Shown here: one piece after another, positions 1 through 64,000 of the stretch
Layout: every line of letters begins with the position of its first letter
Position numbering within the stretch: the first letter of the stretch is position 1
Assembly: GCF_009914755.1 (NCBI RefSeq)
Contig: NC_060929.1
DNA length: 64,000 nucleotides
Source of the DNA: the human T2T-CHM13v2.0 reference genome, Homo sapiens
Strand: one strand, 5' to 3'
Program-made: the position numbers and the translations under genes
Notes under the pieces: generated by a model
Databases searched by the model: none
What the model was told of the DNA's origin: nothing
Seen by the model: only the letters and a program-made list of their open reading frames with translations

Positions 1-101
1 TGTTAGTTACTGGTTTCTTTAACTCTTTGGGGCACAGTTTCAATAGTGTAGAGGAAAAAAAAACAAAAACAAAAAAAAAAAACAAAGACTCAGGAAAATA
101 A

Positions 102-305
<204 letters not shown>

Positions 306-309
306 TAGG

Positions 310-815
310 GGTGCTCCTGCTCCTCTGAGAGTCATACAAGGTTCTAATTATCTCACCATCCCATAGGACATCACATTTTTCCAGCACGCTAATGGGATCA
401 TGCTGATTGTACCTCTTCAATAGCAAGTAACATGTGCCCTAGATGCCTTCGTAAGACGTATGTATGGCAGAAGAGGAGATAAGTAAGCCCCACAACAATT
501 TAAGGAACTGTCCTCTCTGAAGTTCTGGGGGATTCAGAAATCTAGGGCATGTTAAGATATTTCCAAGAAAGTGAAAAACAAGTTGCTGCTGCCCTTCCTA
601 CACTCCCTACCATGAAGAAAAAGGCAAACTTGGTGAGCCTCTTGATTTTGGAGGCAACATGTTATCTTTTGGCATCCTTCTCTGATCTTTTTGCTGAGTC
701 ACTGTTAAGGCTGCCAGCTTTAAACTGAACTCCAAATCAAAGAAGGCTCTACAGGTACTCCAGAATGCATTAAGAACAGGAACACCACTTGGGAGTTATG
801 ACTCAGCAGATAAAA
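310..815 (+). mobile_element. ERV-L class pol (RT) fragment
   Basis: Degenerate RT-region sequence resembling the other ERV-L pol copies at ~8200 and ~21950. Confidence 0.65.
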
Positions 816-826
816 TTATGTTTAAC

Positions 827-1219
<393 letters not shown>

Positions 1220-1279
1220 CTACCTTTTCAGTAAATAACTATTATCCTGTTAAGAAATAGATCATTCTCCAAGCAGTTC

Positions 1280-1840
1280 CTCATATGATACTTGTTAATT
1301 ACAAAGATATTGTTATAATATTTATTAATTACAGACGGCAAACAGTAACTTTACAGTGGAGACAAACTCTTTATCAAATAACCAAAGTTAACATCTCCAG
1401 TATGAAACATTAACCTGACATATCTCCTGATATGACGACTGCACATCATTTCTGTATTATTCTTGCCAAAAATGTACAACCAAAATTTAGTCATAAGGAA
1501 ATATCAGACAAACCCAAATTAAGAGACATTTAACCAATAGCTTGCCAGCACTCTTAAAAAGTGTTAAGGTCATAGAAGCTAAAGAAAGACTGGAAAATTG
1601 TCCTAGATTGGAAGAAGTTAAGGAGAAGTTAATGACCGATTCCTAGACCGGAAAAAGGACATTAGTGGAACAATTGGCAAAATTTGAATAAAGTCTACAG
1701 GTTAGTTAATTGTATCAATGATAATTTCTTACATTGAGGATAAGATGTTAACTTTTGAGGAAGCTGTGAGGGAAGGACAAATGGAAACTCATACTATTTT
1801 TAAAAATGTTTTGGGTCTTAAATTATTTTAAAATTTAAAA
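1280..1840 (+). mobile_element. Old L1M(E/D) 3' fragment
   Basis: ATCAGACAAACCCAAATTAAGAGACATT...GGACATTAGTGG...AATTTGAATAAAGTCT. Confidence 0.65.
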
Positions 1841-3015
1841 CTTTTTTTAATGTTTTTGGAGCTTCTAGATAGCTGCACATGTGGAGGCTTCTAGAGGGTA
1901 GTGCTCCCACAAAGGTCATGGAAGCTCCTCACCCCTTCCCCCAAACCTCTATGCATCTCTTCATCTGTATCCTTTGTAATATTCTTCATAACACATTGGT
2001 AAAATTTATTTGGCTTTAAATGCTTCAGAGTGGAAGGGCATATTTGGGTCGATGCAGGGCACACAACTCACTATTGAACAATTGCAGATGGCTATATGTG
2101 ATCCAGGCACATAGGAGTGTTCCTGAGGGAACAGTCAGCCTAGTGAACTAGATAAAAGCCACTGTAAGTACTGACTATAAAACTGAGGAGCTGCTGGGTT
2201 CTGTCAACACTTGCACAGTGCCCTATAAACAGCTCTCAACTAACCACCCAACAACTGCTGAGTTTGTGGATGACAGCTCCAAGATTCCAAGGTGAGTGGG
2301 CAACCTCCTGTTTGGAAGGCTGCTCCTCTGATCAAAAAAGTCGTTCTAGGACCAGAGCTGTAACTACAAGTACTGGAAGCAGGGATGATTTCTAAACAAG
2401 AAACTGTAAATACGTTTTTAAGCCTCATATCAGAATTGCTAAGGGCCTGATGGGAGTGGGTTGTGCAAAATTGGGGTTAACAGTGAATGCAGCTATACTG
2501 CCTGGTGGTAAAAATGGTGCAATAATTTGGCACCTACATAAACTTAGCCTATCTGAATGGAAATGGACTAAGGAGAAGGTAATTACCAGTAGTGATGCCT
2601 ACAATCTAGACCAGCACAGTGTTGACTCTAATGTCCTTTGCAACGCTTATTAATGAAGTGAAGAAAGAAGAGCAGCTGAGAATAAAGGAATAAATGGGTT
2701 ATGAATTCAGATAAATCTAGTATCACATTACATTAACACCTTGAAAAAGGCTCAGAGCAAGAGATGACATTGTCTCTTAGTTCAATTATACCAGGTGTCT
2801 TACAGGGTGAAGCCAAGACCACTGCTGCTTTTAGAACCTGATAAGATCAATGAAAATCCTGCAAACTTGAGTGGCCTCACCCTGGGATACAAATTCATAC
2901 AATATGATAATGGACTGAACTAATTATTAATAATTGAATAAGATTCTAGTAATGTGGCAGTGTCTTTTGAGTTGTACGTCTTTTTAAGTAAGGAATTACA
3001 CATCGGAGGTAGACT

Positions 3016-3520
3016 GTGATATCATGAATTATGTATTTGGCCCTTGACCTCATTTCCTGGCATACAACTATTAAAATCCTTAGAAACTCCAGAGTGATGT
3101 CTTTGTATCCTAATGAGATGACTGGTGGCTGGAAGCCCCTGGGCAGCTTCAGAATTGGGGGCTGGTCACAGAAAAGACTAAGACAGGGTTAAAGGGTTAG
3201 GACTTTCCCACCCTGCAACCTCCAGGAAGAGGAGAGGTGCTGAAGGTTAAGTTGATCACCAATGATCAATGGTTTAATCAATCATGCCTATGTAGTGAAG
3301 CCTCTGTTAAAACTCCCAAAGGACAGGGTTTGGGGAGCTTTTGAATAGCTGCAAACCTGGCAAACTAGGAGGTTCCTGGAAGGTGGTGTGCCTTGGTAGG
3401 GTATTGAAGCTCTGCTCCCCTCCTCTCCTATACCTTGCCCTATGCATCGCTTCTGTATCCTTTGGAACATCCTTTATAACAAACCAGTAAACATAAGTAA
3501 ATGTTTCCCTGAGCTCTGTG
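3016..3520 (+). mobile_element. MER21-family LTR (second fragment at ~1850-2000)
   Basis: TGTGATATCATGAATTATGTATTTGG... start; similar to the minus-strand copy at 40640-41430. Confidence 0.7.
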
Positions 3521-3547
3521 GGGAAAAACAAAGGCTTTTTTCCCCAT

Positions 3548-3857
<310 letters not shown>

Positions 3858-5375
3858 TAATGGACATGGAGATGTACCACCCCATCCATCTTCAAGGAGG
3901 TCCTTTTGCCTAAGTGCTAGGAGTGTTATCAGTAGACAGAGTTCAGCTGTCAGAATCCTCAGGGATGTCCTCAGTTACACACATCTGCCTCATCTAAGGT
4001 CATGCCCTTCCTGGGGCATCCTGCATTTAATGGCAGATCAAGACAAAGGTATGAAGTTCCAGCCATGTTGGCTCAATGTGGAACAACTCTAAAGGTTCAT
4101 TTTGGCTTCTAAGCTCCTGGTGGGGTTAGCAAGGCTATAGTAGGAACTGCATCATAGTTGGACTTTTCCCTCTGCCTACTTCCTTCCCCTTTTCTTCAAC
4201 TGGTGGTAATCCCAAGGGTACACCCTAATAAACATCTTTTTCAATAAACTCCATCTCGTAGCCTGCTTCCCAGGGAATTATGTAACTATTGGTAATGGGA
4301 GTTGTCTTAGAAAGCAGGCAATAAGATGGGGGTTTCAAGCTGAATCATTTCTCAGCTGGCAAATAAGGGCCCTATAACTAGTAGTAGGTGGAACACAGCT
4401 CCTGCCACAAGGTGGCAGTCCAGTTGTTAAAATTTTCACTGGTGGTGAACTGGGATAGTGAATTCCGCTAGTGGAAGAGAATGCATTAACTGTTTCGATC
4501 TACAGGGCATTTGAGAAACAGTCAGCAAAAAGTAGCCATATGGACAATGGGAATGTGTGTCTATGGCCAAATTCAATTGACTTGAGAGTAATTAACAGAA
4601 ATTGAAAGCCAGACATAAAAGCCAGCATGATTCCTAGGTGGAGTAAAAAGAGGCTTCTATTTCCTACAGAAGGAGGGCAGAGAAAGCTGAGGACAAGGCC
4701 AGGATATATAACTGTCAGATTAGCTAAGTTCCTGATAAGGTTAACTCCTAGACAAGTCTACTGTGCCAGACTGAGGGCTCCATTTGGGAAAAGATGGTAT
4801 CCTGAGTCATAAGATGAGAATATAGGGATCAATATCCCCTGCATCTTTAATTTCAAGATTTTCCTTGACCCTGTGAGCCTGCAGAAGTGGTCCACTCCTC
4901 CTTATTAAAAGATAGCCCTTTCCTCAAAGATATGCAGAGGCTTCTTCCCTATAAGACAATATATATTACCCTCAAAATCTGCCTCTACCTCCCCTTTCGG
5001 CCACTAAACTCACGTAGAGTTAGCTCACAGCATAACCCTGTAGATATGCTAAGCCTAATGAGGGAGTAAAAGAGCTCTACCCTAAAAGAGCTACAAGTCC
5101 TAGATAGCATATACCAGCAGGAGCCAGGGGAATGCTCCTGGTACTGGATTCTGAGGTTGCTCAATTAAGGCAGTTGGAGCATAAGATTAGATAAGAGTTT
5201 ATTGATTTGGGAGACATAGGAATTAACACTCTGACAAGCATTTATATGGAATAAACACTATTAGTATGACTTCTAGAAGCATCAAAAAGTGATGGCACAC
5301 ACTAAGTTAAATCAAAATAACCAGAATTCTCATGGCAGACAGTAGAGGAAGAGATTAGAAAGCCTAGGAAAATTT

Positions 5376-5852
5376 ACATTCTTAAGTTTGGGGTCTTAGA
5401 GAAACAGAACCTACGATAGGGGGAAGTGTGTAGAGGGGGTGGCTGTGCGATTTATTATGAAAATCAGCTCACACAACTATGGAGACTGAGAAGTCTCACT
5501 ACCTGCTGACTGCAAACTTCAGGGCCAGGGAAGTCAGTGACATAAGTCCCAGAGTCCCAGGGCCCAAGAACTAGTAGCCCCATTATCCAAAGGTGGGAGA
5601 AGATGGATGTCCCAGCTAAAAAAGAGAAGGAGAGAATTCGCTCCCCCTTAGCCTGTTTGTCTTATGCAGGGCTTCAAGAGATTGGATGATGCCTGCCCGC
5701 ACTGGTGAAGATGGATCTTGTTTACTCGGTCTACTGATTCAGATGCTGATCTCTTCTACAAATGCCCTCAAACACACTCAGAAATAATGTTTTACCAGCT
5801 ATCTGGAAATCCCTTAGCCCAGTCAAGTTAACACATAAAATTAGCCATCACA
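5376..5852 (-). mobile_element. MLT2-family LTR
   Basis: Ends CCCAGTCAAGTTAACACATAAAATTAGCCATCACA (reverse of MLT2 start). Confidence 0.8.
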
Positions 5853-5981
5853 ACTATGTAAGGCCAGAAAATCCACTAGATAATTATGACCCATGAGAAG
5901 TCCTAGAGTTTACACCATTTACCAAAGCAATAAGTAAGGCACCAAGGAGAATGGCACAAACATCATTAAGAAATCCAGTGA

Positions 5982-6648
<667 letters not shown>

Positions 6649-6833
6649 TCAGGTAGCAGCATTTAACTATCAAAATTTAGTGGGATGCAACTGAGTGGCA
6701 AATGTGAGGTGGTAGCCAAGGGTTCTTGATCCATAGAGAGCTGTGGAGATAGTAGAACATGGCTTCCCTTACAGGCATGATAGATGGACAGCTGATAAGG
6801 CTATTATTCACCTTAAACTGTCAGAAGGGATAA

Positions 6834-7489
<656 letters not shown>

Positions 7490-8751
7490 CTGTTCACAGG
7501 GAAAAGTAGTATATCCAAACACCTCAAGGACTGTTAGACACAGGGCCAAACTGACAATAAGATAGAGATCCAAAGTGTCATGGGCCCATTTAGAATGGAG
7601 CCATCTATGGATAAGGTAATAAATGAATTCCTCATCAAAGTGCAGTTCATAGTGGACCTACTGGGTCTACAGACCCGCACAGTAGTCATTTTCCTCATCT
7701 CCAAATATATAATTGGGGTAAACATTCTTAAGACACAACCTCGCATTGGTCCTTGCTGTATTGTAAGAACTATCATAACAGGGAATTCTCCCAATCCTGG
7801 AAAGATAGTATATCAAAACTGATATTATATCCTGAGGCATGGCAAAAATTAATGCCATCTTTAGGTATCTAATGGATATAGTCTCCATTGTGTCATCACT
7901 TAATTCATTGGTCTGTTTCCTCCAAAAACCAGATAAATCCTGTAGGATGACAATAAACTACCACAAACTTAACTAAGTAGTATCTCCAATAGCAACCTTC
8001 ATATCAGATGTATCTTTGCTTGCTATGTGGTATGTAGCCATTGATTTGGCAAATGAATTCTTTTCCTATAAGAGGATCAAAATCAATTCACATTCACATG
8101 AAAAGGACAATAGTACACAATTACAATCTTGCTCCAGGCCTATGTTATTTCTTCTGCCCTCTATCAAGTGCAGTCCAAAGAGATCTGGATTATTTGAGTA
8201 TTCTAAAGATTTTCACAATGATCTATCAATGACATCATGCCAATTTGGCTGGGTAAGCAAAAATGGTTAGCATAGTGGAGGTCTTGATATCACACATGAA
8301 CTTTAGAGGTTGGGAGACATGTCCTATGAATTTTCAGGTGCATTTCAAGTCAGTAACATTTTTAGGGGTCTAGTGGCCAAGAGTATCCCGTCCAAGGTAA
8401 AAGATAAATTATTGCATTTTGCACTTCAGCCACAAAAAGTAGAAACAACACGTGGTAGAATTGTGCCACACCTGGGAATACTGCCTCTGTCTGTAGACTA
8501 AATGATACAAAAGGCTGCCTGCTTTGGGTGTATCCCATGAAGGAAGGGGCGCTGCAGCAGGTCCAGGTTGCAATCCAAGTGTCCTTACCCTTCGAGGACC
8601 AGGAGGATTGCATTAAAGCTACAAGTAGTGAGAAAAAATGCTATATGGGATTTATGGCAAGTCAGAGAAGAAGACCTACAATTCAGGTCCTGATGTACTA
8701 GAGCAAGGCCATATCACAGGCAAGAGAGAATTACTCACCTTAAAAACAAAC

Positions 8752-9157
8752 TGATAAGGTTTGGATATTTGTCCTACCCAAATCTCATGTTGAAATGTAA
8801 TCCCCAGGATTGGAGATGGGGCCTGGTGGGAGGTGTTTGGATCATGGAAGCAGATCCCTTTTGGCTTGGTGCTTTCCTTGTGATAGTGAGTTCTTGTGAG
8901 ATCTGGTTGTTTAAAAGTGTGTGGCACCTCCCCTACTCTCTTTCTCTTGCTCACACTCTGGCCATGTGGTGTGCCTGCTCCCACTTCACCTTCTGCCATG
9001 AGTAAAAGCTTCCTGAGGCCTCCTCAGAAGTGAGCAGATCCCAGCACCATGCTTCCTGTATGGCCTGCAGAACCATGAGTCAATTAATCCTCTTTTCTTT
9101 ATAAATTACCCAGTCTCAGATATTTCTTTATAGCAATGTAAGAAAGGCCTAACACAC
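8752..9157 (+). mobile_element. MST-family MaLR LTR
   Basis: TGATAAGGTTTGGATATTTGTCC...AAATTACCCAGTCTCAG...CTAACACA. Confidence 0.85.
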
Positions 9158-11964
9158 AAGCAAAAAAACTAGTATGCTATTTGGCCTAGTACAGACTAAA
9201 TACCTGATCAGGGGATACCAAGTTACTATGTAAATGGAACTACCTATCATGATCGGGGTTCTGTCAGACCTGTCAAGTCATAAGGTTGAATGGATCCAGC
9301 AACAATCTAATGTAAAGATGGAAATGGTAACTATGGGATTGAATATAAGAAGAAACAGCATAAGCAAGCTGTATAGCTGTATTGAGTAGGTAGCATGGAC
9401 ACCCACCTCATCCACCCCTGTGGCACAGGAACCCCTCCCTCAGCTCCCACCTGTGGCCATAAGGAGGAACCCTTACAACTGACTGACAGGGAAATTCATG
9501 AATAGGTCAGTTTGGTATGTGGGTGCAAACTGCACATTAGTGTCAGCTGCACTATTGCCTCACTTAGGGGTTGCCTGGAAATTTGGTGATAAGGGAAAAT
9601 CCTCCTTAAAGCTGGACAGAGCTTCCAGTGGTGCACTTGGACATCCACTTTGTGTAGTTAGAAAAGCAGCCTAAGGCTGGAATATAAGTAGATTTATGTT
9701 TAGTGGCAAATGATCTGGTTGCCTGGTAAGAGTCCTGAAAGCTTAGAAGATTGGGTATAAAGAGTTCTGGGTCAGAATCATGTTGATGGGCATAGGGGAG
9801 TGAATACAAAAGTGTGATGACATTGTGTGACAAGTCAATGGTCATCAGTGGGCATCCTACCATGGAAGAGGCACTAAACAATGAAGTAAACAAGATGACT
9901 TATCCCATTGACATAAGACAGCCTCTCTCATCAGCCAGACCACTGCTGCAGTGATGAGCACTTGAACAGAGGCCACAGAGGCAAAGATGAAGGCTATGCA
10001 TGTGCCTCACTTACCAATTCTGATCTAGCTGCTTCCTGTGTTGTAAGCGGGAGTGTAAGTCCCTATTGTGGGGTATTTAAGGACCACTCCAATGTGACTG
10101 TGGAAATTATACTGGGAAAGGCACATGAAATTAACATATTTATCATACACACAGGTGTCCTAGAGAGGGAAATGCAGCACGCCACGCGGGGGGCCCACAG
10201 GAAAGCCAAGGGAACACATTCAACAAGCAGGTGGGGAACCAAGAGAGTGAACCCTGGGCAAATGCCTTTATTGGCAGTCAGAGTGGAGTGCACAGGCAAA
10301 AGGTGTGAGGGGATTTCATTGGTGTGTTTGACTGGAGTTATATCACAGTAGTCAGGGGAGGGCAAGAAGGGGAACTTGTGGCAGGGACCAACCTTGTTAT
10401 ACTTTTGCACCTAGTCACCTGGGCAGGGTGTTCACTGCCTGTTTGTGAGGATATTGGGCATCAGAACAACATGAAGTCTTAAAAATTTACTTAATAAACT
10501 TGCACAGCCAAATCTTCAACCTGCCAGCAATAGAGATCAGCGAGTGACCCAGTTACCATTGTTCCCAATGACCTACTTAGGGAATTTGTGATTCCCATTT
10601 CTGCAACTCTGCTCTGCAGGGTTAGAAGTCCCAGTCCCTGAAGGGAAACATTTCTAACAGGGGACACAGCAAGAATCTCAATATATTTTAAGCCAAATCG
10701 GTGACCTCAATTCTTTGAGTTCCATGTGCTCAGGGTTCAGCAGGCAAGAAAAGAAGTCACCATCGCAGCAGGGGTACCTGACACTGATCATCAGATAGAA
10801 ATAGGTCTGCTGTTACACAGTAGGAGCTAGGAAAATTATGTTTGGCACATAGGTGACCCACTTGGGTGCCTCCTGGTACACCCCTGCCCAATTATTTGGT
10901 AAGTGAATAAATACAACAATCCCAGATAAGAAGGGAATGGTGACCAGGGCTCAGGTCTCTCAGGGATGAAGGCGTGGATTACACCACCAAATAAGCCACT
11001 CTGACCAGCAGACCAGCTAGTGGAGGATGAGGGAAAACTCAAATGGATAGTAGAGAAGACAGATTATGATTATCAGTTGTAACCTGAGACCAGCTTCAGT
11101 GGTGGGAACTGCAGTTCATCCCATTAAACTTTCTTGTCTAAGTTTCCTCCAGGAGGAGGCCCACTAGAATCAGAAGGAGCTGCTCTCTGAACATATATGA
11201 AGATATGAAAAGGATCTGAACAGCACAGAGGGTGGACTGTAAGAACATGGAGATGTACCACTCAGATCCCCCTTCCATGAAAGACCTGTTTTCAAGAGTG
11301 CTGCTGGGAGTGCCAGGAGTGCTGTCAGTAGGCACCCTTCAGCTGTCAATCCTTTGTGGGATCATCTCAGATCACACTTTTCCCAGGGTGGGCCACATCC
11401 AATGGCTAATAGAGATGGGACTATAAAGACCTGGCCTTGGCTAGGCGTGATGGCTCACACCTGTAATCCCAGCACTTTGGGAGCATGAGGTGGGAGGATC
11501 ACTTGAGCCCAGGAGTTCACACCAGCCTGGGCAACATGGCAAGACCCTGTTTCTACAAAACATCTTTTTAAAAATAGGCTGAGCATGGTGGTGTGAGCCT
11601 GTGGTCCTAGCTACTCAGGAGGCTAAGGTGGGAGGATCACTTGAGCCCAGGAGGTTGAGGCTGCAGTGAGCCGTAATCACGCTACTGGATTCCAGCCTGG
11701 GCAACAAAGCAAGCCCCTCTCCCCTACCACCCCACCCCCAAAAAAAACACACACACACAAAATAACCTGGCCTTTTTAGCTGAATGCAGCACAACTCTAA
11801 TGGGCCATTTTAGCTCCAGAGCTCCCACTGCTCTTTCTGTTGAATCCTGCCTCTGTCACCTCCATCCTACAGATGCTAAATCCCCACAGAACTCCCTAGA
11901 AACCACCCTACACACTAATTCCATCTCAGAGTCTGCTTCCCAGAGATCCCAACCCTGTAACAAT

Positions 11965-14005
<2,041 letters not shown>

Positions 14006-14007
14006 TA

Positions 14008-14385
14008 GTTCCATCCATGTTGCTGCGAATGAGAGAATTTTGTTCTTTTTTATGGCTGAATGGTATTCTATTGTGTATATATACACCACATTTTCCTTAT
14101 CCATTTATCCATTGATGGATACTTAGGTTGATTCTGTATTTTGGCTATTGTAAATAGTGCTGCAGTAAACATGGAGTGCAGGTATCTCTTCTTTATATTT
14201 ATTTTCTTTCTTTTGGATATATACCCAGTAGTGAAATTGCTGGATAATATGGTAGTTCTATGTTTAGTTTTTTGAGGAACCTCCATACTGTTTTCCAGAG
14301 TGGCTGTGCTAATTTACATTCCAACCAGTAATGTATGAATTTTCCCCTTTCTCCACATCCTTGCCAGAATCTGTTATTCCCTGAA
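14008..14385 (-). mobile_element. L1M ORF2-end fragment
   Basis: Minus [32 protein letters not shown]. Confidence 0.85.
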
Positions 14386-14889
14386 ATCCTTGCCTTTCAA
14401 TACAAATTTATACATATTATAATATGTTGTAGTTTAAAATGGCAAACAAAGGCCCAACATAAATAACAAACAAATTTTTTAATTGTCTGAATTTTCATTT
14501 CTATTTCTTCTGCTATGTATTGATCAGACTCCTAATTTCTTTCCAGAGGAGTATGATTACATAAAAAAAAAGTTCTTTGGAGACAGATTTGGCCACTTTT
14601 TTCCTTTAAGAATCTTGACCTGTAGTATCTTAGATTACTTAATAAGTCCCTAGGACTCATTAATCAACATTTCTACAAGCATGTTCTTATTTCTTCAGAC
14701 TGATTAAAATAAGAATTTCATTAGGATTGGAGAATTTACTGCCTCAAGGATACATCTAAGATGTAAATTATGGGTAATGAATTCATTTTCATTAAGAGTC
14801 TATAGTCCTCATATGCACATTAAATACCCTAATATTCAAGGCATTGCCTAGCTTCCATACTTTAATTCAAACAAGAATTATTTATATTT

Positions 14890-15360
14890 TCCAGCCTGGG
14901 TTCACCCTGAGTGAATTTGGGCTCAGTTGGCCGGTGCTTTCCCTTTACTGAGTCTTTATACTTAAGAACTAGGTGCTCTTGCTGGCTTGCAGGTGCCTCC
15001 TTGAATAGAAATTCAGAATTTCTGCCTAAACCAATACACATATCTGAGACTGTTTCTTCAAAGGCTTTACACAGAAATTATCTAGACTTCACTACAAACA
15101 AGTTGATAGAATATTTATTCTTAAGTCCAGACATTCTATCCATTTCTTTTCTTCCTTTTCTTTTCTAAGAGTGAGTTTATTTTACCTCTTAGCAAAAGGC
15201 TGAGTGGCATAATTCTAACCCAGAGGTGGAAAAATAGGCAGCTCTTCAATGGAAGTCCCCAAAAGAGATTTCAAAAAGCCTCTTGCCTCGGTGTTTGATT
15301 TCAAGAAAATCAGTGTGGGAAGTCTGTCTTATAATTTCTGGAGTAGAATCAATCTTAAGT
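14890..15360 (+). pseudogene. Possible highly decayed protocadherin TM/cytoplasmic remnant
   Basis: FFKGFTQ..YL, LIEYLFLSPDILSISFL (spacing of YLVVALASVSSLFL), QRWKNRQL, VGSLSYN. Confidence 0.3.
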
Positions 15361-15549
15361 CACAGAAACAATAATTGACAAAGGAACCAGTCCTTAAGTT
15401 ATCTCTTCATTTAGATATGGTAGAGGCCTTCTATTGGACAATACTCCAATAATTCTTGGGACAAGTCTGAAAAAAAAAAAGTTTCTCAACCTCAAAACAA
15501 AATAGATTTTTAATAAAGAAACAGGTCAGATAAAAAAGTAGAACTGTGG

Positions 15550-17011
<1,462 letters not shown>

Positions 17012-17659
17012 ACATTGCCAATGTTTTAGCCACTCTCATGGTTCTTCTGAATTGCTACTTCCTCTCTCCTGCTCAGATAATCACCCTTCATGATAATCAC
17101 TTCATTGTCTTTATTAACTTTTACCAGCTAAGTATTAGTTTTGCATATTTTTAAAACTTTCTATAAGTGGAATAATAATTATGTGTTCTTTTGTGCCTGG
17201 CTTCTTTCATTAAACATTGTATTTGTGAGATTTATCCATGTTGCTGTGTGTAACTCAACTTTGTTCTCTTTCTCTGCTGCATAAAAATAACAAATTATTT
17301 TAAATTGAATTTAAATTTATATTTAAGTTTATATTCTAAAATTAAAGGATATGAGGATTGTTTCCAGTTTTTAGCTGTTATGAATAATGCTGTCATGAGT
17401 ATTTGCTATTCCTGCATTTTTACATTTCTATATTAATTTTAGAATCATCTTGTCAAGTTCTAAAAAAGAAATAAGGACTTTGAATGAGACTGAATATATA
17501 TATGAATTCTATATATTGTCTATATATGAATATATATGAATTCTTTTCAAATTTATATATAACATATATATTATGTTATACACTACACCTCAAATTTATA
17601 TATATCCAACTGAGAGATATAAAAATCAGTTTGGAGAGAAATTATAGCCTTATACTATT

Positions 17660-17962
17660 GAGTCCTGCTTTTGGTAAGGGCCTCAGGCTTCTTCCACTCA
17701 TGGTGAAAGGTGAAGGGGAGCCATTGTGTGCAGAGATCACACGATGAGAAAGGAGGCAAGAGGGCCAGGGACTTCTTTTAACAACCAGCTCTCTCCAAAA
17801 TGAGTAGAGTAAGAACTCCCTCCCTCCCTCAAGGGAGGACACTAATCTGTTTATGAGAGATCCACCCCATGCTCCAAACACCTCCCAGTAGGTCCCCCCT
17901 CCAACACTGGGGATCAAATTTCAATATGAGATTTTCAGAGGACAAACATCCAAACTATACCA
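17660..17962 (-). mobile_element. MST/THE1-like MaLR LTR fragment
   Basis: GGGGATCAAATTTCAATATGAGATTT...ACAAACATCCAAACTATA. Confidence 0.7.
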
Positions 17963-18513
17963 CAGTTCCTCACACTGTTTTTAGATCTAAGTCAGATCAC
18001 CACACCAGACCCCATTGTTTGAAGAGGAAGCTGACTCCTTTTGAGGAAGGAAAATGCCCCTGCAACTATAGACTCCTGATGGTCCCTTCTGTCCTTTCTA
18101 TCAGATATCTGCAGCCATATGCCTGGGTAACCACACTTGGGAAAGTGGATTATCCAGACTTCTCAATGAAGGCTACATATAGTTCTTGAGCTGCCTCTAA
18201 TCCAAGGTGTCCTAAAACACCATCACGGTCCTCCAGTTACAGTGGAGGCTTATAGATATCAAGAGATGCATGGAATTTGGGCCCAAATTTATCTCTCAGT
18301 GGGTCCAAAGGATCAACAGACCTACCAAGTGGTTATTTCTCAGGCCTGTAAGTGTATAATTGGAGCAGATATTAGCTAGAAAAAGCTAGTGCAGCCAGGC
18401 GCGGTGGCTCACACCTGTAATTCCAGCACTTTGGGAGGCCGAGGAGGGTGGATCACCTAAGGTCAGGAGTTCGAGACCAGCCTGACCAACATGGAGAAAC
18501 CCCGTCTCTACTA

Positions 18514-18660
<147 letters not shown>

Positions 18661-18705
18661 TCAAAAAACAAAAACAAAAAACAAACAAACAAACAAAAAA
18701 ACACT

Positions 18706-21390
<2,685 letters not shown>

Positions 21391-22514
21391 AAACCTTTGT
21401 ATTTATTCTCTGACAAATAAGAGAGTAAGACACATTATAGTGGAAACCCTGAAATGTCCCTTTCCCTAGCCAAGATAGTAAATCATAAGTAATGCTGCAT
21501 CCTAGGAGGATTTTTAGAGATTAACACTACCTCCTGAGGCTTAAAGTGCACAGAGGTGATAGTCCTCATCAAATTCTCATTTAATTCATTTGTTCACCCT
21601 CTGCAAAAACTAGATAGATTGTTGTGATGACAATGGACTGCAATATACTTACTTAACCAAATGGTAGCTCCAATTGCAGCTGTCATGCCAGATGTGGTAT
21701 CTTTATTGGAGTAGATCAGTATAACTTTGGCAACTTGGTAGGTGGCTATTTTTCTGGTGAACGCACTTGTCTTAAATTCCACCAGGGAATAAAATCAAAA
21801 GCAGTCATCTTCTCATGATAAGAAAACAGAACACATTCAACTATCTTATTACAAAGCTATGTTAACTCTCTTGCTTTCTTTCATAATGTACTCCACAAAT
21901 ATTTCAACATTGAACATTCTATAGAACATAATGCTAGATCACTGCATAGATGACATGATTCTAATTGGACCCAGTGAGTAGTGAGTAGTAAGTAACAAGG
22001 ACCCTAGATGGTCTAGCATGTCAAAGAGTAAAATATTAACCCTATGAATATTCAGGTGACTATCATATCAGTAATGATTCTAGGGTTCTTGGGCATGCAA
22101 AGAAATGCCCTCTGAGATAAAATATAAGTCATTATCACTTGCATTTCTTACCATTAAGAAAGAGGCACAGTCTCTTTGGATTTTAGAGGTAACATATACC
22201 ACATCTGGAACTCAAAATGCTATCAGGTTTGAGAAGACTCTGGAGTAAGAGGTCCAGGCTATGATACTAGCCATCTGACACAAACCAGCCACTCCAGTGT
22301 TGCTAGTAATGCCCATGATGGATAACAATGCTGTGTGGAATTTCTGGCATGGCACAGTAGGAAAGCTAAAGTGCAAATCTTTCAATGGTATAGACAGTAA
22401 ATCTAAATGGGGTAGATCCATGCCTTCTACAGTAGGAAATTTCTCAGTGCTTATAAATAGATACTATCATGCTCCTTAGCCCTATTAGAGACTGAGTAGA
22501 TGACAATGGGACAC

Positions 22515-22922
22515 TGTGTTAGGTTGTTCTTGCACTGCTAGAAGTATAAATAAAAGAAATACCTGAGACTGGGTAATTTATAAAGAAAAGAGGTTTAATT
22601 GGCTCATGATTCTACAGGCTATATAATCATGGTGCCAGGATCTGCTTGGTTTCTGGGGAGGCCTCAGGGAGCTTTAACTCATGGCAGAAGGTAAAGACAG
22701 ATCTTGCATATCATATAGCAAGAGCAGGAGAAAGAGAGTGAAGGAAGTGCCACACACTTTAAACAACGAGATCTCACAGGAACTCACTACTGCGAGGACA
22801 GCACTAAGCCATGAAGGATCCACCCCCATGATCCAAACACCTCCCACCAGGCCCCATCTCCAACACTGGAAATTACAATTCAACAAGAGGTTTTGGTGGG
22901 GACAAATGTCCAAACTATATCA
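22515..22922 (-). mobile_element. MST-family MaLR LTR
   Basis: Reverse-complement counterpart of 8752-9157. Confidence 0.85.
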
Positions 22923-25597
22923 GACACCAAATGATTATGCCACCAGAGCTGCCAACAAGAACTTGGTATCATCAGATTTACTAAATTGTAAGGTTAGATA
23001 GGTATAAGAGAAACCCTTTGTATAAGAGAAATAGTAAATTCAGGATTAGCTCCAACCAAGTCCAGAAGGAATTCCATAAACACATGACCTAGACTCCTGT
23101 TTCACCAATCTCTACTGTGCCAAAGCAATTCACAATTCATACCTATATTTTCATTGGAAAATTCCCTATGACCAACTGACAGAAGAGAAAAGATATTGGT
23201 CCCAGTTTACAGGTGCTTGGTACATATGTTGGTGCAAGCCAAAAATGCTTAACTGCTAAGTTACTTAAGGGGAACCCTAAAGGACAGTGGTAAAGGAAAA
23301 CCTTCTGTGTAAGCAGAGCTGTAAGAAATATACTTGGCCATTCATTTTTAATGAAAAGAGAAGTGGTCTGATGTGTGGCTATATGTAGATAGCTGAGCAG
23401 TGGCAAAGGGATTGGCTGGCTGGTCTAGCATCTGGAGGATACACAATTATTATATTAAAGACAAGAAAACTGTGGAAAATGTATATGGAAGGGTTAGGAA
23501 TTGGGCCAAAAAACAGCATAAAAAATATTTGCATCTCACGTTAATGCTCACAAGATAATTCTACCATAGGAGAGGTCTTCAACAACCAGGTGAATTGGAT
23601 GACTTATTCTGTAGATATCAGTCAGCCTCGTTCCTCAGCCATCCCACTACTGGGACAATAAGTTGGTAAGCAGGGAGGCCATGGGGGTAGATGGAGATTT
23701 TGTATGGGGATAGCAGCAGGGGCTCCCTCTCACTATGGCTGATCTATTACCCCTTCTGGGTTTTTTTTTTTTCCATTTCTTTTTATCTTAATTATTTGAG
23801 CTTTTCCTTTGCAGAATATTGCCACTTCTGAATGCCAGCAGAAGAATGCTGAGCCTTCAGTATCATTCCTTGAGGAAACCAGCCTGCCACTTAATGGCAA
23901 GTTGATTTTATCAGACTCCCCTCACTCTGGATAGGGCAGTAATTCATCACACCTACTCTAGAAAGTGGTGTTTTTTTTTTCTCCTCTCTTCACAATTCTT
24001 CGACAGCAATATTATTCAAAGGCTTACAGAATGATGTATCAACAAGGTATCCTATAAACCCTGTCTTAGACTGAGGGACCCATTTGTGGCAAATTAAATA
24101 GATAGATATAGGACATTGGATACATGACCAAGAGATTCACGAATTTTACAATGTATGCCTTTACCTCCCACCACCATCAAACAATGAGCCAATAAATCAA
24201 GGCAAGATCTATTAAAAATCTTTACTAAGGCACTAGCTTTGGAGATCACTCTAAAAGATTCGGATGCTGTCCTCTAAAATGTAGAATAGGAGCTGAACCA
24301 ACAATTCCATCCCAAGTAGCTAGAATACATGAGTCCATGAACCAAGTGGTGAAATAGGATTAACTCCTCCCACCAATGCTTCCAGTGATCTGATTGCATT
24401 TTTGCTTCCCATCCATGGAATCTCTAGGCTCTGCTGCATTTCAGTTGAATTTGAACCTGGTTACCGCCTGGTCATGTTGAGCTGTTCATACCAGTGGACA
24501 AACAAGCCAAAAAAGAGCTAATGTGATTATGGTGGTAAGTGACTTTGATTACCATGAGAAGCTTGGGTTGCTCCAACATAATTCGTTCAGTATATCATAT
24601 GTCTGGAATTCAGGACATTCACTAGGGTATCTCTTGGTGTCTCCATTGCCAGTGTCAATGGTAAATGAGCAACTGCAGCAACCATGACATAGACAAGGCA
24701 TTAAGCTCTTAAACTCCTCAGAGGTAAATGTCTCATCTCCAAGCAGGTCCAGAAGGAACCGTAGCTTGTTTCACTAACTCTTAAGTCTCTTCAGAAATCG
24801 TACTTGGTTATACCTTAGAGGAAAATCTTTTGTGGACTGGACTTACTCCTCTGCTGTCAGATAAGAAGTGAGGGCATACTCTCTCTTTCTCTCTCTTTCT
24901 CTCTCTCTCTTTCTGTCTCTTTCACACACACACATATGCATGCACACACGCACACACACACAAATGGAGGCCCCATATTGAATAATAGCATGGAAGCTGG
25001 ATACAACGGAGAATATGAGCAGGCCCATGGTGATACAGTGGATGGACTATATCAGATACTTCTTATGCTCCATTTCAGATGGCCTCAGCCTTGCCTGTCT
25101 TGTGTTCCAGACATGGCTACTGGAAGCCAGCTCCGTGTGGGCACAGACTTCATATAGGTGCAACCTTAACAGTACTTTCTCCCTCATAACTATGTCACAT
25201 GTCATTTGGCTCTCACCCAAAGGCTTTCCTGTTGAAACCAATTTAACAGGATTGGAACCTTGCTCACCATGGAAACTTGCTCAGCACCCACATAGACACA
25301 ATTCAGAAGTGTGGGGTAGTTCACGTCTGTGTGCTGAAACTTTGACCAGAGGGAGGTGAGGATAAAAAAATAAATGTTCCCCCATCACCACTCCTCCAAC
25401 TAGCTCCCCTCAGACACAATATATATGACTTCTTGGAGAACTGGATTTAAGAAATCAGTTGCAATTAATAACAGCCAATTCAATAATGCACCCTCAAATT
25501 GGCTCTTCATCCTTTCTGGCTTCACTCTCCTGGCCCCTCATTTGTTTCCTAGGATTGCACTTCCTAATATATTAGTGGTATAAAAGCCCTTTGACAT

Positions 25598-28505
<2,908 letters not shown>

Positions 28506-28521
28506 TCACCAGAAGACAGTC

Positions 28522-30595
28522 ATGGTGCCGCAGCAGGCTGCAGACACAAGGGAAGACTAACTAACCTCCTGAGCTGCCTCTGCCTGTCTAAATGAGCATC
28601 TGAGTCCAGTACCAAGGAGTTGAAGAAGGCTTTTTTGTGGGCAACGTCGTGGAGAACCTAGATGAGAAACCCTGAGCACCGGCTAGAGGTGAGTCCACTA
28701 TTTCTCCAAAGTCAGAAAAGCACACTTCTTCTAAATGCACAAAAGATCTGTTTGTAAATCAATGATTAAAGAAGATATGTAGAGAGATGCCCTAGTTCAC
28801 GTCTGCTGAGAGACCAGGTTGTTGAGAAGGACCCAGTGAAACTTCCTCAGGCTGCAGTAGAAATACTCGCTATATACATAATTATCTGGCTTCCCAGTGG
28901 AAGAAATAATAATGCCCTTTCTGGGGACATTATTTTCACATGCAGAATGTGCATGATTGTTAAGAGACATCAATTATCTACAAAGCTACTTACCCACTTG
29001 TGATATTTTTTCTTCTCAACATGCAGACTAAAGCCAGCCTGAACTGATTTTGAAAAATCTACTAAGCCTCATGTAAGGAATAGAGCATCACTACTGGTGA
29101 TGCTACCAACCTTGAAGAGGTTGGGGAAACAGGAAGATAGCAGTCCACCTTTTAAACATCATTAACAAGAAGTCTGTATGTAAGTGCTGGCATTAGGAGG
29201 AAGCCAAGAACAGTGTAGACAGTGGAGCTCAGAAAGCAGGCCACAGACCCTGATGATAGTTTTGTTGTAGTCTCAGCAATGCACCAAGATGTAACAGTCT
29301 CTCCTTGTCTGAGATAACACCCAGAGTTCTTTGTCCTACCTCCAAGAAGACACAAAGGTGAGGTTGGAGCGAAAGTTTAATAAGCGAAACAAGAAAGTTC
29401 TCTGTCAGCAGAGAGGCGGGCCTAAACAGGGTGCCCCGTGTGAGGCTGGGGTCCAGGGTTTTCAGGGGCTGGGAAGAGGAAGGAATGTGCTTAGTCCCTG
29501 GGCTGTCTGGAGAACATGTGACTCAGCTTGACCTGACATCAACCAGAAAGGTTTGCCCGGGACCTTGGGTTGGGAACAATCAGGGGCTGAAGTGATGATT
29601 CATAGAGCCCAGACTTACAGTCCAAAAAAGAAAGAAAAGTGCCCACCGGAACCCACTAGAGCCCACTGTGCCCCTGCCCACAAAAGGAGAAGAAACTTTT
29701 TCCTGGGAGCCTGCTGACTATACAAAGGACAAAGGCATTTCTATGCCAGGCCTTGTTCCCTTATCTGAGTGGGCCGGAGGTTTATGTACGTTTTTATTTC
29801 TATGCCAGGCCTTGTTCCCTTATCTGAGTGGGCCGGAGGTCTATGCAAGTTTTTATCCAAATGGGCCGGAGGTTTTTCTATCTGTGCAGCTGTGGGCCTG
29901 TCTCCAGGCACAACACCCTGTGCTAGTTCCTTATCAGTGCCTGCAGCTTGAATTTTTTTCCCAGGCTCCTTTTTATGTTATGTGGGGATGAGACACTGAC
30001 CCATGGGCTGGGGGCTCTCCAGGGACCCTTGCCTTGCTCTCTACCTAAGGCAAGCTAACTAACTCCTTTCAGTTTCAACACTGAAATAATTTGCTTTCTA
30101 AAATGAATCTCAGGGAAGACTTCTGGCCTATTTCACATGAATAAATGAATCTCAGAGATGTCTGGCCTATTTCACATGAATCTAGAGAGATCAGAGAGCG
30201 TAGAGAATTATAGACTTTGAAAACAGGGATTTTAAAGTTAAGGAGCTGCTCAAGTTGGAAGTGCAGGCCCTGGACAGAGGGATACTTTCTGGTCTTGAGC
30301 AAAAATCTCCAGTAGTTTCAGTCACACAACAACTTCCTGGAAATAATTATCACCCTCCTTAGAGGTCTGAGCCAGAAGAAAGAGAATCTACATTTCTTCT
30401 GAGTTCAGCAAGAAGATCATGAAGAAAATGAGCAGCTTTGATACTCCATTGCCAGATATGATCCTTCTGAGATATCACATATACTTAACTACTACAGCTT
30501 AGCATCCAGTGAATGCTAGGACACAGAAAGAATTTCTAACTACGATGTCTTTCAGCAATGCAAGATGCAGACCCTTTGGCCTTGACAATAGACCA
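28522..30595 (+). pseudogene. Relic protocadherin variable exon A (EC1-EC4), split by an LTR
   Basis: By-eye peptides EEGFFVGNVVENLD, AVEILAI, DINYLQSY, QPELILK, ATDPDD/SFNTEI (across LTR), IDFEN, LEVQALDRGILSG, NNFLEIIIT, NYYSLASSEC*DTERISNYDV in colinear cadherin order; stops and frameshifts. Confidence 0.85.
29263..30071 (-). mobile_element. ERV1 solo LTR (MER50-like)
   Basis: TG...CA termini, 4-bp TSD GTTT (29259-29262/30072-30075), internal ~45-bp tandem duplication. Confidence 0.8.
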
Positions 30596-30831
30596 AAAGG
30601 TATAATAAACTACAGAAAAGATTTTTCAAAATTAAGGGGCAAATTATGTTATGTGGAAGTGAAGAAAATTTTAAAATAAGGCTAGGCATCAGAAAAATGA
30701 TTTGATCAATTTAAATCTTAGAAACAAATACCATGGCACTAATTTAAAGAATACAAAAAGCCACAATACAAAAACACAATTAAGAGAAGGGGACAATCCC
30801 AGCACTTTGGGAGGCCGAGGTGGGTGAATCA

Positions 30832-31165
<334 letters not shown>

Positions 31166-31599
31166 TTATTCTAAAATATCACTCTTCTAACTGTAAAACA
31201 AACATCTAGACTGTCAGATCCTTGAAGTCAGAAACCAGATACCATTAGTGTCTGAATAGCCACAGTTCAATACAATACATTGTAAATGGTGTGAGTTAAA
31301 TAAGTATTATGTAGATAAATAATTTGGCGATAGAACCCTCAAATGTCTTTAAACACAGTATTTCAAATTACTATATTTTTGCTTAGAGATCTGAAATGAT
31401 ACAAGTTGTACCCAAATATTGAACACTGAATTAAGCAAATAGGACAGGAAAAAAATTCTCCTGACTTAGATTTCTATTCCTCACTCCCACTATCCTTACT
31501 TGCCTCATACTATTTTTTTGAAGGTATTGAGTTAAATCTTTAATGAATGACACGTAAGAAGGTATGCTGACAACAAAGCTAACTTAGACTACCTCATGG

Positions 31600-32210
31600 G
31601 TGCCAGGCAGCGGGACGGTGGACTCTGAAATGATCCACTTCCTGTTAAACGCCAGTCCCGTTTTATATTTAATACAGGCCTGCTCCGATGAAGCACCACT
31701 CCATAGCTACTGACCATTTAAGTATGGAATATATAACTTAAATCTATAAATAACTTTAAAGTATAAACATGATTTTCTTTTAAAGTAAAAGTAAATAAAT
31801 GGAAGATCAGCCATAGCTCTGGGGCACACCAGGCCTGACACTGAGCCTCCCCTCCCCTAAATGTCCGCAGCAACCCTTACTGGTCAGTATCTCATTTCCC
31901 TGACCATCTTGCTTCTGACACTAAGGCTAGAGTTACCACAGAGATTTCATAGATAGCAAAAAGCTTAAGGAAACAAAGTTTCCCACAGGAATTACATTCT
32001 GTCAAATAATAAACCCACATGGTACAGACTATTATTAAGACTGGTAGCCTGCTTCTTTTCAGCTTTAGAGGCTGCTTAAGAAAACTTGATACTGAAAGAG
32101 ACCCTGCTGGTGGTCTTGGAGCAACACAGAATGATGGGGCTTACTTTAGTGGTGACAAGAATGACATGGCCAAAGAACAGTTGCTTATCTCCAAGTCTGT
32201 GGGGATCAGA
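31600..32210 (+). pseudogene. Possible 3' (EC6/TM/cytoplasmic) remnant of relic A
   Basis: VDSE..FLLNAS, LISLTILLLTLRL..RFHR*QK, HMVQ..KTGSL; weak similarity in the expected order. Confidence 0.35.
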
Positions 32211-33046
32211 TAAATGAACTACGTTTTGGGGTTGGGGGTTTTTCTTTGTTTTGGAGGGGTTTTGACAGTGTACATATACATACATATGGTATATAGTTCA
32301 ATAAAATTACTTTTCTTCTGTTTCATTCCTTAGTCACACCCCATACGTAGTTATCATTAAAATTTACTGATGAACAGTACCAAATTTAGAAGACTCTAGC
32401 ACTGTAAAGGCATGGGAAGGTATTATGGACCCCAAGGTAAACTTCAAGAAAGGGTTGTCCCTAACATGACTCATTGTGGAGCAAAAGCACTAAGTTCTGT
32501 CTAGTTCTATCTGAGAGTAGATGACTTTTACCCACAAGTATTATTAGCAAATAGGGAACAAAAGCTTCTCTTAGCTTTGTCACTTTCTGTTCCCCAGGAA
32601 GGTTTCTGGCTGATGGAGGCAGAAAGGACAGTGAGTGACCCAAAATGAATCAACAACCTCTAAATGGGCCGATAGAACACCCTTGAGTCCTACCCAGGCC
32701 AGGACCCAGAGACTGGAAGCTAAGAACTGTTATCAGCCACATGGGTCTTCATCAAAGCAGAGGTGCACAGCTCCTTCCTCGAACTAAAGCCCAGCTCGTT
32801 TGAGGGGGAGAACGGAAGCTGGCGCAGGAAGGCTGTGTGGATTCCCCAAGGCCTGATGATACTCTAGATCATCCCTAACCATATAGGCAGAGTGCAGAAT
32901 ATAATCCCACTTTGAAAATGGATAACACTATATTAAGGGTATTGTTTCTTGGGAAAATCCACAATGCTTACTCTGAAACTTTTAACTCAAGAATGTCAAA
33001 GCCACACTGGTATGCAGGTACCTTCTCCTCTTAAAAATATAGATGA

Positions 33047-33816
<770 letters not shown>

Positions 33817-34258
33817 TCATTCATACCTATCTTCACAAAATATGGTCAATTCTGGGTTTGGGGGGCTGATATTTGAGATTATATATAGAACTAAATTGTT
33901 TCACTCACGACATAGAATCATCCAAACTGCATGTACACACAAATGGCTTTATGCAAAGGCCCTGACAGAACGATATTTAGTTTTTCAGATTAGGTACATA
34001 GGGCCAACCAGCCCACCCTGTACATTCCAGCAAGTGCAAGAGCAGCAACTTTCCTATTTCAATACAATTATGGGCAGAAATTATATGATGTAAAATAGAG
34101 GCCCTTCCATAAAGTTAAGATTTAGGGTAGAAGAAGGGAAGATAAAACCAAAATTCCCATGAAGTCAAAATTAGACAGTGGTCTTGTACTCTGCTGAACC
34201 CTGTGATGAACTGTAGTCCTCAAACTCATGGACTCGGATCCAGGTTCACCAAGACACT

Positions 34259-35164
34259 TCAGTATGCTTCCAACTGTTTCATCATCATCTTCCTGCTGTA
34301 TTCGTAGGCCACAAACAGTGCCCCATTGGCAGGGATTGCTCGAATCATAGTAGCTTTCAGTCCAGAATATAAGGCTACTATTCCTTCATTTCTCACAACA
34401 CTTAAGAGGGTACCAATAAATCCTGCCTGTTTCCCATACATGGAAAGAACTTGAATTCTGGATTTAATACAATCCACTGGGAACACGACAAGCCACAGGC
34501 AAATTCCAGCAACTCCACCACTTAACATCAAATGGACAGGGCCTAGTTCATCTTTTGATCTCCCTGACGCAAAAAACGATCGGCTCAGTTCATAGCCACC
34601 AAAGAAAAAGAAATAACCCGGTACTTCTTGAAGTAGAGTACTCGAGAGTCCATGGTAGAAGCCCAAGGGGCCATCCTTTTTAAGGATACCCTTCACGACA
34701 GACCAAATTGTATTATGGCTTTTTGCTATCTTCCCTGACATCTCCATTTCATACATGGTCTGTAGCCGGCACTTCACAAGCTCAGTGGGGCAGAGAGCCA
34801 GTGCAGCAAATGCAGAGGCGAAGGACCCCGCGGCTGCAGTCTGGAGATCACTCAGCTTTGCCTGCTTGTCCATTCCAGCCACTTTCCTGACAAACTGCTG
34901 GCAGAACCCGTAGCACATGAAGAGGACCGAGTTTTCGGCGACGTAGGCCATAAGTGCCGGGCCGGTGCCCTTGTAGAAGCCCCGGAGACCCACTTGGGCG
35001 TATGTCTTCAGGAAGCAGTCGGTGAGGCCCTTGTACAGGTCAGGGAACGTCTGCATCTTCACTTTTATTGTGTCGAAGGGCTGCCCAGTCAGTACACACG
35101 CTGTCCCCCCTGCGGCCCCCGCTGTGAGGTCGATGGCGGCTTGGATGCCAGGACCGGACTTCAT
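34259..35164 (-). CDS. SLC25A2: Mitochondrial ornithine transporter 2 (ORNT2/ORC2), intronless retrogene of SLC25A15
   Basis: 301-aa uninterrupted [19 protein letters not shown]...KQLEAY with three mitochondrial-carrier PX[DE]XX[KR] motifs (PFDTIK, PTELVK, PVDCIK); no introns; CpG-rich 5' end. Confidence 0.98.
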
Positions 35165-35810
35165 GTTCGCTCACTCGTCTGAGGGTCCCAGTGGAAGGCG
35201 ACTAACTCCCCAGAGCGTGAGACCGGCTTTTCACGTCCAGCCGCAGCGAGCGCGGGGAATGGAGTTGGGGGTGGTGGGGTGGCTCTACCGCCTGTTCTGG
35301 GCTCTCACCCCAGTGCGGGGGAAGCCGCTCAACCCTACGCTCCGCCGCGGGCCGCCCCCTCCCCGCGCACTAAAATAACCCCCTGCTGCCGGCCCAGCGC
35401 GCGGCTCACTAGCGTTCCTGCGGCTCCTGGCGCACTGGCCGGGCCCCCAGCCGCCTCCAGCCTGGAGCCGCCATCCCTGCACCCGCAGGCGGGGGACGCG
35501 GACCGAATAAATACTTTTAGTGTACTGCGACTGGGCGCGGTGGCTCACTCCTGTATCCCAGCACTTTGGGAGGCCGAGGCGGGAGGATCGCTTGAGCCCA
35601 GGAGATCGAGACCAGCCTGGGCAATATGGCAAGACTCCATTTCTACAAAAACGAAAAAATACCCGGGCGCGATGGCGCGCGCCTGTGGTCCCAGCAATTC
35701 AGGAGAATGAAGCGAGGATCGCTTGAACCCGGGAGGTCGATGCTGCAGTGAGCTATGATCGCACACTGCACTCCAGGGTGGGCGAAAGGGTGAGGCTCTG
35801 TCTCAAAACA
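34860..35810. promoter_or_regulatory. CpG island over SLC25A2 5' end/promoter
   Basis: Dense CpG and high GC from the 5' CDS through 35520, continuing into a CpG-retaining Alu. Confidence 0.85.
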
Positions 35811-36520
35811 AAACCAAAACCAAGAAAACATGTAAAGCTTTTCGATAAATTCTTGCAATTATGGCCGGGAACTCTAGACGCCGCAGTTCAGCTGGCGGCA
35901 AAAGAAATGCTGTCCTAATCAGTCAGCCCTGCTTCTTTTCTTTTCTCTCTTTTTTTTTTTTTTTTTTTTTTTTTGACTTAGGGTCTCACTCGGCCGCCTA
36001 AGCTGGAGTTCAGTGGCGCGATCCTGGCTCACTGCAGCCCCAATCTCCTGGCCTCAGGCGATCCTCTCACCTCAGCCTCCTGAGTAGCTGAGACTAGAGG
36101 GACTACAGGCGCAAGCCACCACATCTGGCTAAATTTTGTATTGTACAGACGGGGTTTCGCCATGTTGCCCAGGCTAGTCTCGAACTCCTGAACTCAAGCA
36201 ATCCACCCACTGGCCTCCCAAAGTGTTGGGGCTTACAAGCATGAACCACCACACCCGGCCTATCCCACGCTTCTTACCATGCAAAAAACAAAAACAAACA
36301 ACCCGAAAAGAAGATGCCCTCACTTGAATAGACCCTGAATTCAGAGGGTCAATCTACAAGAAAACTGCTTTAAAGTAGATAAGACAGGCCAGGTGTGGTG
36401 GCTCATGCCTGTAATCCCAACACTTGGAGAGGCTGCGGAGGGAGGCTCATTTGAGCCTAGGAGTTCAAGGCTAGCTTGGGCAGCAAAATGAGACACCCCT
36501 TACCCCCTACAAAAAATAAA
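35529..36520. mobile_element. Alu(+) 35529-35828, Alu(-) 35934-36260, Alu monomer(+) 36387-36520
   Basis: Consensus matches; first two are tail-to-tail around the CSE. Confidence 0.9.
35854..35896 (+). promoter_or_regulatory. CSE/CTCF-like element upstream of (divergent from) SLC25A2
   Basis: TGCAAT at 35854, then AACTCTAGACGCCGCAGTTCAGC; box (CGCA) at 35882 with 28 bp spacing; ~200 bp from the relic exon once 2 Alus and MER41 are removed. Confidence 0.68.
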
Positions 36521-36535
36521 GTAGAGAAGACAAAC

Positions 36536-37170
36536 TGTCAGAGGCGCTGGAACCACAGCAACTCCATCTTGACTAGGGACTGAGTAAAATAAGGCCGAGA
36601 CCTACTGGACTGCATTCCCAGGAAGACAGGCATTCTAAGTCACAGGATGAGATAGGAGGCCGGCACAAGATACGGGTCACAAAGACCTTGCTGATAAAAC
36701 AGGTTTCAGTAAAGAAGCCAGCCAAATCCCACCAGAATCAAGATGGCATAATAAGTGACCTCTGGTCGTCCTTACTGCTCATTATACGCCAATTATAATG
36801 CATTAGCATGCTAAAAGACACGCCCACCAGCGCCGTGTCCACTTACAGATGCCATGGCAACAATAAGAAGTGACCCTATGTGGTCTAAAAAGGGGGAGGA
36901 ATCCTCAGTTCCGGTAACTTTGGACCCCTTTCCCAGAAACCTCATGAATAATCCACCCCTTGTTTAGCTTACATTCAATAAAAAACTGTAAGTATCCTTA
37001 GTCAAGCCGCCCAGGCCACTGCTGTGCCTATGGAGTAGCCATTCTTTTGCTTCTTTACTTCTCTAATAAACTTGCTTTCACTTGACTCTATGAACTTGCC
37101 CCAAATTATTTCTTGCATGAGATCCAAGAACAATCTCTTGGGTCTGGATCGGGACCCCTGTCCGGTAACG
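36536..37170 (+). mobile_element. MER41 (B-like) ERV1 solo LTR
   Basis: TGTCAGAGGCGCTGGAACCACAGCAACTCCATCTTG start, 635 bp, TSD AAAC, AATAAA near the 3' end. Confidence 0.88.
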
Positions 37171-37201
37171 AAACGATCTGAGGGTTGCTACATGAGAGAC
37201 A

Positions 37202-38730
37202 GTGACTGCTTTTGATCAGAAAACCCTCAGCGATCTGCCCATGCTCCTCACTTTCCTGGGGGGCAAGGAGGGGAGTAGGGCACTGTGGGAATCCTTAGCC
37301 CTGGAGATGTGCTACTGCTTTCCTGCAGAGCTGGAGAAATGCTATCACATGGCAACATCCCCAAGGATCTGGGGTTGCAGCCCTGGGAACTGGTGGAACG
37401 TGGAGTCCTTATCATTTCTGAAGATAGAACACGGCACTATAAAATCAACTTGGAAAATGGATAGTATTTATATACTGCATTGCTAAGAAACTTGATAGAA
37501 AAGAGCTGGGTGGCTCAGCACTATGCTTTCTAAGTTTTGAGATTCTCTTTGAGGACCCACACAGCCTCATGCAGAAGTAGAAATTTGTCGTTTGTACACT
37601 GTTGGTGGGAATGTAAAATAGTTCAACCCCTATGGAAAGCAGTATGGAGATTTCTCAAAGAACTAAAATTGAACACCCATTCAACCCAGCAATCCCACTA
37701 TTAGGTATCTACCCAAAGGAAAAGAAATCATTTTATCAAAAAGACACCTGTGCTGGGGACAGTGACTTACACCTGTAATCCCAGAATTTTGGGAGCCCAA
37801 GCCAGGTAGATCGCTTGAGCCCAGGAGCTCCAGACCAGCCTGGACAACATGGCAAAATGCCATCTCTACAAAAAAATACAAAAAGTAGCCATGCATGATG
37901 GCATGCCCCTGTAGTGGCAGCTACACAGGAGGCGGAGATGGGAGGATTGACTGAGCTGAGTTGGAGGCTGCAGTGAGTTATGATCCAGCCTGGGTGGCAA
38001 AACAAGACCCTGTCTCCAAAAAAAAAACCAGAAAACATCTACACTCATATGTTTATGGAAGCACTATTCACAACAGGAAAGTCACAGAATCAATGTAAGT
38101 GTTCATCAATAGTTGATTGGATAAAGAAAATGTGGTATATGTATACCACGGAATACTATGCAGCCATAAAAAAGAATGAAATTATGTCCCTCACAACATG
38201 GATGGAGCTGGGGGCTGTTATTCTAGGTGAAATATCTTAGAACCAGAAAATCAAATACTGCATGTTCTCACTTATATAAGTGGGAGCTAAACAATGGGTA
38301 CACAAAGACATAAAGATGGGAATAACAGACACTGGGGAATCCAAAAGTGGGGAGGGTGGGAGGGATTGAGGGTTGAAAACCTACCTGTTGGGTACTACAT
38401 TCACTATGTGGGTGACGGGTTCACTAGAAGCCCAAACCTCAGCGTTACACAACATACCCATGTAACACACCTGCACATGTACTCCTTGAATCTAAAATGA
38501 AATTCAATTTAAAAAGAAGTAGAAGTTCGGGATACAAATGACATGTCTAGCTTTCAAAGCAAGATGTTTTTTGGACATTAGTGAGGATACCACTGTCAGG
38601 ACACACTTCTTCCTCCCAGATATTTATAATCCCAGCATTGGAATGAATTCTCTCCAGGCTTACATTCCAAGCCGTCGTCGGCCATGGGTAGTAAAAACAA
38701 AATCTGGGGGGAAGAAAGTATGCTGAAAGC
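37202..38730 (+). pseudogene. Relic gamma-A-type protocadherin exon B (signal, EC1, part of EC2), split by L1
   Basis: ALWESLALEMCYCFPAELEK, GNIPKDLGLQPWELVERGVLIIS, LDRKEL..LCFLSFEILFED, EVEVRDTND, LDISEDTT, IGMNSLQAY versus PCDHGA1 [23 protein letters not shown] and VGMNSLQSY. Confidence 0.92.
37588..38514 (+). mobile_element. L1 (L1MA/L1PB-like) 3' end with nested Alu (~37752-38030)
   Basis: ORF2-end/3'UTR sequence; TSD AGAAGTAGAA 37573-37582/38515-38524. Confidence 0.85.
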
Positions 38731-39808
38731 ATTCTCTTTCATTTAGAAAACTTTCCTTGTCTAATTATCCTTGGCTGTCAATTAAAAGTGAGGTACTTCA
38801 GAACAAAGGTCTCTGAGAAAATTTAAAAAAAAATTTTTTAATGAGGTACTAAAAAGCAAATTGTGCATGGATAATTTGTCACCAGGTAGTCTTCACTGTA
38901 GTAAATAGTAATCTGGGCTTTTCTTTGGGAAATGCCCAAATGTCAGCAGTTGCAGTTCTTTTCTCTGGTACCACATAGTTTCCTCAGAGAATGCTCTATG
39001 AGCTTTGACTGTGTGTGTGCAGGGTGTGGTGGGGGAGAGGTAGGTTATAAACCTAGATACTGATTTAAAGAGAACAAGAGAGGGGAAGAGGGATGACACA
39101 CCTGGAGTAAATATACAGACTTTCACATAATTTTTTCCTTATTTGACACTGTGCCTACTTTCTCTGAGTTTGGGCCTTCTTTGGTTCAATTTATCCAGAA
39201 AATAAAATTTCCATCTTCTGTGGGATGGAAAGAGTTATCTGGCTTCATAGAGTGGGATAGAGATCCTGGACACCCAACAACTCTGAACACAGACTTTAAT
39301 GAATCTCACATCTCTAACCCTACACCTTCCCACCTTCCCTGGAATCTTCTGCTTGCAAAAATTTTGCATCTTACAAGGCTCTGTCAAGTGGGTTTGTCTC
39401 TCTTTGGTATAACTACTTGCAGACATTTAGCATGTAACTTTTTCTGATCTATGAATTCATTTATCATTTCTCTGTTTTGGCCTTCAGATAATGGGTTGAC
39501 ATCTCTCATCCACTGTTGTCTCATTTCCTATTCTCTTTGTCCTTAGAAGTTAACATCTTTTAAAAATCCTTTCTGTTGTTTTATTTAGCAGCCTCTTAGG
39601 TAAAGCAGAAAGGATGAGAACAATCTGCAATTTGAAAATAGAAAACTTCATTAGGATTTTTAAATCCTTCATGTCATATTTGAGGAATTTTTTTCTATGT
39701 TTTGATTTCACTTTCAGGAAAGGGAACGGGGGAAAAGGGTTTTGTTTTGGTTTGTCTTGCTCTGCTGCCCAGGCCAGAATGCAGTGGCACAATCATGGCT
39801 CACTGTAA

Positions 39809-40075
<267 letters not shown>

Positions 40076-40639
40076 TAATATAAATTAGAAATTTGCCTTC
40101 GAAGCATCCTGTAGTCTAAAAATAAACACTGAATGGCAAATGAAACAGATATTTGGAAATGGTTTAGCCATTAGATGTAGACCTTAAGACAAAGGGAGCC
40201 CATTATATGTGTAATAAATATAAGCAAGTCCAAGGCATTCCAAGTCTAGTGACATGGCATATAGTCTGCATTACTATTTCATTATGGAGAGAGCCTAAAA
40301 CATATAATTAAGGTTATTTACTGTAAAGGTGTTATCTGAGTGAGATTTAAAAAATATTTTATATATTTTATCTTTCATTGCAAATAAATGGATTAAGTTC
40401 TACATTGCTATTTTATCTTCTTTTGCTGTATGAACAGCCATGCTAGGCTATTTTTGCCTCCATAAAAAGCATTTCACTGCATTCCAGACTGGGTGACAGA
40501 GCAAGACAAAACAAAACCTTTTTCCCCCCTTCCCTTTTCTGAGAATGAAATCAAAATATATGGATCCCACTGGGCTACAGTTCATGATGCACACATATTG
40601 CCAGTCTTTAAGCACTGTTTCTGTGAGTGGAAAAATGCA

Positions 40640-41430
40640 CTCAAGATGTTTTGCGTCTGCTCACACCACAACAATCAACACAGCAGACTTCTGTGACCAA
40701 ATGGGTCGGGGTTTCTCCCCACACACCAAGCAAGCAATCAGTTCTACAGCAGACACCAGCTGGGTGTTTTCCAATCCAATTCCAACACTATCTACCTGGA
40801 GAAAGCATCAGATTCCACAGGGTAAGTGCTCAGTATCCAAGACTGCACCCCACCCCACTCCCACCTCAGACACTAGTCGTTAAGTCCGGGGCTCCAGAAC
40901 TTCTAACAGACCAGCTTCATGTTGAGGTTGCTATGGCCCCTCTTTGGGTTTAATTCACTAGAGCTGCTCACAGGACTCAGGGAAACACGTTTACTGGTTT
41001 ACTATAAAAAATATTACAAAAGGATACAGATGAAACGATGCATAAGGTGAGACATAGGGAAAGAAGCACAGAAATTCCATGCCTTCCCCAGGGCTCCATC
41101 CTCCAAGAACCTCCATGTGTTTAGCTATCAGATAGCTCGCTGAACCCAGGGTTTTTATGGAAGCTTCATTACATAGGACTGGTTGATTGAATCATTTGCC
41201 AGTGGTGATCAGCTTAACCTTCAGCCCCTCTCCCCTTCTCTAGAGGTTGATCCTAATCCTGCCTTGGTCTTTCTGGCCACCAGACCCCATCCTAAGGCTA
41301 CCTAGGGACTGCCAGCCTTCAAGTCAATCATTAGCATAGAAAAAAACATCACTTTGGAGTTTCTAAGGATTTTAGCAGCTGTATACCAGGAAATGAGTCA
41401 AAGACCAAATACATATTTCACAATATCACA
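40640..41430 (-). mobile_element. MER21-family LTR
   Basis: Ends ...AGACCAAATACATATTTCACAATATCACA; similar to 3016-3520. Confidence 0.75.
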
Positions 41431-41786
41431 CTTTTCTTCACTTTGTCTCTCGGATCAAGAACACACAGAAATAACAATTGCTCCCAACTGATACCAACAC
41501 CCAATATTATATCTTTTTTTTTCTAAACACTTGTACCAGGGGACTAATATTAGATCTTGAATTTAAGAGTTGAAGGCTCTCCATGTACTAATTCCATCTA
41601 CTCTTCTAATGAACTCTGCTTATTTTTTCAAATGACATTTATGTACAAGCATTACTTATATACTTATGTAAAATAAATCACTCCCAAAACTTAGTGGCAT
41701 TAAAAAGCAATAAACATTTGTTATATCCCATAGTTTCTGTGTGTCCAAAATTCCAGAGCGGTTTCTCTCCATGTGCAGACCTGATT

Positions 41787-42590
41787 TCTTTTTTTTTTTA
41801 TATACTTTAAGTTCTAGGGTACATGTGCACAACGTGCAGGTTTGTTACATATGTATGGATGTGCCATGTTGGTGTGCTGCACCCATTAACTCATCATTTA
41901 CATTAGGTATATCTCCTAATGCTATCCCTCCCTCCTCCCCCCACCCCACAACAGGCCCTGGTGTGTGATGTTCCCCTTCCTGTGTCCAGGTGTTCTCATT
42001 GTTCAATTCCCACTTATGAGAGAATATGTGGTGTTTGGTTTTTTGTCCTCGTGATAGTTTGCTGAGAATGATGGTTTCCAGCTTCATTCATGTCCCTACA
42101 AAGGACATGAACTCATCCTTTCTTATGGCTGCATAGTATTCCATGGTGTATATGTGTGCCACATTTTCTTAATCCAGTCTATCATTGATGGGTTGGTTCC
42201 AAGTCTTTGCTATTGTGAATAGTGCTGCAATAAACATATGTGTGCATGTGTCTTTACAGCAGCACGATTTATAATCCTTTGGGTATATACCCAGTAATGG
42301 GATGGCTGGGTCAAATGGTATTTCTAGTTCTAGATCCTTGAGGAATAGCCACACTGTCTTCCACAATGGTTGAACTAGTTCAGAGTCCCACCAACAGTGT
42401 AAAAGTGTTCCTATTTCTCCAAATCCTCTCCAGCACCTGTTGCTTCCTGACTTTTTAATGATCGCCATTCTAACTGGTGTGAGATGGTATCTCATTATGG
42501 TTTTGATTTGCATTTCTCTGATGGCCAGTGATGATGAGTATTTTTTCATGTGTCTGTTGGCTGCATAAATGTCTTCTTTTGAGAAATGTG
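41787..42590 (-). mobile_element. 5'-truncated L1PA
   Basis: L1 ORF2 C-terminus ([23 protein letters not shown]) and 3'UTR; TSD GT(G/A)CAGACCTGATTTC. Confidence 0.92.
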
Positions 42591-42669
42591 TACAGACCTG
42601 ATTTCAAAGCCACTCTCACACTTTATATTTTTATGGCAGCACCTCACTTCTAGGTAGGTAGCAAAAATT

Positions 42670-43205
42670 TGTACTGGTTATCTGCTGCTGCATCAGAAAT
42701 TACTCCAAAATGAAGTGAAATAAATGAGCTACAAACATTTATATGTCATATAGTTTCTGTGGATCAGGAATTTAGGAGCAGCTTAGCTGGGTATTTCTCA
42801 CTTAGGGGTCTCTCATGAGGTTTCTGTCAAGATGTCAGTTACAGTTTCAGTCATCTGAAGCCTTGACCAGGGGCTGGAAAATCTGATTCAAAGATGGATC
42901 ACTCACATGACTGGCAAGTTCTGCTGGCTGTTCACAAGAAGGCCTCAGTTTGTCACCACTTGGACCTCTCTAAAGAGTGTCCCCACAATATTGTGGCTGA
43001 TTTCCCTTGGCGTGAGCGATCCAAGAGAGAGGAAGCAAAAGTCACATGTCTTTTATGACCTTGCCTTGCAAGTCACAAATCATTATTTCTGCAATAGCTT
43101 ATCATTTACTCAGGACATTCCCATTCAATGTAGAAGGGGACTATACAAGATTAATACCAGGAGGTAAGAATCAATGGGAGCCATCTTGGAGGCTAGCTAT
43201 CACAG
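42670..43205 (-). mobile_element. MLT1-family MaLR LTR
   Basis: Typical MLT1 phrases AGTTTCTGTGGATCAGGAATTTAGGAGCAGCTTAGCTGGG. Confidence 0.7.
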
Positions 43206-43520
43206 TACCTGTGAGAAAAAAAAAAATCTAAGAAAAGATTGTAGAGAGAATGTGGGAGATAATTTCCATGGAAGGGTCACTCTCAGGCTTCAGGTTAATA
43301 GGAAGGGTGGGCATTGAGTTCAGGACATGTAGGAAATGGAAGTAAATCCAGGAAATGTAGCTCTCGCCTAGAAAAGAATATCCCAGTGATAAGGATACCC
43401 ATGAAAAATTACTTTTTCTGCTTAGGAGTATGTTTTATTTATAAGAAAAAATGTTAGGATTGTATAAAAATATATCATAAATATTGATAGGGGGCATGAG
43501 AGTTTTGATGGGGCCAAGTG

Positions 43521-43629
43521 AATAAATTCATGAAGAGAAGAGCAGGAAATAAGCAAGAAAGGAGAAATGTTTTACTGGGTAAGTGCTCCTTTCTTGCTTA
43601 TTTCTTGCTCTCCTCTTGATGCGTTTATT
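43521..43629. repeat. 44-bp imperfect inverted repeat, 21-nt loop
   Basis: 43521-43564 versus 43586-43629, 5 mismatches by eye. Confidence 0.85.
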
Positions 43630-43713
43630 GTCTGGTACTGACTTGGAATGCATGCACTTGGAAAGTCAATACTGGACTATAATTGTTTTATTTTCAATTT
43701 TATCTCATGTTAG

Positions 43714-43756
43714 TACAGTACCTTACTTTGTATTCTGAATTTAGCTGCTCATTTAT
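43714..43756 (+). promoter_or_regulatory. Decayed CSE remnant
   Basis: TACAGT at 43714, TATTCTGAATTTAGCTGCTCATTTA with box (AGCT) at 43743; 29 bp spacing; 240 bp upstream of relic ATG. Confidence 0.4.
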
Positions 43757-43982
43757 GAAGGAGAGAAAAGAGAGACATCTAACCTTTCCCCTTTTGCTCT
43801 TCTATAAGGAGATACAATATAGAAACTGCATATGGCAACAGAAAGAACAGGATTTTTAAAAATGAATATGCTACATTAACCATTTGCCTGCTATTAATGG
43901 GAGTCAATGTACTAGCTACTATAAGAAAAAGAAACTGAAGCACAGATGTTAGAGAAATTTGAGGAATTAGAAGTACTAGAAA

Positions 43983-45530
<1,548 letters not shown>

Positions 45531-46139
45531 ATAGGCAATCTTAAGCAATTAAAACCATTTCCCTGATTCCAACTAACCAGAATGATGCTGCTTCTGTTTT
45601 TAAGCACATATCCTCCAGAACACATATATTAGAAAATAGTAGCAAAGAACCTTCCAACTTTTTAATGAAGACCACTGCACTTGACATAGCACCTGACATG
45701 ATGAAACATCTAAATCACATGCTTCTTAAGAATTAGATTGAATGGCCAGATAGGGTTACCAGAGAAAATAAGGGTTGAGTTGGGCCTTCAGTGACAAAAA
45801 GCTATCCATGAGAATATCTGGTGACTATTCCAAGAAAAGAGAACTGTAAGTGCTAAACTGTAGGAGGAAAGAGCTGAGTAAATTTGTTTATGCTGCAGAT
45901 AAATTTGAAGCAAACCGTTTCTGCTGTAACCTAATTTATAAGCTTTCATTTAGAATTTTTTTTCCCATCTGAATTTGGTTGAAACTGATCTCTAAAATTT
46001 CTTAAATTTGAAAACAATTACATTTAGAATAGTTGTTTCCCTATAAACACTTTTTCTAACATTTCAGTCACTCTTTAATTATTTAGTATCTGTTATGGTC
46101 CATACCTTAATGGGTTGTAATAGTGGTAAATTTACTTCT

Positions 46140-49165
<3,026 letters not shown>

Positions 49166-49812
49166 CTTTAAATATTTTCAAACCCAAGCTTCTCATAAAC
49201 CAACCTGTCAAACAAATTGCATACAACTCTGCCTCTTTTATCAGTAACTGATTTTTCAAAAATAGCTTATGTTGTGAGGCATTAGATTATCTTTAGAGCA
49301 TGAGAAATTTGGTACCAACTTCCTTTATGAGCAATTTTGATGAAATGACATTGATAAATGACCTCAGTTCTCAGAATATTAATTATAGGAACTCAACTGA
49401 AGAAAATTAGAAATATTAATCCAAACCAATGGAATGGTTCATTGGACTGCACTTGATAACCACTGCTTTGTTTCCAACATTTTATGCAGGTAGATTTAGC
49501 GCTTTTTAAAAAAGGCACAAAGGCCTTCATCTACAAAAATTAGGGTACTTTAAGAAAGCTCTGTATCTAATGTTTCCCAGCTTTCAAGTAGATCAAATAG
49601 AATTGAAATCTTAATATGATGCAAACATGACCATTCCCAATTTCTTTACCCCTGCTGTGTTCCTTTTTTTCATAAACCCTACTGCCTCTACCTGCAGAAC
49701 GGGATCAAATTGCTTAGTCACTAAACTCCACCATAAAACCACCTCACAAGAGGACCTGACTCCCACCAACCATGAAAGAACAAGATACACTATAAAGTGA
49801 AAAACAGATGCT

Positions 49813-49822
49813 TTTATTTATT
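49813..49822 (-). terminator. Likely TAF7 polyadenylation signal (two overlapping AATAAA)
   Basis: TTTATTTATT on plus strand, ~480 nt past the stop codon. Confidence 0.7.
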
Positions 49823-50297
49823 GTATTGGAAACAACTTAATAATTTGCATCTCTACATATAGAAAGCTGCTTTGAATAACTGGGAAAACAACTATTGCAT
49901 GGGAAAACATATGCAAACTAGCATCATTGTCTCTAGACTAGGTTCTTCTTATTGATCTCACGTCATCACAAAGCAGCAACAGCAGCTTCTAGAAAATGGA
50001 GAAACAGTAAAGTCCTGCAATGAAGCTATAATTAAGGTTGAACCATACATTCCGCTAATCCTGCAACTTTCCTACAATCATTTTTCTGCCTATACAATCC
50101 TGCTTCTTATAGGATGAACACCTAGCAAAACAATACAAATTTGCTGAAAAACAAAATTACAAACAAATGAAAGAACTTAACAGAACACACAGCATTAAAA
50201 GGACTAGGAAGAGCAAGGTCTTAATACCCAGTACAATAAAGCCAAGAATTTTCTAATGCTGACCAGTCTGAAGACTGAAATTAAATATCAGTTCTTT

Positions 50298-51347
50298 TTA
50301 CTTCTCTAGGAGTGATTCTAGCTCCTCTTGCAAAGAGCTGAGTTGCTCCTTTTCTCGGTCTTCCTTTTGTTTGAGCTCATCCAGTACAGCCTGAAATCTG
50401 TTCTTGAGAGCCAGATTTTCCACTTTCATGATGAGATCCTCTTGTCGTTTTGCCCTGTCCTGGGTCTCTTGGAGCTTGCCTTTCATGTTGTCAATCTGCT
50501 TCTGAATTCCCATAACCAGCTGATTGGTTCCTTCATTTTCCTGGTGCTGTTCATCTGATTCATTTAGCTTGTCCTGTAGCTGTCTCTCCAGATCTTCCTC
50601 CGTGTCAATGATGTTTATATCTTCTTCATCTTGATGCTGGGTCTCATCTTCATCCTCACTGCTGCTGCTGAGGTCATTGAATATCTCCCGAAGCTCATCA
50701 TGTTCTAATGAGTCATGGCCCTGCCTGTGACCAGACATTCCTGGAGAAGAGATATCCAGGCCTTGATTTTCTGCCTCCTTTGTTTCATCTTCGGCAATTA
50801 TTTCCCACCGAGTACTAACAGCTTCAGCATCTGTACTCAGCAATCGTTTCACTTCTTTTTCAACATCTGGAGATTCAATATATTTCTTCTTTGCTGTCTT
50901 CCGGAACCTTCTCTTCCTGACATTCTTTAGAGGCAGAGTAATTCCGTGGTTCCAGATAAACTTTTTCTCTTTGTCCTTATCCTTTTTCTTGCTTGCTTTA
51001 GGATCAGTGCTAGCAACTGGCTCCTCCACAGGAGGATAGAGATCACCATCAACTGTGGATACAAGCATCTGACAGATATCAGCTGTCTTGTAAAAAGTTT
51101 TTTTATCAATGGTTTTCAAGCTTTCCATAACACAGGGCAGGTCTACTAATTTTGAGGCCAATGGAACACGGTCCACTCTGACGATTCCATGACGCCCATC
51201 AGGATGTAACTCAATTGTCAGTCTGTCCTTGAGGTTGACATGACCAGACTGTACTGCCCTTCTCACAGTAGAGGCATATTCTGGAGGCAGACGTAAGATA
51301 AACTGGCTCTCCAGTTCGTGAGGAGCATCATCTTTGCTTTTACTCAT
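50298..51347 (-). CDS. TAF7: TFIID subunit 7 (TAFII55), 349 aa, intronless CDS
   Basis: ATG at 51347-51345 gives MSKSKDDAPHELESQFILRLP...; TAFII55 N-terminal domain, basic NLS KNVRKRRFRK, acidic stretch, C-terminal coiled coil; ORF-track start at 51368 is a GTG. Confidence 0.98.
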   Translation of the reverse strand: MSKSKDDAPHELESQFILRLPPEYASTVRRAVQSGHVNLKDRLTIELHPDGRHGIVRVDRVPLASKLVDLPCVMESLKTIDKKTFYKTADICQMLVSTVDGDLYPPVEEPVASTDPKASKKKDKDKEKKFIWNHGITLPLKNVRKRRFRKTAKKKYIESPDVEKEVKRLLSTDAEAVSTRWEIIAEDETKEAENQGLDISSPGMSGHRQGHDSLEHDELREIFNDLSSSSEDEDETQHQDEEDINIIDTEEDLERQLQDKLNESDEQHQENEGTNQLVMGIQKQIDNMKGKLQETQDRAKRQEDLIMKVENLALKNRFQAVLDELKQKEDREKEQLSSLQEELESLLEK

Positions 51348-51605
51348 CTTTATTTCCTTGTGATTCACTTCTCCAATAAATGCTGGTTACACTAAAAAGT
51401 TCCAGCTACTGCAATAGTTTAAAACACCAGTTTGCTATGAATTGAAATCTTTTAATTACAAGAAGTTCTCTGTAGATCAGCAGCTAAGCGTCTATTTTGC
51501 CTTAGTTTTTATTTAAGCTCCAAGTCTTTTCTCTAAATATGCTGTGACCGAATACCAGTCGTTAACACAAAGGCTGATTCACAGACTTAAGTTCATTAAA
51601 TCAGA

Positions 51606-51649
51606 TGCAATGCCAAGTCCCAACCTCTAGGTGCCGCTGCCGGACAACG
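51606..51649 (+). promoter_or_regulatory. CSE/CTCF-like element inside the TAF7 5' leader
   Basis: TGCAAT at 51606, then ACCTCTAGGTGCCGCTGCCGGACAACG; CGCT at 51635 is 29 bp from TGCA versus 28 bp in PCDHGA1. Confidence 0.72.
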
Positions 51650-52445
51650 CGGAGAGAGCTAGCTAGCTAGCTAGGGAACAGGAAAGCAAATGGCGGCTCC
51701 CCCGGAACGGTTTTCGGCCCAGAAAGCCCAGCAGAGATACTTTCAACTCACAAACTCTCCCGGAACAAAGACACTCAAAAAATCAGGGCTCAGCGAGCTC
51801 TCTTCGCCTCGGGTACTTACAATCCAGTGACGATTATAAGTTCAGTTTCACCGGGCCGGAGCGAAGGGAAGAGGAGGCCGCAAGGAGCCAAGCGGGAGAG
51901 AGCCGAGCGTCTCCTTGTCGTTTCCTTAATTCTTCCTGCCGCTTGGCAGAGTGATCCACTACCGATTACTGATGAAAGGGCCCGGGATGGGCAGCGCGAA
52001 ATCTTGCCGAGAGGCGCAGCTCGCATCACCAGACCCCGCACCTCGCCGGCCCTCCGTCCGGGTCGCCTACCCAGCAAAAACGGAAGTGCTACGTCGCGAC
52101 GCGGGGCGGGAGGCGGCTGTGAGTGACAGCCCCTCCGGGCGGAAGGGCGGAGCCCCAGCTAGCGCAGGCGCAATAGCGCAATTACGCTGCCCAGCGTGAA
52201 ACTCATCTTTTCGCGAGAACTTGTTTTTCCGGGATGGAAATGACAGTGTTTCGGAAGAGCTGTTGGTTTCAAACTATTTAGAGCTTGGAAGTTCCAAGAA
52301 AGACACAGATTCGTCCCCCGCTAAGCCAGCACTTTTACGGGATCGCTGTGGGGCCGGATGGCTTCTAGACTTCCGGGTGATTCCGGGAGATGGGGGACGC
52401 CTTGCAGTAAGCGTCTTTGCTTCTGGAAACATCTCGGATGTTCCC
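51630..52445. promoter_or_regulatory. TAF7 CpG-island promoter
   Basis: CpG-dense; ETS CGGAAGTG at 52081, GC boxes ~52103 and ~52145, CGCG-element-like TTTCGCGAGA 52209-52218, YY1-like AAATGGCGGC ~51688. Confidence 0.85.
51890..52290 (+). pseudogene. Relic gamma-B-type exon D (signal plus EC1) underlying the TAF7 promoter CpG island
   Basis: Hydrophobic LLVVSLILPAAW, then with frameshifts IHY(S)ITDERARDGQR(G)NLAE (cf. IRYSIPEELAKGSVVGNLAK), VRV..DA.., RDGNDSV..NYLEL; IHY-to-DxND distance 279 nt versus 282 nt in PCDHGA1; CSE upstream. Confidence 0.6.
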
Positions 52446-54252
52446 TAGAGTCTAGCCTATCTGGTGCCAATACAAGAATGTGTAGCTACTATACAATGGA
52501 TTTCAAAGTACCCAAATCAATGGAGTGAGGAGGACATGCAGCTTACTATATAAGTCTCTCTCTATATATATGTTTGTTTGTTTGTTTTGGAGATGGAGTC
52601 TCAGGCTGTCACCCAGGCTAGAGTGCAGTGGCACAATATTGGCTGACTGCAACCTCCACCTCTGGGGTTCAAGCGATTCTCCTGCTTCAGCCTCTTAAGT
52701 AGTTGGGATTACAGGCACGTTCCACTACCCCACCTAAGTTTTGTATTTTTAGTAGAGAAGGGGTTTCACCATGTTGGCCAGGCTGGTCTCGAACTCCTGA
52801 CCTGAGGTGATCTGCCTGTCTTGGCCTCCCAAAGTACTAGGATTATAGGTGTGAGCCAGCGCGCATGGCCCAAAGTCTGTATTTTTAAATATAATTCCCT
52901 GTAGGGGAATTGTGCCTCTGGTTTTACTTGTGTTCTATAATACTTCTGGGGAAACAAGGGTGATTCCTTTTTATGTGCTTGATTTAGATGTAAATGTAAA
53001 CAGAGAAGGAAGTGTTCTTTTGGACAGAATTGTCTGATAGACTGAGCATCTGGTTAAAGTAGATATAATTGAAGTATTGTTTCCTGTCTCTCATGTACAA
53101 GTAATTTTAAATTACTTTGACATTTTTTTTAACTCCACCTCTACTATTTTGCTGTTTTCTGCTTGTCTTTTCTATCAATAGTCAGGTATTCATCAACACA
53201 TATTTTTAGTATTTTAACATAACTGGGTAACAGTTGGTACTTATTTCTATTTATTTCCATTTATTTTTAAAATATCTGGGAGAGCATCAAGGCCATTAAT
53301 ATTTCATTTCTATCCTCTAAAATATTAACAATTGCCCCTAAATTTAAGAGAATTCTCTTAAGATGTAATTAACATTTCCAAAATTCACTTTATTCTTGTA
53401 TGATTGAAAGCTCCATGATAGTGATCTTCTTCTATCCTGGTCATTGTGTCCCAGTGCCTAGTACCGGAATGTGGGAGATACACAAAAAATATTTGCTAAT
53501 TGAATGAAAAAACTTATCTGTCTAGAAAGATCATAGTCTCAAATCCTGTAGTGATTTCTGAGAGAAAATACATTCTTTGTCATTTTAAAATGAGATAGAG
53601 CCACTTTACATACATTTCCTTTCTAGTCAAGGACAATTCTAATTGTTATGAGGTGGGGAGGTTTACTAATAGTGTGTGTGAATGTGGTTTAGCTAGAATG
53701 AGATACTGTTGTGGGAGGAAATTAAAATGACCTGACGTTAGTTTGGTTTTTAATGTTAATTTTAAAAGAGAAAGTATGCCCTTCCAGATAACGGTAAATT
53801 ATTTCTCTTTGCTTATAATGTGTTGAAGAATGTTAGCTGACTTACTTGTAATTTCCAGAATGATCTATTTCCTCTTTTTCAAAGATGAAGTTTTTTCTGT
53901 TACAGGCTTGAGCCACCTCGCCTGGCTGTGTTTTGTTTAACCATATACAATGTGAGGTCATTATACATGAAAATAATCCAAATATTACTCAGCATCTTCC
54001 CTATGAGTTTTATGATGCTCAAATATTCTTATCATAGAAGGTAACTTGAGATAAATTGTATGCAATTTTTCATTTTCCAAAATTACTGTGTATTTTAGTT
54101 TCTAAACCTTTCTTTACATGGAATATTGCCAGACATAATTAAAAGGATTAACTGAGGTTTTCTTAATGTATCTAGCTCCTTCAGTCCTGAAATACATTTT
54201 CTGCTTTTGAGTTTAACACATTTTCTATATGCTGTTTTAGGGGAGGAAATTA

Positions 54253-55015
<763 letters not shown>

Positions 55016-55597
55016 CCAGTTTTTTTTTTAAAAAAAGTTCCATTAGACATTCAGAAAAACTCTGAATTGATGAATTACACTCCTGTGGTTGTTCCATGGA
55101 ATATCTGTGATACCAGTGAACAAAAGATTTGGGGAGAGCAATAAATTCCCCAGTGTGGTAACAAGTCCTCCAAAGGCTTCCTGTCTGTGATTAAGGAGTG
55201 TGGCAATCAGGTTACTAATAATCGTGTATGTTTGAAAATTCCCTTTAATACACTTTCTAGTTCTTTAAAGGGCTCCAAAATATAAGCTGCCCTTTAATAC
55301 ACTTTTTAGTTCCTTAAAGGGCTGCTTATACTTTGGAGGTTAAATTATGGGTGATGGGAGAAATCCTGCTTATATTTAGGAGGTAGAAAATTATAGGGGT
55401 GAGGAAATAGCAAATACCACAGAAAAGCCAGCTTACATATTGCTATATCACCATATATTTTAAAGATAAAAAGGTTAACTAAAAATATTTAGCAGTTCTT
55501 GTATCTAGTAGGATGTTTTCTATAGGAAAACATTAAAATCTAATTTATGCTGGTTTAAACAGTAAGAAAATCTATGATCCCAAAATACAGGTAGTCT

Positions 55598-55927
55598 AGC
55601 ACAGCTTTGTCCTATAGAAATATGATGTGGGCCACAGATGGTCAGCCACAGATGTGATTTTAGATTATCTAGTAGCCACATTCAAATAGCAAAAAGAAAC
55701 AAGTGAAATTTCAATAATTTTAATCCAATATATCTAAGATATAATTGCAACATATTTTTACAATAATGTAAAGATATTAATAATACGTTTTACATTCTTG
55801 TTTTGTACTAAATCTTCAACACCTAGTGTGTGTTTTACACTTACAGCACATCTCAGTTTAGACTAGCTGCACTTCAAGTGCTCAGTGGCCACGTGTGGCT
55901 GGTTGTTACTCTAGTGGACAGTGCAGG
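55598..55927. mobile_element. MER33/MER3-type hAT-Charlie DNA transposon
   Basis: TCTAGTAGCCACATT...CACTTCAAGTGCTCAGTGGCCACGTGTGGCTGG. Confidence 0.75.
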
Positions 55928-56249
55928 TCTAGAAGTTTCACTGCCTCTAGGCCAGATACAATCATGGTGTAGCACAAATTGTTTTTTCTTCCTAATTTTG
56001 AAGAATGAGCACTTATTTATACTTTTTCTGTTGTTTCAGCTCTGCTTTCCTCTCCTTGTGGAATTCTAAAGGCTGTAGTCACAAGATACCAGCCAGCAGC
56101 AATAACTGGAGAACTTTCTTCATTGTCCGTGACAAGAGAGTTACTCTCCCCAAACAGTCTATCTTTCAATCCAACTGGACCAACTTAGGCCATGTTCCTG
56201 TTCTTAGCTCAGTAATACTAGGGAAATACCCTAAGCCTGTGTTTCTGAA

Positions 56250-56447
56250 AATGGTTGGGGAGAGGTGAGGTGACATTTGGTAATGTCTGGAGACATTTAT
56301 GGTTGTCACAACTGTGGGGGGTGGGTCCTACTGGTATCTAGTATATAGAGACCAGGGATACTGCTAAACATTTTACAAGGCACAGAACAGCTCCCCACCA
56401 CAAAGAATTATATGGCTCAAAATAGTACCAGGGTTGAGAAGCCCTGC
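56250..56447. mobile_element. MER20 DNA transposon
   Basis: GACATTTGGTAATGTCTGGAGACATTT...GGTTGAGAAGCCCTGCT. Confidence 0.8.
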
Positions 56448-57147
56448 TTTAAGCTTATTATTTTAAGTCTATATTCCTAACTAAGCACTGTCAAGAGGAT
56501 GAGATTATCATTATTAGATTAAATTTATCAGAACCTACTACAGCTCTGAATAGGTTCTGCTTCCCTAGGTACATTAAGGGCGAACACCTAAACTAAAAGG
56601 AAGTGTTACAAGAGGAAAAAGGGGCATGAGCAACCAATAGTATCCATAAAAGAGCTGCTTATTTTTGTAATTGTGAAAGTATATATCTATTTTTAAAGTA
56701 TGGATAAGCATCGAATGTAAATTCTTTATATCAGTAGTTACATAATGCAATTATTCATAATTTTACATTTTTATCAGTATTTTCTACCTTTTATAGTGAA
56801 ATTTTCTCCTTTAATATATTGAATTTACAGTGAGAATTTTTTATAATTTTTTTACAGTGGATAATTTCTTGAGTAGCCATTTTTACAGAAAATAAGTTTC
56901 AATAGTGTGTCATCTTGAAAAGGAAATGTCAAGAGGGAAAAATTTGTAAGAATTCTTAGTCGAATTTTAATGTATTTTAGGCTGGGTGCGGTGGTTCACA
57001 CCTGTAATCCCAGCACTTTGGGAGGCCAAGGCGGACGGATTACCTGAGATCAGGAGTTCGAGACCATCCTGGCCAGCATGGCGAAACCCCATCTCTATTA
57101 AAAGTACAAAAATTAGTTGAGCATCGTGGTGTGTACATGTAATCCTA

Positions 57148-57279
<132 letters not shown>

Positions 57280-57467
57280 TTAAGAATTTTAATAAAACGT
57301 TAGAACTAAATTTTGTGAAATGATCATTTTGCTAATATTTTATCAAAAACAATGATTTGTACCCTTCTTAGTAAAGCAGCTGGTATTTTAAAATATGTCT
57401 CGAGAAAAAAGCCAATACAGTCTCTTTTGAGGACCTTGAAAACTAACCTGCTAGGGATATCATACTA

Positions 57468-57495
57468 GGCCTCTGGGTGCCGCTGTCCGCCAATC
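57468..57495 (+). promoter_or_regulatory. Orphan CSE/CTCF element of a gamma-B relic exon
   Basis: GGCCTCTGGGTGCCGCTGTCCGCCAATC aligns with the PCDHGA1 CSE; ~300 bp upstream of the relic signal-peptide remnant. Confidence 0.8.
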
Positions 57496-57759
57496 CGTGG
57501 CTGGAGGGAAACAAAGCAATCCACTGACGCAGCAGTCCCCGCAGGCTTTTGAGACACACATTAGGAGAGGACTCTGCCCGCTGTCTGTCTCACAATCTGC
57601 TCGAAATATCTTGGTCAGGAATCTCAGGATGTCTAGTGACCCCGAGTGAGGTGCTGCCGTTTATTCCTGAGCATCTTTGGAAGCAGGAAGCAGGGAGCAA
57701 CGGTAGCGAGAGGTATTCGGATCTGAGTATCAGCAGGAAGAAGAAACAGAGGAAGAAGT

Positions 57760-60130
57760 CCCCCATAAGGAAGGCGTGAGGAGCGCAGGAAGCGCTGTTT
57801 CCCTGCCTGAGATCTTTATTCTACTAGGTCTTTATTCTACGTAGCCGATACGCTGTAAAATTCTGGAAGAGAAGGCTAGGGGTTTAAGGTTGGTAATCTC
57901 TCAGAAGATCTGCGTCTCGGTGACGGAAAGAACTAAGGGTAAGTGCTGAGAAGCCTCTCTTTACAGCCAGAGAACGAGCCAGAGCCGAGCTTGAGAATGA
58001 CGGGATAGATCTAGCAGTTATGCCCAAGGAAGACCCTCGGCCCTTTGAATTTGAAGGCACTGAAAATCGTATAAATGTTTTCATATAAACGTATGCATCT
58101 TTGATATAAATAACAAAATGGCTTTTAGCACAAATTTTGTTTTGGAAATTTTGAAAAACGTCTTAATAAGAGGAATGTTTACTCTTAAGTCTGCAGTAGA
58201 TTTTGAACACCGGCAGTAACTGTACAAATATATCAGATTAGTTTTAATAGCCATCTCCCCTTCCCCTACAAGTAAAGGAGAGTACTACAGCAGTATGTAC
58301 TCTGAATTGCTGCTATTGAAGAACCCCTGAGCCTGTGCAGCGTGGCACTCCTGTGGTCCCCATTACTCAGGAGGCTGAGGCAGGAGGATTGCTTGATGCC
58401 AGCTAGAGGCTGCAGTGCACTATGAGAACACCTGTGAATAGCCACTGCATTCCAGCCTGAGTAACATGGCCAGACCCCATCTCTTAAGAAAAGAAAAGAA
58501 ACCCTGAACCAGAGGAGCAGAGCTGCCACCACTTAGTGGTGGGGATGGGGCAGAACAGCTCAGGGCAAGACACAGGCCTTGGATGCCAATGCCAGCCGTC
58601 AGATATTGAGCAATGTGTAAGTGGGGTTAGCCTGCATGAGAACCTGCTCGCCACCTCCTCCTCTTCATTCTTTAGGTGATCCCCATTGACCTAGACAATA
58701 TCTTTAATATAGAGTTCTCCTGATTTTTCTACACAATTTTACAGGGCATACAGAATATATTTCCTGTCCAATAATGACAGAAATACTTGATTTTGAAGAG
58801 TAACAGTTATAGCTTGGAATAGAAGACTGGAGGCAGTTTGAGGGCCGACTTCAGAGTCCTGGTTGAAATGAAGGTTGAGAAGTATAATGCAGTCAGTGCA
58901 GGTGACTTTCAGCTGGGTATCTAGTCCTATCAGAGGTAAAAACTGTGGTTGCCCTAACCAAAACAATAGGACTAAGAGACCTTAAATGAAAGATGAAAGT
59001 TATTATAGAGAGAAATGATCATACTGGCAAACAATTCACCTCCAAGAATTATGATGTGACTCTTTGTCAGATACTCACAGATGGAATTCTAAACTGGTAG
59101 CAGACCCTGAAGGACAATGTCACCATCAGAACCACCAACAAGGACAAACTGTCCCTCTCCTGCATCACCCTGCATACCATCTGCATCCACAAAAATGCTC
59201 ATTCTTCAACAAGCCTCCTATTTCTTTTGGGTGACTGGGAACACTGCCCAGCACCTCCATCACATGCTTTAGCGCTTCCCACCCTAACTTAGGGTCCCAT
59301 ATGCCTCCTGTTTCTTCTTGACCAGTGACCTGCCACTGTGGGCACTGTCATTCTACATGTCAGTGAGTGCAGAGTGCTATGGTTACCATGCAGACTATCT
59401 TTGAGCTGACTCTGCAGGCCAGTGACCAGGGTTCAACTTGCTCAGTGTCATCCTGAACCTGCATGTGATGGTGGATGACCATTGCAAAAATGCAAGGACA
59501 CTATGCCAGGAGTTGCAGCCAAGTGGGGCCCACTTTGATGCTGCACCACTCACAATGCAACCCAGCTATCCCATCACCAAAGTGGACACCAGCTGGGGCA
59601 TAAAGGCTGACTGTCCTATCATGTGCTTCAGGCCAGCTAATGTGGCTCTTCAAACTAGGGATGTGCACGAGCTAGATGCGTGCCGTGTCACTGTGGGTAA
59701 CAGAGATGCAACCTGCCAAGGTTTGTTGGTCACCGTGGTCAATGGTGAATCATCACGCTGAAACATCACCTGGTTGCTGCTCATAGTTTGCAGGAGTTGC
59801 TACCAGACCTCAGCAATCGCCCAGCACCCAACAGCAGGCAGCAGACAGCACCCAACAGCTGGCGATGGCCGTTGCCTTGATCTCCATGCTGTTTCTCCTC
59901 AGTGTGACTCTGGCCATCTCTCTGAACCTGCAATGCCCCCTATAGCTCCATTGCCTGGGGCTGTTTTCAGCTGGATCTCTGGTCCAAGCCCGGATATGGA
60001 GTTGTCTCCAACTTAAAGAAAGGAAATTTGCCCTGTTCCTACAACGTATGTGTGGTTTTAGATATTTTTAAAATCTTAATTTCTTTAACTCAAGAAACAG
60101 CTTTGAACCAGGTATTCTCTGCAGTGCCAG
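57760..60130 (+). pseudogene. Near-full-length relic gamma-B-type protocadherin exon E
   Basis: ALFPCLRSLFY, PIRCKILEEKARG, VGNLSEDL, LRVSAEK, FHINVCIFDINN, EEQSCHHLV, FELTLQASDQGS, LSYHVLQAS, GNRDATCQGLLVTV, SLQELLPDLSNRP, VALISMLFLLSVTLAISL (TM), AWGCFQ, GNLPCSYNVCV. Confidence 0.93.
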
Positions 60131-61694
60131 CAATGAAGCTTTGTTTTATTTTTGTTTTTGTAGAAACGGGGTTCACTATATTGACCAAGCTGGTCTCAAA
60201 CTCCTGGCCTCAAGTAATCTGCCCACCTTGGCCTCCCAAAGTGCTGGGATTGCAGGCGTGAGCCACTGTGTGTGGGCAGCAATGAAGCTTTAAATGTTGC
60301 ATTTGATTCAAATGTATTTGTGTGATATTTTAACATTTTTATTTTATACTTACCATCCTTTTATAAATCACTCCTGCGTGTTTTTGGTTGCTGAAAGTAG
60401 GGAGCTCTACAGGTTTACTTACTAGTTCTTATGTATATTTTAATTTACCTCATTAGCTCACAATTTCTTTGGGGAAAAGTTTATGCCTATTAATGTGTAT
60501 TCTGAAAAGTTACATTCTCTGTTAAAGAGTTACTTCCTTGCAATATTGAAGATGATTTATTGCACCTTTAAATTTCTACTCTTTGGCTCCATGTACTTGT
60601 CTTTGAGAAGCTGAGAAACTGTAGATTTGGTTAAGAACTAAAGTTCTCTTTCCAAAAACTATTATTGAGACCTTTCATTGTTTTCTTTCTTTCCTCATTT
60701 TTAACTTTTCTCAGTCATGGTGTCCATGGGTTGGCTGGCCGAATTTGTTCCTGAAATTATCAGACTCTGGAGTACAGATAGCATGCTTCTCTAACTTTGG
60801 GGTAAAGATAAGTAAGTCACTCTAAGCCTGAGACATTTTAATTAGTAACCCTTTGCTAATAGTGCAGTGATTAAAAAAAAAAGAAGGCCACATCCTCATC
60901 TTAACTGGTTAAAAAATACTGTTAAGAGAAAACCAACTTCTCTTGGAGAAAATATTAAGTGCGATTATAGAGGAATACATATTATAAGAGCCTATCTAAA
61001 AATAAAGATGAGACCATTTTTCTTTTCAGCTGTGAAGAATAATATCATAGACTTTGTCTCTGAAATTTGAAATCTAAATTATATATTCATGTGACTTTTC
61101 AATGAAATTCCAAGAGCCCAGTTTTATTTTTTTCAAAATATATTGCCTTTGGTGAATCTTAAGAATTTTTTAAAAACCCACATAATGCAAAGACACTTCA
61201 AAAAAAAAAGAGGAAAAATAAGGATAGGGTTAAACCATGCTCTTCAAAATCCCAAGGTTTCTGATAAATATTCAAATCATAATGGGAAGGAAATGGGATG
61301 GTATGATTTTTTTAAAGTCTAGCTTATATTCTAAAAGATTATTTTTCCCTCTAATACTTTTCACCCTCCAGTCAAAGGGGAGCTGCTCTATGTGGCCTGG
61401 GAAATTACCAAGTGGTCAAACTTTACTACAGAAAAAGTGGAGAGATGATTTTGTCCTCATTGTAATGTTAGGTTTTTACTATAATTCCCTGAATAGCAAA
61501 CTTGGAAAGCAGATAACATGGGAATACTTGGATTCTCCTGTATATTTCAATTTGGTGACATTTAGGCACATTTAAAGAAGTGAACATATAGTTTCTCTTT
61601 TTCATACATATATTGTAGAATTATTTCCTTGACAATAGACTAAAACTTAAGAAAATAACAAGTTAATGAGAAGGTTTTCAGTATTTGCTAGGAA

Positions 61695-61737
61695 TGCAGT
61701 AACTGGTTAGGACTGTGGGCGCCGCTGTTCACTAATC
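61695..61737 (+). promoter_or_regulatory. Conserved sequence element (CSE)/forward CTCF site of the PCDHGA1 promoter
   Basis: TGCAGT-N-GACTGTGGGCGCCGCTGTTCACTAATC with CGCT box at 61723, ~267 bp upstream of the ATG. Confidence 0.88.
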
Positions 61738-61989
61738 TGGTAGATACAGGCAGTACACACAGGTCAGGAGGAGGAAAAAAAAAAAAAAAGAAAAAGAAAA
61801 AAGCTCTCGTGCCTCTTAGAACCTCCATAACCGCCAGATTGAAAACTGACTGTCCAAGACTGCCTAAATCCTACTTCTGGATGACTCTCCAGTCAGAATT
61901 CTCCTGAAAATTGGGTTAATTTCAGCTCAGAAAAGCAGAAACGATACCCTTGGTACTGGACTGGAAGAAAACTACGAAGTGAGAGAGCC

Positions 61990-64000
61990 ATGAAGATTCA
62001 GAAAAAGCTGACTGGCTGCAGCAGGCTGATGCTTCTGTGTCTTTCTCTGGAGCTGCTGTTGGAAGCTGGGGCTGGGAATATTCACTACTCAGTGCCGGAA
62101 GAGACAGACAAAGGTTCCTTCGTAGGCAACATCGCCAAGGACCTAGGGCTGCAACCCCAGGAGCTGGCAGATGGCGGAGTCCGCATCGTCTCCAGAGGTA
62201 GGATGCCGCTTTTCGCTCTGAATCCTAGAAGTGGCAGCTTGATCACCGCGCGCAGGATAGACCGGGAGGAGCTCTGCGCTCAGAGCATGCCGTGTCTCGT
62301 GAGTTTTAATATCCTTGTTGAGGATAAAATGAAGCTTTTTCCTGTTGAAGTAGAAATAATTGATATTAATGACAACACTCCCCAATTCCAGTTAGAGGAA
62401 CTGGAGTTTAAAATGAATGAAATAACGACTCCAGGTACCAGAATCTCATTGCCTTTTGGGCAAGACCTTGATGTGGGTATGAACTCACTCCAGAGCTACC
62501 AACTCAGCTCTAACCCTCATTTCTCCCTGGATGTGCAACAGGGAGCCGATGGGCCTCAACATCCAGAGATGGTGCTGCAGAGTCCCTTAGACAGAGAAGA
62601 AGAAGCTGTCCACCACCTCATCCTCACAGCTTCTGATGGGGGTGAACCAGTCCGTTCAGGGACCCTCAGAATTTACATTCAGGTGGTGGATGCAAATGAC
62701 AATCCTCCAGCATTTACTCAGGCACAATACCATATAAATGTCCCCGAAAACGTGCCGCTGGGTACTCAGCTGCTCATGGTAAATGCCACTGACCCTGATG
62801 AGGGAGCCAATGGGGAAGTAACGTACTCCTTTCACAATGTAGACCACAGAGTGGCCCAAATATTTCGTTTAGATTCTTACACAGGAGAAATATCAAATAA
62901 AGAACCACTAGATTTCGAAGAATACAAAATGTATTCAATGGAAGTTCAAGCCCAGGATGGTGCGGGGCTCATGGCTAAAGTTAAGGTACTGATCAAAGTT
63001 TTGGATGTAAATGATAATGCCCCAGAAGTGACCATCACCTCTGTCACCACTGCAGTTCCAGAAAACTTTCCTCCTGGGACCATAATTGCTCTTATCAGTG
63101 TGCATGACCAGGACTCAGGAGACAATGGCTACACCACATGTTTCATTCCTGGAAATTTACCCTTTAAATTGGAAAAGTTAGTTGATAATTATTACCGTTT
63201 AGTGACTGAAAGAACACTGGACAGAGAACTTATCTCTGGGTACAACATCACAATAACAGCAATAGACCAAGGAACTCCAGCTCTATCTACTGAAACTCAC
63301 ATTTCACTACTAGTGACAGATATCAATGACAACTCCCCAGTCTTCCATCAGGACTCCTACTCTGCCTACATTCCCGAAAACAACCCCAGAGGAGCCTCCA
63401 TCTTCTCTGTGAGGGCCCACGACTTGGACAGCAATGAGAATGCACAAATCACTTACTCCCTAATAGAGGACACTATCCAGGGGGCACCCCTATCTGCCTA
63501 CCTCTCCATCAACTCCGACACTGGGGTCCTGTATGCGCTGCGATCCTTCGACTATGAGCAGTTCCGGGACATGCAACTGAAAGTGATGGCGCGGGACAGT
63601 GGGGATCCGCCCCTCAGCAGCAACGTGTCTCTCAGCCTATTCCTGCTGGACCAGAACGACAACGCGCCCGAGATCCTGTACCCCGCCCTCCCCACAGATG
63701 GTTCTACCGGCGTGGAGCTGGCGCCCCTCTCCGCAGAGCCCGGCTACCTGGTGACCAAGGTGGTGGCGGTGGACAGAGACTCGGGCCAGAACGCCTGGCT
63801 GTCCTACCGCCTGCTCAAGGCCAGCGAGCCGGGACTCTTCTCGGTGGGTCTGCACACGGGCGAGGTGCGCACGGCGCGAGCCCTGCTGGACAGAGACGCG
63901 CTCAAGCAGAGTCTCGTGGTGGCCGTCCAGGACCACGGCCAGCCCCCTCTCTCCGCCACTGTCACGCTCACCGTGGCCGTGGCCGACAGGATCTCCGACA
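61990..64000 (+). CDS. PCDHGA1: Protocadherin gamma-A1 variable exon (signal peptide plus EC1-EC6), truncated by window end
   Basis: ATG at 61990: [53 protein letters not shown]...; cadherin DRE/DXNDN motifs; open to 64000, so absent from the ORF track. Confidence 0.96.
63540..64000. promoter_or_regulatory. Intragenic CpG-rich region at the 3' end of the PCDHGA1 exon (EC5-EC6)
   Basis: Abrupt rise in GC3/CpG within the CDS. Confidence 0.75.

What the first reader, a model, noticed from the sequence alone, without database searches (positions are those of the whole stretch)
35165..37300. SLC25A2 is head-to-head with an orphan Pcdh promoter separated from its exon by three insertions
Seen: CSE-like element at 35854-35896. 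Removing Alu (35934-36260), Alu monomer (36387-36520) and MER41 (36536-37170) leaves ~200 bp to the start of relic B, a normal CSE-to-exon distance. SLC25A2 starts ~700 bp to the left on the opposite strand. Inference: a second, independent retrogene survived next to a Pcdh promoter, suggesting these CTCF-protected units act as landing pads that let retrocopies be expressed.
Basis: partly seen in the sequence, partly recalled or inferred. Interest (0 to 1): 0.7.

Follow-up and report, generated by a model that had tools for sequence, protein, structure and literature searches.

The report
Retrogene brought its own promoter
The promoter motif of a dead protocadherin gene does sit back-to-back with the retrogene SLC25A2, but SLC25A2's annotated start site lies inside sequence copied from its parent gene, so it likely brought its own promoter rather than borrowing its neighbour's.

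Summary
Observation confirmed; interpretation only partly.

35854-35890 is a Pcdh-gamma-type CSE homologue: profile score 22.6, against a maximum of 2.4 in 234,760 unrelated positions. Its CGCT box reads CGCA. Removing the Alu, Alu monomer and LTR restores a normal spacing to a gamma-A relic exon (346 bp; 343-402 in 12 gamma-A genes).

SLC25A2 probably does not borrow it. Window 35165-35502 aligns with parent SLC25A15's CpG island and first exon, across the splice junction (73%), so the annotated TSS (35348) lies inside the retrocopy. SLC25A2's island is methylated in 6 of 6 normal tissues where Pcdh-gamma A/B promoters are unmethylated (PMC2776977), so it is not somatically protected. Retained CpGs in the flanking repeats point to germ-line hypomethylation.

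What survives: SLC25A2 (56 bp) and TAF7 (at most 260 bp) both inserted antisense just upstream of orphan gamma CSEs (rough post-hoc chance about 0.001). TAF7's TSS lies just inside a gamma-B relic exon; that is the better co-option candidate. CTCF binding and mouse conservation are untested.

The parts
32302..35502 (-). SLC25A15-derived retrocopy holding SLC25A2 (CDS 34259-35164). The 3' limit was not reached; it extends past the annotated 3' end (33934) and holds two later Alus
   Evidence: six parent exon blocks on contig C13 joined without introns; 3' UTR homology 77% and 69%, down to 32302
35165..35502 (-). Parent-derived 5' leader and GC-rich promoter; annotated TSS 35348; parent's exon 1/exon 2 junction at 35237/35236
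   Evidence: 227 of 309 columns identical; score 109 vs maximum 77 (200 shuffles) and 66 (176 real GC-rich windows); 131 with the spliced target
35533..35826 (+).
   Evidence: no clear target duplication
35854..35890 (+). Orphan Pcdh-gamma-type CSE homologue, forward; box reads CGCA; 3 CpGs kept
35934..36264 (-). Old Alu, keeps 7 of 21 CpG sites; imperfect 11-bp target duplication
36387..36516 (+). Alu-type monomer with 16-bp target duplication
36536..37170 (+).
37220..37584 (+). Gamma-A-type relic exon, first part (signal peptide and EC1), frameshifted, CpGs lost
37583..38514 (+). Insert splitting the relic exon, 10-bp target duplication, nested Alu; looks like an L1 3' end (recalled, not tested against a library)
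38515..38727 (+). Relic exon, second part (end of EC1, start of EC2)
51569..52008 (+). Comparison unit: gamma-B-type relic (CSE 51607-51643, signal peptide, EC1 start) lying antisense inside TAF7's annotated 5' UTR; TAF7 TSS 52087, ATG 51347
   Evidence: (E 9.5e-10); no hit in 182,532 control bases

Best explanation
SLC25A2's annotated start site lies inside DNA copied from its parent SLC25A15, so it likely runs on an inherited CpG-island promoter, and the protocadherin CSE beside it is likely a preserved bystander.

Shown: the CSE homologue, the gamma-A relic, the repeat insertions, and the parent-derived leader and upstream sequence across the parent's splice junction.

Inferred: (1) a long-5' SLC25A15 mRNA was retroposed antisense about 56 bp upstream of the CSE, before the human-mouse split; (2) the island is unmethylated in the germ line and methylated in most somatic cells; (3) that germ-line hypomethylation, not selection on the Pcdh unit, kept the CpGs of the CSE and nearby repeats; (4) primate repeats piled up between CSE and exon because the unit was already dead. 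CTCF would bind only where the site is unmethylated and would at most tune expression.
For: Parent alignment of 35199-35530 scores 109 vs maximum 77 in 200 shuffles and 66 in 176 real GC-rich windows. The 157 bp upstream of the TSS alone beat 178 of 178 GC-rich windows under 4 of 4 scoring schemes (the windows overlap, so they are not independent). A spliced target scores 131, an unspliced one 109.

SLC25A2 is scored M in 6 of 6 normal kidney and brain samples where the eight gamma-A/B promoters assayed are U (PMC2776977 Table S2). Mouse Slc25a2 is shown as a DNMT3B-dependent island (PMC13138329 legend).

The two old Alus keep 12 of 22 and 7 of 21 CpG sites; the 5 other equally old Alus among 53 keep 0-3 of 18-22. 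The LTR has 14 CpGs vs 1-9 in 17 other copies. The relic exon keeps 0-1 of 6-15 member CpGs. The CSE has two changes at near-invariant columns and its spacer shows no homology.
Against: Both retrogenes lie within 300 bp upstream of a CSE and antisense; rough chance 0.0002-0.001, or up to 0.004 ignoring strand (post hoc, n = 2). An inherited promoter does not explain that.

The CSE matches a recalled CTCF core consensus at 10 of 14 positions, as well as the best live promoters (7-10 of 14). The orphan CSE at 57453 keeps its CpGs with no retrogene beside it, so orphan sites can persist by another route. The methylation assay lies in the coding part of the island (34794-35046), 800 bp from the CSE. 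A review lists ORNT2 in liver, testis, spleen, lung, pancreas, gut, brain and kidney (PMC7764698), so expression is not strictly germ-line. The TSS is RefSeq's, not measured here; no call gave the parent's TSS.
Confidence: 0.62

Rival explanations
1. Landing pad with dependence: the inherited core promoter needs CTCF or its paralogue BORIS at the CSE, ancestrally 240 bp from the TSS, to stay unmethylated and active in germ cells. That would be why this retrocopy survived.
For: Insert end 56 bp from the CSE without the Alu. TAF7 shows the same arrangement. Rough chance of both about 0.001. CSE keeps 3 CpGs vs 0 in the two gamma-B pseudogene CSEs; CTCF core match 10 of 14.
Against: Promoter sequence is parent-derived. 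Island methylated in soma where real gamma CSE promoters are not. CGCT box changed. CpG density peaks over the retrocopy and falls across the CSE (o/e 0.94 at 35501-35700, 0.44 at 35901-36100), so the protection looks centred on SLC25A2. A 294-bp Alu between CSE and TSS was tolerated.
Confidence: 0.2
2. The CSE is kept as one more forward CTCF site in the Pcdh beta-gamma tandem array, for loop architecture, independently of SLC25A2.
For: Forward promoter CBS arrays act as insulators (PMC6881428). Three orphan CSEs (35854, 51607, 57453) keep 2-3 CpGs and core matches of 10-12 of 14 although their exons are decayed.
Against: Methylation of the box blocks CTCF (PMC6881428), and the neighbouring island is methylated in fetal brain. 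Two near-invariant columns have changed.
Confidence: 0.1
3. Insertion bias, not survival: open germ-line chromatin beside Pcdh promoters attracted the retrocopies; the CSE has no later role, and the antisense orientation reflects selection against sense poly(A) signals inside gamma transcription units.
For: Six insertions (retrocopy, two Alus, monomer, LTR, 932-bp insert) lie within about 1.8 kb of this CSE.
Against: Alus are dense across the whole window (26 near-full-length copies), so the pile-up is not clearly unusual. Dead retrocopies in the clusters were not surveyed.
Confidence: 0.08

Closest known systems
Clustered protocadherin promoter CSE (forward CTCF site with a CGCT box; PMC6881428)
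   Same: Gamma-type 37-bp profile including the upstream module, forward orientation, normal distance to a gamma-A exon once repeats are removed.
   Different: Box reads CGCA; exon is frameshifted and split; spacer decayed; binding untested.
Retrocopies with a promoter inherited from the parent (about 3% of expressed retrocopies, 6 human cases; Carelli et al., PMC4772013)
   Same: Sequence upstream of the TSS aligns to the parent's 5' end.
   Different: Old insertion (shared with mouse, PMC2764143) with only 73% identity left. SLC25A2 is not named in the paper's main text; its Table S4 could not be read, so it may already be listed there.
Retrocopies piggybacking head-to-head on a neighbour's bidirectional promoter (PMC4772013)
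   Same: Head-to-head, within 2 kb.
   Different: The neighbour is a dead unit, and SLC25A2's TSS is inside the insert. TAF7 fits co-option better, but it starts inside the relic exon and reads through the CSE (convergent rather than divergent).
Pcdh-alpha antisense transcription from within the variable exon (Canzio et al. 2019; only the title seen in a reference list; geometry recalled)
   Same: TAF7's annotated transcript starts about 450 bp downstream of a CSE and runs antisense through it.
   Different: The unit is gamma-B-like and dead, and the transcript codes for a TFIID subunit. It does not apply to SLC25A2.

Membership tests
Pcdh CSE | Profile match to gamma CSEs including the upstream module | tested here: met
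   22.6 bits; members 8.4-52.6 leave-one-out; background maximum 2.4
Pcdh CSE | CGCT box | tested here: not met
   Reads CGCA; T in 18 of 19 members, A in none. So it is a descendant of a CSE, not filed as a functional member
Pcdh CSE | Forward, about 200-270 bp upstream of a variable exon | tested here: met
   After removing three repeats: 346 vs 343-402 bp to the same codons
Pcdh CSE | Drives an intact variable exon | tested here: not met
   Frameshifts and a 932-bp insert
Pcdh CSE | Bound by CTCF in vivo when unmethylated | not testable with these tools
   No ChIP data; core matches a recalled consensus at 10 of 14
Retrogene with inherited promoter | Intronless copy joined across the parent's splice junctions | tested here: met
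   Six exon blocks plus the exon 1/exon 2 junction
Retrogene with inherited promoter | Sequence upstream of the TSS aligns to the parent | tested here: met
   157 bp upstream beat 178 of 178 controls in 4 of 4 schemes
Retrogene with inherited promoter | TSS fixed by CAGE | not testable with these tools
   RefSeq 5' end (35348) used
Head-to-head piggyback retrogene | Within 2 kb of a live protein-coding gene's promoter | tested here: not met
   Partner is a relic
Head-to-head piggyback retrogene | Co-regulated with the partner's promoter class | tested here: inconclusive
   Opposite methylation to gamma-A/B promoters in 6 of 6 normal samples, but assayed in the coding part of the island
MER41 solo LTR | LTR anatomy: TG start, poly(A) signal, 4-bp target duplication, dispersed copies | tested here: met
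   the last two bases read CG rather than CA
MER41 solo LTR | Tandem GAS-type motifs (feature recalled) | tested here: inconclusive
   Both motifs in 10 of 17 relatives, one in 5, none in 2; this copy keeps one
MER41 solo LTR | Match to the repeat-library entry | not testable with these tools
   No repeat library available

The most novel reading that the evidence does not exclude
The beta-gamma gap is a run of four or five dead Pcdh-gamma units, and two retrogenes survived by landing antisense just upstream of their CTCF elements. TAF7, an essential TFIID subunit, is transcribed from a fossil gamma-B promoter-exon read backwards through its CSE. SLC25A2's inherited promoter needs the gamma-A CSE (CTCF/BORIS) in germ cells. 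Dead protocadherin promoters would then be a source of new gene promoters, and their orphan CSEs uncounted forward CTCF sites in the Pcdh array.
Probability: 0.2. Interest if true: 0.65.

Novelty: new member of a known kind. Interest (0 to 1): 0.38.

Why it matters
It explains how SLC25A2 (ORNT2, the backup mitochondrial ornithine carrier) is likely expressed: a rare inherited promoter that is methylated in soma. It also adds up to three orphan forward CSE-like sites between the Pcdh beta and gamma clusters, which would matter for loop-extrusion models of promoter choice if CTCF binds them. The TAF7 case gives a direct test of whether Pcdh promoters carry antisense promoter activity that evolution can reuse.

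Tried and rejected
- Chance match of the CSE: rejected. The pattern was built from the two sites it found, so it is not an independent test.
- GC-richness as the cause of the parent alignment: rejected with shuffles, real GC-rich windows, the opposite strand (52) and the parent's intron island (55). The leader 35199-35348 alone was weak (38; 12 of 200 shuffles reached it).
- Relic B as beta or alpha type: weaker or no profile hits.
- Homology of the 217-bp spacer to gamma-A spacers: no hit.
- A CSE at the weak 43704-44035 hit: the offset I scored gave -77.8 and the scan found nothing there; unit unconfirmed.
- CSEs or relics in the 19.5 kb before the window: none. LOC100419552 was not identified.
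- Fixing the 5' end of the TAF7 insert against TAF7L: the held loci cover only residues 50-315. It is bounded only by the ATG (51347) and the relic match (51569).
- Order of relic death and SLC25A2 insertion: not resolvable from these identities.
- Papers not held: Wu et al. 2001, Guo et al. 2012, Yin et al. 2017, Canzio et al. 2019. No passage on these sites in PMC3333863, 10.1101/525543 or PMC4977153 (term searches).

Full report
1. The element. I located the clustered Pcdh variable exons in the genome and fetched 58 of their promoter regions. A 37-bp profile was trained on the 19 live gamma-A/B promoters (12 A, 7 B). It scores 35854-35890 at 22.6. Members score 8.4-52.6 leave-one-out and the two gamma-B pseudogenes 19.9 and 27.5. 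The highest score was 2.4 in 234,760 unrelated positions and 9.5 in 3 Mb of simulated sequence. The site is forward and keeps the upstream module. It departs at two near-invariant columns, one of which turns the CGCT box into CGCA. PMC6881428 (passages and supplement legends seen) defines the CSE as a forward CTCF site with a CGCT box whose methylation blocks binding. The site is therefore a descendant of a gamma CSE; whether it binds CTCF is untested.

2. The insertions and the relic. With 1123 bp removed, the box lies 346 bp from the relic's Gly-Asn-Ile codons, against 343-402 in 12 of 12 gamma-A genes, and the gamma-A profile then aligns in one piece from CSE to exon (96 bits). The spacer alone shows no homology. 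The relic is gamma-A-like, sister to the 12 gamma-A exons at 98/96 on a long branch (two short relic pieces were left out of the tree). It is frameshifted and split by a 932-bp insert.

3. Where SLC25A2's promoter comes from. The gene matches six exon blocks of SLC25A15 on contig C13. Its 5' region, 35165-35502, aligns colinearly with the parent's GC-rich island and first exon (L011 4864-5131, ending at a GT donor) and continues into exon 2 without the intron: 227 of 309 columns. The part 5' of exon 2 scores 109, against maxima of 77 in 200 shuffles and 66 in 176 real GC-rich windows. The 157 bp upstream of the annotated TSS beat all 178 control windows under four scoring schemes; the controls overlap each other. 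The leader downstream of the TSS is weak alone (12 of 200 shuffles reach it). So the annotated TSS and the GC-rich sequence above it lie inside the retrocopy. PMC4772013 (passages seen) describes this route for about 3% of expressed retrocopies. Its main text does not name SLC25A2 and its supplements could not be read.

4. Methylation. PMC2776977 (passages, Table S2 and primer rows seen) scores SLC25A2 methylated in 6 of 6 normal samples, including fetal brain, where TAF7 and the eight gamma-A/B promoters assayed are unmethylated. The primers map to 34794-35046, so the CSE itself was not assayed. PMC13138329 (passages) shows mouse Slc25a2 as a DNMT3B-dependent island. The sequence indicates the opposite state in the germ line. 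Among 53 near-full-length Alus, seven are old (13.9-19.9% non-CpG divergence): the two beside the CSE keep 12 of 22 and 7 of 21 CpG sites, the other five 0-3 (seven of the 53 come from duplicated loci). The LTR has 14 CpGs against 1-9 in 17 of the 19 other fetched copies (two were left out: an equal-scoring neighbour of another copy and a 5'-short copy). CpG density peaks over the retrocopy's 5' end and falls across the CSE, and the relic exon has lost nearly all its CpGs. Germ-line hypomethylation is an inference from CpG retention. Against a strictly germ-line gene, a review (PMC7764698, passages) lists ORNT2 in several somatic organs.

5. What remains of the landing-pad idea. The profiles show more dead gamma units: 28501-30546, a weak one at 43704-44035, 51569-52008 and 57420-60053. 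The same profiles found nothing in 182,532 control bases. Without the Alu, the SLC25A2 insert ends 56 bp upstream of its CSE. TAF7's ATG is 260 bp upstream of the CSE at 51607, and its annotated TSS (52087) is 79 bp beyond the last matched codons of the relic's EC1. A uniform-insertion estimate gives 0.0002-0.001 for both within 300 bp and antisense, or up to 0.004 ignoring strand. This is post hoc, n = 2, with a crude repeat mask, and antisense orientation may be selected for other reasons. Cause may also run backwards: CSEs beside hypomethylated islands stay recognisable. The site at 57453 persists without a retrogene. A 20-kb mouse transgene with Slc25a2 and Taf7 rescues Taf7 loss (PMC5179546, passages), so Taf7 does not need the distant cluster enhancers; a local CSE would be inside that fragment. 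Both genes are in human and mouse but not anole (PMC2764143, passages); Alu and MER41 are primate-specific (established knowledge). That TAF7 is a retrocopy of TAF7L is consistent (intronless match to several exons); PMC7010400 (passages) did not state it.

6. Mechanism. Most likely (0.62) SLC25A2 uses an inherited island promoter, active where unmethylated, and the CSE is a preserved bystander. Rivals: germ-line dependence on CTCF/BORIS at the CSE (0.2), an architectural role in the Pcdh array (0.1), insertion bias (0.08).

7. Print status. Ten searches were run; those aimed at this locus listed no paper describing these orphan CSEs, the inherited SLC25A2 promoter or the TAF7 relic. Most hits were seen only as listings. 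I recall that Wu et al. 2001 reports relic sequences in the Pcdh locus, but it is not held, so the relics may be in print. Term searches in 10.1101/525543, PMC3333863 and PMC4977153 found no mention of SLC25A2 or TAF7; one supplement was unreadable. Figures, where CTCF tracks would appear, are not held.

8. Verdict. Real and well-read anatomy; the headline mechanism is probably wrong for SLC25A2 and more promising for TAF7. New member of a known kind; interest 0.38.

Noticed in passing
window 51569-52087: TAF7's annotated 5' UTR is a gamma-B-type Pcdh promoter and exon start read antisense (E 9.5e-10). Its CSE at 51607-51643 has an intact CGCT box and the best CTCF core match of all sites (12 of 14), and abuts a RefSeq enhancer. 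Donor-like (about 51822) and acceptor-like (about 51393) signals on the minus strand would put the CSE in a 5' UTR intron.
   Followed up: partly
window 57420-60053: Long gamma-B relic with a well-kept CSE at 57453-57489 (26.1 bits, intact box) and no retrogene beside it; a RefSeq enhancer lies at 57629-57748.
   Followed up: partly
window 28501-30546: Older Pcdh relic: weak CSE-like site (7.7 bits), EC1 piece 28615-28711 and EC3-4 piece 30158-30546, with a repeat-like stretch between.
   Followed up: partly
window 43704-44035 and 45100-45332: Weak profile hits (E 3e-4, 2e-3) that may be a fifth, heavily decayed unit with no recognisable CSE.
   Followed up: no
window 36930-36938: The LTR keeps one of the two GAS-type motifs seen in its relatives; possible interferon-responsive element 1.6 kb from the SLC25A2 TSS (function recalled for MER41).
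   Followed up: no
window 35371-35378 (- strand): AT-rich TATA-like stretch 23-30 bp upstream of the SLC25A2 TSS where the parent has GC-rich sequence; may be a later addition to the inherited promoter.
   Followed up: no
window 32302-33934: SLC25A15 3' UTR homology runs at least 1.6 kb beyond SLC25A2's annotated end, so the retrogene uses an earlier poly(A) site than the copied mRNA.
   Followed up: no
L003-L009 (contigs C13, C14, C21, C22, C24): Seven partial, intron-containing copies of the last SLC25A15 exons, apparently segmental duplications.
   Followed up: no
window 1-61700: Every gamma unit upstream of PCDHGA1 is dead, and both retrogenes are transcribed antisense within this run; antisense collision with gamma pre-mRNAs might have helped kill upstream units (idea only; the relic at 57420 lies downstream of TAF7 and is dead too).
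   Followed up: no

What the first reader, a model, noticed from the sequence alone, without database searches (positions are those of the whole stretch)
51606..52290. TAF7 promoter and 5' leader look like a dead protocadherin gamma-B promoter/exon read backwards
Seen: on the plus strand the TAF7 CpG island carries, in order, a CSE/CTCF-like element (TGCAAT...ACCTCTAGGTGCCGCTGCCGG, 29-bp module spacing versus 28 in PCDHGA1), a hydrophobic signal-like stretch (LLVVSLILPAAW) and ATCCACTACCGATTACTGATGAAAGGGCC...AATCTTGCCGAG. With two 1-nt gaps the latter reads IHY(S)ITDERARDGQR(G)NLAE versus gamma-B IRYSIPEELAKGSVVGNLAK. RDGNDSV follows 279 nt after IHY (282 nt in PCDHGA1). Housekeeping motifs (ETS, GC box, CGCG element) lie inside this former EC1. 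Established: TAF7 has an intronless CDS, and Pcdh-alpha variable exons have exon-internal antisense promoters that transcribe back through the promoter CTCF site. Inference: a TAF7 retrocopy landed just upstream of a Pcdh variable-exon promoter and captured its exon-internal antisense transcription, turning a neuronal stochastic-promoter unit into the promoter of an essential basal transcription factor. I do not know of this being described but cannot check the literature.
Basis: partly seen in the sequence, partly recalled or inferred. Interest (0 to 1): 0.92.

Follow-up and report, generated by a model that had tools for sequence, protein, structure and literature searches.

The report
Dead protocadherin promoter inside TAF7's leader
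About half of the untranslated leader of the essential transcription-factor gene TAF7 is the backwards-read remnant of the promoter and first few codons of a dead gamma-B protocadherin exon, which shows where this intronless gene copy landed and leaves a likely CTCF site inside it.

Summary
DNA profiles built only from PCDHG genes outside the window hit the + strand of the TAF7 leader. The 20-gene promoter-to-EC1 profile gave 51492-51899, E 4.6e-7. A gamma-B-only profile gave 51602-52008, E 6.8e-6.

A gamma-B signal/EC1-start profile without the CSE hits 51913-52009 at E 3.2e-4, and 0 of 2000 shuffles reach its score. The 16-mer CSE core occurs only four times in the genome.

Three parts are not supported:
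- The rest of EC1, including RDGNDSV, gives no hit.
- The exon body gives no hit.
- A Pcdh origin for the TAF7 core promoter is not shown.

Protein-level tests saw nothing convincing. The proposed capture of an exon-internal antisense promoter conflicts with a report that gamma exons lack one.

Best reading: the TAF7 retrocopy landed about 250 bp upstream of a gamma-B-type variable-exon promoter. It is now transcribed antisense through that stub. I found no description of this in the papers searched.

The parts
51602..52009 (+). Remnant ('relic D') of the 5' end of a gamma-B-type protocadherin variable-exon unit: promoter module, 5'UTR, signal peptide and first ~18 codons of EC1. It makes up 408 of the 740 nt of the TAF7 5'UTR, read antisense.
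   Evidence: nhmmer with a profile of 8 gamma-B genes from outside the window: 51602-52008, E 6.8e-6, 17.2 bits. The 20-gene profile gives 51492-51899, E 4.6e-7. All 9 gamma-B-type sequences rank above 12 gamma-A and 2 beta sequences in identity.
51606..51611 (+). TGCAAT, matching the conserved TGCAGT motif upstream of gamma CSEs. Spacing to the CSE is one base longer than the consensus.
   Evidence: Aligned to the upper-case (conserved) TGcAGT columns of both profiles. Alignment A1.
51624..51639 (+). CSE core with CGCT box (CCTCTAGGTGCCGCTG). It is a forward-oriented CTCF-type site by homology.
   Evidence: 15 of 16 bases identical to the CSE of the neighbouring gamma-B pseudogene at 57470-57485. 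Only 4 exact genome-wide matches to the R-degenerate 16-mer. PWM score 23.6 bits, within the 16.9-46.9 bit range of functional gamma CSEs.
51911..51946 (+). Signal-peptide-like hydrophobic stretch (LLVVSLILPAAW). No ATG remains upstream.
   Evidence: Translation. Aligned with high posterior probability to the gamma-B signal-peptide columns. Part of the sigB hit 51913-52009.
51954..52009 (+). First ~18 codons of EC1 (IHY..ITDE..NLA) with two 1-nt deletions.
   Evidence: nhmmer alignment. sigB profile E 3.2e-4, and 0 of 2000 shuffles reach 15.3 bits. Alignment A2.
51348..52087 (-). TAF7 5'UTR (single exon). It runs antisense through the relic.
   Evidence: RefSeq NM_005642.3 coordinates supplied with the finding. 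CDS confirmed as one open frame.
49793..51347 (-). TAF7 coding sequence and 3'UTR, the retrocopied body. Its 5' border lies somewhere in 51348-51600.
   Evidence: One uninterrupted 349-aa match on chr5, against split matches on the X chromosome. AATAAA lies before the 3' end and no poly(A) tract is left.
52081..52218 (.). TAF7 core-promoter motifs (ETS-like CGGAAGT, TCGCGA, GC boxes, TCGCGAGA) around and upstream of the TSS. No detectable Pcdh homology.
   Evidence: Read. No profile hit in 52009-52420. A deletion running from within the first 80 nt of the 5'UTR to ~850 nt upstream reduces TAF7 transcription (PMC8770142, passages).
52230..52250 (+). RDGNDSV, proposed EC1/EC2 DxNDN motif. Present in the sequence but not supported as homologous.
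   Evidence: string. (no EC1 hit).

Best explanation
Window 51602-52009 (+) is the surviving 5' stub of a dead gamma-B-type clustered-protocadherin variable-exon unit. It contains the TGCART motif, the CSE/CGCT box, the 5'UTR, the signal peptide and about 18 codons of EC1. The start codon is lost and there are two frameshifts.

The stub is one of a row of dead variable exons, all on the + strand, that fill the spacer between the beta and gamma clusters. TAF7 is an intronless copy of a TAF7L-like gene. It sits in the opposite orientation, with its start codon about 280 bp upstream of that CSE.

TAF7 transcription starts at 52087. That is 78 nt beyond the last detectable homology and inside the same CpG island. 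It then runs antisense through the stub into the coding body.

Shown: the homology, its gamma-B type, its strand and its spacing.

Inferred:
- The retrocopy landed in the AT-rich DNA just upstream of a live or recently dead variable-exon promoter.
- It came to use the unit's CpG island as its promoter region.
- The stub outlived the exon body because it lies in an unmethylated island and in the leader of an essential gene.
- The CSE still binds CTCF.
For: DNA profiles from PCDHG genes outside the window hit the TAF7 leader in 7 of the 15 profile searches run on the window:
- full: E 4.6e-7.
- prom: E 0.001.
- utr: E 0.094.
- fullB: E 1.2e-5.
- upB: E 0.0065.
- fullB2: E 6.8e-6.
- sigB: E 3.2e-4.

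The same profiles find PCDHGA1 and the other relics as positive controls.

Shuffle controls:
- 0 of 1000 shuffles with the core kept reach the 'full' score. 6 of 1000 reach the 'prom' score.
- 0 of 2000 reach the sigB score.

Two loci elsewhere in the genome carry the identical 16-mer. They score 0.5 and -4.1 bits with 'full', against 21.2 bits here.

CSE PWM: 23.6 bits, third best of 128 kb scanned, and all five hits above 10 bits are on the + strand.

The CSE lies 328 nt before the first mature codon. The 21 functional sites span 267-369 nt (305-369 in 20 of them).

The GC/CpG profile rises at the CSE exactly as in gamma-B genes.

TAF7L is split on the X chromosome and TAF7 is uninterrupted. 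Taf7 and Slc25a2 are absent from the anole and non-tetrapod clusters (PMC2764143). The TAF7 island is constitutively unmethylated (PMC2776977).
Against: 8 of the 15 profile searches gave no hit in the region: ec1, fullA, upA, ec1A, ec1B, sigAB, exonB and exonA.

Nothing is detectable from 52009 to 57285, so only a stub is shown.

Protein-level tests were negative or marginal:
- Pfam gave 0 of 6 frame pieces.
- EC1-only PSSM: 124 of 300 and 161 of 300 shuffles reach the score. Whole profile: 13 of 300 and 11 of 300.
- tblastn with 121 Pcdh proteins gave no EC1 hit at E<=10.

Masking the (AGCT)n tract at 51648-51675 abolishes the 'full' hit and lowers 'prom' to 6.6 bits. Part of the flank score therefore rests on a microsatellite, or on the alignment being split by the mask.

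The borders of the sigB profile were chosen after I had seen the alignment.

Overall identity to gamma-B genes is only 39-46%.

No other species, CTCF data or TSS data could be examined. No poly(A) tract or target-site duplication is left.
Confidence: 0.78

Rival explanations
1. Secondary acquisition. The stub is Pcdh-derived, but it was copied or converted into an already existing TAF7 leader from a neighbouring gamma-B unit. On this view it is not the landing site of the retrocopy.
For: Only a 408-nt stub exists, with no exon body at all downstream. The other relics in the spacer keep exon pieces. The CSE core is 15 of 16 identical to the pseudogene 5.8 kb away.
Against: Identity to that pseudogene over the whole stretch is only 42%, no higher than to the gamma-B genes, so there is no sign of a recent copy. 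The stub sits where a unit is expected in the array, 5.7 kb before the next one. The island's left edge coincides with the CSE as in live genes.
Confidence: 0.1
2. The whole TAF7 island, including the core promoter, is former EC1. TAF7 captured a pre-existing exon-internal antisense promoter of the Pcdh-alpha kind.
For: The TSS lies where EC1 would be, 133 nt after the first mature codon. The island profile matches gamma-B genes up to about +100. The antisense promoter architecture is documented for alpha exons (10.1101/360206, passages).
Against: No homology beyond 52009. The relic is gamma-B type, and the same preprint says beta and gamma exons lack the exonic CTCF site and antisense promoter. 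There is no second CTCF-like site at 51900-52500 in a consensus scan allowing 2 mismatches.
Confidence: 0.1
3. Chance resemblance: an ordinary CTCF site in a housekeeping CpG island plus fortuitous similarity.
For: Protein-level tests are at chance. The generic CTCF consensus is not enriched in the window, with 7 matches against 5.5 expected. The (AGCT)n tract inflates some scores.
Against: Two non-overlapping signals, the CSE PWM and sigB, are each rare. They lie on the right strand at the right distance. Loci with the same core score near zero. The ranking is specific to gamma-B.
Confidence: 0.03

Closest known systems
Clustered protocadherin variable-exon promoters with the conserved sequence element (CSE / promoter CTCF site) of PCDHGB genes
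   Same: TGCART motif, CSE core with CGCT box, CCAA-like box after it, orientation, distance to the first mature codon, signal peptide and EC1 start, and CpG profile.
   Different: No ATG, two frameshifts, no exon body and no splice donor. The stub is transcribed from the other strand as the leader of an unrelated gene.
Degenerate variable-exon pseudogenes and 'relics' of the Pcdh clusters (PCDHGB8P, and the pieces found here at 28.6, 37.2, 45.1 and 57.3 kb). That Wu et al. 2001 described relics is recalled; the paper was not held.
   Same: Same strand, same unit spacing and the same kind of decay.
   Different: The others keep exon-body pieces and lie in untranscribed spacer. This one keeps only the promoter-proximal stub and is embedded in an essential gene's 5'UTR.
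Retrogenes that recruit a promoter or CpG island from the DNA flanking their insertion site. The general concept is recalled from the retrogene literature. One example seen in a search listing and abstract only is amphioxus SYCP1 beside the ParaHox cluster (PMC5803294).
   Same: Intronless copy of a multi-exon gene, with the TSS outside the copied body and in a neighbouring gene's CpG-rich 5' region.
   Different: The donor is a dying member of a tandem variable-exon array. The transcript runs back through the donor's promoter, so it overlaps rather than diverges. No 5'UTR intron was created.
Pcdh-alpha convergent promoter pair (promoter CTCF site plus exonic CTCF site with antisense lncRNA)
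   Same: Antisense transcription that starts inside the exon region and runs through the sense promoter's CTCF site (10.1101/360206).
   Different: The relic is gamma-B type, for which that architecture is reported absent. No second CTCF-like site was found. The product is an mRNA, not a lncRNA.

Membership tests
Clustered Pcdh variable-exon unit (gamma-B type) | CSE with CGCT box matching the gamma consensus | tested here: met
   PWM of 20 functional gamma CSEs gives 23.6 bits. The functional leave-one-out range is 16.9-46.9 bits. Shuffles give 0.01 hits of 20 bits or more per window.
Clustered Pcdh variable-exon unit (gamma-B type) | Same orientation as the cluster, with the CSE about 270-370 nt before the first mature codon | tested here: met
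   + strand. Distance 328 nt, against 267-369 nt in the 21 functional sites used (305-369 in 20 of them, PCDHGC3 267).
Clustered Pcdh variable-exon unit (gamma-B type) | Signal peptide and EC1 start homologous to gamma-B | tested here: met
   sigB profile E 3.2e-4, and 0 of 2000 shuffles reach it. All 9 gamma-B-type sequences rank first. The mixed gamma-A plus gamma-B profile gave no hit.
Clustered Pcdh variable-exon unit (gamma-B type) | Complete ~2.4 kb exon with six cadherin repeats and a transmembrane segment | tested here: not met
   No hit of the exon or EC1 profiles in 52009-57285. No Pfam cadherin hit.
Clustered Pcdh variable-exon unit (gamma-B type) | Open reading frame with start codon | tested here: not met
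   No ATG at the expected place, two 1-nt deletions, and the pieces lie in three frames.
Clustered Pcdh variable-exon unit (gamma-B type) | CTCF/cohesin occupancy of the CSE | not testable with these tools
   Sequence only. Both variant bases of the core also occur in CSEs of intact gamma genes. The island is reported unmethylated.
Retrogene with recruited promoter | Intronless copy of a multi-exon parent or paralogue | tested here: met
   TAF7 is one 349-aa match on chr5. The X-linked paralogue matches in separate pieces, aa 49-97, 93-139 and 276-316.
Retrogene with recruited promoter | Absent from the orthologous site in outgroups | not tested
   Taken from PMC2764143 (passages). No non-human genome was available here.
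Retrogene with recruited promoter | Poly(A) tract and target-site duplications | tested here: not met
   No A-run after the 3' end. This is expected for an old insertion, so it is uninformative.
Retrogene with recruited promoter | TSS lies in DNA that was not part of the copied mRNA | tested here: met
   Pcdh-derived DNA (51602-52009) lies between the start codon (51347) and the TSS (52087) (annotation).
Pcdh-alpha-type convergent promoter pair | Second, exonic CTCF site next to the antisense TSS | tested here: not met
   No CSE-like or CTCF-consensus site in 51900-52500. The literature says gamma exons lack it.

The most novel reading that the evidence does not exclude
The CpG-island promoter region of mammalian TAF7 is the exapted CpG island of a gamma-B protocadherin variable exon. 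Its retained forward CSE sits in a constitutively unmethylated island and acts as an always-on CTCF anchor between the beta and gamma clusters, which would shape loops to the downstream super-enhancer. SLC25A2 shows the same pattern, with a decayed CSE module about 500 nt from its TSS. This suggests that both retrogenes survived because they landed against Pcdh promoters.
Probability: 0.3. Interest if true: 0.75.

Novelty: new variant of a known kind. Interest (0 to 1): 0.62.

Why it matters
- It pins down, to within about 250 bp, where and how an essential TFIID subunit gene acquired its 5' end after retroposition. It is a clean case of a housekeeping gene built on the carcass of a stochastically expressed neuronal gene unit.
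- It predicts a forward CTCF site in the beta/gamma spacer that, unlike the variable promoters, should never be methylated. People who model Pcdh promoter choice and loop extrusion may need to count it.
- It shows that the spacer is an array of dead variable exons, which helps to date the contraction of the cluster.
- It is a caution on method. Protein-level and mixed-family profiles missed a relic that a subfamily DNA profile found.

Tried and rejected
- Pfam scan of the six open pieces of 51667-52448: no cadherin hit.
- Frameshift-aware alignment of the PCDHGA1 protein to 51600-52500: best scores 27-46, and the claimed alignment was not the optimum.
- Frameshift-aware PSSM of 71 Pcdh N-termini, mostly gamma-A and bird sequences. 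It did place IHY on the IxY column. The whole-profile score was reached by 13 of 300 and 11 of 300 shuffles, EC1 alone by 124 of 300 and 161 of 300, and signal alone by 26 of 300. At that point I read the finding as chance.
- tblastn of 121 Pcdh proteins: no EC1 hit at the site. There was one weak non-collinear hit, 51947-52093 to cytoplasmic residues 787-834, E 0.035, taken as compositional.
- Gamma-A-only, EC1-only, mixed signal and whole-exon DNA profiles: no hit at the site.
- Search for the rest of EC1 and of the exon: nothing.
- Leader against the whole genome: only itself, so no match to the TAF7L 5'UTR or to a processed copy at that sensitivity.
- Rfam on 51000-53000: nothing.
- Wu et al. 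2001 could not be read.
- The beta cluster could not be fetched whole, so only PCDHB14 and PCDHB15 5' regions were compared.
- One search was an empty script.

Full report
**What was claimed.** From these it inferred that TAF7 is a retrocopy that landed next to a gamma-B protocadherin variable exon and took over its exon-internal antisense promoter.

**The strings are there.** Searches show the following:
- TGCAAT at 51606-51611.
- CCTCTAGGTGCCGCTG at 51624-51639.
- LLVVSLILPAAW at 51911-51946.
- IHY at 51954-51962, with ITDERARDGQR and NLAE in the other two frames.
- RDGNDSV from 52230.

The 279 nt against 282 nt spacing is correct. The ETS-like, GC-box and TCGCGA motifs lie at 52081-52218.

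**First pass, protein level: no signal.**
- Pfam found cadherin domains in PCDHGA1 but in none of six translated pieces of the region.
- A frameshift-aware alignment of the PCDHGA1 protein gave only scattered low scores.
- I built a position-specific matrix from 71 non-redundant Pcdh N-termini taken from a homologue search.
  - Its best frameshift-aware alignment did fall on the claimed place.
  - The score was reached by 13 of 300 and 11 of 300 dinucleotide shuffles for the whole profile.
  - It was reached by 124 of 300 and 161 of 300 shuffles for EC1 alone, and by 26 of 300 for the signal alone.
- tblastn with 121 Pcdh proteins found no EC1 match at the site.

On this evidence alone the finding looked like chance.

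**What changed the picture.** The same tblastn found real dead variable exons elsewhere in the window, all on the + strand:
- 37309-37551 and 38547-38720.
- 45083-45440.
- 57795-60048.

The last is a nearly complete gamma-B-like pseudogene. Its promoter carries CCTCTGGGTGCCGCTG at 57470-57485, 15 of 16 bases identical to the TAF7 element.

In the window, the 16-mer with up to 3 mismatches hits only these two sites and the PCDHGA1 CSE, against 0.51 expected. In the whole genome the exact R-degenerate 16-mer occurs 4 times. With up to one mismatch it occurs 121 times, against 14 for the reversed control. Two of those one-mismatch sites lie on chr5, and one of them is 69 nt before the PCDHGB1 TSS.

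**DNA profiles.**
- I fetched the PCDHG variable region and located 24 variable exons.
- I built nhmmer profiles from genes outside the window, covering -520 to +420 around the first mature codon.
- The first profile used 11 gamma-A genes and 9 gamma-B-type genes.
  - It found PCDHGA1 at E 8.5e-140.
  - It found the pseudogene at 57 kb at E 4.4e-20.
  - It found the relic at 37 kb at E 1.8e-12.
  - It found the TAF7 leader, 51492-51899 +, at E 4.6e-7 and 21.2 bits.
- A gamma-B-only profile of 8 genes aligned 51602-52008 at E 6.8e-6.
  - That alignment runs through TGCAAT, the CSE, the CCAA-like box, the 5'UTR and the signal peptide.
  - It continues into GATCCACTAC-CGATTACTGATGAA..AATCTTGCC.
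- A gamma-B profile of only -75 to +90, with no CSE, hits four true Pcdh starts and 51913-52009 at E 3.2e-4. None of 2000 shuffles of 51860-52160 comes near it, the maximum being 6.1 bits against 15.3. I chose that profile's borders, which makes it slightly optimistic.

**Controls.**
- Loci elsewhere in the genome with the identical 16-mer score 0.5 and -4.1 bits with the 20-gene profile.
- With the core kept and the flanks shuffled, 0 of 1000 reach 21.2 bits. For the promoter-only profile, 6 of 1000 reach 13.5 bits.
- A PWM of 20 functional gamma CSEs gives five hits above 10 bits in 128 kb, all on the + strand.
  - The hits are 29656 (10.7 bits), 35866 (14.9), 51619 (23.6), 57465 (43.6) and 61707 (39.1, PCDHGA1, which was not in the PWM).
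  - Shuffled windows give 0.01 hits of 20 bits or more, and 1 of 3000 island shuffles reaches 20 bits.
- The TAF7 site lies inside the leave-one-out range of functional sites, 16.9-46.9 bits. It sits 328 nt before the first mature codon, against 267-369 nt for the 21 functional sites (305-369 in 20 of them, PCDHGC3 267).
- In a 445-nt alignment, all 9 gamma-B-type sequences are closer to the TAF7 stretch (39-46% identity) than any of 12 gamma-A or 2 beta sequences (35-39%).
- The GC and CpG profile is AT-poor in CpG up to -400. It jumps at the CSE and peaks around the exon start, as in live gamma-B genes.

**Results against.**
- Of 15 profile searches of the window, 8 gave nothing at the site: EC1-only, gamma-A-only, mixed signal and whole-exon profiles.
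- Masking the (AGCT)n tract at 51648-51675 removes the hit of the 20-gene profile and lowers the promoter profile to 6.6 bits. Part of the flank score therefore depends on a microsatellite, or on an unbroken alignment.
- Beyond 52009 there is nothing. No hit at any threshold was found for the rest of EC1 in 52009-52420 or for the exon body up to 57285.
- RDGNDSV and the idea that the housekeeping motifs lie in 'former EC1' are therefore extrapolations.

**TAF7 as a retrocopy.**
- The TAF7 protein matches chr5 as one open stretch and the X chromosome in separate pieces.
- Jiang et al. 2009 state that Slc25a2 and Taf7 are absent from the anole and non-tetrapod Pcdh clusters and were inserted in the mammalian lineage (PMC2764143, passages).
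- The leader has no other copy in the genome.
- No poly(A) tract remains.
- Pcdh-derived DNA lies between the start codon (51347) and the TSS (52087). The TSS is therefore outside the copied mRNA body, whose 5' border must lie in the AT-rich 51348-51600.

**How it most likely works.**
- The retrocopy inserted head-on, about 250 bp upstream of a gamma-B-type unit's CSE.
- Transcription from the unit's CpG island, in the antisense direction, gave it expression.
- The exon body was later lost, while the stub survived inside an unmethylated island and an essential gene's leader. The TAF7 island is reported as constitutively unmethylated within the methylated Pcdh domain (PMC2776977, passages).
- The functional promoter maps to the stretch from the first 80 nt of the 5'UTR to about 850 nt upstream (PMC8770142, passages). 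That is just beyond the stub.
- These steps are inferred, not shown.

The Canzio et al. preprint says beta and gamma exons lack the exonic CTCF site and the antisense promoter (10.1101/360206, passages).

**Novelty.** Five searches covered:
- TAF7 with protocadherin and cluster.
- Relics and pseudogenes of variable exons.
- TAF7 with CTCF and Pcdh.
- TAF7 or TAF7L with retrogene terms.
- TAFII55 with protocadherin.

None of them turned up a paper linking the TAF7 leader or promoter to a Pcdh unit. I saw only listings, abstracts and the passages cited. I opened no supplements. The key early paper, Wu et al. 2001, was not held. I recall that it describes relics, and it may map some of those seen here. 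Dead variable exons and promoter recruitment by retrogenes are both known kinds. The combination seen here appears new: an essential housekeeping gene reading backwards through a Pcdh promoter that keeps its CSE.

**Verdict.**
- Observation: partly confirmed. The promoter module and exon start are confirmed; the rest of EC1 is not.
- Interpretation: partly supported.
- Interest: 0.62.

Noticed in passing
window 57285-60126 (+): Nearly complete gamma-B-like variable-exon pseudogene just upstream of PCDHGA1, with its own CSE at 57470-57485. The whole-exon gamma-B profile gives E 5.9e-153 for 58496-60126 and 2.6e-28 for 57850-58359. There are stop codons in the EC1 part. It is not in the supplied gene table. 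The RefSeq 'enhancer' at 57629-57748 falls in its 5'UTR.
   Followed up: partly
window 35856-35897 (+), next to the SLC25A2 TSS at 35348 (-): Decayed gamma-A-type promoter module, TGCAAT-N12-CTCTAGACGCCGCAGTTCAGC. PWM 14.9 bits, fourth best in the window, with 0.05 such hits expected per shuffled window. The gamma-A profile gives E 0.14. An Alu-like insert lies between it and the SLC25A2 TSS. The second retrogene of the cluster therefore also sits head-to-head with a relic Pcdh promoter. The hit is not significant on its own.
   Followed up: partly
window 37225-37584 and 38479-38727 (+): Gamma-A-like relic covering the signal peptide and EC1, and part of EC2. Gamma-A profile E 1.1e-25, tblastn E 7e-9. 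What looks like an inserted repeat lies upstream at about 36800-37160.
   Followed up: partly
window 45083-45440 (+), perhaps with 43712-44035: Relic of EC2-EC3 (tblastn E 7e-8). A weak gamma-A promoter/5'UTR-like hit lies 1 kb before it (E 0.0012), but no clear CSE is visible in the sequence.
   Followed up: partly
window 28615-28908 and 30157-30547 (+): Further gamma-A-like relic pieces. EC1 gives E 1.2e-5 to 4e-5, and exon columns 771-1168 give E 1.5e-7. Together with the others this makes the beta/gamma spacer a row of dead variable exons about 5-9 kb apart, all on the + strand.
   Followed up: no
window 51651-51672: (AGCT)n microsatellite directly after the CSE in the TAF7 leader. It carries part of the profile score.
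   Followed up: yes
window 51947-52093 (+): Weak tblastn match to residues 787-834 (cytoplasmic part) of gamma-A1 proteins, best E 0.035. It is not collinear with the relic and is probably compositional.
   Followed up: no
outside the window: window-equivalent 171729-172358 (locus L020): The gamma-B-like relic between PCDHGA12 and PCDHGC3 appears to carry an Alu. A profile that included it hit many masked repeats in the window. It was dropped from the later profiles.
   Followed up: partly

What the first reader, a model, noticed from the sequence alone, without database searches (positions are those of the whole stretch)
57468..60130. Nearly complete gamma-B pseudo-exon with intact CSE directly upstream of PCDHGA1
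Seen: gamma-B diagnostic peptides from the signal (ALFPCLRSLFY) through LRVSAEK, FELTLQASDQGS, LSYHVLQAS and the TM to GNLPCSYNVCV, riddled with stops and indels. Its CSE is as clean as that of PCDHGA1, and CpGs persist at 57480-58050 while the 3' part is CpG-decayed. Inference: the promoter outlived the ORF and may still bind CTCF, take part in gamma promoter choice as a decoy or first boundary, or drive non-coding transcripts spliced to gamma constant exons.
Basis: partly seen in the sequence, partly recalled or inferred. Interest (0 to 1): 0.75.

Follow-up and report, generated by a model that had tools for sequence, protein, structure and literature searches.

The report
Dead protocadherin exon, preserved promoter
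Just upstream of the first human gamma-protocadherin gene lies an ancient, thoroughly broken gamma-B exon whose promoter switch is still kept in working-looking order, which suggests that the switch has a use of its own.

Summary
Window 57306-60325 (+) is a collinear, about 89% complete gamma-B type protocadherin variable pseudo-exon. A DNA profile of the seven intact B exons gives 485 + 131 bits, and the unit sits inside the B clade at 100/100. It is about 55% identical to each B exon. It carries 11 in-phase stops, about 34 frameshifting indels, no start codon and two Alu insertions. It ends at 60325, not 60130.

The promoter module has not decayed with the exon.
- **CSE (57463-57500):** it matches 16 of 16 positions that are strongly conserved in the 21 functional gamma CSEs; PCDHGA1 matches 14. 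None of 956 equally conserved 16-column stretches of the coding part is kept that well.
- **CpG:** from the CSE to 58090, CpG o/e is 0.62-0.70 with no TG/CA excess, as in live B promoters. The exon body is at 0.15-0.18 with strong TG/CA excess.
- **Contrast:** two younger B pseudo-exons in the cluster show the reverse, with the CSE core CpG lost.

So "the promoter outlived the ORF" is supported by sequence. CTCF binding, transcription and a decoy or boundary role are untested here. The relic itself is probably charted in old cluster maps; I found nothing in print on its preserved promoter.

The parts
57306..57462 (+). Promoter homology upstream of the CSE, abutting the poly-A of an upstream Alu
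   Evidence: The A-exon DNA profile alignment starts at 57306 and the B profile at 57424; the sequence was read.
57463..57500 (+). Conserved sequence element (CSE), core GTGCCGCTGT at 57477-57486, in the same orientation as all functional gamma CSEs
   Evidence: PWM from 21 functional gamma CSEs gives 37.4 bits, second best site in the 64-kb window on both strands. It matches 16 of 16 strongly conserved positions. 0 of 956 control windows are as well kept. It lies about 232 nt before the start-codon column; B1-B6 lie 199-263 nt before theirs.
57481..58090 (.). CpG-retaining block (promoter, 5'UTR equivalent, signal peptide and EC1 part)
   Evidence: The block 57481-58090 holds 28 CpG; CG o/e 0.70, TG 0.94, CA 0.84. 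The 621 nt around the CSE (CSE-50 to CSE+570, 57427-58047) give o/e 0.62 and GC 0.51, against 0.65-0.86 in B1-B7. The block starts at the CSE core CpG.
57629..57748 (.). RefSeq functional element labelled 'enhancer'
   Evidence: Taken from the hub's annotation table given with the finding, not from any call of mine. The assay and cell type were not visible to me.
57712..57715 (+). Column of the B-family start codon; no ATG in the relic
   Evidence: Alignment with B1-B7 and B8P.
57771..58333 (+). Decayed signal peptide, EC1 and start of EC2
   Evidence: tblastn of B7 aa 8-117 maps to 57768-58082; B profile alignment; peptide ALFPCLRSLFY followed by a stop.
57936..57944 (+). New consensus-like 5' splice site AGG|GTAAGT (GT at 57939), made by a T-to-A change in the LRVSAEK codons
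   Evidence: 8 of 9 consensus positions, the best donor-like site in 57560-60400. GGTAAGT occurs 6 times on the + strand of the 64-kb window. The B exons have GGGTTAGT or similar at this column. Use as a donor is not shown.
58334..58495 (+). Alu-like monomer insertion with A-rich tail and target-site duplication
   Evidence: It falls in the gap between the two collinear profile hits, whose profile ends overlap (hmm 1122-1135 matched on both sides); the sequence was read.
58496..60142 (+). Decayed EC2-EC6, transmembrane segment (59859-59933) and variable cytoplasmic part
   Evidence: B profile 485 bits; tblastn of B2 aa 528-780; peptides; CpG o/e 0.15 with TG 1.57 and CA 1.39.
60143..60291 (-). 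Antisense Alu insertion (coordinates include the second copy of the target-site duplication CAGCAATGAAGCTTT)
   Evidence: Sequence read; tail alignment after leaving the Alu out.
60292..60325 (+). Last part of the pseudo-exon and the ancestral 5' splice-site column (GTGTGA at 60320-60325; B1-B6 have GTGAG(T/C) and B7 GTAAGT there)
   Evidence: Alignment of exon tails. CAGGTATTC at 60109 aligns with coding CAAGATCT and is not the ancestral donor.

Best explanation
This is the 5'-most unit of the PCDHG cluster: a gamma-B type variable exon that died long ago, at about the time the B subfamily radiated, and has since decayed as neutral, germline-methylated DNA.

Its promoter module did not decay with it. 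The CSE, which is the CTCF-binding element of protocadherin promoters, has been held under purifying selection. The roughly 600 bp from the CSE across the old transcription start region has stayed free of methylation-driven CpG loss.

The most likely reading is an orphan variable-exon promoter that still behaves like its live neighbours. It would be a forward-oriented CTCF/cohesin anchor with promoter or enhancer activity. It could be picked in promoter choice without yielding a protocadherin, and it marks the TAF7-side edge of the gamma array.

Shown: gamma-B identity, the degree of decay, non-neutral preservation of the CSE, and the CpG contrast.

Inferred: germline hypomethylation, CTCF occupancy, and any transcript or looping role.
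For: Identity and age.
- B clade 100/100; terminal branch 1.01 changes per site against 0.08-0.25 for the other eight B units.
- 54-56% identity to every B exon.
- 11 stops and about 34 frameshifting indels.

CSE.
- 16 of 16 strongly conserved positions.
- The relic keeps 627 of 971 (0.65) equally conserved coding columns, and 0 of 956 sliding windows of 16 such columns reach 16 of 16; 7 reach 15.
- Binomial P is 0.001-0.005 at per-site retention of 0.65-0.72.
- In a 246-kb scan, all 25 sites above 18 bits lie on the + strand. The relic, at 37.4 bits, scores like B1, B2 and B7.

CpG.
- 5' 621 nt o/e 0.62 against body 0.18. Functional B exons give 0.65-0.86 and 0.62-0.75.
- Ancestral CpGs kept: 4 of 14 in the 5' part against 2 of 58 in the body, Fisher P 0.011, with 20 TG and 10 CA in the body.
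- TG/CA o/e is 0.94/0.84 in the block against 1.57/1.39 in the body.
- The block begins at the CSE core CpG.
- Retention at B-invariant columns (mostly non-CpG) is about the same in both parts: 0.69 in 57771-58333 against 0.61-0.72 in the body. The CpG contrast therefore reflects lower CpG mutability, not general constraint.

Contrast cases in the same cluster.
- B8P: CSE 13 of 16, core TGCT, 5' o/e 0.49, body 0.60.
- The B pseudo-exon downstream of A12: CSE 14 of 16, core CACT, 5' o/e 0.26, body 0.61.

External.
- The hub's table lists a RefSeq 'enhancer' at 57629-57748.
- CSEs bind CTCF, and their methylation blocks promoter use (review PMC8787164, passages seen).
Against: - No occupancy, methylation or transcript data could be consulted, and no other vertebrate genome was available, so cross-species conservation of the CSE is untested.
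- The cruder CSE test, on the 12 columns invariant in B1-B7, is only marginal: 11 of 12 kept, and 68 of 1114 windows do as well.
- The CpG block only just meets the classical CpG-island thresholds (GC 0.51, o/e 0.62; thresholds recalled).
- Only 4 of 14 ancestral CpGs are kept in the block; most of its CpGs lie at non-ancestral or unalignable positions.
- The ancestral splice donor is degraded to GTGTGA and separated from the exon by an Alu.
- RefSeq annotates no gene or transcript here (hub table).
- A strong constitutive CTCF stop at this place would be expected to hinder the beta cluster's contacts with its control region beyond the gamma cluster (passages).
Confidence: 0.6

Rival explanations
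1. A purely neutral relic. The clean CSE and the CpG-rich 5' end are chance or a regional mutational effect, and nothing there works today.
For: The B-only test is marginal: 68 of 1114 windows do as well. The block barely passes CpG-island thresholds. There is no annotated transcript (hub table). Non-CpG substitution in the block is as high as in the body.
Against: 0 of 956 control windows reach 16 of 16. The CSE core CpG survives where 56 of 58 ancestral body CpGs were lost. The block lacks the TG/CA excess that methylated decay leaves. Two younger pseudo-exons lost their CSE core CpG and their 5' CpGs faster than their bodies did. A RefSeq functional element overlaps the block (hub table).
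Confidence: 0.13
2. An exapted regulatory element unrelated to protocadherin promoter choice. The old promoter now serves as a distal enhancer or CpG-island-like element, for example for TAF7 about 5.3 kb away or for an unannotated RNA, and the CSE is kept for that use.
For: The RefSeq label at 57629-57748 is 'enhancer' (hub table). TAF7 is constitutively unmethylated and active inside the cluster (PMC2776977, passages seen). A second CSE-like site lies inside TAF7's 5'UTR at 51631 (22.9 bits, 13 of 16).
Against: The preserved element is exactly the protocadherin CSE, in the family's orientation and spacing, and the CpG layout copies that of live gamma promoters. Nothing ties it to TAF7.
Confidence: 0.17
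3. Short-tract gene conversion from a live paralogue recently refreshed the CSE, and perhaps the 5' end, so their good state reflects youth and not function.
For: The core with its CCAAT box differs at only 2-3 positions from the CSEs of C3 and B6. That gene conversion occurs among protocadherin variable exons is established knowledge that I recall; I did not check it here.
Against: No donor stands out. The 5' block is 39-58% identical to every B unit, no better than the body at 53-62%. The 5' profile hit has a lower score density than the 3' one (131 bits over 910 nt against 485 over 1630). A tract limited to about 25 nt cannot be excluded.
Confidence: 0.07

Closest known systems
PCDHGB8P and the gamma-B pseudo-exon downstream of PCDHGA12 (same cluster; L011:3814-6658 and L012:7339 to L013:38)
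   Same: They are B-type variable pseudo-exons on the same strand within the PCDHG array, each with a recognisable CSE-like site.
   Different: They are far younger: 2082 and 1401 profile bits against 616, and B8P has a branch of 0.25 against 1.01. They show the opposite decay pattern. The CSE core CpG is lost (TGCT, CACT), 5' CpG o/e is 0.49 and 0.26, and the bodies are still at 0.60-0.61. The name PCDHGB8P for the unit between A11 and A12 is recalled. Whether the other unit or the present relic carries an HGNC name could not be checked; a search for 'PCDHGB9P' found 0 papers.
Live gamma-B variable-exon promoters (PCDHGB1-B7) with CSE/CTCF-dependent stochastic choice
   Same: They share the CSE sequence, its orientation, its distance to the start-codon column, and the CpG layout around the CSE.
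   Different: There is no open reading frame, no start codon, two Alu insertions and a degraded exon-end donor. CTCF binding and promoter activity are not shown.
Transcribed protocadherin pseudogenes PCDHB18P and PCDHB19P (hub table)
   Same: They are dead variable exons of the 5q31 cluster whose promoters are evidently still used.
   Different: They are beta-type single-exon genes that RefSeq annotates as transcribed. The relic is gamma-type, much more decayed and unannotated. Beta CSEs have a different form and my gamma PWM does not detect them, so no direct comparison was made.
[quoted passage not shown]
   Same: A review figure legend states that such sequences are present in all three clusters (PMC7766791, Figure 2 legend, seen). 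PMC8787164, Figure 6 legend, mentions intervening pseudogenes after Wu and Maniatis 1999.
   Different: The legends give no positions, and the primary papers were not held. I cannot show that this particular relic is among them. I found no statement on its CSE or CpG state.

Membership tests
Clustered protocadherin gamma-B variable exon | Collinear homology from signal peptide through EC1-EC6, transmembrane segment and variable cytoplasmic part | tested here: met
   The B DNA profile aligns hmm 213-2881 to 57424-60125 in order. 717 of 806 B2 codons are alignable. The tail runs to 60325.
Clustered protocadherin gamma-B variable exon | Groups with the B subfamily and not with A or C | tested here: met
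   B clade including the relic at 100/100. 7 of 7 B, 1 of 12 A and 0 of 3 C proteins hit.
Clustered protocadherin gamma-B variable exon | Lies in the PCDHG array, on the same strand, upstream of the constant exons | tested here: met
   + strand, 1.4 kb upstream of the PCDHGA1 CSE at 61719; cluster layout and the hub table.
Clustered protocadherin gamma-B variable exon | Intact open reading frame with a start codon (needed for a functional member) | tested here: not met
   11 in-phase stops, about 34 frameshifting indels and no ATG at the start column. It is therefore a pseudo-exon.
Clustered protocadherin gamma-B variable exon | 5' splice site at the exon end for joining to the constant exons | tested here: inconclusive
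   The ancestral column reads GTGTGA (GT and +5 G kept) behind TTT and lies beyond an Alu insertion. Strength was not scored with a trained model.
Protocadherin CSE promoter / CTCF site | CSE with CGCT core matching the family consensus | tested here: met
   16 of 16 strongly conserved positions; 37.4 bits, within the functional range of 11.5-54.9.
Protocadherin CSE promoter / CTCF site | Position about 200-270 nt before the start codon, in sense orientation | tested here: met
   The CGCT at 57483 lies about 230 nt before the start-codon column at about 57712; B1-B6 lie 199-263 nt before theirs. All 25 sites above 18 bits are on the + strand.
Protocadherin CSE promoter / CTCF site | CTCF and cohesin occupancy, looping to downstream enhancers | not testable with these tools
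   No ChIP or 3C data were accessible, and no paper found addresses this site.
Protocadherin CSE promoter / CTCF site | CSE CpG unmethylated when active | not testable with these tools
   Indirect evidence only: the core CpG is kept while 56 of 58 ancestral body CpGs are lost, and the block shows no TG/CA excess.
CpG island (classical thresholds, recalled: at least 200 bp, GC at least 0.50, o/e at least 0.60) | Length, GC content and CpG o/e | tested here: met
   621 nt, GC 0.51, o/e 0.62. This is marginal; the stricter thresholds (GC 0.55, o/e 0.65, recalled) are not met.
Transcribed pseudogene | A transcript starting at its promoter | not testable with these tools
   No expression data. The RefSeq table has no transcript here (hub table).

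The most novel reading that the evidence does not exclude
The relic is a living 23rd 'variable promoter' of PCDHG that encodes nothing. It would be a selected, germline-unmethylated CTCF/cohesin anchor and transcription start. Its short non-coding first exon would use the newly made consensus donor at 57939 and splice to the gamma constant exons. A neuron that picks it would make no gamma isoform from that chromosome, a built-in null choice or decoy. The site would also set the TAF7-side edge of the gamma looping domain.
Probability: 0.15. Interest if true: 0.7.

Novelty: new member of a known kind. Interest (0 to 1): 0.5.

Why it matters
Protocadherin promoter choice gives neurons their surface identity, and the CSE/CTCF site is its key switch. 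A CSE that has been preserved long after its exon died would show that the switch has a value apart from the protein it normally drives. That value could be as a loop anchor, a domain edge next to the housekeeping gene TAF7, or a silent option in the choice.

It also offers a natural test object. It is a gamma promoter that can be deleted or inverted without touching any coding exon, so looping effects can be separated from isoform loss. If it proves inert, it is simply one more charted relic.

Tried and rejected
- **Sequence searches that gave little.**
  - tblastn with PCDHGA1 alone gave only a 28-bit hit.
  - Pfam on 17 open fragments gave one weak Cadherin_C_2 hit (E 0.0048) and nothing else meaningful. 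The decay is too deep for protein profiles.
  - A DNA search of the whole assembly with 59300-60060 found only the region itself.
- **Recent gene conversion of the 5' end.** Rejected, because no paralogue is closer there than elsewhere.
- **CAGGTATTC at 60109 as the exon's donor.** Rejected, because it aligns with coding sequence of the B exons.
- **Beta-cluster pseudogenes as a comparison.** Abandoned. The gamma CSE matrix finds no site in L021, and the beta CSE has another form.
- **CTCF consensus.** I tried to place the CSE on the CTCF consensus from memory, could not settle register or strand, and make no claim beyond 'same orientation as the functional CSEs'.
- **Literature.**
  - Nine full-text searches were run. 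None found a paper on this relic's name, CTCF binding or transcription. The terms were PCDHGB9P; protocadherin/pseudogene/gamma cluster/TAF7; PCDHGB8P; relic/variable exon; relics; CTCF/pseudogene/conserved sequence element; TAF7/PCDHGA1/CTCF; Pcdh/CBS/CTCF/gamma/pseudogene; and 'upstream of PCDHGA1' and similar phrases.
  - These papers were not held: Wu et al. 2001, Wu 2005, Yin et al. 2017 and Guo et al. 2015. I did not look up Wu and Maniatis 1999. Their figures and supplements may well show this relic or a CTCF peak on it.
  - The HUSH preprint's single 'PCDHGA1 promoter' passage says nothing on the relic.
Full report
**What is there**

The window is human chr5 (T2T) between TAF7 and PCDHGA1. 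I read 57000-62100 and listed the open frames.

To get comparison sequences I fetched the rest of the PCDHG cluster from the same assembly. I found the 22 long variable-exon frames, A1-A12, B1-B7 and C3-C5. Their order fits the hub's gene table where the two overlap; the remaining names are assigned from the recalled order of the cluster.

**Identity**

tblastn of the 22 exon proteins against 57000-60500 gave hits for 7 of 7 B exons (124-164 summed bits), 1 of 12 A exons (28.5 bits) and 0 of 3 C exons.

A DNA profile built from B1-B7, with 500 nt upstream and 150 nt downstream of each frame, aligns collinearly in two pieces. Profile positions 213-1135 map to 57424-58333 (131 bits, E 2.7e-42). 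Positions 1122-2881 map to 58496-60125 (485 bits, E 5.5e-149). A profile of A1-A12 reaches only 26 bits.

In a maximum-likelihood tree of 24 units, the relic falls inside the B clade (100/100). It is unresolved within that clade. Its terminal branch is 1.01 changes per site, against 0.08-0.25 for the other eight B units. treekit flags the long branch and the odd base composition.

**Extent and damage**

- 717 of 806 B2 codons can be aligned.
- There are 11 stops in the B2 phase.
- 25 of 33 deletions and 9 of 12 insertions are not multiples of three. A control, B1 against B2, shows one spurious 'frameshift', so these counts are approximate.
- The start-codon column holds no ATG.
- The gap 58334-58495 is an Alu-like monomer with an A-rich tail and a duplicated target.
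- A second, antisense Alu at 60143-60291 is flanked by the duplicated CAGCAATGAAGCTTT.
- Behind it the exon tail continues to 60319, and the column of the family's splice donor reads GTGTGA at 60320-60325.

Nucleotide identity to each B exon is 54-56%, against 67-72% between most B exons and 65-68% for B8P. At 1125 columns invariant in B1-B7 the relic keeps 732 (0.65) and B8P keeps 996 (0.89).

The equal distance to all B exons, together with the very long branch, means the exon died early, about when the B subfamily radiated. If the B genes are orthologous between human and mouse, as I recall from Wu et al. 2001 (not seen here), this puts the death before the primate-rodent split. That date is an inference.

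**The CSE**

I located the CSE of 21 functional gamma units; C5 has none. From these I built a 46-column matrix.

- The relic's site, anchored at 57477, scores 37.4 bits and ranks 13 of 23. The functional sites range from 11.5 to 54.9 bits when each is left out of its own matrix, and A1 scores 45.2.
- In the 64-kb window, on both strands, only A1's own CSE scores higher.
- Across 246 kb, all 25 sites above 18 bits are on the + strand. They are the 21 functional CSEs, the relic, B8P, a third B pseudo-exon downstream of A12, and a site in TAF7's 5'UTR.
- At the 16 positions where at least 17 of the 21 functional CSEs agree, the relic matches 16. A1 matches 14, and 10 of the 21 functional CSEs match all 16.

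As a null, I took the 971 coding columns where at least 18 of 22 functional exons agree. The relic keeps 627 of them (0.65). Of 956 sliding windows of 16 such columns, none is kept 16 of 16 and 7 are kept 15 of 16.

A weaker version of the test, using only the 12 columns invariant in B1-B7, gives 11 of 12, and 68 of 1114 windows do as well.

The CSE is the one element one would pick in advance.

**The CpG contrast**

| Measure | 5' part | Exon body |
|---|---|---|
| Relic CpG o/e (CSE-50 to CSE+570 vs rest) | 0.62 (25 CpG, GC 0.51) | 0.18 |
| Functional B exons, o/e | 0.65-0.86 | 0.62-0.75 |
| Ancestral CpGs kept by the relic (of 72 present in at least 5 of 7 B exons) | 4 of 14 | 2 of 58 (20 TG, 10 CA in their place) |
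| CG / TG / CA o/e (57481-58090 vs 58496-60142) | 0.70 / 0.94 / 0.84 | 0.15 / 1.57 / 1.39 |

- Fisher's exact test on the ancestral CpGs gives P 0.011.
- The block begins with the CSE's own core CpG at 57481. Only two CpGs lie in the 190 nt before it.
- Counted in 300-nt bins around the CSE, the relic has 4|13|13 CpGs. B1 has 2|12|16, B2 2|11|16 and A1 0|6|15.
- Retention of invariant, mostly non-CpG, columns is no better in the block (0.69) than in the body (0.61-0.72). The block as a whole is therefore not constrained; it has only been spared CpG deamination.
- The simplest cause is long-standing absence of germline methylation. This is an inference.
- No paralogue is unusually close to the block (39-58% identity against 53-62% in the body), which speaks against a recent large gene conversion.

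**Contrast cases**

Two other B-type pseudo-exons lie in the cluster.
- One sits between A11 and A12, at extended coordinates 157814-160658 (2082 profile bits). I take it to be PCDHGB8P; that name is recalled.
- The other sits downstream of A12, at 171339-174038 (1203 + 198 bits).

Both are much younger than the relic, yet both have mutated the CSE. B8P matches 13 of 16 positions and its core reads TGCT. The second matches 14 of 16 and its core reads CACT. Their 5' ends have lost CpG faster than their bodies: o/e 0.49 against 0.60, and 0.26 against 0.61. The relic shows the reverse pattern.

**Mechanism**

CSEs are the CTCF-binding elements of protocadherin promoters. They must escape methylation for a promoter to be chosen and looped to its enhancer (review PMC8787164, passages seen).

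The sequence evidence fits an orphan promoter that has kept this property. It is a forward-oriented CSE at the TAF7-side end of the gamma array with an unmethylated promoter-proximal region. The hub's table places a RefSeq 'enhancer' at 57629-57748 inside that region; I could not see which assay it rests on.

A single T-to-A change in the old LRVSAEK codons has made AGG|GTAAGT, with the GT at 57939. This is the best donor-like site in 57560-60400. GGTAAGT occurs 6 times on the + strand of the window. It lies about 360 nt beyond the inferred start site, which I placed at CSE + 100 by analogy with the PCDHGA1 exon start in the hub table. Whether any transcript uses it is unknown.

Against a strong, constitutive boundary role: the beta cluster is controlled from beyond the gamma cluster (passages). 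Cohesin-mediated contacts must therefore pass this point.

**What is known**

Review figure legends say that relic or pseudogene variable sequences occur in all three clusters (PMC7766791; PMC8787164). The relic's existence is therefore probably charted. RefSeq has no row for it (hub table). The primary papers were not held.

Nine full-text searches found nothing on its CSE, CTCF binding, methylation or transcription. Supplements and figures of the CTCF mapping papers, which I could not see, may show a peak here.

**Verdict**

The unit is an old gamma-B pseudo-exon, a known kind. Its promoter module, unlike those of the two younger pseudo-exons, is preserved beyond neutral expectation. Function today is likely but unproven.

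Noticed in passing
window 37213-37461, 38480-38717, 45092-45238 (+); weaker 28615-28711 and 30159-30545: More protocadherin relic fragments, gamma-A-like, lie between SLC25A2 and TAF7. The A DNA profile gives 83.9 bits (E 6e-27) at 37213-37435. In tblastn, 12 of 23 exon proteins hit 37351-37461 (up to 57% identity) and 7 hit 45092-45238. No CSE-like site above 14.2 bits lies near them.
   Followed up: partly
window 51631 (+), inside TAF7's 5'UTR (TAF7 is on the - strand) and inside the RefSeq 'enhancer' 51616-51815: A CSE-like site, CCTCTAGGTGCCGCTGCCGGACAA, with an intact CGCT core. It scores 22.9 bits, matches 13 of 16 conserved positions, and has the same orientation as the gamma CSEs. No protocadherin coding homology was found downstream of it.
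   Followed up: partly
L012:7339-10000 and L013:1-38 (extended window 171339-174038), downstream of PCDHGA12: A third gamma-B type pseudo-exon (B profile 1203 + 198 bits). Its CSE scores 33.6 bits but the core CpG has mutated (CCACTG). 5' CpG o/e is 0.26 and body 0.61.
   Followed up: partly
L010:3205 (extended window 147205), PCDHGA10 variable exon: In this assembly the PCDHGA10 frame has an in-frame TAG just after the transmembrane segment (…WHKSRLL*), where A8 has Q. Homology to A8 continues in the same frame beyond it (A8 aa 1-791 aligned). It is possibly a nonsense allele of this haplotype.
   Followed up: partly
window 57936-57944 (+): A single T-to-A change turned the B-family codons GGGTTAGT into AGG|GTAAGT, a near-perfect 5' splice-site consensus, inside the CpG-retaining block.
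   Followed up: partly
L021:5636 and upstream of the PCDHB15 start (L021:5885): The beta-type CSE (…GCATGGTGGCGCTGCAGGC…) differs so much in its flanks from the gamma CSE that a matrix built from gamma CSEs gives no site above 12 bits in 10 kb of the beta cluster.
   Followed up: no
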